Part shown: positions 1 to 64,000 of the stretch, in pieces
How positions within the stretch are numbered: position 1 is the stretch's first letter
How the letters are laid out: each line of letters starts with the position of its first letter
Assembly (NCBI GenBank): GCA_963733095.1
Contig: CAVTBV010000016.1
Span: forward strand, 114,985-178,984
Direction of reading: 5' to 3'
DNA: 64,000 nt
From: Candidatus Bathyarchaeota archaeon
GTDB taxonomy: Archaea; Thermoproteota; Bathyarchaeia; Bathyarchaeales; Bathycorpusculaceae
Translations under genes and position numbers: made by a program
Notes under the pieces: generated by a model
The model's database searches: none
Told to the model about the DNA's origin: nothing
The model's input: the letters and a program-made list of their open reading frames with translations, nothing else

Positions 1-936
1 AATTATAGAGTTTGTGTTCATCGACATACCCAATAACATGGAGTATTCTTTTACTTTCTCAATCATTTCGTTAATGACTACTGGGTTAGCGGATATGCCG
101 TTTCCAATCACCGTTATCTCTGCAACAGGGGTTTGGTGAGAGATTTCTGCATCTAACTCTGTAGCTAAGCCTCCTTTGATTAAGGTGCCTTCGCTACTTA
201 AGTCGCAATGTGCATTGCTGATTACTTTAACATCGATGTCTTTGGGTTTGTACTTGAGCGCTTTGCTATGGATGAATTTGGCGCCTGAATCTGCCAAGCC
301 AACTAGGGTTGTAACGTTGATTTCTGGAAGCAGTTTGGGGGACGAGATGATTTTGGGGTCACTTGACATTATGCCATCTGCATCAGTCACCAAGACAACT
401 TGGTCTGCATTAATACCCTGTGCCAATATAAACGCGGTTGTGTCACTTCCGCCTCTGCCCAAAGTGGTGATTTTGCCGTTTTTAGTTTTTCCGACAAACC
501 CTGCAATGACAGGAATGATTCCTGATTCGACAAACGGAAGGATACATTCTTTGATGTTTTTCTCGCATTCCCGAACGATTGGATTGGCGTTTTGGAATGA
601 GTCATCGGTGATTATTGGCCATTTGTTATCCATGGGGTCAAAGTAGCATGCGTCTACACCATTGCTCTTCAGTGCGGCGGCGAATATTCGTACGCTTGTA
701 CGTTCGCCCATCGATAGGATATCATCTAATTCATGTTTTTGCAGTTTCCCATTTGAAGTATTCTTAGCCGTGGTCATCAGGACATCGGTTGTTTTGCCCA
801 TAGCGGAAACTACTACAGCGATTTTGGTGCCTTTTTTGGCTTCGTTTACGACGGCGACGACGGCTTTGAGGAGCCTTTCATGGTCGGCAAGGCTAGAGCC
901 ACCGAATTTTACAACTATCTTTTTGTTACTCTGCAT
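1..936 (-). CDS. lysC: Aspartate kinase paralog 1 (3' end runs off the window)
   Basis: Manual translation from ATG 936 gives MQSNKKIVVKFGGSSL...VVVSAMGKTTD...LSMGERTS...TTLGRGGSDTTA...VTDADGIMSSDP. GGGGG SD lies 7 nt upstream. Absent from the ORF track because it has no stop in the window. Confidence 0.9.
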   Translation of the reverse strand, partial: MQSNKKIVVKFGGSSLADHERLLKAVVAVVNEAKKGTKIAVVVSAMGKTTDVLMTTAKNTSNGKLQKHELDDILSMGERTSVRIFAAALKSNGVDACYFDPMDNKWPIITDDSFQNANPIVRECEKNIKECILPFVESGIIPVIAGFVGKTKNGKITTLGRGGSDTTAFILAQGINADQVVLVTDADGIMSSDPKIISSPKLLPEINVTTLVGLADSGAKFIHSKALKYKPKDIDVKVISNAHCDLSSEGTLIKGGLATELDAEISHQTPVAEITVIGNGISANPVVINEMIEKVKEYSMLLGMSMNTNSII

Positions 937-955
937 GTTGGTGCCCCCGTGTTTC

Positions 956-1130
956 GCCCAGAACCGCTACCAAAAAATTTTTCAGCTCTGGGCCTAATGA
1001 AAATGGTAATAATAAAAGTAGTAGTCGAAGCTGGGAAACTGTAACGCAATGAGTCCATTTTTGTTTTCAGCATTAGACATTGCTTCGAACCTGTCCAAAC
1101 AGTCATCTGCCAAAAAATATAAGCGTTTCG
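956..1130 (-). promoter_or_regulatory. Promoter plus structured 5' leader (candidate leader-peptide attenuator) of aspartate kinase
   Basis: BRE/TATA-like CGAAACGC-TTATATTT at ~1130-1115. uORFs at 1080-994 (Tyr/Phe-rich) and 1073/1058-915 (Thr/Ile-rich). 11-bp hairpin at 993-956. Confidence 0.5.
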
Positions 1131-1555
1131 GAATAAGACTAACCAAAAGTGAGGCATCTGCAGAAAGTCGTTTTGTAATTCTAATCTTGAAAGATGCGAC
1201 AGTTAGCGGCCCATTCAAACCCTCATATTTCACAATGAAATGCTACCAAAATCCAAGTGTACACATTATAGTTCGGTTGTAACTTTGAAGAGTTAGTCCT
1301 GCCAGATGCTCTGGTTCCAATCGCCATACTCCAAATCAATTATGTGTCATTTTAGCCGATTAACTGACCTTGACTTTTTTGTTCCTTTACAGTTTGGAGG
1401 CCATGATTTTGCCAGAACAAACCTGCTGCAATTTCTATTATGATCCTGACGCAGGGCTTCGCCATTTTATTATTCGTTGTTAATTTAGGTCTTTTTAAAC
1501 GAAACACGGAAATTTGAGTTGCAGTTAGAGAACGCAAATCCGAAGTCGAAGCAAA

Positions 1556-2461
1556 TCATTTTCTGTAGAGCAAATAAACTCCAAAAACCATAGCTATCCC
1601 AGCAAAAATCTGCACGAAAGTGAACCCTTCTCTGAGAATAACGAAAGCGAAAACTGCTCCGAAAAGAGACGCTGTTGAAAAGATAATGCCAGTCCGCATA
1701 GAGCCAATTTCTTTAAGACCTACCATAAAAAACAGAATTGAGAACCCTATGCTAAATGCCCCTACAGTGATTAGGTAAGGGAAAGCTGAAAGCGGGACGT
1801 AGAAGTCTAATTTTAATGCATACACAACAAGCAGAAGGCTTACTCCACCTATTAGACATTTTAGGGCAGCTACAAGAAGCAGGTCTTCCTTTACGCATAG
1901 AAACTTGCTCAGGTTGTTGTCTATCCCCCAAAACAAACATCCGGTCAATATTAGGAGGTTACCAATAACCCATGTTTCTAATGACAACTGGTAAAATTGT
2001 CCATTGGTTGACAGAAATACGGCACCAATGACCAGCAGTGTAATTGCACCTATTTCTTTTTTATTGCACCGTTCCCTTAGAAATGAAATAGCTATTAAAA
2101 CTGTAAAGAGAGCTTCGGCGTTTTGAAGCAAAGATGCATTTAATGCAGTGGTCTGGTTAAGACCGTTAAGAAACAATACTGGAGCAATAATAGAGCCACA
2201 GAGCACCACCAAACCAAGTGTAGCTACGTCTTTTTTGCAGAATTTGGGCTCGGTCTTTGTTGGAGTTTTCAGTAGCCGCATGACATGTTTGCGAATTGGA
2301 GAGAAGCGAACTGCCGATAAAACGATTCCTGCAAAAAGATAGATTAGCCCGGCCACTACGGTTGGATTAACATTGGCTAACGCAATCTTGTTGAGTGTGG
2401 TTCCAACACCGAAAAGGAGGGCAGACCCAACAGCACTTACATAACCCCAGTGATGCGTCAT
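1556..2461 (-). CDS. EamA/DMT family transporter
   Basis: ~10 TM helices in two EamA repeats (NASLLQNAEALFT...FLRER; ASLFGAVFAFVILREG). Confidence 0.85.
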   Translation of the reverse strand: MTHHWGYVSAVGSALLFGVGTTLNKIALANVNPTVVAGLIYLFAGIVLSAVRFSPIRKHVMRLLKTPTKTEPKFCKKDVATLGLVVLCGSIIAPVLFLNGLNQTTALNASLLQNAEALFTVLIAISFLRERCNKKEIGAITLLVIGAVFLSTNGQFYQLSLETWVIGNLLILTGCLFWGIDNNLSKFLCVKEDLLLVAALKCLIGGVSLLLVVYALKLDFYVPLSAFPYLITVGAFSIGFSILFFMVGLKEIGSMRTGIIFSTASLFGAVFAFVILREGFTFVQIFAGIAMVFGVYLLYRK

Positions 2462-2466
2462 AACAA

Positions 2467-3357
2467 CTACTGCGTATCGGCGGTTTTTCGCTTTTCTCCG
2501 TCAGGAATTGAGTTATTTCTTGAATTTAGAAGTTCCAGAATTTCTTTTCTGGCTTCTCCTATAGTGAGAGGAAGTAGTTCGCCTATTGGCAGATTGTTTT
2601 CTTTTTTTAGCACTTCAAAAAGATGCGCTATTCGTGGTGAACGCAAGTTTACCTTTCTTATTAGCTCAGTATTTGAAAAGCTTGTTTTGGGGGTACCTTC
2701 GGAAACTATTTTTCCTTTGTCTAAGATGTAGATTTTATTTGCAAACAGAGGAACCATATCTACGTCGTGTGTAGCTAATAATAATGTAATTCCGTTTTCT
2801 TTGTTGAGTCGAAGGAGTAAATGCAAGATGTCGCTTGTAGCGATGGGGTCAAGGCTTGAGGTGGGCTCGTCCATTATGATAACTTCAGGCTGCATAGCAA
2901 GAACGCCTGCTAGCGCAACCCGCTTCTTCTGGCCACCACTGAGAAAATGAGGTGGTTTATCCGCGAATTCGGTCATACCAACAGTTATTAGTGCGTCATC
3001 GACGAGTTGCTTGACATGCTCAGGAGTATACCCTAGATTTAAAGGTCCAAAAGCTACATCTTGTTTTACTGAAGAAGCAAAAAGCTGATCATTCGGATCT
3101 TGAAAGACGAAGCCAACTCTCTTTCGCAGATTGAGAAGAGATTTAGCATCGTATGCCAAAGGTTTGTCTTCAAAGTATATGTTGCCGGAAGTGGGTTTTA
3201 GGATACCGTTTAAATGGTTAAGTAGAGTGGTTTTTCCAGAACCATTTGTGCCTAAGAAAGCAACTCGTTCGCCTCGAGTAAAGTTCAAAGAAACCTCATT
3301 TAGCGCCAATGTTCCGTCCGAGTATCGATGAGATAATTTGTCTAATCTAAAAATCAT
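2467..3357 (-). CDS. cbiO: ECF Co/Ni transporter ATPase
   Basis: GTNGSGKT Walker A, FQDPNDQLF, LSGGQKKRVA, DEPT. Confidence 0.92.
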   Translation of the reverse strand: MIFRLDKLSHRYSDGTLALNEVSLNFTRGERVAFLGTNGSGKTTLLNHLNGILKPTSGNIYFEDKPLAYDAKSLLNLRKRVGFVFQDPNDQLFASSVKQDVAFGPLNLGYTPEHVKQLVDDALITVGMTEFADKPPHFLSGGQKKRVALAGVLAMQPEVIIMDEPTSSLDPIATSDILHLLLRLNKENGITLLLATHDVDMVPLFANKIYILDKGKIVSEGTPKTSFSNTELIRKVNLRSPRIAHLFEVLKKENNLPIGELLPLTIGEARKEILELLNSRNNSIPDGEKRKTADTQ

Positions 3358-3360
3358 TGA

Positions 3361-4158
3361 TTATACAACTCCAACATTTATCGTTAAAAAAAGTAAGATA
3401 AAGAGTAGGACATCAAAGAGAACTATACTCCCGAGCATTATTTTTCTCGGAGAAGGAAAGTCCTCGAGAATACGAATTTCACCATCGTAACCTCGTGCAT
3501 TCATCGCTACGAGAGTTCGCTCACCCTGGTCCAGCGTTCGTATGAAAAGGCTTCCAATAAGCATAGCTAAAGATCGAATGCGACTTAGCCAACCTGAACG
3601 TCTCAGTCTTAGCTTTTGGGCGAGACTCATTTTCTCAGAGACTTCTAAAAATAAGAAGATATAACGGTATATCATCATAGACATTTCAACCATAACCTGA
3701 GGCATATGAATGCGGCGGAGCAGAACACAGAGATCAGTTATTGAAGTCGTGAGAACAAGGAAGAAAAGGCAAGAAAGGGCACCCTCGACTCTGAGAAACG
3801 TGTTTACACTAATAGAGATTCCACTTTTAAATATTGACCATGTAAACCAAGGGAGCGGGATTTCTATTAGGGGGGCTCCAGATCCAAAGAATAAAGCTAA
3901 GAAAATGCAACTAATCGTAAGCATGTAGGTTGGATAAACAAACAAATCAAGGTAAAGATGTGCCTTAACTTTTGCAAGACCTAATATCAAAATTGTACAG
4001 ATCGTGAACACTACGATAGGCACAACAAATGTTGGTGCGGAAACACTTATTGCAAGCGCGGAAAGTGCAAAAAAAGTTTTAGTTATGGGACTGCTTTTTG
4101 CTAATGCGCTGGTATAGGCAGACCTATCTATTTCAGCGTAGAGTTCAGAATGGCTCAA
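3361..4158 (-). CDS. cbiQ: ECF transporter T component
   Basis: Multi-TM protein with YRYIF and AMNARGY motifs; operon context. Confidence 0.9.
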   Translation of the reverse strand: MSHSELYAEIDRSAYTSALAKSSPITKTFFALSALAISVSAPTFVVPIVVFTICTILILGLAKVKAHLYLDLFVYPTYMLTISCIFLALFFGSGAPLIEIPLPWFTWSIFKSGISISVNTFLRVEGALSCLFFLVLTTSITDLCVLLRRIHMPQVMVEMSMMIYRYIFLFLEVSEKMSLAQKLRLRRSGWLSRIRSLAMLIGSLFIRTLDQGERTLVAMNARGYDGEIRILEDFPSPRKIMLGSIVLFDVLLFILLFLTINVGVV

Positions 4159-4357
4159 TAGGTGCTTCTCCTCTCTTTAGCAACTTTTCCAAGTCCGCGG
4201 ACTTTATTTTTCTTTCTGACTAAGCAGCCAAACATACGTCTTATCTTCTTTTGCGCTGTATCTATACTTATGTCTATACGCTCGAATAATTCCCTCAAAA
4301 AAGAGGGTTAGGTAAACCCACTTATGTTGTCGTGGATGTTTCATTTCATGTTGCAGT

Positions 4358-4870
4358 TTATTGAGGTTTTGCCCTCAAATACCCAACGAAGTAACCGATT
4401 ATTACGGCGCCAATGGCTACCTGTAATGAGAATATTACTATCTCGCCCGTGGCATCTGGTACATATCCTAGTGGTTGAATCCATGGAGTGTAGCCACTTG
4501 ATGTAATTTGGTCAGGACCTTGACCATCTGTTCCGCTGAAACTTCCGCCGGAGTTAATCACGAAAGGCAGTATGAAGATAGCTAACACAAGTCCAATGAT
4601 TATTATATACAGATACTTCTTCTTGACTTGATGTTTCGGAATGATCGCTTTGCCTGCAGCGCGGACTGATTTTAAACCCTTTCTAGTTCCAATGAAGTGC
4701 CCTATTGTTGCAGCCATGATCCCCGCTTGCACTGAGAATAACAATACCTCAGTTTCATGTGGAAGTGAAATAATTGCCCCAGACAAGGAAGTATACCCTA
4801 AAGCTATTATGTATGCGATTAGTGCGAGCGGTGACGCAATGCCCAACGTTAAGTAATATTTATACTCCAT
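4358..4870 (-). CDS. cbiN: CbiN-like cobalt transport protein, extended with a partial internal duplication
   Basis: FSGTDGQG...GYTPWIQP...EIVIFSLQVAIGAVIIGYFVG matches CbiN; lies between cbiM and cbiQ. Confidence 0.8.
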   Translation of the reverse strand: MEYKYYLTLGIASPLALIAYIIALGYTSLSGAIISLPHETEVLLFSVQAGIMAATIGHFIGTRKGLKSVRAAGKAIIPKHQVKKKYLYIIIIGLVLAIFILPFVINSGGSFSGTDGQGPDQITSSGYTPWIQPLGYVPDATGEIVIFSLQVAIGAVIIGYFVGYLRAKPQ

Positions 4871-4871
4871 T

Positions 4872-5564
4872 TTATGGTTTCACCTCTTGCTCTGTGTTTG
4901 TAATAGGGATTTTTAGTACTCCTAATCTTTGTAGGATACTATCTTTGTATTTTGACAGGAAGTTGAATATCAGAACAGCGAGAAGACCTTCAGCTATGGC
5001 TAATGGAATCTGTGTGATGGCATATATGGCAAAGAATGTTGCAAATGAAGTAAGGACGCTTCCATTAGTTGGGAATGCAAGGGCAAGTTGGAAAGCAGTA
5101 GTAACATAGGTTGCTAAGTCGGCCACGGCACAAGCGGCAAAAACGCCTATCGATGGGTTAAGTCGTGTCCTTTTAAGTAACTTCCATATGGCGAAGCCTA
5201 TTACGGGTCCGGCAATACCCATGGAAAAAACATTAGCTCCAAGAGTAGTTATGCCTCCGTGAGCCAGCAATAATGCTTGGAATACCAGAACTATCACCGA
5301 AATAGCACTTGTTATTGCAGGTCCGAAAAGAATAGCGGCAAATCCAGTGCCCGTTGGGTGCGAGCTGCTTCCGGTTACTGACGGAAGCTTAAGTGCAGAG
5401 ATTACAAAGATGAATGCGCCAACTAACGCCAAAAGCGGCTTGATTTCAGGCATCTTTTTTGTTACTTTAGTAAGCTTATAAACTCCATAAGCTACTATTG
5501 GAATTGCTATTACCCACCATATTTGCCACCATGGGGATGGCAGAAAACCTTCCATTATGTGCAT
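4872..5564 (-). CDS. cbiM: ECF S component for Co/Ni
   Basis: N-terminal MHIMEGFL, GSSSHPTG, LAHGGITTLGAN. Confidence 0.95.
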   Translation of the reverse strand: MHIMEGFLPSPWWQIWWVIAIPIVAYGVYKLTKVTKKMPEIKPLLALVGAFIFVISALKLPSVTGSSSHPTGTGFAAILFGPAITSAISVIVLVFQALLLAHGGITTLGANVFSMGIAGPVIGFAIWKLLKRTRLNPSIGVFAACAVADLATYVTTAFQLALAFPTNGSVLTSFATFFAIYAITQIPLAIAEGLLAVLIFNFLSKYKDSILQRLGVLKIPITNTEQEVKP

Positions 5565-6592
5565 TTTTTTTCTCCGTGTGCGTTTATCAACGTTTTGATT
5601 TATAAACTTTGGTTTAACTAAAGTTAATATGAGGTTGATTAACTGTGGTTGGCAACTTGCTTTGAGATAGAGACACTTTGCTACTCGAGCATTGATTATT
5701 CTTCAGACCGGGTTTTTTAGTTTAAAAACGATTTACCTAATCCATTAAGAAAAACCAAGCAACGCCAATTCTCAAGAAGCGTATTGTCCGAAAAACATAA
5801 AATTCGTCACCTGTTAATTTTCAAACATTTTTAAACCCGTTTTGAGCGTAGCTTGGTAGCTTCAAACATAGGCTAACATTTACGAAAATACTACTTAGAG
5901 ATGTTATGACATTGGGTTAGAGCGTTTCAGGGGCAGGCTTTGTTCGGATTACATTCACCAACGATGGGAGAACAGCACCTTTTTTCAAAATATTTCATGT
6001 GGAATTTAAGCTCGGGTTTAAATCTAACGTCCCACACCATTTCCAAATTCAGCCAACTATTATCGTTAATTTTAGAAGCTGGGCCTGAATTTTGTCCGAA
6101 ATAATGCTTTGCCCCTTATGAGCGGAGGTTTAAACCCACGCTAAACTTAATCAGAGCTTTGTAGGTTCCGATCCAGCTGACGTTTGTATTGGTAAATTGG
6201 GGGTCAGGATTCCCCTTCCGATGCCTTTTTACCAGTCAGTGTTATTTTGGCCTTAAGCAAAGGTCGCTGGCATTCGCAACACGAAGGGATGAACAGGATC
6301 ATTAGGTAGTTTCTAACAGTTGTCTTGCCCCAATTCAATATGAATCCCCGCCTATATTTTTTAGCCTATTTTCTGGTAAAGGGATGCGCCTACTGCATTA
6401 AACGAATGCCATTTTCAATGGATAAAATACAAACGGACCCGCTGGATTTGAATCCAGAAATCACACAGGACAGCAACTATATTCAACTTGAAAGAAGAAG
6501 GGTGGAAAATTTGCGCTTCTTCTTCTTTCAAAAGTGATCTGGGTTTCTAAAAAGTTACTTTCTCAATTCACCAGTGTTTAAGATCGAATTTG

Positions 6593-7297
6593 TTATGGCG
6601 CAATCTTGACCATTTGTGGAATTTTCCCAGCCGTTCCAACCTGCCCCTGATAGATTATGAGTACTCCTTCAACGCCTTCAATCGACAAACCCTTGCTGAT
6701 ACCCGCTTGAATCCCGGCTTTCGGGTCCTCACTTTTTACAACATTGCCAACCGCTGTAGCTGCCGCATCTGCCAAAGCAGCGTTTTTGCAGAAAACAATG
6801 GCGGCCTCGGCATCCCCAAAACTCAACGCATGACTAAAACGTCCTGAGCTTGTTGCGACGCCAATTGGGAACTCGGTGAGCCGAAAGCCGAAGCGTCTTG
6901 AGAGGGGTTCTTCGCCTGCAGCAACTGCCACGTCGATAGGTCGGTCTGACGTTGCCGATATTTCGCCGCCGTCCTCAACCACCGCCACCTCGCAACCCAC
7001 ACGCCTCATGTCTTCTACGACTAAATCAGCTATGGCCCCCGCAACCGCCGCAATTGGACCAATACCTGCCTTCTCCGCAGCCAGCGCCATTAAATTTGCA
7101 ATCAAGGGTTTTTCTGGCGCTGGAATCGGAGTTAAAGTGTACAAGAACTTGGGATTAGCCCTTACGTAGAGTTCCAATTCTTGGTAGTTGCGTTTGATTG
7201 ATTCTATTGCGGTGCGGACAGCTTGCTGCTTATCAGAAATGATTGTGCACTGGGACTCTTTATAGGTAAAGTGTTCTTTGAAAAGCTGACTGGTCAA
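6593..7297 (-). CDS. UPF0280/COG2122 ApbE-like protein (sulfide assimilation partner)
   Basis: GIGPIAAVAGAIAD, DGGEI, GVATSSG..SHALSFGDA, ADAAATAVGN. Confidence 0.85.
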   Translation of the reverse strand: MTSQLFKEHFTYKESQCTIISDKQQAVRTAIESIKRNYQELELYVRANPKFLYTLTPIPAPEKPLIANLMALAAEKAGIGPIAAVAGAIADLVVEDMRRVGCEVAVVEDGGEISATSDRPIDVAVAAGEEPLSRRFGFRLTEFPIGVATSSGRFSHALSFGDAEAAIVFCKNAALADAAATAVGNVVKSEDPKAGIQAGISKGLSIEGVEGVLIIYQGQVGTAGKIPQMVKIAP

Positions 7298-7728
7298 CGT
7301 TTCTTTTCCCTGTTAGCTGAGGTCCCGTTGTTGTTTGGCTTTATCGATTTGATGGCTCGGGCTGGGCATGCGTCAACGCAGATGCTACAGGTGCTGCCAA
7401 CGCACTTCTCTTTGTCAAACTGAACCGTGAAGTCTTTAGCTAAACTGATGGCTTCAACAGGGCAAAGCGCAATGCAGCTTCCGCAGCTGAAGCATTTGTC
7501 GCTGTCGACCTCGATTAATTTGGGCACGGTTACCGAGACGCCTCTTTGTCGGAAGGCTTTCACGACCTTTTCCAGTATGTCGTCAGGTACTTCAGCGAGG
7601 ATTTCGCCGCCCTTTGAATTAATGTGGGCTGACAAAATAGCCATTGGTACCTTGTATTCGATGATGATTTGGGATGCTATGGGCTCTGAAACTTGGTCTT
7701 CGTCAAATCTGATGAGAATTCTCGCCAT
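7294..7728 (-). CDS. NIL domain + 2x[4Fe-4S] ferredoxin (aspartate semialdehyde sulfurtransferase Fe-S subunit)
   Basis: NIL-like N-terminus; CFSCGSCIALCP and CVGSTCSICVDACP. Confidence 0.88.
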   Translation of the reverse strand: MARILIRFDEDQVSEPIASQIIIEYKVPMAILSAHINSKGGEILAEVPDDILEKVVKAFRQRGVSVTVPKLIEVDSDKCFSCGSCIALCPVEAISLAKDFTVQFDKEKCVGSTCSICVDACPARAIKSIKPNNNGTSANREKKR

Positions 7729-7732
7729 AACT

Positions 7733-9235
7733 TTACCGTCCTAACAGTTTAGATACATCTTCCGAAGTCACTATCCCAAGCACCTTCTTCTCGATGTCAA
7801 TGACAGGCAACGCGGAGATGTTGTTCTGTGCCATGCGTTTAGAAGCGATCTCCAGAGGCTCATCGGGTTTAGCGGTGACGACATTGTGGGTTTCTATTTC
7901 GGCTAATGCTGTTTTGCCTTCAGCCATAGCTCTGGTAACGTCCCAAGAGGTGACAATGCCACGCAGCTTGCCAGCTTCATCCACTACGACGATGTGGTTG
8001 ACGGATTTGGTGACGATGCGTTTTGCGATCGCTTGAATCTCTTCATCTTCAGTGCAGGTTACTGCTGGGTGCATAACGCTGACGACAAACGGGATTTCCT
8101 CTGTCTGCCGCATGGGCTTGAAAACCGTGTTTGTTGGTAGCCGTTCAACGGGTGTCGTTAAGAAAAACCTGCCCTCGTCAATCCATGACTTTAGGGTTTG
8201 AGAAACCTTCTTTGCCATCTTAAGGCTTGAGAGGGAGCTGACGCGAACTTTTTTTCCGTTGACAGTTATGGAGCCTGATTTTAGTTCTTTGTAGCTGACT
8301 TGCCCGAATTTGGGGCGGTCTCGTCGGGGGACGCTGTAGTCGACGATGTCGGTTAGGATGTCTTTGTCTTGGATTGCGGTTTTCTTGGCTAAACCCTCGT
8401 TTAGAATCGGAATCGGAACACCCAAGCCCACATACATTGTTGTGCCATAGCCAGTGAATGCGGCGCCCTGCAGAAATTCAGGAGACATCTTCTTTGCATC
8501 ACCCTTAACCATCAGCGTCCCATTGAGGTTCTTGGGGCTATGCTGTGTGCCCTCTCCGATAATGTAGCCTTGAGCGCCGCCAAGGAAGATGCGGGTCCCC
8601 ATACCCATCGTTTCGTAGTCTGGGTCATTCATGAGCGGATTGAGTTCCCCTGCACCCGAAAATGTAGCGTTTCGGAATCTGGGCAGCAGTTTGCTCATGT
8701 AGGTGTAGATGACTTCGTCGCTACTGTTTACGGCGCAGTTGTAGCGCTGGTAGCAGTTGCGGAAGTTTAAAAGGTAAAACTGATTCAAATCATCCTTTGT
8801 GAGGGTAGTTTTGACTGATGTTCTTGGATAACAATCTGTTCCATACGAGGTTGCTCGGAGTTCAACTTCATTTCCCGCGATAAGGTCTTGGATTACGTGT
8901 CCGCCGCCGTACTCAAAAGGCAAATTCTCAGACATGTGTGTCGCTCCGATAAACAAATCCACCGCCGCGCCGGGATGACAAACTTCCACGCCATTAAGCC
9001 ATGCCTTCTCAATCTTAATCGGCGGATCAGAATGACCAACGTTAACGACCGCACCAGAACTGCACATGGCTCCAAAGGTGCCAGTAGTAACGACATCAAC
9101 CTCTTTGAAGGCAACTTCGACGCCGCTGCTTTCAACCAGCTTCTTCATCTCTTCCGCCGTCAAAACTTGAGCGTCGCCCTTACGGATTTTTTCATTGATC
9201 TCTTCTATAGTACGAGTCTTAGTAAGTTTGGACAA
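7733..9235 (-). CDS. Homocysteine biosynthesis protein DUF39 + CBS pair (L-aspartate semialdehyde sulfurtransferase, MJ0100/MA1821 type)
   Basis: RTIEEINEKI, VDVVTTGTFGAMCSSG, GTDCYPR, C-terminal tandem CBS domains. Confidence 0.92.
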   Translation of the reverse strand: MSKLTKTRTIEEINEKIRKGDAQVLTAEEMKKLVESSGVEVAFKEVDVVTTGTFGAMCSSGAVVNVGHSDPPIKIEKAWLNGVEVCHPGAAVDLFIGATHMSENLPFEYGGGHVIQDLIAGNEVELRATSYGTDCYPRTSVKTTLTKDDLNQFYLLNFRNCYQRYNCAVNSSDEVIYTYMSKLLPRFRNATFSGAGELNPLMNDPDYETMGMGTRIFLGGAQGYIIGEGTQHSPKNLNGTLMVKGDAKKMSPEFLQGAAFTGYGTTMYVGLGVPIPILNEGLAKKTAIQDKDILTDIVDYSVPRRDRPKFGQVSYKELKSGSITVNGKKVRVSSLSSLKMAKKVSQTLKSWIDEGRFFLTTPVERLPTNTVFKPMRQTEEIPFVVSVMHPAVTCTEDEEIQAIAKRIVTKSVNHIVVVDEAGKLRGIVTSWDVTRAMAEGKTALAEIETHNVVTAKPDEPLEIASKRMAQNNISALPVIDIEKKVLGIVTSEDVSKLLGR

Positions 9236-9274
9236 AGAGCCTTACCTTGATGCAATCGAGAAGGCGTTCCGCAG

Positions 9275-10423
9275 TTAATATTTTTTGTGTAAATAACATC
9301 TAGTTCCGAAGGCGAGGGTAATCTGGGGGTTTAGCCGATGTTTAGATTTCATATGAACCAAATTTACCGTAATAAACACCGCTGCAGTCGCCACCAAGAT
9401 GAATACTAGAACGGTGAATTCCGGTAAAGTCTTCTCCTGTGGCAGGGAGGAGGAATCGGCTATCACTGAGACTTTGTTGCTCTCCGAATAGGTCACGAAC
9501 ACCTCACCTTTGCCAGAATCAAACGTCATGCCTTGAGGCTGTTTTGGCAAGGACAGATTCTCAATTACAGTGTTGTTGCTGTCTGACACTACTGAGAGCG
9601 AGGTTGAATTATATTTCGACACGAATATTCTGCCATTTCCAGAATCATACGCTAGGCAGTTAGGGCTAGTGCCAACTGTCACAGTTCCAACAATAAGGTA
9701 TGTTTCGTCTGAGACAATTGAGACCGTACTGGAATTATAGTTGGCTACAAATATTTCGCCCCTACCAGAATCATAGGCTAAGCTTAAGGGTTGATTTTCC
9801 ACCGTTATGTTGGCAACCACGGCGTTAGTTGTGTCAGATATCACCGCAACCTGATTGCAGCCAGCATGGCCAACAAATATCTCGCCTCTACCCGAATCGT
9901 AGGCTAAGGCACAAGGTTGACTTCCTACCTCTATGTTGGCGACAACTGTGTTGTTAACATCCGAGACCACAGAGACAGAACTTGAATTATAGTTGGCTAC
10001 GAAAACCTCACTTTTGCCCGAGTCATAAGCAACTGCAGAAGGAGCACTTCCAACCATAATGGTAGCAACTACGGTGTTGTTGCTGTCAGAAATCACTGAA
10101 ACCGAGTTGCCGCCATGGTTTGCAACAAAAATTTCGCCCTTCCCCGAATCATACGCTACGCCGTACGGCACACTCCCCACGGGCACGGTTGCTACTACAG
10201 TATTGGTACTGTCTGAGATTACATAGACCGAGTCGGTATCCCCATTAGCTACGAATACTTCGCCCATTTGGGAATCGTAAGCTAAACCATAACAACCGCC
10301 TGAATGCCCAAGAGAAATCGTTGCAACCACTGCAAGAGCGTGGACCTCGCTGGTTACTATTGGCAGTACAAGAACCGTATTGATTAAAAGCAAGATGGAA
10401 ACGATTTTTCTTAGTTGCTTCAC
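9275..10423 (-). CDS. YncE/YVTN beta-propeller surface protein with PEF-CTERM-like anchor
   Basis: Signal peptide, ~7 repeats of AYDSGKGEIFVAN...VSVISD..N.VVA.I.VG..P, C-terminal LPEF + TM + basic residues. Confidence 0.85.
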   Translation of the reverse strand: MKQLRKIVSILLLINTVLVLPIVTSEVHALAVVATISLGHSGGCYGLAYDSQMGEVFVANGDTDSVYVISDSTNTVVATVPVGSVPYGVAYDSGKGEIFVANHGGNSVSVISDSNNTVVATIMVGSAPSAVAYDSGKSEVFVANYNSSSVSVVSDVNNTVVANIEVGSQPCALAYDSGRGEIFVGHAGCNQVAVISDTTNAVVANITVENQPLSLAYDSGRGEIFVANYNSSTVSIVSDETYLIVGTVTVGTSPNCLAYDSGNGRIFVSKYNSTSLSVVSDSNNTVIENLSLPKQPQGMTFDSGKGEVFVTYSESNKVSVIADSSSLPQEKTLPEFTVLVFILVATAAVFITVNLVHMKSKHRLNPQITLAFGTRCYLHKKY

Positions 10424-10436
10424 AGGTTGTTTCTCC

Positions 10437-11717
10437 TTAAGTACCCAGTCTTTGTTTGCTGCGTTGGTCTTTCGTACTCTTTCTTGTCTTTACTGCAACT
10501 ATAAGCGTAACTGCTACAACAAGAACCAAAGCTGCGTCCACAAACGGTAACAGTTGAGACAAAACTGCCCCGCCTTGCTGAATGTCAAATTTTGCAAGCC
10601 ACACATGACCATCCTTCGAGCCCACTATGATGTAGCCGCCGTCTTTGGCGTTTATGAGGGAGTTGAAGCTTGCCTCCAACCCCACAGGCAACTTTACATC
10701 TGAAAGAGCAGTATACGAAACTTGGTTGCCTACTGGGTCAGTTAGGATTAATTGAACATCAGTCATGTTTGAAATCGACAAAAACAAGTATCCACCGTTT
10801 GGGGTTTCGACCGCAGAGGTTATGGAGCTGTGCGCGACACCGTAGGTTTGATTCCACTGCATGTTCCAATCCGCATCGGTTTTGACCACCCACGCGTTCT
10901 TCTGCCAAAGGTAACCCGCCAACAAGTACCCGCCGTCGCTGGTTGCTATGGCAAAGTTGCATTCAGGTTGATAGTAGTAGCCTTCGCCGCCGTAAAGTGT
11001 GGACGCCACCACATTTCCGTGGGAATCCAACTTTATGAGTCTAAAGAACGCGTGGTTTGGGTCGAATATGTAACTGACATCAGAAAGAACATAGCCGCCA
11101 TCTGAGGTTTGGAAGACACTTGAGGGGCAATCCGCTAAAGGCCCAGAAATTGTTCTGTTCCACAGCATGTTTCCTGAGGAGTTGGTTTTGACAAACCAAA
11201 TCCAGCCTAAGCCTTCATCGACTAATTGTCCGAAGCCTGCAATAGCGTATCCGCCGTCGCTAGTTTGGATTATAGATTGGAGGTAGTTAATGGGAGCTCC
11301 CGAACTGTAGGTTTTGTTCCACTCGATGTTACCAGCTGAATCGGTTTTGACTACCGTGTAGAGGTGATCCATGATTCCCGCCACGACAAAGCCGCCGTCA
11401 GCAGTAGGGTGAAGACGGGGCAAGGTAGTGTTTGCTGGATCAAGTATGATTGGGTGTGACCATACTCCCTGGTTTGAGGAGTCAAGTTTTGTGAGGAAAG
11501 TGCAGGTTCCGTTGACAGTGTTGAGGACTAAGCTGCCGTCGCTTAGCTGGTACACGGAGTAGCCTACCGTGCCAGGCAAATCTGTCTGCAACTCTATGGG
11601 CGAAGACACTGAAGATGAAACCTTTGCTGAACTAGTCGCAAATGAAAGCCAAACAACACTTAACGCTAAGAACACTAAAACAACAACTGCAGACAGAACG
11701 ATTGCTTTCCGCAACAT
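10437..11717 (-). CDS. Membrane-anchored beta-propeller repeat surface protein
   Basis: Signal peptide, repeated TSDGGY..AG...K.D..GN..W..TY, C-terminal TM + KR-rich tail. Confidence 0.75.
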   Translation of the reverse strand: MLRKAIVLSAVVVLVFLALSVVWLSFATSSAKVSSSVSSPIELQTDLPGTVGYSVYQLSDGSLVLNTVNGTCTFLTKLDSSNQGVWSHPIILDPANTTLPRLHPTADGGFVVAGIMDHLYTVVKTDSAGNIEWNKTYSSGAPINYLQSIIQTSDGGYAIAGFGQLVDEGLGWIWFVKTNSSGNMLWNRTISGPLADCPSSVFQTSDGGYVLSDVSYIFDPNHAFFRLIKLDSHGNVVASTLYGGEGYYYQPECNFAIATSDGGYLLAGYLWQKNAWVVKTDADWNMQWNQTYGVAHSSITSAVETPNGGYLFLSISNMTDVQLILTDPVGNQVSYTALSDVKLPVGLEASFNSLINAKDGGYIIVGSKDGHVWLAKFDIQQGGAVLSQLLPFVDAALVLVVAVTLIVAVKTRKSTKDQRSKQRLGT

Positions 11718-11934
11718 CACACCCACCAATCAATAGATAAAAGGGACATTTAATTCTACTCAAAGAACACTTTGTTCCAGCTCTGGAACACCTATCTGCA
11801 GCCCAATATCCAAGTATTGTAGAAATGATAGAGGGGTAGAAGTCCCTAAGAGGGGTAGGCCGTATTTGGTTTTCAGCTACCATTAAATGTTGAAAATCAG
11901 TAATTTAGAAAAGAAAAAGATGCAGAGAGCAGTC

Positions 11935-14900
11935 TTACCATTTTTTCCATGGTAACTCGTCCATGTACTCGTTTAAGCTGCGGATGCTGTTACCGTTTTG
12001 TCCTTTCTGCTTGAGCACTTCCACAAGAGCCGCGGCAAGTTGCAGGTTGGTGATGACGGGTATGTTGAATTCTACTGCTTGGCGCCGGATTATGTAGCCG
12101 TCGGTTAAGATATCAGAGAAACTGGAGCGCCGGTTTGCCATTGGCACGTTGATTACTAGGTCGATTTTGCGTTCCTGTAGGTAATCCATTATGTTTGGGC
12201 TGACTTGTGCTTCCTTGACTTTGTAGAGTACTGTGGCAGATACGCAGTGGTCATTGAGTACGTCGGCTGTGTGTTGGGTTGCGTAGATTTTGAAGCCCAT
12301 CTCAGCCAGCGCTTTAGCAATCGGCACAACACGAGCTTTGCGTTCTTGGTCGCCGCCGACGCTGATGAAGACTTTGCCGTCTTTTGGCGGTATCGTAAAT
12401 TCAGCCGACTGCAAGGCTTTGCTGAAGGCGTCTGAGAAGTTTTCGCCTAAACAAGCGACTTCACCTGTGCTGAGCATTTCCACGCCCAAAACTGGGTCGG
12501 CACCGCTAAGGCGCATGAAACTGAACTGTGGAACCTTCACACCAACATGAGGCGCAACCTGCATTGGAGAGAGCTTGACGCCGTCGATTTTTTTGCCAAG
12601 CATCGCCAAAGTGGCGAGATCTATCATGTTTATGCCGCGTGTTTTACTTACAAAGGGCATGGAGCGGGAGGCGCGTAGGTTGCATTCGATGACGTTGACG
12701 ACGTCGTCTTTGACTAGGTACTGTATGTTGTAGGGTCCATGTATATTGAGGGCTTTAACGATGCTGATTGTGCATTCTTCGACTTTCTTTTGAACCTCAA
12801 TCTTAAGTGCTTGAGGCGGAATAGTCATGGTTGCATCGCCACTGTGGACACCAGCGTTCTCAACATGCTCCATTATGGCGCCGATGAACACATTTTCGCC
12901 GTCCGAAACACCGTCCACTTCGACCTCTTTGGCGCGGTTAATGAACTTGCTAATGACAACTGGGTGGTCGCGTCCAACCTTAGCGGCCAAGTTAAGGAAG
13001 TTCTCAAGCGAAGCCTCGTTGTAGGCAACGCGCATAGCTGAACCCGACAGCACATAACTTGGTCGGACGATGACGGGGTAACCGATTTTGTCTGCAAAAC
13101 GCTTTGCCTCGGCGATGGATTGCAGTTTACTCCAGCCAGGTTGGCTGATGCCGAGTTGGTCGAGGAGGGCACTGAATTTTGATCGGTCTTCGGCTAAATC
13201 GACGTCTTCCGCGGAGGTGCCGAGCAGTTTTATGCCTGCTTTGGAGAGCGGCATGGCTAAGTTGTTGGGGATTTGTCCGCCTACACTTGTAATGACGCCT
13301 AAGGGGTTTTCTTTTTCGTAAATGTCCAAAATGCGCTCGATGGTAAGTTCTTCAAAGTAGAGTTTGTCGGAGACATCATAGTCTGTGGAGACGGTTTCAG
13401 GGTTATAGTTAACCATGATGGCTTCTTGTATGCCGTTCTTCTTTAGTGCCCAAATCGTGTTGACACCACACCAATCGAACTCAACACTTGAACCAATTCG
13501 GAAGACACCAGCGCCCAAAACGATAACTTTGCTTGGAGTTGTTGAAAGTTCTATATCGTCTTCGTCTCCACCGTAGGTGAGATAGAGGTAATTAGTTTTG
13601 GCGGGCCACTCCGCTGCCAAAGTATCTATTTGTTTGATTGATGGAATAATGTTGGCATTTTTCCGAAATGCCCTGATTGTAAATTCGTCTGTTTTTTGGC
13701 ATTCAGCTATTTGCTCGTCTGAGAACCCGATGCGTTTAGCTTCGCGGATAGTCTCTATAGATGACGCTTCTGCAATGTTTAGAGTACGCAGTTTGGCTTC
13801 CATACCAATTATGTTTTGGATTTTGTAGAGGAAGAAGGGGTCTACACCGCTTAAACGGTAGATCTCCATTATTGGGATACCGATTTTGAGGGCTTTGGCA
13901 ATCTTGTAGAGGCGCTCGTCTGTTGGGTGTGCCATTTCGTCCCTGAGGAACTCTTCTGTCTCAGGCTCCGAATCTTCAGGGTTACAGACGAGTCCAATCT
14001 TGCCTATGTCAAGCATGCGGACAGCTTTCTGAAGCGCTTCTTCAAAACATCGGCCAATCGCCATAACCTCGCCCACTGAACGCATCTGGGGACCAACATG
14101 ACGGTCTGCATTCTTGAACTTCTGCAAATCCCAACGTGGAATCTTTACAGTTATGTAATCCAAGGCTGGTTCGAAGCATGCGGTTGTGACTTCGGTGACT
14201 TTGTTTATGAGTTCGGGCAAAGTGTAGCCCAAGGTAAGTTTTGTTGCGATGTAGGCAAGGGGATAGCCTGTAACTTTACTGGCGAGTGCAGAACTGCGAG
14301 ACATGCGGGAGTTAACTTCGATAACGCGGCATTCTTCGGATTTGGAGTGGAGCGCCCACTGGATGTTGCATTCGCCCACGATTCCTAAGCTGCGGATCGC
14401 GTTTATGGAGATTGAGCGGATCTGGTGGTATTCGCGGTTAGTCATGGTTTGTGACGGCGCAACAACGATGCTATCGCCTGTATGGATGCCCATGGGGTCA
14501 AAGTTTTCCATGTTGCAAACCGTTAAGCAGTTGTCGGCGTAGTCACGCATGACTTCGTACTCTACTTCTTTCCAGTGCCCCACGTACTCTTCTACAAGAA
14601 CCTGATTAATTCGGCTTTGGGCAATGCCCACGGTTACGATTTCTTTGAGTTCCTTTTCGTTGTGTGCCACACCTGCACCTTTCCCGCCCAAAGTGTAAGC
14701 AACACGGATCATAACCGGGTATTTGATTTCTTCAGCAATCGCTAAAGCTTGCTTCACACTGGTGGCCGCTCGACTTTTTAGGTAGGGAACTCCAGCTTTT
14801 TGCATGGCTTGGCGGAAGCGTTCACGATCACCAGTATCTTCGATGGCCTGGACAGGGGTACCTAAAACTTTGACGTTGTACTTTTGAAGAATCCCTGTTT

Positions 14901-15210
14901 TTTCAAGTTCTAAGCCGCAGTTTAGGGCCGTTTGTCCGCCGAAGCCCAGCAGGATACCGTCGGGACGTTCTTTTTCGATGACTTTTTCGACGAATTCGGG
15001 TGTAACTGGCAAAAGATAGACTTTCCCAGACAACCGTGGGTCAGTCTGTATGGTGGCGATGTTTGGGTTAATTAGGACCGTCTCGATGCCTTCCTCGCGG
15101 AGAGCCTTTAGACATTGGCTGCCCGAATAGTCGAATTCGGCGGCTTCCCCGATTTTAATGGCGCCGCTGCCCAAAACAAGAACCTTCTTTATCCAATCAA
15201 ACTTGGGCAT
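11935..15210 (-). CDS. carB: Carbamoyl-phosphate synthase large subunit
   Basis: GSGAIKIGEAAEFDYSG, duplicated ATP-grasp halves, C-terminal MGS domain; 1091 aa. Confidence 0.98.
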   Translation of the reverse strand: MPKFDWIKKVLVLGSGAIKIGEAAEFDYSGSQCLKALREEGIETVLINPNIATIQTDPRLSGKVYLLPVTPEFVEKVIEKERPDGILLGFGGQTALNCGLELEKTGILQKYNVKVLGTPVQAIEDTGDRERFRQAMQKAGVPYLKSRAATSVKQALAIAEEIKYPVMIRVAYTLGGKGAGVAHNEKELKEIVTVGIAQSRINQVLVEEYVGHWKEVEYEVMRDYADNCLTVCNMENFDPMGIHTGDSIVVAPSQTMTNREYHQIRSISINAIRSLGIVGECNIQWALHSKSEECRVIEVNSRMSRSSALASKVTGYPLAYIATKLTLGYTLPELINKVTEVTTACFEPALDYITVKIPRWDLQKFKNADRHVGPQMRSVGEVMAIGRCFEEALQKAVRMLDIGKIGLVCNPEDSEPETEEFLRDEMAHPTDERLYKIAKALKIGIPIMEIYRLSGVDPFFLYKIQNIIGMEAKLRTLNIAEASSIETIREAKRIGFSDEQIAECQKTDEFTIRAFRKNANIIPSIKQIDTLAAEWPAKTNYLYLTYGGDEDDIELSTTPSKVIVLGAGVFRIGSSVEFDWCGVNTIWALKKNGIQEAIMVNYNPETVSTDYDVSDKLYFEELTIERILDIYEKENPLGVITSVGGQIPNNLAMPLSKAGIKLLGTSAEDVDLAEDRSKFSALLDQLGISQPGWSKLQSIAEAKRFADKIGYPVIVRPSYVLSGSAMRVAYNEASLENFLNLAAKVGRDHPVVISKFINRAKEVEVDGVSDGENVFIGAIMEHVENAGVHSGDATMTIPPQALKIEVQKKVEECTISIVKALNIHGPYNIQYLVKDDVVNVIECNLRASRSMPFVSKTRGINMIDLATLAMLGKKIDGVKLSPMQVAPHVGVKVPQFSFMRLSGADPVLGVEMLSTGEVACLGENFSDAFSKALQSAEFTIPPKDGKVFISVGGDQERKARVVPIAKALAEMGFKIYATQHTADVLNDHCVSATVLYKVKEAQVSPNIMDYLQERKIDLVINVPMANRRSSFSDILTDGYIIRRQAVEFNIPVITNLQLAAALVEVLKQKGQNGNSIRSLNEYMDELPWKKW

Positions 15211-16374
15211 TTACTTGACCTCCAAGGTTTTAGCAAACTTGTCAAACAGCATTTCAGTGTCGTATGGTCCCGGTGATGCTTCAGGATGCCATTGAACTGC
15301 GAAAACTGGCTTGTTTTTATGTTTAACACCCTCGGTGGTTTTGTCGTTGGGGTTGATGAACCAGGGTTCAAGCGACGTATTATTGAGTGACTCCATGTTT
15401 ACTGCGTAACCGTGATTTTGCGTCGTAATGTAGCATCGCTTATTATACATGTCGAGTGCGGGTTGGTTTTGAGCGCGGTGACCAAACTTTAACTTGTAGG
15501 TGTCTCCGCCCAATGCCAAGGTGAGAATTTGTGCACCAAGACAGATGCCCATTAAGGGAAGCTTATCGGATAACTCGCGTATTGCTTCAATGGTTTTGGT
15601 GCATTTCTTGGGGTCGCCTGGACCGTTGCTTACGAAAATGCCGTCTGGGTTGTAAGAGAGGACTTCACAGGCTGAGGTGTCGTATGGTACGCGTGTTACG
15701 TTTATGCCTCGTTTGAGGAGGTTGCGGATTATGCTGTACTTGACGCCGCAGTCGATTAAGACCACACTCTTTTTTGCATCTTCAACTGTGTAGGTACAGG
15801 GTTTTTTCACCGAGACTTCCTTAACAAGGTCTGTTTGGTTTGGATCGACAATGCTTTTGCCGTTCTTTAGCAGTGCATTCAAGTTGGGTTCTTCGCCTGC
15901 TTCAAAAACCTGCAAAATCCCCAGCATGACACCGTGGGTACGAAGCTTCTTGGTTAAGCGTCTTGTGTCAACACCATAGATTCCAGGAACCCCTTCGTCT
16001 GCTAGCCACTTATCGAGAGTCCTTGTGGATGCCCAATGGAACGGCTCAAGGCAAAGCTCATGGATAACTAAGCCTTGGACTTGAATGTGGTCACTCTCGA
16101 AGTAAAGAGGCAAGCCAAGGTTTTGTTCGTTGGATGGAACGCCGTAGTTTCCAACCATCGGATAAGTGAACGTTAAAACCTGCCCCTTATACGACGGGTC
16201 CGTAAGCGCTTCGGGGTAACCAACCATCTGAGTTGAAAAAACAACTTCCCCAGAGATTTTTCCTGTTGCACCAAAACCTTTACCGATAAAGGACGTTCCG
16301 TCTTCAAGAAGCAGTATCGCTTTTTTATCTTTGTTTTCGGATGTTCTATTTTGTGGGAACAAAGCCCTATTCAA
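15211..16374 (-). CDS. carA: Carbamoyl-phosphate synthase small subunit
   Basis: LTDPSY, SNGPGDP, GICLG, QNHGY, QWHPEA. Confidence 0.97.
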   Translation of the reverse strand: MNRALFPQNRTSENKDKKAILLLEDGTSFIGKGFGATGKISGEVVFSTQMVGYPEALTDPSYKGQVLTFTYPMVGNYGVPSNEQNLGLPLYFESDHIQVQGLVIHELCLEPFHWASTRTLDKWLADEGVPGIYGVDTRRLTKKLRTHGVMLGILQVFEAGEEPNLNALLKNGKSIVDPNQTDLVKEVSVKKPCTYTVEDAKKSVVLIDCGVKYSIIRNLLKRGINVTRVPYDTSACEVLSYNPDGIFVSNGPGDPKKCTKTIEAIRELSDKLPLMGICLGAQILTLALGGDTYKLKFGHRAQNQPALDMYNKRCYITTQNHGYAVNMESLNNTSLEPWFINPNDKTTEGVKHKNKPVFAVQWHPEASPGPYDTEMLFDKFAKTLEVK

Positions 16375-16375
16375 C

Positions 16376-17887
16376 CTATAACTTTGAATTTTTAAGTCTT
16401 CCGTTTTTGGAAGAAATTGATTGAGAATGTGATTTCACGGTCGAGTTGAGGGTGTTTTCTGCGTTTGCAAGGTTTGTTTGGAGTTTAATTATGTTTGTTT
16501 TTGTCTGTGTCAGGGTTTTACTTGTGGATATGATTGCTCTTTCGACCTCTGCGGGTGATGGACCACCTTGAACTTTATAGGTTTCGACTAGTTCGCGGGG
16601 ATTTATGCATTCAACTATGTCTAATCTTTTCACAGTTAATTTGATTCCAGACGATTCTTGAGCTACTTTTGCTAATAATTCAGGGGTTGCCTCGAGTAAA
16701 GTCTGTTTTGAATCGACAAGTACCTTCACTAAAGCGCCAACTATCTTGTGGGAGGTTCGGAAAGCCACATTGTACTTTCGTACGAGCATGTTGGCAAGTT
16801 CTGTAGCGCCCACAAAGCCTGCGGCGGCTTTGCCTTCGACGTTTGAGGATACTTTCAGGTTAGGAATGAGTTGTGCGAATATGTTCAATGCAGCGTGCAG
16901 GTTATCAGTTGATGCCCAGAGCTTGGGCGTTATCTCTTGGAAGTCAAGGTTGTAGGTTGTCGGCAAGCTCTTGAGGGCAGCGGCTGAAGCAACAAAATCG
17001 CCCAGTGCATAGCTGGCTCTTGCACGGATAACTTCGAGAACTTCAGGGTTCTTCTTCTGGGGCATTATGCTGCTGGTTGATGTGAACTCGTCGGGCAACT
17101 CAACGGTTCCAAACTCTGGCGAACTCCAGATAATCAGATCTTCCGCTAAGCGGCTTAAATTCACTGCAAGCAACGTAAGTGCTGATTGGGTTTCGAGGAT
17201 GAAGTCTCGGCTGCCAACTGCATCGATCGAGTTTTCTAGCACTGTGTCGAAGCCTAAGAGTTCAGCCGTTGTTTTTCGGTTTATCGGAAAACTTGTTGTT
17301 GCGAGTGCTCCAGCGCCTAGAGGGCAAAGGTTAACGCGCGTGTAAACGCTTTGCAATCTTTGCAGGTCGCGTCCTAATCCATCGACGTACGAGAGGAGGT
17401 AGTGGGCAAAGGTGACTGGTTGGGCTGGCTGCAGGTGAGTGTAAGCTAAGATGATTGTTTCTGTGTGTTTACCTGCAGTTGCCAGAAAACTCTCCTGCGT
17501 GTCTAGCACCTGTTGCATAATTCCCAATAGTTCCTTACGCAAGGCCATGCGGATGGCAGTTGTAACCTGGTCGTTTCTGCTCTTGGCAATGTGCAGGTTT
17601 CCGCCAACTTCAGGTCCCGTCTCGGCTAAAACCGCTTCCTCCACTGCCATGTGGATGTCTTCGGCGTCAGGGTCGAGTTTTTGGCTGTTTTGTTTGGCGA
17701 GGGCTGAGAGGATTTTTGCGCCATCCTGCCACTGAATGATTTTCTGCGTCATAAGCATAATGACGTGTGCCTTGTTTATGGATAAAACAGCGTCAGCTAA
17801 GCGTGCATCATCCTTGCGTGAAGAGGTAAACTTTGCAACATCTTCTCGGACATTGCCCAAGCGTCCCCCATGCAGCATCTTCGACGT
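16376..17887 (-). CDS. argH: Argininosuccinate lyase (start is either ACG 17887 or ATG 17878)
   Basis: SRNDQ, YTHLQPAQP, SSIMPQKKNP. Confidence 0.95.
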   Translation of the reverse strand, partial: TSKMLHGGRLGNVREDVAKFTSSRKDDARLADAVLSINKAHVIMLMTQKIIQWQDGAKILSALAKQNSQKLDPDAEDIHMAVEEAVLAETGPEVGGNLHIAKSRNDQVTTAIRMALRKELLGIMQQVLDTQESFLATAGKHTETIILAYTHLQPAQPVTFAHYLLSYVDGLGRDLQRLQSVYTRVNLCPLGAGALATTSFPINRKTTAELLGFDTVLENSIDAVGSRDFILETQSALTLLAVNLSRLAEDLIIWSSPEFGTVELPDEFTSTSSIMPQKKNPEVLEVIRARASYALGDFVASAAALKSLPTTYNLDFQEITPKLWASTDNLHAALNIFAQLIPNLKVSSNVEGKAAAGFVGATELANMLVRKYNVAFRTSHKIVGALVKVLVDSKQTLLEATPELLAKVAQESSGIKLTVKRLDIVECINPRELVETYKVQGGPSPAEVERAIISTSKTLTQTKTNIIKLQTNLANAENTLNSTVKSHSQSISSKNGRLKNSKL

Positions 17888-17926
17888 TTTTTCTGCCCTC
17901 CTGCCAATTTATTTTCGTTAAAAAAA

Positions 17927-19144
17927 TTAAGCCTTCTTTGCCGTGGGCTTCTTGTTGGCTTTCTTTAGAGAGTTGTACATTCTTGTTTGCAACCCCCAGA
18001 GTTCGATGAAGCCTTTGCTGTAGGATTGGTTGAAGCTGGTTTTGATGTTGTAGTTGGCTAGGTTTTTGTCGTAGAGTGAGTTTGGTGAGCTACGTCCAAT
18101 GACGATGAGGCTGCCCTTGTAGAGTTTGAGTTTGACTTCGCCTGTTACATTTTCTTGCGAGTGATTTATGTAGGCGTCTAAATCATCTTTTAAGGGGTCA
18201 ACCCACAAGCCAGCGTATGCTAAGAATACCCATTGAGCATCGATTTGTTGTTTGAAGAGGACCTGATGACGGGTCATGACCATTTTTTCGAGGTCTTTAT
18301 GCGCTTCCAATATGACAACGGCTGCGGGGCACTCATAGACTTCGCGTGATTTCAAACCGACAATACGGTCTTCTATATGATCGATGCGTCCGACGCCGTT
18401 TCTGCCAGCTATCTTGTTAACTTCCTCTATCAGTGGGAGAGGCGCCATTTTTTTGCCGTTAACCGCGACTGGGACTCCAAGGTCAAAGGTGATCGTGACT
18501 ATTTCTGGTTTGTCAGGGGCTTTTTCAGGAGCAACAGTCCATTCGTACGCATCGTCTGGTGGAACTTGGCTTGCGTCTTCGAGGAGTCCACATTCGATGG
18601 CTCGTCCCCAAACGCTTGCGTCGATGCTGTATTTTTTTGCTGCTTCAGAGACATGGATGCCTTTTGTTTTGGCGTAAGCTATTTCTTCTTCTCGGGTTAG
18701 ACCCCATTCGCGTATTGGAGCAAGAATCTGTTTTCCAGGTGCTAAGGCTCCAAGTGTTATGTCAAAACGAACTTGGTCGTTTCCTCTGCCGGTGCAGCCA
18801 TGAACTAAGCCTGTTGCACCTTCTTTTTCGGCGATTTCAACCATCTTTTTGGCGATTAATGGTCGGGATAGGCTTGTGCTTATGGGGTATTTGCCTTCGT
18901 AGAGGGCGTTAGCTTTTATGGCTGGGAAGATGTAGTCTTTGGCAAACTCGTCTTTGGCGTCGATTGAGAAATGTTTGACGACACCGAGTTTTTTAGCTTT
19001 TTCCTCAGCCCCTTTGATGTCTTCTTGTTGACCAACGTCAACGGTTACTGTTATTACTTGTGCGTTACATTTTTCTTGGAGGTACTTGATTAACACGGAT
19101 GTGTCTAATCCGCCGGAGTATGCTAGGATAAATTTTTCGGTAAT
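17927..19144 (-). CDS. argG: Argininosuccinate synthase (probable ATT start at 19144)
   Basis: In-frame upstream extension ITEKFILAYSGGLDTS contains the PP-loop; HGCTGRGNDQVRF; KSREVYE. Confidence 0.95.
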   Translation of the reverse strand: MTEKFILAYSGGLDTSVLIKYLQEKCNAQVITVTVDVGQQEDIKGAEEKAKKLGVVKHFSIDAKDEFAKDYIFPAIKANALYEGKYPISTSLSRPLIAKKMVEIAEKEGATGLVHGCTGRGNDQVRFDITLGALAPGKQILAPIREWGLTREEEIAYAKTKGIHVSEAAKKYSIDASVWGRAIECGLLEDASQVPPDDAYEWTVAPEKAPDKPEIVTITFDLGVPVAVNGKKMAPLPLIEEVNKIAGRNGVGRIDHIEDRIVGLKSREVYECPAAVVILEAHKDLEKMVMTRHQVLFKQQIDAQWVFLAYAGLWVDPLKDDLDAYINHSQENVTGEVKLKLYKGSLIVIGRSSPNSLYDKNLANYNIKTSFNQSYSKGFIELWGLQTRMYNSLKKANKKPTAKKA

Positions 19145-19200
19145 GTGATTGCTCCCCCATTTTTTGTTTTAAATTGTTTCCCTTACCTTGAGGGCTGTAT

Positions 19201-19260
19201 TTTTAAACCTTGTGACTTTTTTGTTACTTAACAAGCTTTAAATGTACCATTTGATACATT
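19201..19260 (-). promoter_or_regulatory. argG promoter element, shared with the lysW promoter
   Basis: TATA (TTTAAAA on -) plus a block 43/60 identical, ungapped, to 46541-46600. Confidence 0.7.
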
Positions 19261-19270
19261 CACAGACATC

Positions 19271-19849
19271 ATGACAGTAGCTCAAAATGTGAGAAGCCAT
19301 CTGCGAAACAAACCCTATCTACTCGAAGCCCTAGAAAAAGGAATAGTCAACCTAAGCGAGCTCTCACGACAAATCCAAAAAGAACTAAAAACCGACGACA
19401 CCAGCGCCATAAAAGCCGCCCTACGCCGCTACTCAGAAGAACTGCAAAAACACAAACAGAAAAGAGAAGAAAAAGTGCTGGCACTTCTCAAACGCAGCAA
19501 CATAGCTGTTTACGACCGAAAAGCCGTCATGATAACAGGCAAAGAACTACAGACAAAGACAGGCATGAAAGTTGATTTACTGGACAAATTCGTTTACCTG
19601 CTGGACCGTAGCGATATGCCTGAGCGAATAAGCACGCTTGTAAAACATGAAAACTGCACGATGATTGTTGTACACTCACCTGAGGAATTGGAAGCTACGC
19701 CGGGAGTTGTTGCGTTTTTAGCAACCTTACTTGCGGAACAAAATGTGAACATTGTGGAGTTCATCTCCTGCTGGACTGAGACCATTATGGTGGTTGAGAA
19801 AAAAGACAGCTTGAAAACCTACGAGGTTTTGTCGAATCTGGTGGGCTAA
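19271..19849 (+). CDS. ACT-domain protein with putative N-terminal DNA-binding helices (possible amino-acid-responsive regulator)
   Basis: GIVNLSELSR...AIKAALRR N-terminus; C-terminal ACT (TPGVVAFL..LLAEQNVNIVEFISCWTE). Divergent from argG. Confidence 0.7.
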   Translation: MTVAQNVRSHLRNKPYLLEALEKGIVNLSELSRQIQKELKTDDTSAIKAALRRYSEELQKHKQKREEKVLALLKRSNIAVYDRKAVMITGKELQTKTGMKVDLLDKFVYLLDRSDMPERISTLVKHENCTMIVVHSPEELEATPGVVAFLATLLAEQNVNIVEFISCWTETIMVVEKKDSLKTYEVLSNLVG

Positions 19850-19935
19850 GTTTGGCAAAAAGTTGTAGCAAAATTAATAATGTTTACTGCGGGAATAAAG
19901 CGCATTAGCCGCTTAACCAATGGAGATGCAAATGA

Positions 19936-21186
19936 ATGGTTCATCAAGAATGCATAAACTGCAAAACAACCTACGGTATAGATGAGATTGTTTACTTCTG
20001 CAAAAAATGTGGAGATATTCTGGAGATAAAGTTTGACTTCAAAGAGTTATCGGAGACTCTCAAAGAAAGCGGTTGGCTAAGCAAGCCCCTTTCGGTTTGG
20101 CGTTACCGCGACTTTATGCCAATCCATGAAGCCACAAAAATAGTCACCTTAAACGAAGGCGGTACAGGATTGCACCGTTCGGAACGGTTAGGTTCAGAGT
20201 TAGGACTCAAAAACCTCTACGTCAAAAACGAGGGTGAAAACCCCACCGGCAGCTTCAAAGACAGAGGCATGACTGTTGGCGTAACAAAAGCAGTGGAACT
20301 CGGTGCAAGACACGTTATCTGTGCATCAACAGGTAATACATCTGCAAGCCTGGCCGCCTACGCCGCACGTGCAGGAATAAAATGCACCGTCCTCATTCCT
20401 TCAGGCAAAATTGCTTACGGCAAACTCTCCCAAGCCATGATTCACGGTGCTAAAGTCCTCCAAGTCAAAGGAAACTTTGATGAAGCTTTAGAGTTCGTGC
20501 TAAAGCTTGCCGAGAAACATAAGAGCATTTACCTGTTGAACTCAATTAATCCGTTCCGTATTGAAGGACAAAAGTCTCTCGGCTTCGAAATCTGCGAGCA
20601 ACTAAACAACGATGCGCCAGATCGCATAATAGTCCCAGTTGGCAACGCAGGAAACATAAGTGCCATCTGGAAAGGTCTAAGCGAATTCTACCGGCTTGGC
20701 TATATAAAAAATTTGCCCAAAATGACGGGAATACAAGCCGCAGGTTCTTCACCGATTGCCCAGATGATTAAAACTAACAGCGACAAAATCATCCCTGTAG
20801 AGCATCCTGAAACGGTGGCAACAGCGATCCGTATTGGTGCGCCTGTAAGCTGGAAAAAAGCCGTTAACGCCATCCACGAATCACACGGAACCGCCGAAAC
20901 CGTTACAGACGACGAAATCTTGGATGCTCAAAAAATCCTTGCCCGAATCGAAGGAATATTTGTTGAGCCCGCAAGTGCTTCATCCATCGCTGGCTTAAAG
21001 AAACTGGTCCAAAATGGCGTGATTAGCAAGGATGAGCGGGTTGTCTGTGTTACTACGGGTCATGGGCTCAAAGACCCCGATACTGCAGTTAAGATGAGTG
21101 AGAAGCCAGTTGAGGTTGACGCAAATATTTCAGCCATTGAAGATGCATTGGGCTTATCGAAACAAAAAGTGATTCTTGCACGGTGA
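19936..21186 (+). CDS. thrC: Threonine synthase
   Basis: NPTGSFKDRG PLP lysine, ASTGNTSAS, PVGNAGN, TGHGLKDP. Confidence 0.96.
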   Translation: MVHQECINCKTTYGIDEIVYFCKKCGDILEIKFDFKELSETLKESGWLSKPLSVWRYRDFMPIHEATKIVTLNEGGTGLHRSERLGSELGLKNLYVKNEGENPTGSFKDRGMTVGVTKAVELGARHVICASTGNTSASLAAYAARAGIKCTVLIPSGKIAYGKLSQAMIHGAKVLQVKGNFDEALEFVLKLAEKHKSIYLLNSINPFRIEGQKSLGFEICEQLNNDAPDRIIVPVGNAGNISAIWKGLSEFYRLGYIKNLPKMTGIQAAGSSPIAQMIKTNSDKIIPVEHPETVATAIRIGAPVSWKKAVNAIHESHGTAETVTDDEILDAQKILARIEGIFVEPASASSIAGLKKLVQNGVISKDERVVCVTTGHGLKDPDTAVKMSEKPVEVDANISAIEDALGLSKQKVILAR

Positions 21187-21192
21187 TATGAA

Positions 21193-22221
21193 ATGAGGAT
21201 TATTTTAGTTGGCTACGGCGTAGTCGGAAAAGGCGTAACCACCATTCTGACCCACCGATCCGTAGAAAAAGTCAAGGATTACGGGTTTAACCCAAAGATT
21301 GTTGCAATCGCAGACATAGACGGCGCAGTAATTAACCCTCGAGGTTTAAGCCCTGAGAAACTGGAAGCAATTAAACAGCGCGGGTATCCAATTTCTTCAG
21401 ACCCCGATTTTGGGCAAAAAGGAATCTCTGCGTTAGACGTAATTGAGTCGGTTGAAGCAGAAGTGGTCGTTGAAGTCACCCCCGTCAACATCAAGAACGG
21501 TGAACCAGCCCTATCACACATAACTAAAGCGTTCAAAACGGGCAAACATGTCGTAACAACCAACAAGGGACCATTAGCCCTAGCCATGCCAGCCCTCACA
21601 GAACTCGCTGAGTACAACAATGTTTACTTGCGGTTCAGCGGCACAGTCGGTGGCGGAACGCCCATGCTTGAATTCGCCAAAAGATGCCTCGCAGGAGATA
21701 AAATTCTTGCGATACGCGGCATACTAAACGGCACAACTAACTATATCCTAACGGAGATGACTCAAAACCGAGTGAATTTCCAAGATGCCCTCGCAAACGC
21801 GCAGAAGCTCGGTTACGCCGAGAGGGAACCATCTATGGATATTGATGGGTTTGATACTGCCTGCAAAGTTGTCATTTTGTCAAACTGGATAATGAACAAA
21901 AAAATAACCCTAAAAGATGTAGATCGAACAGGAATCCGCGACGTGGCTTTGCAAGCTCTTGATGAAGCTTCAAAGAGAGGCAACACAATCAAACTCATCG
22001 GCGCGATCGACGACGATAAAGTATCAGTGAAGCCGACGGAAATCCCCAAAAACAACCCTCTATGTGTCAGCGGAGTACTAAACGCCATAACTTTCTCAAC
22101 CGAATATGCGGGAGAACAAACACTTATCGGCAGAGGTGCAGGCGGCGTTGAGACTGCCAGTGCAGTTTTAAGGGACCTTTTAGATATAAGACGTAAACTA
22201 GCAACCAAACTACTAAACTAA
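21193..22221 (+). CDS. hom: Homoserine dehydrogenase
   Basis: GYGVVG, HVVTTNKGP, GILNGTTNYIL, GRGAGGVETA. Confidence 0.95.
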   Translation: MRIILVGYGVVGKGVTTILTHRSVEKVKDYGFNPKIVAIADIDGAVINPRGLSPEKLEAIKQRGYPISSDPDFGQKGISALDVIESVEAEVVVEVTPVNIKNGEPALSHITKAFKTGKHVVTTNKGPLALAMPALTELAEYNNVYLRFSGTVGGGTPMLEFAKRCLAGDKILAIRGILNGTTNYILTEMTQNRVNFQDALANAQKLGYAEREPSMDIDGFDTACKVVILSNWIMNKKITLKDVDRTGIRDVALQALDEASKRGNTIKLIGAIDDDKVSVKPTEIPKNNPLCVSGVLNAITFSTEYAGEQTLIGRGAGGVETASAVLRDLLDIRRKLATKLLN

Positions 22222-22236
22222 AAAAGGCTGAATAAA

Positions 22237-23649
22237 ATGAAAAAGATAGTGATGAAGTTCGGAGGAACCAGCGTTGGCACCGGCGAAAACATACGTCATG
22301 TAGCTGACCTTGTTTCACAATACATCAATGACGATTGCAGAGTTGCCGTTGTTGTTTCAGCGTTGGCAGGCGTTACTAACAACTTGATCGAGGTTGCTTG
22401 CCAAGCAAAGAAAAGCGACGAAAAAAACATCGAAACCTTCACAAAAACACTACTCCAAAAGCATCAAGAAGCAATCTCAACCGCCATAAGGAATAAACAA
22501 ATTCAAAAAGAAGTCGCCCAAATCACCGAAAAAACAATTTCTGAACTAGAAAAAGTACTAACAGGCATATGCTACGTCGGTGAACTTACACCAAAATCCA
22601 AAGACTACGTCTCCTCTTTTGGAGAACGCTTATCTGCACCGATCGTTTGGGGCGCCATAAAAGATCACAAACTTGAATCCCAGTGTTTAACAGGTAAAGA
22701 AGCAGGCATCGTTACGGATTCAAACTTTGGCGAAGCCAACCCACTAATGAACTTCACCACCCACCTGATCCGCGAACGAGTCATCCCTCTTCTAGAGAAG
22801 GGGACGATTCCAGTGATCACAGGTTTCATTGCAGCCAACCAAGATGGCGTCGTCACCACTGTTGGACGCGGAGGCTCAGATTACACTGCAACCATCGTTG
22901 GCGTGGCAGTTCAAGCTGATGAAGTTTGGATATGGACAGACGTCGACGGTATAATGACCACGGACCCCAAAATTGTCCCATCCGCCCGAATGCTGCCTCA
23001 GCTTAGTTATCAAGAAGCTGCGGAAATGGCAATTTTCGGCGCAAAAGCCATGCACCCACGCGCACTCGGACCGGTAATAAAAGAAAACATCCCTGTCAGG
23101 ATACGCAGCGTTTTCCACCCAGAAAACCCAGGCACCCTGATAACCAAGGAACCTAACGCCAAAGTAAAAGAAGCAGTCAAAGCAGTTGCCATGATAAAGG
23201 ACGTTGCCATGCTCAACGTTAACGGCGCAGCAATGGTGGGAGCTCCAGGAAGCTACGCCAAAGTATTCGATGTCCTTGGCAAGAACAACATAAACGTCAT
23301 GATGATTTCCACTGCGGTTTCAGAAGCCAACATCTCCATGATAATCAAGCGGGGACTCTTAGGAAGGGCAATCAGCAACCTCGAAATCGCCCTGCTTGAA
23401 CGAGGCGGAGTTGTAAGCGAAATTTCAGCCGAAGACGACGTTGCGGTAATCGCAGTTATGGGCGCCAACATGAAAGGCACACTTGGTGTAGCATCAAGAA
23501 TCTTTAACACAGTCGCCAAGAAAGGAATCAACATCCGCATGATTGCACAAGGCAGCTCTGAGCTAAACATATCGTTTGTCGTCAAAGAGAAGGACGGAGT
23601 AGCCGTCGTCCGAGCGATGCATGAAGAGTTCAAATTAGACAAAAACTAA
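22237..23649 (+). CDS. lysC: Aspartate kinase paralog 2 with two ACT domains
   Basis: MKFGGTSV, GRGGSDYTA, WTDVDGIMTTDP, QGSSELNISF. Confidence 0.95.
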   Translation: MKKIVMKFGGTSVGTGENIRHVADLVSQYINDDCRVAVVVSALAGVTNNLIEVACQAKKSDEKNIETFTKTLLQKHQEAISTAIRNKQIQKEVAQITEKTISELEKVLTGICYVGELTPKSKDYVSSFGERLSAPIVWGAIKDHKLESQCLTGKEAGIVTDSNFGEANPLMNFTTHLIRERVIPLLEKGTIPVITGFIAANQDGVVTTVGRGGSDYTATIVGVAVQADEVWIWTDVDGIMTTDPKIVPSARMLPQLSYQEAAEMAIFGAKAMHPRALGPVIKENIPVRIRSVFHPENPGTLITKEPNAKVKEAVKAVAMIKDVAMLNVNGAAMVGAPGSYAKVFDVLGKNNINVMMISTAVSEANISMIIKRGLLGRAISNLEIALLERGGVVSEISAEDDVAVIAVMGANMKGTLGVASRIFNTVAKKGINIRMIAQGSSELNISFVVKEKDGVAVVRAMHEEFKLDKN

Positions 23650-23730
23650 TTCTCTCGCTAATTTTTTCCATTCTTATTAAGATTAATTAATTATTACGTT
23701 CTAACAGAGTAATCAGAGATAAGGGATTCT

Positions 23731-24048
23731 ATGGAAACAAGATCTAAAAAATTTTATTTCCAAGAAATGGATTGGATAATCAGCTTTCCAGCCGCGGGAA
23801 ATGAAGGAAGAAAATACCTTTTCTACGCCGTGCACTTTATCGACAAAAGAAATAAGCGGAGCAACCTCCACGCAGTTCTAGCGGATATTGTGGATAGCCC
23901 AATGTTTGAAAATGGATATCCCTACACCGTCGGTTTCTTTAGAGACCCCATCGACGAAGAAGGCAATTTTGAAGCGCGCTACCTAGAACTAAGAATTATT
24001 AGGTGTATCGAGGATTTCTGGAAGTTCCTAAACGACTTGAACATCTAA
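23731..24048 (+). CDS. Hypothetical protein
   Basis: 105-aa ATG ORF filling an intergenic gap; ends convergent with the next gene. Confidence 0.5.
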   Translation: METRSKKFYFQEMDWIISFPAAGNEGRKYLFYAVHFIDKRNKRSNLHAVLADIVDSPMFENGYPYTVGFFRDPIDEEGNFEARYLELRIIRCIEDFWKFLNDLNI

Positions 24049-26693
24049 GGAACCAAAGTCAAAGACATAAAAATAGAATATTCATCTTCCGATTTAGCTG
24101 TGAAGCCTTTGTTACCGCATAAATTAAGCATCTTTTTATTTTCAGGACTAACATCGCTGTAAATCGATTCTAATTTCAGGTCCTTCCCAATGTCTAAGAT
24201 ATAGTCCATAAGTTTTGAGCCCAACCCTAACCCATGCCACGAATCACTCACCATAACAGCGAATTCACCCTTTTTTCTTTCAGCATCAAAAATCAACCTC
24301 ACAACCCCAATAAGACTCCGGTCATCGAGCTCGGCGACTATAGCGATTTCTCGGTCATAATCGAGATTGCAGTACCTAGACAAAGTATCATGCGACATTT
24401 CCTTTATGGTTTCAAAAAACCTGAATCGCACACTCTGCACAGATAAGGATTTGAAGAGGGCATCGAATCTCTTTTCGTCCTCAGGCTTTATTGGTCGAAG
24501 TGTCACTTTCACGCCGTTTTTTAGAGTTCGCTTTGTAACGTATTTTTTGGGGTAGGGTGCAATAACCAAGTTTTCGGGGTGTTCAGCTCCTGGGCGTAAA
24601 AACCTCTGCAAATCAATAGCGATTTGCGCATCAACTACACATGCCTTGCTGTCCTTAATGATTATGGGGTTTATGTCAATCTTTCGTATCTCAGGAAAAT
24701 CAACAACAAGCTGAGAGAACCTAATCATGATTTCTTCAATTGATCCAGTTTCAAGCTGATTAGCGCACGCGTCTTTGCAATACTGCAGCGCTTTAGTGTT
24801 TTCCATAATTTGGCGAGCAAGAACCTGATTTAGCGGCGGAAAACCAACGCTCAGTTCCCTGTCTTTTTCGACTAAAGCGCCTCCTGTTCCCAAACTTATA
24901 ATTGAACCAAACTGAGGGTCTTTTCTTGATCCTAAAAATAGTCTGCATGGGGCGTGTAGAATTTTTGGTTGGATTGCAACTCCTTGGAATTCCGTTGTTT
25001 GCTCGCTCTCATCGAATAACTGTTGGAAGTGGAAGCTGAGTTGGGCAGGAGAAAAAACATCGTAGACAAGGCTTTGAGTTTCGTTTTTAACGCTATATTG
25101 TGAATTTAGGGTTTTCATAACTATTGGGTAACCGAGTTGGGAAGCGAAAGCGGTTGATTCTTCGGCGGTTTTAGCGATTAGCGTTTTTACGGTAGGTATC
25201 TTGTAGGCTGCCAAGAATTGGAGAGACTCAGTTAAGTTTAGAGTCTCTCTACCCTCGCTGAATGCATGCCTCAAAATCCCCTTAAGATAGGTTGGTGAGG
25301 TCTGGTCTACAGGAATTTCTTCGGGAGTTTGGTAGAGCAACTCTAAGTTTTGTGTGCGGGTGTAAATGTTCATGAATGTTCTGACGGCTTCCTGAGGGGT
25401 TCGGAAGGCTGGAACACCGTTTCTATGCAGAGTTCTTCTTGCTTCTTGGCATTTGGGGTCTTCGCCCATAAGGCAAACGAAGATGTTTTTTCGTGTTTGC
25501 TTGGCAGAATCTATGACTATATTGGCTAAGCTGAGCGGGTCGGTTATTCCTGTTGGAGCATAAATTACAAGAAGGTTGCTGTTTGAGTTATCGTCTATAC
25601 AGGTTTGTAGTACCTTTTGATATCTTTCAGGAGGGGCTTCCTCTAAAAGGTCGATTGGATTTGTTAAGTCGCAGTAGTAGGGTAGAATGCTTCTCAGGGC
25701 TTGGGAAGTCGAATCATTTATTTCTGCGAGCTTGCCGCCCCGCCTGTTTATCTGGTCTAAAGCCATCAAAGCTGGGCCACCCGCGTTTGTTATGATGATT
25801 AAGTCGGGAACAGTTGGGCTTGACTGCATCGATAGAGTCTTGGCGCAGTCAAAAAGACCGTTAATCGTCTCAACCCGAACGATACCGCATCTCCGAAACG
25901 CCGCATCATGCAGGGCTTCGTTTAGTTGACTCGTGTCCGAGATTGCAAGATGCCGATTTTCATCTGTCTGGTTAGGTTTTACAATGATTATGGGTTTTGT
26001 TTTTGCATAGCCCCTTGCTGCACTCATGAAACTTCTTGCATTCTTTATCGACTCAACGTAGAGCATTATGATTCGTGTTTGAGGGTCATTTCCAAAATAT
26101 TCGATTAAATCGCTAAAGTTAATATCAATCGTCGAGCCAGTTGAGACAATAGCGCTGAGTCCAACTTGAGTTTCCAAGGACCAATCCAATGCTGAACCGC
26201 AAAAAGCTCCGCTCTGGGATATGAAAGCAATTTTTCCGGGGCACGCTTTCTTTTCTGCAAAGGTTGCGTACAGATTTGAATTTGGTCGTATGATGCCAAA
26301 GCTGTTTGGCCCTATTATTCTCATGCCATAGGTGCGTTTACAATCTAAAATTCTCCGTGTAAGTTCCAGACCGTTTGTACTGCATTCATCAAAACCAGCA
26401 GAAACAATAACCGTATTCAAAACGCCAGTTCTGGCACATTCCTCAACAAGTTGAGGAACGGTGTGGGCTGGAGTTGCTATGATTGCAAGATCTACTTTTG
26501 ATGGCACACGGTCTATGCTTGGATAGGCAACGAGTCCTTGGACGGTTTGCCTAAAAGAATTGACTGGAAAAATTTTCCCCCAATATGTCCCGATTAAGTT
26601 GCGGAGTATTCGGGTTCCTAAGGAATCAACCCGTTCACTTGCCCCAATAACAGCGATTGCTTGGGGACTGAAAAACCCTTTAAGATTTCCTAT
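24045..26693 (-). CDS. Pat/PatZ-type protein lysine acetyltransferase (acyl-CoA synthetase-like + ATP-grasp + C-terminal GNAT); probable ATA start
   Basis: Upstream extension IGNLKGFFSPQAIAVIGAS; IIGPNSFG, SQSGA, TNAGG; C-terminal LRPIKPED...RFF...DYDREIA...WHGLGLG. Confidence 0.85.
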   Translation of the reverse strand: MGNLKGFFSPQAIAVIGASERVDSLGTRILRNLIGTYWGKIFPVNSFRQTVQGLVAYPSIDRVPSKVDLAIIATPAHTVPQLVEECARTGVLNTVIVSAGFDECSTNGLELTRRILDCKRTYGMRIIGPNSFGIIRPNSNLYATFAEKKACPGKIAFISQSGAFCGSALDWSLETQVGLSAIVSTGSTIDINFSDLIEYFGNDPQTRIIMLYVESIKNARSFMSAARGYAKTKPIIIVKPNQTDENRHLAISDTSQLNEALHDAAFRRCGIVRVETINGLFDCAKTLSMQSSPTVPDLIIITNAGGPALMALDQINRRGGKLAEINDSTSQALRSILPYYCDLTNPIDLLEEAPPERYQKVLQTCIDDNSNSNLLVIYAPTGITDPLSLANIVIDSAKQTRKNIFVCLMGEDPKCQEARRTLHRNGVPAFRTPQEAVRTFMNIYTRTQNLELLYQTPEEIPVDQTSPTYLKGILRHAFSEGRETLNLTESLQFLAAYKIPTVKTLIAKTAEESTAFASQLGYPIVMKTLNSQYSVKNETQSLVYDVFSPAQLSFHFQQLFDESEQTTEFQGVAIQPKILHAPCRLFLGSRKDPQFGSIISLGTGGALVEKDRELSVGFPPLNQVLARQIMENTKALQYCKDACANQLETGSIEEIMIRFSQLVVDFPEIRKIDINPIIIKDSKACVVDAQIAIDLQRFLRPGAEHPENLVIAPYPKKYVTKRTLKNGVKVTLRPIKPEDEKRFDALFKSLSVQSVRFRFFETIKEMSHDTLSRYCNLDYDREIAIVAELDDRSLIGVVRLIFDAERKKGEFAVMVSDSWHGLGLGSKLMDYILDIGKDLKLESIYSDVSPENKKMLNLCGNKGFTAKSEDEYSIFMSLTLVP

Positions 26694-26742
26694 AAACCAT
26701 CGCTCCCCGTAATTTAGTGAGTGGGATTTCGGGAAATAAGGT

Positions 26743-28056
26743 TTAGGTTAAATCGATTTTTACCACGTGTGTGGAGCAGGATATGCAGGGGTCGTAGGCG
26801 CGAACTAACATTTCTAGGGTGAGTTCGATTTCTTTTTGCGTTTTGTTGAGAACTTGAGGTAGCAGTGCTTTCATGTCCAGTGAAATGTTGCCGTGGTTTT
26901 GATTGGTTGGGATTACACAATTGCCTTTGGTGCAAACTCCCTTGTCGTTGTAGGTGTAATCGTGGAACAGGATTCCTCTGGGTACTTCGACTGCTCCAAC
27001 GCCGCTTCCTGCCTTCACTTTTATGGTTGGATTGTTGTAGTCTGGTTGTGTTTTAAGTCCCGCGGCTTCAAGCTCATTGATTAGGCGTATAGAGTCTTCG
27101 ACGCTGTGAACCGTTTCAACCAACTGGGCAATACTATTCATGAACGGATTATAGCACAGGGGTTTGACGTCAAACATTTCTGCGACTGTTTGAGCTAGGG
27201 GTGAGAGTTTCTTGTAGTTGATGTTTAACCTAGCTAAAGCCCCCACCATGTAGGAGTCACGGGTATGCTTTGCCCATTTAGCTGTAGAGTGGGGAACGAC
27301 GTATTCGTTTGTGTATGCGAGATATTCATTGGTTGGAGCTGCACCCGTGTCAGTTGAAGCGATATCACCGTCGTAAAGTGCGTATTCATTTGGGTTTGTT
27401 AGCGCGATGAATTCTGTTTCTCTCTCAAAACTTGGGAAGTTGTCTGCTAAACTCTTAAACAGTCCAGCGACGGCTTGAAGGTTCGGAACAGCATCCTGCA
27501 GCTTTTGCCTCATAGCTACCAGTTCCCTCATTGAGGGAATTTTTGAGAAACCACCGGGGATTAGTCGCTGCGGATGAGTGGTTCTACCGCCGAGCAACTT
27601 TGACATTTCGTTTGCAGTTCGGTGAAGCTGGAGAACAATTTTTACTTCTGGCAAGTTTGTTGATGCAAGGGGAATAACTGAACCAACGCCCATTAAATCG
27701 GGAAGAACCAGAAAGCCCAGATGTAAAATGTGGCTCTGCATGTTCTCGGCGTGTAGAGCTAATTTTCGGAGTTTTAGGTCCTGTTCACTTATAGGTATGC
27801 CAAGAGCGGATTCAGTTGCTTTCAACGATGCAAGAGTGTGGCCGATGGAGCAGATACCGCAAATACGCGAAGTAATGTGGTGCAACTCATTCCAAGACCT
27901 TCCCACAACCATGGCTTCGAAGAAACGTGGCGCTTCAGGGATGCTCCATTCACATTTTTCTATCGCGCCATCTCTTATGGATACGTTGATGTTTCCGTGT
28001 CCTTCAACTCGTGTTATGTGATGGACATTTACGTCTACATTTTTAGTTTCACTCAT
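26743..28056 (-). CDS. hydA: Group 3b [NiFe]-hydrogenase (sulfhydrogenase) large subunit
   Basis: TRVEGHG, L1 RICGIC, EVPRG, L2 DPCISCSTH. ATG 28056 overlaps the upstream stop (ATGA). Confidence 0.93.
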   Translation of the reverse strand: MSETKNVDVNVHHITRVEGHGNINVSIRDGAIEKCEWSIPEAPRFFEAMVVGRSWNELHHITSRICGICSIGHTLASLKATESALGIPISEQDLKLRKLALHAENMQSHILHLGFLVLPDLMGVGSVIPLASTNLPEVKIVLQLHRTANEMSKLLGGRTTHPQRLIPGGFSKIPSMRELVAMRQKLQDAVPNLQAVAGLFKSLADNFPSFERETEFIALTNPNEYALYDGDIASTDTGAAPTNEYLAYTNEYVVPHSTAKWAKHTRDSYMVGALARLNINYKKLSPLAQTVAEMFDVKPLCYNPFMNSIAQLVETVHSVEDSIRLINELEAAGLKTQPDYNNPTIKVKAGSGVGAVEVPRGILFHDYTYNDKGVCTKGNCVIPTNQNHGNISLDMKALLPQVLNKTQKEIELTLEMLVRAYDPCISCSTHVVKIDLT

Positions 28057-28790
28057 CTTTTTGCCTCCTGCCAACCAAAATAAAGCCTAAACTTAGCTAT
28101 AGCATCATCAACTGTTTGACCGTACTTTATGAGAACTTCTTTTTGGGAATTCTCGTTTGGATTATCGACTAACCCGCGGCAGCCCCAACAAATTGTTCCC
28201 TCGTTAACGCAACATGAGTTGCAACCAGCCCTAGTAACTGTTCCAACGCAGTATTGACCACGTTCGAAAGCACAGACGTTTTCATTTTTTTTGCATTCAA
28301 CACAGACGGGATAGGTGGGTGTTTCAGGCTTCTTTCCCATTAGTAGCGATTTGACCACTTGCAAGAAATCTTCTCTATCAATTGGGCATCCATATACGTA
28401 TGCATCAACGGGGATTACTGCGTCGATGGGTCTTGCGGCGTAGGAGTCAAAAAGTCGTGCGTTTTCTCCATAAACCGTTTTTTTAACTGCATCTAAATCC
28501 TTGTAGTTTCTCAAAGAGTTGATGCCACCAATTGCAGCACAAGACCCGATTGCCACCACGATTTTGGCGTTTTTCCGTATTTGCTTTAGCCTGTCTTCAT
28601 CTTGCAATCTGGTACATGACCCTTCTACGAACGCGATAGCGTAGTCGTCACTTTGTTCCTTCATGACTTCTCTAAAGGTCACAACTTCCACTTGACCCAA
28701 AAGAGCCAGAAGGTCTTCTTCGAGGTTTGCAACTTGGAGCTGATCTCCTTCGCAACCTGCAAAATCAAAGAATGCAACTTTAGGTTTCAT
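28053..28790 (-). CDS. hydD: Group 3b hydrogenase small (delta) subunit
   Basis: GCEGD, VEGS, GSCAAIGG, GCP, CVEC, TRAGC, CWGCRG. Confidence 0.9.
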   Translation of the reverse strand: MKPKVAFFDFAGCEGDQLQVANLEEDLLALLGQVEVVTFREVMKEQSDDYAIAFVEGSCTRLQDEDRLKQIRKNAKIVVAIGSCAAIGGINSLRNYKDLDAVKKTVYGENARLFDSYAARPIDAVIPVDAYVYGCPIDREDFLQVVKSLLMGKKPETPTYPVCVECKKNENVCAFERGQYCVGTVTRAGCNSCCVNEGTICWGCRGLVDNPNENSQKEVLIKYGQTVDDAIAKFRLYFGWQEAKR

Positions 28791-30713
28791 CTATAGTGCC
28801 TCCGGAACACCTTTTATTTTTGCATAATTAAACACAGGACCATCCTTGCAGACATAGATTTGGTTGATTTGGCAGTGCCCACATTTTCCTACACCGCATT
28901 TCATTCTACGTTCAAGCGACATTATTATGTGATCATCTGGAACTTTTTTGACTTTTAAGTCGGCGATTACAAATTTGTACATGACTGGCGGACCGCAGAG
29001 TATGGCAAGGGTTTGTTCTGGGTCAAAAGAAACCTGTGGAATAAGCGTCGTTATCACACCAATGCTCCCATTCCATACTTCGTTTTCGGGGCACCAGTTA
29101 ACAGTTGATTTAAACTCAACATCATCTCTTGAAGCTAAGGCCATCATTTCTTCACCAAAAAGCAATTCCTTAGGTTCCTTGCATCCATATAGCAAGAAGA
29201 CTTTTCCATAATCTTTCCGGTTGTCAAGCACATAATTGAATAGCGACCTTAAAGGAGCTATCCCAAGACCGCCTGCAATGAACAATAGGTCTTTGCCCAT
29301 CAGTGAATCAACGTCAAAGCCGTTTCCGAAGGGTCCGCGGATGCCTAATTTGTCTCCCTCGTTTAGTTTGTGCAGTCTAGTGGTTACATTTCCTAACCTA
29401 CGAACGCAGATTTCAAAAGTGTCCTTCTTTGTAGGTGAAGAAGACAAAGAAATAGGGGCTTCACCTATGCCAAATGTTGAAACCTCGACAAACTGACCCG
29501 GTTTATGATTAAGTGTTGAACCATCGTCTAATCTTATTTCAAAGAGAGTTTCAAGCGAAGTCATCGGTGTCTTTTTAACTATGGTAGCTAATTTGGGTAC
29601 AAAATTTATGTTTCCTTCAGTTTGAATGTTAACGTCTGGAGCAACGGATGCCGATAGTTGGTTGCCGCTAATTTGGCTTTCATGGTACATGTCGTTGAAT
29701 ACGTCTACGGGGTTGGCTATGTTTGGGAGACAGTTTGAAGAGCACCTGCCACAGCCCACACATGAAACGAAACCGAAGCGGTCAAAGAGGTACTTTCCCT
29801 TCTTGAAGTAACGGTGACGATACCTTGTCGGTCGGGTTGCACGGAAGTTTTCTCCTGAAGCAATCTTGGCAAAATCCTCAAGCAGACAACCGTCCCATGT
29901 CCGAATTCTTTCGCCTGCCTCCAAGGTGAGGTCAGGATTATCTTTAACGTCAAAACAGTAGCAGGTGGGGCACACAAGGACGCATGAGCCACAGGCTAAA
30001 CATTTTTCAGAATGCTTTTCCCAGAAACCGCTTTTTTCATAGGAGTCTTTTAGCAGCTCAGGTATTAGCTCAGGGTTAAAATCAAAGTTTTGTTGGGAGA
30101 GATTCATGATTTCTCTTTTTTTCTGTCCAGCAACCTGTATGTCGCGTGCCAAGGCAGCTGTTACGTTTTTGGCGTATTTGGAGAGCAATTCTTCTCCTTT
30201 TTGTGACCCAACGTTTACGATGTACCTGTTGCCTAAGTCAGTTAACATGAGGTCATAGCCGTAGTCAACAGAGGAAGATCCCATAGCGGAAGAGAAATTC
30301 CATTTTGAGAGTTTTTGGATGTTAACGCCTATGATTATTGATGATTCACGTTTTTTGAAGTAGTAGGGGTCGGATTTTGTTTCCCTAAAGATTTCATCCA
30401 TGTGAAGCAAAGCCACGATATCATAGGGGTGAACGCCGATTATTACCATGGGTTTTACTTCATCAGGCTGCTTAGCCGAAAATCCACCCGACAAGGCATA
30501 GGTAAATAGGGTTTCTCGCTGGGGAAAGAAGTATTTTTTCGGGGGTAGCAAAGTGACATCGTAGTCAAGTCGTAATTCCTCAGCTGTTTCTAGGGGTGCA
30601 AAAGCAAATTTGTTGCCTCGAGATTTTACCCCGACAACGTTCAATGATTCATCTTTTATCAAGTTATTTACGAAATCTTGAAAATCAGGTTTTGAAATGA
30701 TCTTCATGACCAT
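28791..30713 (-). CDS. Fused sulfhydrogenase beta (Fe-S) + gamma (FAD/NAD(P)) subunits
   Basis: N-half: CLACGSCVLVCPTCYCF, CVGCGRC. C-half: PGQF, RGPFGNGF, AGGLGIAP, CGPPVM, MKCGVGKCGHC. Confidence 0.9.
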   Translation of the reverse strand: MVMKIISKPDFQDFVNNLIKDESLNVVGVKSRGNKFAFAPLETAEELRLDYDVTLLPPKKYFFPQRETLFTYALSGGFSAKQPDEVKPMVIIGVHPYDIVALLHMDEIFRETKSDPYYFKKRESSIIIGVNIQKLSKWNFSSAMGSSSVDYGYDLMLTDLGNRYIVNVGSQKGEELLSKYAKNVTAALARDIQVAGQKKREIMNLSQQNFDFNPELIPELLKDSYEKSGFWEKHSEKCLACGSCVLVCPTCYCFDVKDNPDLTLEAGERIRTWDGCLLEDFAKIASGENFRATRPTRYRHRYFKKGKYLFDRFGFVSCVGCGRCSSNCLPNIANPVDVFNDMYHESQISGNQLSASVAPDVNIQTEGNINFVPKLATIVKKTPMTSLETLFEIRLDDGSTLNHKPGQFVEVSTFGIGEAPISLSSSPTKKDTFEICVRRLGNVTTRLHKLNEGDKLGIRGPFGNGFDVDSLMGKDLLFIAGGLGIAPLRSLFNYVLDNRKDYGKVFLLYGCKEPKELLFGEEMMALASRDDVEFKSTVNWCPENEVWNGSIGVITTLIPQVSFDPEQTLAILCGPPVMYKFVIADLKVKKVPDDHIIMSLERRMKCGVGKCGHCQINQIYVCKDGPVFNYAKIKGVPEAL

Positions 30714-30894
30714 TCTCCCAAACGCTTATTCAGGAACACTAGAAACAGGGAAGCAGGCAATTTAACGTTTTTGGAAGAAACTCTAAATGGGGATGCCCAG
30801 CCAAAAAAGCAAAAGGCACGTGTTATCTTATCCAAATAGGCGCAAACAATCAAGGGCTTTTTAAAAGAAGAAGCCAGCGAATCTTTTCATTTCT

Positions 30895-31498
30895 CTACAC
30901 GGTTCTTTTTGCGCCGCAGTTAGGGCAAACCGTCAGAGTTTGGTCCATGAGGCTTTGGCAGTACTTGCAAGGAATCATTACAACTGTTCGAATTACTTCC
31001 CTTTTCACTGTAGCCGCCTGAACCTGCGCGATCGGAGCTATAACTTGAATTTCGCAGGTTTCAGTTGTCCTGTCAGGTCTGCCGTCCACGGCGAGAACAC
31101 CTTTTATGGTCCATGTTACCCGTCTGTCTACACCTGTATACGTTGGTCTTGCCCCAGCTGGAATGTTAATGTTGATGGGTATGCTTCGGTTTTCGCAGTT
31201 TGTAAAGTGCGAAGCACCAGAAAGAGCTGGTTTTGCACTGTAAATAACCGCAGATTCATCCACCATTTGGGGAATTGCCCTTTTGAGACTAGCATCATAG
31301 ACTTGTCTTATAACTTTAGCACGTTCAACACAAGCAATTTCGCATCGAATTTCGGTTGTTTCAAAGTCCTCTTTTGAATTTACGTTGAGTGTTCCCTGCA
31401 GGTTTTCTCCTAATGCTACCGAGTAATTTGGTAAGTCTCAATTGGACGTATGCCTCAGGGGCAGTAAGTTTGTTTGTAAATTTTTTAAGGAAACCCAT
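30895..31498 (-). pseudogene. Frameshifted arrestin/Spo0M-like beta-sandwich + Zn-ribbon protein (paralog of 32994-33596)
   Basis: ATG 31498 MGFLKKFTNKLTAPEAYVQLRLT, then a 1-nt shift near 31428 into NYSVALGENLQGTLNVNSKEDF...MVDES...CKYC...CPNCGAKR. Confidence 0.75.
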
Positions 31499-31745
31499 CG
31501 TAACACCCTGTGAGTAATGAATCGTTTATTTGGGGGTCGGGCTTTTAAGATTTGTGAATTGATTTTTAACTTTTGTTTTGTTGAAAATTGTTGCTTCTAT
31601 TGACACCAGTTTTTTGGTTGAAGTTGGTTTGCGAAACTAAAAACTGAATTTTTCACTAATTTGCCTTGTTTTAAGGGTTACTTTGATATTTCACTCTAAA
31701 GGTTTATTTTCCTGAAGACACGTTTTTTGTCGAGCGATTTTCAGA

Positions 31746-32981
31746 TTGGAACCCGACATCGAAACCCAACAACAAGAAACAAAACAAAAAAGAATCGAAT
31801 TCAACTTTCCAATGCTAATCATCAGAACAAAACTGTTCGCCAAAGTTTTCGACAAACTCGGTTCCCTGCGCGCCTCACGATATCTTTCGTGGATAGCTCT
31901 TTTGCTGGTTCCCTTCGTCGCTGGAATAGCACTCTACCTCATAGTTAACAGCCTAATCGGTTTAGTATCAACCCCCGCGGTTGGTCAAGCAGTTCGGGAT
32001 TTGGGTCCTGGAGCAATTCTGTTGTTGCCTGGAATCAACCCGATACTTCCAATAGTCTACGGATGGATTGCGATAGTGATTGCCATCATGGTTCATGAAG
32101 GAGCACATGGAATCATCGCCAGAAATGTAGGGTTGAACGTCAAGTCCAGTGGGCTACTGTTTTTCCTGTTTGTTCCAATTGGCGCTTTTGTAGATGTTGA
32201 TGAAGAACAAATTAAGAAAGCTAAACCCCGATCGGCACTAAAAGTGATGGCTGGCGGAGTTGGCGCAAACATCATCATTGCAATCGTCTGTCTGTTAGGG
32301 GTTTTAGTTCTTGTCGGAGGCTTGACCCCAGTAATCGATAACGGTGTATACATCAACGATGTAACAGCGGGGATGCCGGCTCAAAGCGCGGGACTACTGC
32401 CCAACGACGTTATTGTTTCAGTCGATAATGTAAAGATCAACAGCACAGCGGATTTGAGAACGATACTAGACAACAAGACTGTGGGAGATATGATGCAGGT
32501 GACGGTGGCAAGGGGCAACCAATGGACATATCACTACTCAACCACCATCAACCTAACAACCTCGGAAAACCGCACTGTCATGGGCATACTAAGCAGCGAC
32601 TTGATGACCCAAGCGCGACTAGACAATTACAGAACGTTCTCTATTGACAGGTTAGCTATGTATTTGGCGCCTCCAACCTTAGCTCAGGGTCTAGTGCCCT
32701 TTTCGGATACCCTAGCGCCATTCTACACTTCATGGATAGGACCACAATGGCAAATAATAGCCAATGTCCTCTTCTGGGTCTGGTTTATCAATTTTAACCT
32801 CGCAATCTTCAATGCCTTACCGATCTATCCGCTGGATGGAGGCAGAATCCTCAACATAGCGTTGAAGAAAGTTGGGGGCAACAGAATGAGTGAAAGAGCA
32901 ATCCGTGTAGCGACTCTGGCAACAACTGCGGTTTGCGTAATTCTCGTTGTGTTAGTTACGGTAGTTCCCTTTATCTTGTAA
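31746..32981 (+). CDS. Site-2 protease (M50) with PDZ domain
   Basis: HEGAHG, PIGAFV, PDZ (GMPAQSAGLLPNDVIVSVD), NALPIYPLDGG. Confidence 0.92.
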   Translation: MEPDIETQQQETKQKRIEFNFPMLIIRTKLFAKVFDKLGSLRASRYLSWIALLLVPFVAGIALYLIVNSLIGLVSTPAVGQAVRDLGPGAILLLPGINPILPIVYGWIAIVIAIMVHEGAHGIIARNVGLNVKSSGLLFFLFVPIGAFVDVDEEQIKKAKPRSALKVMAGGVGANIIIAIVCLLGVLVLVGGLTPVIDNGVYINDVTAGMPAQSAGLLPNDVIVSVDNVKINSTADLRTILDNKTVGDMMQVTVARGNQWTYHYSTTINLTTSENRTVMGILSSDLMTQARLDNYRTFSIDRLAMYLAPPTLAQGLVPFSDTLAPFYTSWIGPQWQIIANVLFWVWFINFNLAIFNALPIYPLDGGRILNIALKKVGGNRMSERAIRVATLATTAVCVILVVLVTVVPFIL

Positions 32982-32993
32982 ATTATTGCCCGG

Positions 32994-33596
32994 TTAATTC
33001 TTTCTTCTGGCTCCGCAGTTTGGGCAGAAAACTGAGGTCTGAGGCATAAGTCCACTGCAGTAAGAGCACGGAATTAACACCACCTCACGTTGTACTTCTT
33101 TCACAACTGTGCTTGAAGACTGATTGACCTGCGGCCTACCTACCTGCACTTCATAACCTATCGTTTGAACTTTGGGACGACCCACGACATCCAGGACCGC
33201 GTACAAAAACCACTTCACATAATGGTCAACACTGTAAGTGGTTTCTTTAGCCGCGCAGGAAACCACCAGAGAAAACGGGTATGAAGCCTCAAACCCGGCG
33301 GGAACCCGTGAAGACCCAAACAAAACACAGGAAGTCGTATAGATCACGCCATTGTCCCAGTACTCAACTTGTTGAGTACCATACTGGTTGCCGATAACGC
33401 GGGTTTTTTTAAGATTCTCGTTACATGATAGCCAGACAACAGCCCGGGTAACATCGAATTCTTCATCTGAAGAAATTCTTATTCCACCTGTAAGGTTTTC
33501 TCCCAGAAAAAACTGGGGCTTGTTTACGTTTAATTCAATTTTCGCTTTAGGCGGACCTGGCGGGTTAATTATGTTTGATAGCCATTTCGGGCTCAT
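32994..33596 (-). CDS. Arrestin/Spo0M-like beta-sandwich protein with C-terminal Zn ribbon
   Basis: IELNVNKPQFFLGENLTGGIRISSDEEF; C-terminal CSYC...CPNCGARR. Confidence 0.65.
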   Translation of the reverse strand: MSPKWLSNIINPPGPPKAKIELNVNKPQFFLGENLTGGIRISSDEEFDVTRAVVWLSCNENLKKTRVIGNQYGTQQVEYWDNGVIYTTSCVLFGSSRVPAGFEASYPFSLVVSCAAKETTYSVDHYVKWFLYAVLDVVGRPKVQTIGYEVQVGRPQVNQSSSTVVKEVQREVVLIPCSYCSGLMPQTSVFCPNCGARRKN

Positions 33597-33707
33597 GTAG
33601 TAATCCCTAACTTGACTAAGTTCGCATGTTTTCTTTTATGCTTTCCTTATTTAAAGTACCTTTGAATTCATCACCTAGAATCTAAAATGTCCAACTGCAC
33701 TGTAAAG

Positions 33708-34091
33708 TCAGCGTTCACGTTGAATTGTACTTAGTCTGTCCCTCACGGTAGCAATGAGTTCTCCAGGTTTGACTGGTTTGACCAGAAAATCGTCAGCTCC
33801 ATAGTCAGCAGCTTTTTTGCCAACTTTATCAGTTGAGAAGCCTGTAACAATGATTTTGACTGTTTCAGAGCCATCTGCCATATGGCGGAGAATTTCGATT
33901 CCATCCATATCAGGAAGCCTAACATCAATCAAACAGACGTTAAACTTTTCCTTTTTAATCTTTTCAAGGGCTTCTGTACCTGTCTCAGCTGTCTCAACAA
34001 CGTAACCTTCTTTTTCTAAAATACTTTTGAAAACCCTCAAAACATCTACATCATCATCAACTACAAGAATGCGCTTTTTTTCCTCACTCAT
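33708..34091 (-). CDS. Stand-alone response regulator receiver domain
   Basis: ILVVDDD, DVRLPDMDG, TG, FLVKP. Confidence 0.9.
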   Translation of the reverse strand: MSEEKKRILVVDDDVDVLRVFKSILEKEGYVVETAETGTEALEKIKKEKFNVCLIDVRLPDMDGIEILRHMADGSETVKIIVTGFSTDKVGKKAADYGADDFLVKPVKPGELIATVRDRLSTIQRER

Positions 34092-34202
34092 TCAACTACC
34101 GCCCATCAAAACGAAATAGACCTAAAGAAACCTAATATTTGAAAATCAACCTTTCTTGCGAAACATCGGAACACGAAACACTACCCACACAAAAAGTTCG
34201 GT

Positions 34203-34481
34203 TTAGCCCCATTTTCGGAGAGAAGCAATCGGAATTGTCCTCATAGCTACGACCCCTTCGATAGGGCGCACAATGTCGCCAACAAAATGCAACGCATTCT
34301 CATTCGTGTCTGCCTCGAAAAGAACGGCGAAGTCCCATCTGCCAAACACTTGATAAGCTTCCACCAACATAACACCTTTCATCGGTTTTTCTTTCCACTT
34401 CATTATTTCACCATACAACTTTCCTGACCCAGCAGAACCCAGCTTTATAAAGGCAAAATACTTCTGTTTAGATTCTTCCAA
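34203..34481 (-). CDS. Lrp/AsnC ligand-binding (RAM) / GYD-like small protein
   Basis: EAYQVFGRWDFAV...IRPIEGV-type pattern, no HTH. Confidence 0.65.
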   Translation of the reverse strand: MEESKQKYFAFIKLGSAGSGKLYGEIMKWKEKPMKGVMLVEAYQVFGRWDFAVLFEADTNENALHFVGDIVRPIEGVVAMRTIPIASLRKWG

Positions 34482-34562
34482 TTAAAACACCAATCAAGAA
34501 AACTACCGTAGTTACCGCTTTAAGGGTATGTGGATGGCTTAACACAACAACAATGTGGGTTT

Positions 34563-35516
34563 TCAAAATTTAGTCAAGTCGACGCCAACTCGTTTGGATA
34601 ACGAAGGCGTGTCGTTTAGAACATATACAAAGGCGTAGCCTCTCCAAGCGCCCCATCTTTTTTCCACAGTTTCTTTAAGGGTAGGTATCGTTTCCCGTGG
34701 TTTTTCAGGTATTTTACCGTAGAACAACACGCTAAAGATTTTGGCGCTCCAAACATCCAGCGGAAAACCCGTCTTAGGCATCACCAGTTCAGCAGAGTAC
34801 TCACCGATTCCCTGCAATGTCAAAAGTTGTTTTTTGGCTTCTTCAGGCTCCAAGACGTAGAGCTCGTCCATGCTGGGGAAGCCGTGGATTAGCTGCGTTG
34901 CGATAGCTTTGAGGTTTTTGGCACGGTAGCCCAGTTTAGCCTTGTCTTTTAGCTCATCCACAGAGGTAGCAGAGAGGGTTTGGGCAGAGGGCCAGTACCT
35001 CACAGTTTTTCCATCGAAGTGGGCGTCTTCGCCATAATTCTCCATAAGCAAATCCATCATTTGATGGCTTCGCTTCATGGGCGCCATCTGCAAAGAAACA
35101 GCCAAGATTAAGGCTGGAAACAGCTCTGGCCAACCAATCGTATGCAAGCCATAGAGGTCCTTAACTACACCCTGCAGTATAGGGTCGTCTTGGCTGAGTT
35201 TGTAGAAGTCAGTCAGGTCTTCTTCGACTTTGAGGGCGCGTTTTAGCATCTGTATTATCGATTGTTAGGCAGAATCATCCTTGTTTGAATGGGAATAGAC
35301 CGCGCAGTTTATCCGCGGTTTCTCAACAGTTCCTGTAGAAATCAGTTTTAGACCTAAGAGTTCCATATTAAAACGGGTAGCGCTCCAGCAAATGCCGCTT
35401 TCGTATTGTTCTTCTGGAGTCGACCAATACCAGCCTGCGGGTTTTCGGAGGGTAAGCTCAAAGCTGTAGGGTGCAACGGCGTCAAGGCCAAAATTAAATG
35501 TACTTTTAAGGTTCAA
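34563..35516 (-). pseudogene. AlkA/OGG-type HhH-GPD DNA glycosylase interrupted by an in-frame TAA
   Basis: The two ORFs are in the same frame (...DDSA*QSIIQMLKRAL...). LGYRAK, HhH LLTLQGIGEYSA, FPLDVW, RWGAWRGYA. Confidence 0.8.
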
Positions 35517-35568
35517 GATAAGCCCTGAGTATAAAGTGGCTCTTTTCAGTATTTATAGAGTCAGGGAT

Positions 35569-38500
35569 TTAGGCTTTATTATCTGATTTAACGTAAACTT
35601 CAACTTTCACAGAGGAAGCTGTCTGACCGAGAAACTCTGATAAAGCTCCTGTCCACTGCGCAGCGGAATCCGCTGTAAACCCGACCGTCTGCGAAATCCC
35701 ACGCCACAGCAACGCTTTGTCGTAGTCCTTGGCGTCTTGAGGCATGAACTCAAAAATCGACCTGCTAGCTATGATGATCAGCTTTTTCTTCATACGGGAA
35801 ATAGCTACGTTGATTCGGTTCAAGTTAAGCAGGAAGTCGCTTTCGCTGCGGACGTAGTCTGGGTCGCTTACGGTGGATGAGATGATGATGCAGTCTGCTT
35901 CGCCTCCTTGGTAGCGCTCAACGGTGTCGATTCGAGCGTTTTCGCAGCCCTCCGCTAACATGTTTTTGAGCAAGCCTTTCTGCGCGTTGTGAGGCGTAAT
36001 TACGCCTATACCCTCAGATTTCACGTTACGCGCCAAAGCCTCAACGATTGAAGCTTCCACCAGATTCGACTGGAAACTCTCAGCTTCATCGTGGACAATC
36101 AATACGAAAACGTTCTCAGGCTCCAAAACAACCCCTAAACCATTCGTCTTAGGCGCCGAAGTTGCCAACGTTCTTTTCTGGTCGGAGCGAAAATCAATCT
36201 TGTCCTTCTCATAGACCCATTCCCGCAAAAACTCCGCAACCACTGAGTGGCATCTGTGGCTTTCGCATAGCCGCTCAGCTGGAATATCTGCAGGGTGTTT
36301 GCAACTAATGCGTTCGATGCCGAGGTCTTCTTGACGCAGTAAACGAAGGAAATCCATGGCTGAGAGGAAGGATGCCATTTCTTCGAGGGTTCGACGATCT
36401 TCCTTTTCCCAGTTGTGCGCTTGGATTGGGGGCAGTTGGCGATGGTCGCCGGCTACAAGAATTTGGCTGCCTTTGGTTAAGAATGAGCCTGAGAGAATGA
36501 GTTCAGGGAGGCGCATCATGCTGGCTTCGTCGACTACGAGCAAGTCAAAGAAGCCCTCACCCCAAGGTGGCTCGGAATCTCCAATTTTCTTCATTAAACC
36601 ATACAAACCTGGCGGAGTGAGACACAAAATCAATGGCTCAGAACCTGAAGCGATGGGAGTTAACGTTGATTGGTTCATCAGGCAATCTGTAAGTTCCTGA
36701 AGGGTGTCTTCGTCTTCGTTGTAGTTAACGTATGTGACTCCGTCTATGGGTTTGGCGGATGAAGTGGAACTGCTCAAGACGCGGTAGATGTTTAGGTCTT
36801 TTAGGTCGTTACATCCTTCCCTGCAGTACTCCTGCCAGCACCGTGCAAGTTTGCTTACGAACTCATGAATTGCTTTGTGGGTTGGAGCAACCATCAAAAC
36901 CCTGCACCTGCCAACGGCTCGGTGGGCGGCAACATGGGCTAAAACTGTCAACTGCAACGTCTCTGTTTTTCCCGTGCCCGGTGGACCCTGAAGCATCACA
37001 ATCTGCTCTTTCCCAAAAACCCGCTCGATGAAACGTTGCTGCTCAGCTTTAGGGGAAAAGCGTCTGCCTGCAACCCAGCGTAAAAACGGCAAAGCCGCAT
37101 TCTTTGGCAAAGCTGTATGTAAAGACGCCTCAGATTTGCCTGCTAAGAACCCTGCTAACAAACCGTAGAGCACATTGTTGGCATGATAATCAAGGCATTT
37201 AGCTGCTCTGTCAGATATGATGTCGTCTGCCAACTCATCTAAAATGTAAAGCCGCCCAACTTCAAAGAGCTGCATATACTTGCTCTTTGCTTTTTCAGAG
37301 TCAGTTGTTGGAAGATTGTGCCAAGCACTGTATTTTCTGCCCTTGCCGCTGGGCCAACTAACGACGTTAATAACCAACTCGCCCTTTCGCACATCAACTT
37401 TTTCCACGATAGCCCGCGCGGATTTTTCCACTTCGGAGGGGGAGCGTTTCTGGGCTTCCTCAAACTGCCCCTGCTCACTGCGCTTAAGCTCAGTCACAAC
37501 CATCCAGTCGCCCGAACTCGACCCATCCGCGCCTTTAACTCTGCAAGCGTTAGCCACGCAGTCAGCCTTGGGCAAACCAATACCTTCGTAAACAAGTTTA
37601 CCCCGAACCACAAAATCTTTGTCAGATTCATCGATACCTGTGCACTCAAAAATCAGTGACCTGCCTGACGCAACTCGCTGGTAAGGAAGCAAAGCGTAAT
37701 GCTGGTACATCTCTTGACGCTTGGAGAAATACTCCAAATCCAAAAACTCTCTGCAGCCACGCTCCAACGTCGCCGCACCCAATGAGAAATTGGCAATGGT
37801 GGGAACAGCAATAGGTTTTTTGCCCAGCCGCCTATTGCGAATCGTCAATGACCTCTCGATGAGTTCCAGAGCCATACAGAGCTTTAATCCCATCAAATTT
37901 AACTCTTCATCAGTGATTCGCCTTGTCTTCTGGACGTAATCGCACCATTTGTGTTTTTCAAGCAGAACTTTCGTGGGATAATTATCTAAACGATTCTTGG
38001 CAGCCCAAAAGTACTCGATTGGGATTTGATTTCCAAACCGAGCCCGTGCAGGGTAGTAACCATCTATGTGTCCATTGCCTCCCTCGAGAAAATGAATGGG
38101 CCCATCCGGATTTCGCCTGAAAGGAAGTAAAAAATTGAACAATCCGTCGCGAAATACCAAGCGCAAATCAACAGTTGAGCCGTCTTTGCGCTTTGCCAAC
38201 CAAGCTTTATTGCTTTCAAAAAAGCACGATTGCTCAAGGATGGGTAGAAGCCCTGTGCTGTGGAACTTGAGTGCTTTTCTATGCACTACCTCGTCTTGGA
38301 TGATAGAGAACATAGGTTGGTCGATGGCTTGTCGTAGACCTAAAAGGTCCCTGATTGCCATGGCGCCGAGCAAGGTTGGTTGGCGGCGGACTGCTTCCAT
38401 GAGTATGTCTCTTTCGCCTCGGCTGAAAAAATATAGGTGTATTGGAACTTCGTCAGGACTGCCTATTTCGTTGGCAACTTTTGTGATTGCAACTGTAAGG

Positions 38501-39879
38501 TCTTTGAAAAAAGCTTCGAGAAGTCTGTTTTCTTCATCCAGACATTCTTTTCGGTCATCGGGAAGACGTGCAATTATATGTGATACAGCCAATGGGTCAC
38601 CTTTGAGACGTGTGCAATCCACCCTTGCACTTATCATCGAAGTAACATCCAACATATAGTCGCGTTCAACGAAAAGGTAAACGCGGATCATACTGTCTGG
38701 GCAAAACAGGAGTGCGGAGTCCACACCGTTTTGGGCGCTATCTTCGGGAAGACCGCCATACCCTGTTCCCGTCAGCCATGGCATATACTTGCTCTTACTT
38801 GCATTGGAGCTACTGGGACGGATTCCACCAAGCATATATTGAGCACGCTGAACCAACCAATCCAACTTGGCGCCAACAACTCGGTCGGTAGCCAGTAAAC
38901 GCACCGTCTCAGCATCTAACGCCGGAATACTCTTGAAGTCGTAGGGACGTAAATCGTTGGAGTCCATCACAACTTTAAGCCGTGCCAAATCCTCAAGCCG
39001 CTTAACTCCATAATGCCCAAACGCCCTCTGTTCACCCCTGCTCAAGTTAAGCAACGCAATACTCTCGTTTTCAACCGAACACACAATACAATATTCATTG
39101 AATCCACAGTTGTCGCATCTTGAACAAAGCTGATACTCAACATCTGGCAAAGGAGTTTTATGAATGCGATTCAACTCACCATTTTCCGCAAGCAGGCGTT
39201 CAACATCCTGAAGTAGGGGGCTTAGCTTGAATTTGGGCAGCTTTTCTGGGGTGAGTTTTTCTAAATTTGTCTCTCTGTTGATAACTCCGCCTTCAATGTC
39301 AATTTTAGATAATAGAGGCGCTAATTCTTTTGATAGAAGCAGCACATAGATGGCTACTTGGATTCGGTGAGCAGTCTGCTCTAGCCAAGAAGACTTGAGT
39401 TCAAAAATTCTAACTTTTCCTTTTCCGTCTTTGCTGGGCCAAAGGGCAATCAAATCAGCAATGCCTTTTACGTCCCAAACCCCGATTTTACCCATCATAG
39501 GAACCTGATAGAGCAAAACAGGTTTACTATCAACTTTTTCTTTGGAGGAAATCTGTTCCTCAATGATTGCACGCAGATTTTTGAAGGCAGCCTGGTCGTT
39601 TTCAGCATACTTGGTAAAGTCGTGGTATTCGGCGGCTTTGGCTTTGAGTTCGGATACCTTTTTTTCCTCAAGCGTTTTCCCAACACCATAGAGCAGGGGG
39701 CTGATGGGCTTAAAAGCGGGCCACTTACGGTTTTCTTCTTCGTCATCGTCTTGGAGTCTTAGTTTAAAGAATCTAGGGCAGCAGTTGAAGCGGATGTACT
39801 CGGCTATTCCTGAGGCAGTTAAGGAATCTTTGCTTCGCTTCTTTTTGTTTGAATGCTGCAAATTATCGTCGTTACTCAA
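35569..39879 (-). CDS. Dna2-like fusion: Cas4/RecB-type PD-(D/E)XK nuclease + SF1B (UPF1/Dna2) helicase
   Basis: CCPR, GIADLI, FELKSS, QVAIY, CDNCGFNEYC; QGPPGTGKT, VDEASM, GDHRQLPP, ITPHNAQ, TVERYQGGE, NVAISR. Confidence 0.85.
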   Translation of the reverse strand: MSNDDNLQHSNKKKRSKDSLTASGIAEYIRFNCCPRFFKLRLQDDDEEENRKWPAFKPISPLLYGVGKTLEEKKVSELKAKAAEYHDFTKYAENDQAAFKNLRAIIEEQISSKEKVDSKPVLLYQVPMMGKIGVWDVKGIADLIALWPSKDGKGKVRIFELKSSWLEQTAHRIQVAIYVLLLSKELAPLLSKIDIEGGVINRETNLEKLTPEKLPKFKLSPLLQDVERLLAENGELNRIHKTPLPDVEYQLCSRCDNCGFNEYCIVCSVENESIALLNLSRGEQRAFGHYGVKRLEDLARLKVVMDSNDLRPYDFKSIPALDAETVRLLATDRVVGAKLDWLVQRAQYMLGGIRPSSSNASKSKYMPWLTGTGYGGLPEDSAQNGVDSALLFCPDSMIRVYLFVERDYMLDVTSMISARVDCTRLKGDPLAVSHIIARLPDDRKECLDEENRLLEAFFKDLTVAITKVANEIGSPDEVPIHLYFFSRGERDILMEAVRRQPTLLGAMAIRDLLGLRQAIDQPMFSIIQDEVVHRKALKFHSTGLLPILEQSCFFESNKAWLAKRKDGSTVDLRLVFRDGLFNFLLPFRRNPDGPIHFLEGGNGHIDGYYPARARFGNQIPIEYFWAAKNRLDNYPTKVLLEKHKWCDYVQKTRRITDEELNLMGLKLCMALELIERSLTIRNRRLGKKPIAVPTIANFSLGAATLERGCREFLDLEYFSKRQEMYQHYALLPYQRVASGRSLIFECTGIDESDKDFVVRGKLVYEGIGLPKADCVANACRVKGADGSSSGDWMVVTELKRSEQGQFEEAQKRSPSEVEKSARAIVEKVDVRKGELVINVVSWPSGKGRKYSAWHNLPTTDSEKAKSKYMQLFEVGRLYILDELADDIISDRAAKCLDYHANNVLYGLLAGFLAGKSEASLHTALPKNAALPFLRWVAGRRFSPKAEQQRFIERVFGKEQIVMLQGPPGTGKTETLQLTVLAHVAAHRAVGRCRVLMVAPTHKAIHEFVSKLARCWQEYCREGCNDLKDLNIYRVLSSSTSSAKPIDGVTYVNYNEDEDTLQELTDCLMNQSTLTPIASGSEPLILCLTPPGLYGLMKKIGDSEPPWGEGFFDLLVVDEASMMRLPELILSGSFLTKGSQILVAGDHRQLPPIQAHNWEKEDRRTLEEMASFLSAMDFLRLLRQEDLGIERISCKHPADIPAERLCESHRCHSVVAEFLREWVYEKDKIDFRSDQKRTLATSAPKTNGLGVVLEPENVFVLIVHDEAESFQSNLVEASIVEALARNVKSEGIGVITPHNAQKGLLKNMLAEGCENARIDTVERYQGGEADCIIISSTVSDPDYVRSESDFLLNLNRINVAISRMKKKLIIIASRSIFEFMPQDAKDYDKALLWRGISQTVGFTADSAAQWTGALSEFLGQTASSVKVEVYVKSDNKA

Positions 39880-39986
39880 CTGGTTGCCGCCTTTGCAAAT
39901 GCTCGTAACCTAACTTATCCATCGGATTATTGTATTTACCTTCACTATCGTTTAAAGACATTACCAAAAAAGCGACTTTCCACAAA

Positions 39987-40163
39987 CTACACTTCCACAA
40001 GCAAAATAGGAACCATCAAACTCGGCGAAGACTCATGCATTTCCGCAGGACTTGCTTTATCTTCAAACGCCATACGAAGATGGCAATTTTTCTTTAAAAT
40101 ACAGTATTCACAACTTACGGTTTCTTTTTGGGTTTGACAATCCAACACTATTTGGGCAAACAT
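39987..40163 (-). CDS. Putative 58-aa Cys-motif small protein (below the ORF-track cutoff)
   Basis: MFAQIVLDCQTQKETVSCEYCILKKNCHLR...; GAGGT SD 9 nt upstream; TATAAG ~45 nt upstream. Confidence 0.45.
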   Translation of the reverse strand: MFAQIVLDCQTQKETVSCEYCILKKNCHLRMAFEDKASPAEMHESSPSLMVPILLVEV

Positions 40164-40355
40164 ACTTTCTCAACCTCGGGAAACCACCATAGAGCACAAC
40201 CCGCTTATAGGCAATGTCAACTGTGAGACGGCATTTTCGGTTGGTTGCTTTTTGTTTTTTCTTGGTTGTCTTGAACATGAAAATGAGCAAGAAAACGTTT
40301 TCAAGGGGTTTAGACCCAAGGTTTGCCCTTAAATCCATCAGCGGTGCATGTTTGT

Positions 40356-40679
40356 TTATTTTGGTTTTTCGATTTCTATGAAGATTTTTCCTTTTTCAAC
40401 TTTGCACAGGTAAGTCTGAAGCGGGGTCTGTTTGTTTTCGGTGTATTCGCCTGTTCTTATGTCGAATTTCCATCCGTGGCAGGGACACATTACAAGGAAG
40501 TCTGTTAAGATGCCGTGTTCAAAGGTGCAGCCCATGTGTGGACAAACATTATGCATTCCAAATATTTCGCCGCCTTGCCGAACAAGCAAGATTGGTCTGC
40601 CCTTTACCCGTATGGCCTTCATGTGGCCTTCTTTGAGTTCGCCCTCTTTTATGGATGATACAAAACCGTCTTTACTCAT
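40356..40679 (-). CDS. Rieske [2Fe-2S] ferredoxin
   Basis: CPHMG and CPCHGWKFD..TG. Confidence 0.9.
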   Translation of the reverse strand: MSKDGFVSSIKEGELKEGHMKAIRVKGRPILLVRQGGEIFGMHNVCPHMGCTFEHGILTDFLVMCPCHGWKFDIRTGEYTENKQTPLQTYLCKVEKGKIFIEIEKPK

Positions 40680-40829
40680 GTTTTCTCATTATACACTTGC
40701 CGTTTAAGCTCAAAAACTTGTCTACCCAACCGAAAATTAAAGATACTAATCCAGATTGGGCTAACTGTATATAATAGTGTATAACAAACTGTTTAAACAC
40801 ACATCCTACGTGGGTCCATGCTCTAAAGC

Positions 40830-41963
40830 TCAAGGTGCTTTTTGAGCACTGTTCTTGCTGTTGTGAAGTTCGCCCAACCGCAGCAACGTTTCCTTGTAAA
40901 CCGCAATCGAAGCCAAGTATTCATTCACCTTAATGTGTTCATCTAAGGTGTGATCGAGGTGGGAGTCGCCTGGTCCGTAAGTTACGATGGGTAGGTTCAT
41001 AGCTTTGCCCAGAATGTTCATGTCGCCTGTGCCTGTTTTGTGAAGAAGCTTTGCAGGCTTATTTAGAACTTTGCGAACAGACGACGATAACACATGGACT
41101 AGCGGTGAAGCTTTGTTAACTTCGAAGGGTTCAACAGTGTCAAGAACAGTTGCTTTCACTGACACTTTTGGGTTGGCAGCTTGGTACTTGGCAATTATCT
41201 TCGCTATTTGCTCATGAACTTGGGCGGTAGAGAATTGGATTGGGACTCGTATGTCAAGGTTCATCTCAGCCTCGAAGGGTACGACAGAAGTTGCTCTGCC
41301 GCCAACCAATTTAACCAAACATGCCGTGACAGCATTATATGGGCTAGCAGACGGATCAAGCGACGGATATGAAGATGCGTTTTTGATTTGTTTCCAAAGC
41401 TCAAAGGCTTTTTCCAAAGAGTTATCGTAGAACCAGGGAGTAGAGGCATGGCCTGTTTCAGTTTTGAGGAAGATTTTCAGTTGAATTTGCCCTTTGTATC
41501 CAATTGTCACGTTTTCGACCCCACTTGGTTCTCCAAAGATTGCGTAGTCAGCTGTAATTCCTTGAGTGATTAGGTGTTTGACGCCGCGACTTGTAGCTTC
41601 TTCTTCGACGACGGCGGCAACCAAGATTTTTCCTTTAAAGTTAGGCTCTTTAGCAGCCTCAACGGCAGCCATAATCATGGCGGCAAGCGGACCCTTTGCA
41701 TCCACTGCACCTCGAGCATAGATTTTTCCTTCATCTATGCGAAGTGGCAGATGCCCTGCCACGGTATCCATGTGACCGCATAATAGAATAACTGGTTCGC
41801 CTTCGCCGACGACACCAATTACGTTTCCTATGGCGTCTTTGCCAACCTCAAAACCCATCTTGTTCATTTCAAGATCTAAAAAGTTAGATGCATCCTCTTC
41901 TTTCCCAGAGGGACTGTAGATACCTAAGAGGTTAGTTAGAAAACGTACCGCTTGCTCGCTCAT
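40830..41963 (-). CDS. lysK: [LysW]-lysine/ornithine hydrolase (M20)
   Basis: GHMDTV, GAVDAKG, VEEE, GTGDMN, YGPGD..LDHT; cluster context. Confidence 0.92.
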   Translation of the reverse strand: MSEQAVRFLTNLLGIYSPSGKEEDASNFLDLEMNKMGFEVGKDAIGNVIGVVGEGEPVILLCGHMDTVAGHLPLRIDEGKIYARGAVDAKGPLAAMIMAAVEAAKEPNFKGKILVAAVVEEEATSRGVKHLITQGITADYAIFGEPSGVENVTIGYKGQIQLKIFLKTETGHASTPWFYDNSLEKAFELWKQIKNASSYPSLDPSASPYNAVTACLVKLVGGRATSVVPFEAEMNLDIRVPIQFSTAQVHEQIAKIIAKYQAANPKVSVKATVLDTVEPFEVNKASPLVHVLSSSVRKVLNKPAKLLHKTGTGDMNILGKAMNLPIVTYGPGDSHLDHTLDEHIKVNEYLASIAVYKETLLRLGELHNSKNSAQKAP

Positions 41964-43143
41964 TCTCTTCCTCTCCCAAAACAGAATCTAAAACTTCGAT
42001 AGCTTTATCGATTTGCTCTTTCTCGATTACAAGTGGCGGCAGTAAACGAACCACAGTTCTGCCTGCATCCAACACTAAAACGCCTCTGTCAAGCGCTTTT
42101 AGAATTACATTGTGAACGTCATAACGGAGTTCCATTCCAAGCATTAAGCCCAAGCCGCGGACTTCTTTGATGATTTTATGCTTAGACTGCAGCCCTTCCA
42201 GCTTAGATTTGAAGTAATTGCCATTGATAGCTGCTTTGCCAGCGAGGTCTTCTTCCAAAAGTACGTCGATAGCGGCGCATCCTGCTGCACAAACCAATGG
42301 GCTTCCGCTGAAAGTCGTTGAATGCTCGCCGATTTTGAGCGAGGACATAATGTTTTCTTTAGCTACAGTTATGCCGATAGGTAATCCCCCTGCAAAGGGC
42401 TTTGCCAAACACATAACATCGGGTGTGACGCCCCAATTTTGACCCCCGAACAGCTTACCTGTGCGCCCAAAACTTGTTTGCACCTCATCGAACATTAGCA
42501 GAATGCCTTTTTCGTCGCAGATTTCCCGCACTGCCTGCAAGTATCCGTCAGGTGGAACACGTACACCGCCTTCACCGCGTATCGGCTCCATGAGTACCGC
42601 GGCTGTTTTGTCGGTTATGGATTCGCGGATTTTGTCAGCATTATCAGGAGCAACGTGTTTGATATCTGGGATGAGTGGGAGGAAGGGTTCGCGATATTTT
42701 TTGTCCCATGTTACCGATAGGGCGCCCATGGTTTTGCCGTGGAATGCCCCCATTAACGCGATGATTTCTGTTTTGCCCGTGTATTTGCGGGCGAGTTTTA
42801 TGGCGCATTCGACGGATTCGGCGCCGCTGTTAGAGAGAAATGCTTTGTCTAAGCCTTTGGGAGTTATCTTGACTAGTTTTTCTATGAATTCGGCACGTTT
42901 ATCGTTAAAGTAGCAGCTGTGGCATGTGATAAGTTCTTCAGCCTGAGCCTTCACTGCCGCCACAATTTTTGGGTGACAATGACCCAATGCTGCAACGCCG
43001 TAGCTGCTGGCGCAATCCACGTATTCTCTTTCGTTAATGTCCCATAGAAGCGCGCCCTTGCCATGAGTGATAACGACGTTTTTTTTGGAGAAGACATTCG
43101 CTAAATAGCGGTTTTCAGTTTCCATTATTTCTTTGTCATTCAC
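41932..43143 (-). CDS. lysJ: [LysW]-semialdehyde aminotransferase (class III)
   Basis: NSGAES, FHGKT, EPIRGEGG, DEVQT, AKPFAGG. Confidence 0.9.
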   Translation of the reverse strand: MNDKEIMETENRYLANVFSKKNVVITHGKGALLWDINEREYVDCASSYGVAALGHCHPKIVAAVKAQAEELITCHSCYFNDKRAEFIEKLVKITPKGLDKAFLSNSGAESVECAIKLARKYTGKTEIIALMGAFHGKTMGALSVTWDKKYREPFLPLIPDIKHVAPDNADKIRESITDKTAAVLMEPIRGEGGVRVPPDGYLQAVREICDEKGILLMFDEVQTSFGRTGKLFGGQNWGVTPDVMCLAKPFAGGLPIGITVAKENIMSSLKIGEHSTTFSGSPLVCAAGCAAIDVLLEEDLAGKAAINGNYFKSKLEGLQSKHKIIKEVRGLGLMLGMELRYDVHNVILKALDRGVLVLDAGRTVVRLLPPLVIEKEQIDKAIEVLDSVLGEEENERASGTFSN

Positions 43144-43945
43144 TTGTTATCACTGTACCAACTTGATGATTTAGAGCGGAAGTGATGGGTTGTTTTGCCG
43201 TGCCGGAGGTAACGAGGACTTCTTTGACACCTTGGTTTAAGGCTTCCAAGCCTGCGTGGACTTTGGTGCTCATACCGCCGCCAATTTTGGAGAGGACTTC
43301 TTTTACTTCTGTAGCGGCGATTTTTGGAACCCGCTCGCCCTTGAGCATCAAACCTTCAACATCAGTAAGCAGAATTAGTTTGTCAGCTTTGAGGGCACCT
43401 GCAATTATGGCTGCAGTTCTGTCGCCATCAACGTTTAGCGGCTCAAAGTCCTGGCTCAAAGCTACAGGAGTTACGATTGGCATGTAACCATTCGCAAGCA
43501 ACAAATTCAGCAGTTGAGTGTTGACCTGGGTAATTTTGCCCGTGTAGCCGCCATCCATGACCTTCTTTCTACCACGTTCGTCCACTGCAATCAGCTTGAT
43601 TTTTCGTTCAGCTTTCAATATTCCAGCGTCAAGCCCACTCAAACCGACAGCAGGGATACCTTGGCTTTGCAAGGCTAATACTATTTGCTTGTTGATTTTG
43701 CCCGCCATAACCATTGTGTAGATTTCGATGGTTTCTTTGTCGGTGTAGCGACTGCGGAAACCTTCGGGTGAGATTATGAATTTTTGTTCTTTGCCCAGTT
43801 TTGAGGCGATTTCGGTGACTTCTACTCCTCCTCCGTGAACTAGGATGATTTTGTTTTCTTTGGCGACTTCTTTGAGGTCAGAGATTAGATCTGTGGATGC
43901 ACCTTCTTTCAGGATGCTTCCGCCCATCTTAATGACGAGTAACAT
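43136..43945 (-). CDS. lysZ: [LysW]-aminoadipate/glutamate kinase
   Basis: Start MLLVIKMGGS (ATG 43945), VHGGG, SRYTD, NVDGDR, GGGMSTK. Confidence 0.92.
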   Translation of the reverse strand: MLLVIKMGGSILKEGASTDLISDLKEVAKENKIILVHGGGVEVTEIASKLGKEQKFIISPEGFRSRYTDKETIEIYTMVMAGKINKQIVLALQSQGIPAVGLSGLDAGILKAERKIKLIAVDERGRKKVMDGGYTGKITQVNTQLLNLLLANGYMPIVTPVALSQDFEPLNVDGDRTAAIIAGALKADKLILLTDVEGLMLKGERVPKIAATEVKEVLSKIGGGMSTKVHAGLEALNQGVKEVLVTSGTAKQPITSALNHQVGTVITSE

Positions 43946-43950
43946 GGCAA

Positions 43951-45003
43951 TCAGACCGGATGGAACCCAGTGCTCTTGAGGCCTGTGGTCTCGTCTATTC
44001 CCATGAGTAAGTTGAGGCATTGAACGCCTTGCCCTGCGGCACCTTTGGTCATGTTGTCGATGGCTGAGAACAATATGAGGCGGTTTGCATGTTCATCGAT
44101 TTCAAAGCCAACATCGCAGAAGTTTGTGCCCATGACTATTTTGGGGTCGGGCAGCTGGTAGGGTCCCTTCTGGTACTTCACTAAACGCACGAAGGGTTCG
44201 GTGCCGTACATACCACGTAGGGCTTTCCAGAGGTCTTTACTTGTGATGGGTTGTTTGGGGAACGCGTGGATTGTTGAAAGGATGCCGCGTACCATGTTTA
44301 CGGCGTGGGGTGTAAAGCCGATTTTGACTGGTTCGCTACTAAGAGCTGTCAGTTCCTGTTCGACTTCGGCAGTGTGACGGTGCCCCGCGACTTGGTAGGG
44401 GCGAACTCCACTGAAGCGTTCAGGGTGATGCGAAGCAGGGGTTGGTTTGCTGCCGCCTCCTGAGGAACCCACTTTGAGGTCAACTATAATTTTATCAGTG
44501 TATATGAGGTCTGCGTGTACTATGGGGGCTAAGCCAAGGATTGCGGATGTTGCCATGCAGCCGGGGCAAGCTACGAGTTTGGCAGCTTTGATTTCGTCTC
44601 GATGAAGCTCGGGCAAACCGTACGCCGCTTCTTTTAGCATTTCGGGGTGAGCATGCGTCCAGCCATAGTAAGATTCGTAGTCAGCTGGGTTTTTAAGCCG
44701 AAAATCTGCGCTCATGTCGATAACTTTTAGGCCTGCTTCCAAAAGTTTAGGCACTAGGTTCACCGAGCCGCCGTGTGGGGTAGCAGTGAAGACTAAGTCG
44801 CAGTTCTTTTGGAGCTCAGCCATGTCTTGGGGTACAAATTTTAGTTGAGTTAAACCTCGAAGGTTCGGGTGCACGTTAAAGACGTATTCTCCTGCGCTTT
44901 GACGCGAAGTCACCATGGTGACCTCTACTTCTGGGTGCATAAGCAGCAGTCGCAACAGTTCACTGCCAACGTATCCTGAACCGCCTATTATTCCAATTCG
45001 CAT
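43951..45003 (-). CDS. lysY: [LysW]-phosphate reductase (ArgC-like)
   Basis: GGSGYVG, ATPHG, SADFRL, YGLPE, ACPGC, HHPER, DNMTKGAAGQ. Confidence 0.93.
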   Translation of the reverse strand: MRIGIIGGSGYVGSELLRLLLMHPEVEVTMVTSRQSAGEYVFNVHPNLRGLTQLKFVPQDMAELQKNCDLVFTATPHGGSVNLVPKLLEAGLKVIDMSADFRLKNPADYESYYGWTHAHPEMLKEAAYGLPELHRDEIKAAKLVACPGCMATSAILGLAPIVHADLIYTDKIIVDLKVGSSGGGSKPTPASHHPERFSGVRPYQVAGHRHTAEVEQELTALSSEPVKIGFTPHAVNMVRGILSTIHAFPKQPITSKDLWKALRGMYGTEPFVRLVKYQKGPYQLPDPKIVMGTNFCDVGFEIDEHANRLILFSAIDNMTKGAAGQGVQCLNLLMGIDETTGLKSTGFHPV

Positions 45004-45019
45004 TTGTTTTTCCTCTCTG

Positions 45020-46204
45020 TTAATTGTCGATTAGGCTTTGAGCGCCCTTTAGCAGCGGAACTGCAACGTTTAAGCCTGTTGCGAGTCTTGTGTTCTCCCA
45101 GAATTCTGGACAAGAATTCGACTCATGAAACTCAAGGGCACTCTTGTTTTTTTCTACACTTTCCTCAATTATATCTGTAATGCTTCCGTAAGCTTCACTG
45201 CTCTTGTAGCAACTGAAAACTTTTTCTAACTTTTCAGTCCACGCTTCGAAGTTAGTTAAACGCGTCTCTTCTGCCTTAACCTTCTGGACTGGACTAAACG
45301 CCAGTGCAGCCTTCTCCAACTCACTTTTGAGGTAAGCGTCATCTGCATTCTTATTATCCTTAACATTTACCATGGCATCTAACGCTAATATCCATGCGTC
45401 GCTGCCTTGGCCAAGGGTTTTGCCGCATTTTACTGCCAACTCCTGAACGCTCAAGGGCAGTTTTGTATGGAAAACCAAGTTGCCCAGAAAAGTGTTAGTG
45501 CGAAAATCCTTGAAACCTGCTCGTGCCATTGAGGTGTGGTAGCAAACAGGGTCTTTGCCTTTTTCTTTGGAGACAATTATTCTTAGGTCGTAGAACCATT
45601 TCTGGACAAGTTCCTGTGCGACGATGCCGACGGGATTGATTATTGTGGGTTTTGTTTCTTTGATGTTTGCTTCAAGTTCTACGCGGTTTTGGGAGAGCAT
45701 TATCATTTTGCCATGGGTGCCCGCGTCTGCCTTGATTACGATGCCCTCCTCTATTGGGATTTCTGCTTGGAAGAGGTCGGCGATGTCTTTTTCGTTGTGG
45801 ATTTCCTTGCCGTTCTTTAGGGTGTCTGTTGCGTCGCAGGGCACAAAGATGGTTTTTGGGATTGGGAGGCCTTCTTTGTGGAGGTTGAGCAGGGTGCGGA
45901 GTTTGCTGTAGCAGACAAATTCGACTTGGCTGGTGTTGAGGGTTTTTTTGCCGAGCATCTCCATGAAGTAGCTGGCTTGGAGGCGCCGGTTTTTACTCTG
46001 GGCACGGTTGAGCACAACCTTGGTGTTTTCGATTGCGCCGGTGTAGTCTTTACCTTTGGTTTTGGCGCTGAACCCTTCCTTAGAGATGGATAAAGCGATT
46101 TTTCGGAAGGGAATGAAGGTTAAGTCTATGCCGAGTTGCTGAGCAGTGAGCTTTATGCCGTTTTCATCGTTTTCGGAGCGCTCATACAAAAGTGCAATGC
46201 TCAT
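45020..46204 (-). CDS. lysX: Divergent LysX/ArgX-like ATP-grasp LysW ligase
   Basis: PIPKT, IK..AGTHG, QELV, DLR, FRTN, ESNSCPEF; sits immediately downstream of lysW. Confidence 0.75.
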   Translation of the reverse strand: MSIALLYERSENDENGIKLTAQQLGIDLTFIPFRKIALSISKEGFSAKTKGKDYTGAIENTKVVLNRAQSKNRRLQASYFMEMLGKKTLNTSQVEFVCYSKLRTLLNLHKEGLPIPKTIFVPCDATDTLKNGKEIHNEKDIADLFQAEIPIEEGIVIKADAGTHGKMIMLSQNRVELEANIKETKPTIINPVGIVAQELVQKWFYDLRIIVSKEKGKDPVCYHTSMARAGFKDFRTNTFLGNLVFHTKLPLSVQELAVKCGKTLGQGSDAWILALDAMVNVKDNKNADDAYLKSELEKAALAFSPVQKVKAEETRLTNFEAWTEKLEKVFSCYKSSEAYGSITDIIEESVEKNKSALEFHESNSCPEFWENTRLATGLNVAVPLLKGAQSLIDN

Positions 46205-46277
46205 CGCCCTGGGCTCCGAAAAAAATTATGCCTTAAAAAGGTGATTTAAATTTAGAAATTGGGTTATAGGATACTGC

Positions 46278-46484
46278 TTATTCGCCCCAGTCTTCCCCTT
46301 CAATCGTCAACTCTTGAAGGTCAACACAGCCGCAGCTTATCTGTTTAACTTCGAGTTCAAGTCCGCAGCCTGGGCAACTTACAATTTCTCCTTTCTCAGT
46401 GTCTGCTGGAACATCGAGATCGGCGTCGCAATCGGGACATTTTGCCTTTGCGTTTGGTTGGTTTGTGTTTACGGGTTTAATCAT
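46278..46484 (-). CDS. lysW: Amino-group carrier protein LysW/ArgW
   Basis: CPDC...GEIVSCPGCG.ELEV...EDWGE C-terminus. Confidence 0.97.
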   Translation of the reverse strand: MIKPVNTNQPNAKAKCPDCDADLDVPADTEKGEIVSCPGCGLELEVKQISCGCVDLQELTIEGEDWGE

Positions 46485-46540
46485 TTTTTATTCGTCACTT
46501 TTTTATCTTTGGAAATGTCTTTCAGATTATTTCCTGTTTC

Positions 46541-46600
46541 TTTTAAACATTTTGACTTATTTGTTACAACTTGGACTTTTAATGTTCCATTTGGTGCAGC
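46541..46600 (-). promoter_or_regulatory. lysW promoter element, shared with the argG promoter
   Basis: 43/60 ungapped identity to 19201-19260; same 57-nt offset from the start codon. Confidence 0.7.
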
Positions 46601-46640
46601 CTTTTCGCTTGCTTAGCCGATCAAAAAACGCACCAGAACC

Positions 46641-46672
46641 TCGTTGATACAACGAAATACGCATTAGCGTAT
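46641..46672. promoter_or_regulatory. Two palindromes, candidate Lrp/LysM operator
   Basis: TCGTTG-ATA-CAACGA and ATACGC-ATTA-GCGTAT between the divergent lysW and lysM genes. Confidence 0.4.
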
Positions 46673-46731
46673 CGAGGGCAATGATGGAAAACGTTAAATT
46701 TTTCTAAGCCATTAGACATTCGGCTGTAAAG

Positions 46732-47142
46732 ATGGATGAAAAAGACAGGCTAATCATCAAAATCCTAAAAGACGACGCAAGAGCAGGCTACGGCGAAATA
46801 GGCAACAAAGTCGCTTTATCCGAAGGCGCCGTCCGCAAACGCATCAAAACCCTAACCGACGACGGCTCCATCCGCAAATTCACCGTAAAAATCGGCATCA
46901 CAGAAGGCGCTCAAGCCATCACCCTCCTCACCACAAACCCAGCCTATCCAACCCAAGAAGTCTCCAAAAAAATCCAGCAAATCCCAAACGTCGAAACCAT
47001 CTACGAAGTCACAGGCGAATACGACATCGTCGCCGTCATCAGCGGCATGACCGTAACCGAAGTCAACGAATGCATCGAAAAAATCCGCCGCGTCGAAGGC
47101 ATCATGAAAACCAACACCATGATAGTGCTCAGAAACCTCTAA
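46732..47142 (+). CDS. lysM: Lrp/AsnC family regulator (LysM-like)
   Basis: MDEKD..II..L..DAR...SEGAVRKRI HTH; YEVTGEYD RAM domain; divergent from lysW. Confidence 0.8.
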   Translation: MDEKDRLIIKILKDDARAGYGEIGNKVALSEGAVRKRIKTLTDDGSIRKFTVKIGITEGAQAITLLTTNPAYPTQEVSKKIQQIPNVETIYEVTGEYDIVAVISGMTVTEVNECIEKIRRVEGIMKTNTMIVLRNL

Positions 47143-47143
47143 A

Positions 47144-64000: not shown

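Follow-up and report, generated by a model that had tools for sequence, protein, structure and literature searches.

A conserved tyrosine- and phenylalanine-rich leader frame with two predicted RNA helices precedes the ask-aro operon of Bathyarchaeia and may sense amino-acid supply

Introduction

Can an archaeal operon be controlled by the progress of a ribosome along a short leader frame? This question is raised by a locus in Bathyarchaeia at which an aspartate kinase gene (ask) is preceded by a small open reading frame that is rich in tyrosine and phenylalanine codons. To our knowledge, ribosome-mediated attenuation, a textbook result of coupled transcription and translation, has been documented in bacteria only. 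We searched the main texts of the full-text subset of PubMed Central and found no paper there on archaeal leader-peptide attenuators or on the regulation of ask-aro in Bathyarchaeia. A leader of this kind would provide a handle on two questions: whether ribosomes in archaea exert control over the polymerase in front of them, and how termination by aCPSF1/FttA interplays with translation.

A sequence-only reading of this locus had proposed a Tyr/Phe leader peptide and a hairpin in the layout of bacterial pheL and thrL. In this study, we compared the leader with its counterparts in other Bathyarchaeia and asked which parts of that proposal stand. The window referred to below is the whole stretch of DNA that was analysed, 64,000 nt in length.

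Results

The ask-aro operon

The ask product matches NCBIfam NF005159 with 382.4 bits (cut-off 379), and ask is the first of ten same-strand genes that form an aromatic amino-acid operon. Whether the genes 3' of ask, beyond the window, are of the aro type was a check proposed with the sequence-only reading. Profile matches identify them as aro genes, beginning with ADH synthase, 3-dehydroquinate (DHQ) synthase II, aroD and aroE; the operon continues with an archaeal shikimate kinase, aroA, aroC, an aminotransferase and prephenate dehydrogenase (tyrA). The ADH synthase gene matches TIGR01949 with 342.6 bits (cut-off 299.45). The DHQ synthase II models match at E = 4e-102, yet under their own equivalog cut-offs. 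With both of these enzymes encoded beside shikimate-pathway genes, the operon is predicted to specify the ASA/DKFP route to 3-dehydroquinate.

A second ask had been reported at the threonine genes, and we found it there: the plus strand carries thrC, hom and ask, in that order, at 19936-23649. The ASA/DKFP aromatic route is headed by a pathway-dedicated aspartate kinase. Its presence suggests a separate control, apart from the Thr/Lys/Met branch, of the aspartate semialdehyde that feeds aromatic synthesis.

The features of the leader and of the start of the operon are as follows.

1-936, minus strand: ask, aspartate kinase, 411 amino acids, with a Pfam AA_kinase match; the gene continues past the window edge
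944-948, minus strand: Shine-Dalgarno (SD)-like GGGGG, 7 nt 3' of hairpin P2; GGGUG in most relatives
956-993, minus strand: hairpin P2 (5' arm 993-983, loop 982-967, 3' arm 966-956), beginning at the base after the leader stop codon
972-982, minus strand: A5 then U6 tract in the P2 loop (T6 at 977-972), a candidate archaeal pause or termination signal
994-1080, minus strand: leader open reading frame of 28 codons plus stop, read as MSNAENKNGLIALQFPSFDYYFYYYHFH (ATG 1080-1078, TAG 996-994)
1000-1029, minus strand: putative regulatory codon run F18, Y20, Y21, F22, Y23, Y24, Y25, F27
1024-1032, minus strand: 3' arm of helix P1, AGCUUCGAC, codons Ser17-Phe18-Asp19, immediately 5' of the first Tyr codon
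1082-1091, minus strand: 5' arm of helix P1, GGUUCGAAGC, at or near the mRNA 5' end and 1 nt 5' of the leader AUG; pairs with 1031-1025
1112-1131, minus strand: archaeal promoter predicted from the sequence, BRE-like CCGAAACGC and TATA box TTATATTTTTT

The BRE/TATA element that had been described is present, and the string CGAAAyGCTTATATTTT is identical across 23 same-genus leaders. Judged from the position of the TATA box, transcription would start near 1095-1090. A look for sequencing runs that contain this DNA gave six DNA runs, one of them covering most of the stretch, and no RNA run.

The leader frame

The leader frame described earlier, with its stop and its 5 Tyr and 4 Phe, is borne out by the sequence: these nine residues lie within the final 14, and 8 of the last 11 codons specify Tyr or Phe. 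The peptide has no Pfam match. The frame is present at all 27 orthologous loci (ask identity 52-100%) and is absent (0/3) at paralogue loci. It was also found at 79 of 80 further Bathyarchaeia loci, and the sole miss has just 77 nt of upstream DNA.

Conservation was examined in 89 distinct leaders of 24-29 codons each. An intact ATG-to-stop Tyr/Phe frame is found in every one of them (89/89), which answers the question of which frame is conserved. Taken over all leaders, the final ten positions of the peptide add up to 890 residues, of which 380 are Tyr and 238 are Phe (69% Tyr+Phe), and the aromatic codons reach to 1-2 codons from the stop. Codon positions 1 and 2 of the Tyr/Phe run are 95-100% conserved; at the first Tyr codon, TAC and TAT alternate 64:20.

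The two helices

Immediately 3' of the leader frame, GCCCAGAGCTG (993-983) and CGGTTCTGGGC (966-956) can form 11 pairs, including two G-U, around a 16-nt loop, AAAAATTTTTTGGTAG. This is the hairpin, here called P2, that had been reported to abut the stop codon. Alone it folds at -19.1 kcal/mol (z = -3.23), a value that none of 200 shuffles equalled. In 67 of 89 leaders no base separates the stop codon from the P2 stem. The GGGGG SD that had been described is at 948-944, and the SD always lies near the 3' base of P2, within the genus and in other families; the ask ATG follows at 936-934.

A helix that does not figure in the earlier reading, P1, was predicted by RNAalifold. It would join the region just upstream of the leader AUG to the codons that precede the aromatic run. 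Its 5' arm is nearly invariant in sequence, and its 3' arm is conserved as nucleotides, third codon positions included. In P1, A-U is replaced by G-U in 21 sequences and U-A by U-G in 17.

Pairing in the two helices is retained across the leaders. In P1, 88.3% of cells are paired; in P2 the figure is 88.4%, with both-sided changes at 8 of 11 pairs. For P1 and P2 together, 88.3% of cells are paired, compared with 26-50% when the partners are slid. Both-sided changes occur at 11 of 20 pairs, and none of 500 shuffles matches any of five measures, although these shuffle controls overstate the support for the helices because related leaders are not independent. Frequent changes on one side only, namely A-U to G-U (21 and 19 sequences) and C-G to U-G (9 sequences), preserve pairing solely in the sense-strand RNA. 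These patterns indicate that both predicted helices retain pairing through wobble and compensatory changes.

Search for a classical attenuator

A run of RNAfold had been proposed as a check. The complete 171-nt leader folds no better than shuffled sequences (z = +0.57; 142 of 200 at least as stable). The sequence-only reading had also proposed an alternative pairing. In this genome GTTTCCCAG (1038-1030) can indeed pair with CTGGGCGAAAC (961-951) at -8.0 kcal/mol, but the pairing is private to this genome: over 82 leaders the means are -4.57 kcal/mol and, for shuffled sequences, -4.56 kcal/mol. This proposed pairing, GUUUCCCAG:CUGGGCGAAAC, was rejected as equal to shuffles in these 82 leaders.

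No conserved antiterminator was found when RNAalifold was run with each arm masked; only P1 and P2 were returned. The 5' region is not generally complementary to the P2 5' arm (mean z = -0.69), and its pairing with the 3' arm, used as a control, scores just as well. Only in the Bathyarchaeum-like group is the pairing with the 5' arm strong, as in leader L109 (-15.1 kcal/mol).

Partition-function folding of the 89 leaders with ribosome masks revealed no clear effect that would amount to an SD-sequestration switch. The SD has a mean unpaired probability of 0.40 in the free leader and of 0.41, 0.53 and 0.48 under simulated ribosome positions. Both the SD (948-944) and the AUG (936) lie outside P2, which is not the arrangement of cat/erm-type sequestration.

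The leader has one property of a classical attenuator, a short frame (its translation being predicted) with a run of end-product codons, and lacks others. Mutually exclusive terminator and antiterminator helices are not found, and a G+C-rich hairpin followed by a U-run is not found here, where the bases after P2 are GAAACAC; in some other families U4-6 follows the hairpin. A bacterial-type promoter/terminator scan of positions 800-1700 gave zero hairpin-plus-U terminators; its sigma-70 matches are irrelevant to an archaeon. A cmscan of window positions 1-3000 (E <=10) gave 5 weak matches, all under the gathering score, and no Rfam leader family. The claim that the layout equals that of bacterial pheL/thrL therefore fails for want of exclusive helices, a terminator or an SD switch. 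As neither a conserved antiterminator nor SD sequestration was found, the leader is not a classical bacterial four-segment attenuator.

The U-tract

In an archaeon such as this host, the polymerase ends transcription at oligo-U, whether aCPSF1 takes part or not. A T run of at least 4 is present in 74 of 89 P2 loops and one of at least 5 in 52; the longest run averages 4.72 nt, compared with 2.36 in shuffled loops. In 60 of the 74 the run ends 21-23 nt past the stop codon. The tract is short or missing in 15 of 89 loops, and in some families it stands 3' of the hairpin. This positional conservation is not mentioned in the earlier reading. Across the genome, runs of T5 or longer have a density of 7.9 per kb downstream of stop codons, compared with 2.5 per kb over the 60 nt that precede ATGs.

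The genome encodes an aCPSF1/FttA orthologue (TIGR03675, 907 bits; cut-off 580). A U-tract of at least 4 in the leader and, in the genome, the factor that would act on it are both present, as a predicted archaeal oligo-U/aCPSF1 signal requires. The position of the oligo-U in the P2 loop suggests, by inference, an archaeal-style termination output. One report states that aCPSF1 binds the U-tracts of terminators (PMC8716108), and another proposes that FttA polices the coupling of transcription and translation (PMC11616081).

Distribution in Bathyarchaeia

At 21 of 39 more distant Bathyarchaeia loci there is an aromatic-rich frame, and a hairpin of -15 kcal/mol or lower comes after its stop codon. 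These 21 loci belong to ten families, as coded in our genome search, and their hairpin sequences are unrelated to P2. One further locus has a weak hairpin. P1-like pairing is suggested by single-sequence folds of distant families, but a crude duplex test for it gave a weak result, with a mean z of -0.69 and 3 of 21 below -2. No such aromatic-rich leader was found before ask in families f26, f35, f15 and f17, which make up 17 of the 39 loci. Families f26 and f35 have a different conserved small frame. The element is conserved over about a dozen families of Bathyarchaeia; among its carriers is Ca. Bathyarchaeum tardum M17C-01 (loci L029 and L114).

Discussion

What could such a leader do? The conserved Tyr/Phe frame, the aro genes that follow it and the conserved pairing of the hairpin make ribosome-mediated amino-acid sensing the best reading. 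We propose that the ask-aro leader acts in cis, with the advance of a ribosome along the 28-codon frame serving as the gauge of the supply of charged Tyr- and Phe-tRNA; sensing in this general sense is likely, whatever its output. Of the original proposal, the Tyr/Phe sensor is supported, whereas the Thr/Ile frame, the alternative pairing and the pheL/thrL layout are not.

The first part of our model concerns the ribosome, whose geometry was taken from usual footprints. A ribosome stalled on the early Tyr/Phe codons would cover the P1 3' arm and leave P2 able to form. A ribosome at the stop codon would free the P1 arm and lie over the base of P2, which is rich in G+C. These states would mirror each other, with P1 open and P2 closed in the one, and P1 closed and P2 open in the other. 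If P1 closes over the leader start, sensing may be open only to the ribosome that loads first on a given transcript.

The second part of our model concerns the output, and is more tentative. It is possible that the output is decided during transcription, which the bare U-tract would end in plenty and P2 would permit to continue into ask in starvation. When Tyr and Phe are plentiful, the ribosome at the stop would block P2, and the U-tract, 17-22 nt past the stop, would lie bare between ribosome and polymerase. Transcription may then end, either intrinsically or via aCPSF1/FttA. In starvation, P2 would form once its 3' arm emerges, and the polymerase would proceed into ask. For this output, P2 would have to protect a U-tract that is still inside its own 16-nt loop. 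The simplest termination models would have the wrong sign, since a coupled ribosome that pushes the polymerase through the U-tract, or that blocks a terminator hairpin, would turn expression on in Tyr/Phe plenty. Additionally, a stall on the last aromatic codons, 1-2 from the stop, would cover the base of P2 too.

The same Tyr/Phe sensor could have a translational output instead, which we think rather unlikely. A ribosome that pauses on the final aromatic codons might keep the base of P2 open, or ribosomes terminating at the leader stop might be handed over to the ask start across a P2 that has formed again, with P1 metering entry into the leader. P2 lies 2-13 nt upstream of the ask SD. This output would fit the constant closeness of the SD to the 3' base of P2, in the genus and in other families, and the extension of the aromatic codons almost to the stop; it would also fit the hairpin being universal when the U-tract is not. 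Simulated late stalls slightly raise the accessibility of the SD (0.40 to 0.53) and of the AUG (0.43 to 0.64). However, the shift is small and the SD is outside the hairpin. A starved ribosome should halt 27 nt further upstream, on the first of the hungry codons, and P2 would then be as in untranslated mRNA; closure of the leader start by P1 would end continued sampling. Hand-over after termination would give expression in plenty, the wrong sign unless it is reversed by P1 gating.

It is improbable that the peptide itself acts. Ligand-responsive arrest by nascent chains has precedents in TnaC and the fungal arginine attenuator peptide, and one could imagine that nascent SF[DE]Y.FYY arrests the ribosome on a free ligand, or that the released 3-kDa aromatic peptide is functional. 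The motif S-F-[D/E/G]-Y-x-F-Y-Y is well conserved in the 89 leaders, and F-[D]-F/Y recurs in the leader peptides of other families. P1 pairing explains the first part of this motif, however, as the SFD codons are conserved as nucleotides with their third positions. Past SFD, composition is kept but order is not (YYFYYYHF, YGFYYFGYF, YCFYYYY, YSFYYYF), and the N-terminal two thirds vary freely in a peptide that matches no family.

We consider it very improbable that GCCCAGAAC...GTTCTGGGC, an inverted repeat, serves in the DNA as the operator of a dimeric transcription factor that blocks elongation, the small frame being incidental. Both 9-nt arms are invariant in the genus, beyond what pairing requires, but their spacing ranges from about 12 to 21 nt. 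Changes of A to G opposite U and of C to U opposite G keep the RNA paired, but a palindrome in the DNA would be lost through them. The genome has a single copy of the motif in which neither arm is altered; nine other sites match only if a substitution is allowed in each arm. Other families have an unrelated hairpin sequence at the same spot, and an operator would leave the conservation of the frame unexplained.

Least credible of all is a thrL-like Thr/Ile sensor in the second frame (...STTTFIITIFI..., ATG 1073/1058): it is open here as ORF 915-1157, overlaps the ask start and is free of stops over the final 30 nt in all 89 leaders, but only 25 of 89 have an in-frame ATG upstream, the TAT/TAC/TTT codons of the other frame suffice to account for its Ile/Thr content, and the operon makes aromatics while a separate ask serves thrC-hom.

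How does the proposed Tyr/Phe sensor compare with known systems? It resembles E. coli pheL-pheA and pheM-pheST (also trpL, hisL, leuL, thrL and ilvL) in that a short frame with end-product codons follows the promoter and precedes the first biosynthetic gene, with a hairpin directly after the frame. In pheL the aromatic run ends two codons before the stop (...F-P-stop), and the ask-aro leader is alike. It differs from the pheL type in that its host is an archaeon, it matches no Rfam leader family, it has no conserved terminator/antiterminator alternatives, and its U-tract is in the P2 loop, with no U-run after the hairpin in this lineage. It also adds P1, which would join the leader's own start region to the codons before the run.

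With the translational attenuators of cat, cmlA and ermC the leader shares a frame adjoining a hairpin just 5' of the regulated ribosome-binding site, so that a paused ribosome could hold the hairpin open. In those systems the SD is inside the hairpin and a drug induces the stall at a fixed codon, whereas the ask-aro SD is 7 nt outside and 8-9 candidate hungry codons are spread over 27 nt. The E. coli pyrBI attenuator is similar in having a single hairpin without an antiterminator and an outcome set by the closeness of the leader ribosome to a polymerase that pauses at U-rich sites. In pyrBI, however, the polymerase senses UTP and close coupling means on; the same wiring would have the wrong sign for an amino-acid operon.

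We speculate that ask-aro represents an archaeal leader-peptide attenuation of its own build, although we regard this wider idea as doubtful. In such a design, the first ribosome would toggle two independent helices, the formation of P2 would decide whether the U-tract is exposed to oligo-U/aCPSF1/FttA termination, and the design would be common to several amino-acid operons. The leader has clear mutable parts, namely the start codon, the Tyr/Phe codons, the arms of P1 and P2, and the U-tract. A crude genome-wide scan for leaders with cognate codons flagged 124 small ORFs, and none of the 8 inspected preceded an amino-acid gene; the scan is noisy and missed the ilvB leader. No Trp-rich frame was seen in the region upstream of trpE. 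Besides aro (Tyr/Phe), a further candidate operon of this design in the genome is probably ilv-leu.

Results

The leader element was read on the minus strand, from sequence throughout and, for the leader frame, from ORF reading as well.

Parts of the leader upstream of ask, the aspartate kinase gene
1131-1112, minus strand: BRE/TATA element
ATG 1080 to TAG 996-994, minus strand: leader frame of 28 codons, reading MSNAENKNGLIALQFPSFDYYFYYYHFH
993-956, minus strand: hairpin P2 of 11 bp, beginning at the base right after the stop codon; loop A5-U6-GGUAG
948-944, minus strand: Shine-Dalgarno-like GGGGG
936, minus strand: ATG of ask

The sequence-only reading had described this promoter, frame, hairpin, GGGGG and ask start, and was exact in every detail that could be checked. 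P2 folded alone gave -19.1 kcal/mol (0 of 200 shuffles were as good); the whole 171-nt leader showed no unusual stability against shuffles (z = +0.57). The leader region had no match in an Rfam scan, and a scan for terminators of the bacterial type returned none at the leader. A spacer of 430 nt (1124-1555), in which Rfam hits were weak and far under gathering scores, lies between the ask promoter and an EamA-family transporter gene (1556-2461, minus strand).

The window covers positions 114985-178984 of contig C16. The ask product has 411 aa, and the operon runs on past the window edge. Whether the genes there serve aromatic or Thr/Ile synthesis had been left to inspection; they are aromatic. 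Nine genes follow ask on the same strand, encoding ADH synthase, 3-dehydroquinate synthase II, AroD, AroE, archaeal shikimate kinase, EPSP synthase, chorismate synthase, an aminotransferase and prephenate dehydrogenase. Thus, ask opens an operon that serves aromatic amino-acid synthesis through the aspartate-semialdehyde/DKFP route, a route treated in PMC4162585. Prephenate dehydratase is encoded close by, at the end of a converging ilvB-ilvN-leuCDBA operon. A 122-aa ORF directly downstream of prephenate dehydrogenase, at the aro operon tail (contig positions 105411-105779, minus strand), had no NCBIfam match. Two further ask paralogues are present in the genome, one on contig C3 and one (470 aa) that gene calls place with thrC and homoserine dehydrogenase (hom) at 19936-23649 of the window, plus strand. 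As this thrC-hom-ask cluster is separate from ask-aro, the genome keeps pathway-specific aspartate kinases.

Matches to ask were found in 31 of 41 related genomes, including 23 of 24 of the same genus. An ATG frame of 24-29 codons with a Tyr/Phe-rich tail preceded ask at 27/27 loci where ask was 52-100% identical, and at 0/3 paralogue loci (35-39% identical). Among further public loci (ask 60-92% identical), the frame was present in 79 of 80, the sole miss having just 77 nt of upstream DNA, and a post-stop hairpin of -12 to -24 kcal/mol in 78, with one locus masked by N. Ca. Bathyarchaeum tardum has an ask of 60% identity. The Tyr/Phe frame is the one that orthologous leaders keep. After three loci were left out (L098, with N; L104, with no upstream DNA; L110, truncated), 104 pooled loci gave 89 distinct leaders, whose last ten residues comprise 380 Tyr and 238 Phe of 890. 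The Thr/Ile frame that the sequence-only reading had likened to thrL (+1) is uninterrupted in all 89 leaders, though only 25 have an upstream in-frame ATG; the +2 frame contains stops in 38.

A sample of the class Bathyarchaeia had an orthologue (E <= 1e-85) in 100 of 301 genomes. From these wider families 40 loci were hand-picked for spread, 39 of them with upstream DNA. At 21 of the 39, a frame rich in aromatic residues (5 or more in 10) carried a post-stop hairpin of -15 kcal/mol or better. These loci are from families f32, f14, f30, f19, f27, f11, f34, f37 and f16 and four further genera of f1, and their hairpins are unrelated in sequence to that of the window. Loci of f26, f35, f15 and f17 were without this combination. 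In f26 and f35 (L119-L130), another conserved small frame, MG[GD]xL[FY]GDGVY... or MGGHLYWH..., not aromatic-rich, precedes an aro-linked ask, and many ask reading frames stay open for 40-90 codons ahead of the point where the alignment begins. In two f14 loci (L131, L132) the post-stop hairpin is made of AAGCUUCGA...UUCGAAGCUU, sequence words of helix P1 in the window's lineage, and is followed by U5 and GGAGG.

P1 is a second conserved pairing, absent from the sequence-only reading. In alignments of 23 same-genus leaders and of the 89 distinct leaders, the segment GGUUCGARGC(U) at 1091-1082, just ahead of the leader AUG, forms pairs with AGCUUCGA at 1032-1025; the latter holds the Ser-Phe-Asp codons that immediately precede the first Tyr codon. 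Over both helices in the 89 leaders, 88.3% of 1740 cells were paired, compared with 26-50% when the 3' partners were slid by 1-3 columns, and 11 of 20 pairs showed two-sided changes. Pairing was kept in orthologous leaders, a question raised with the proposed hairpin; none of five measures was reached by any of 500 shuffles, a control that overstates the support because the sequences are related. Variation was mostly one-sided: 21 and 19 sequences had A-U changed to G-U, and 9 had C-G changed to U-G. As such changes stay pairable by wobble on the sense strand only, they argue for RNA pairing rather than a DNA palindrome. The unrelated hairpins that other families have at this position are the more independent evidence for P2. 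Beyond the aligned group, single-sequence folds often joined the leader start region with a segment at the aromatic run, but a blunt duplex test for P1-like pairing was weak (mean z = -0.69).

Of the 89 leaders, 74 carried at least four consecutive T in the P2 loop, and 52 at least five; the longest run averaged 4.72, against 2.36 in shuffled loops, and ended 21-23 nt past the stop codon in 60 of the 74. Across the genome, the density of T5+ runs was 7.9 per kb within the 60 nt that follow stops, against 1.3 per kb in ORF interiors and 2.5 per kb within the 60 nt ahead of starts; such a pattern fits oligo-U as a mark of transcript ends. Some other families have a U4-6 run after the hairpin rather than inside its loop. 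The U-tract is frequent in the design, not universal. The genome encodes the archaeal termination factor aCPSF1/FttA, described as binding terminator U-tracts (PMC8716108) and proposed to act once translation lags transcription (PMC11616081).

Discussion

By comparative sequence, the leader is a genuine cis-element with deep conservation. Its best reading is as a leader peptide that senses Tyr/Phe and whose architecture is unlike the bacterial one. We consider it probable that the element senses aromatic amino acids at all. A full-text literature search returned no paper on leader-peptide attenuation in archaea or on this leader element.

The layout of a bacterial attenuator had been proposed. 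Its sensing part, a run of cognate codons within the leader frame, is fully present; no conserved alternative helices and no bacterial-type terminator were found. Re-predicting the consensus structure with each arm masked in turn gave P1 and P2 only, the alternative pairing suggested earlier was no better than shuffles, and accessibility of the SD and AUG hardly changed across simulated ribosome positions. Two features that define classical bacterial attenuators are therefore absent from the leader, as is the one that defines cat/erm-type translational attenuators. A 5' region complementary to the P2 5' arm was strong only in the Bathyarchaeum-like group, where an untranslated segment (..AACUGGGUCU) at L029, L109, L112 and L113 resembles the P2 3' arm and pairs with the 5' arm, down to -15.1 kcal/mol. 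It is possible that this is a true alternative helix confined to that group.

Ordinary ribosome footprints suggest how the helices could be used. A ribosome awaiting Tyr- or Phe-tRNA at codons 20-24 would cover the P1 3' arm and leave P2 free. At the stop codon, it would release that arm, so that P1 closes across the leader start, and would cover the GCCC base of P2. This geometry would set P1 and P2 in opposite ways. Through P1, only the first ribosome on a transcript would act as sensor, in keeping with a decision made during transcription.

For the output we tentatively favour transcription termination, which has the right sign, while rating its chances below even. When Tyr/Phe is plentiful, a ribosome at the stop would block P2 and leave the U-tract bare just past its leading edge, and transcription would end; in starvation, P2 would form and the polymerase would continue. 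This proposal has weak points: the U-tract is still in the loop once P2 forms, it is missing in some lineages, and simpler coupling models have the wrong sign. The main rival is a translational output, which we regard as unlikely.

The converging ilvB-ilvN-leuCDBA-pheA operon is itself preceded by a conserved frame of 16-18 codons, M(x)MRD[RC]HLNS[WR]DRRV[QLF][IL][LF]*, ending in Val/Leu/Ile codons. It lies outside the window, at contig positions 97797-97953 (locus L115/L160), some 140-156 nt ahead of ilvB. By automated picking, the peptide was the same in 18 of 24 same-genus loci; we regard it as a candidate leader peptide of the branched-chain type.
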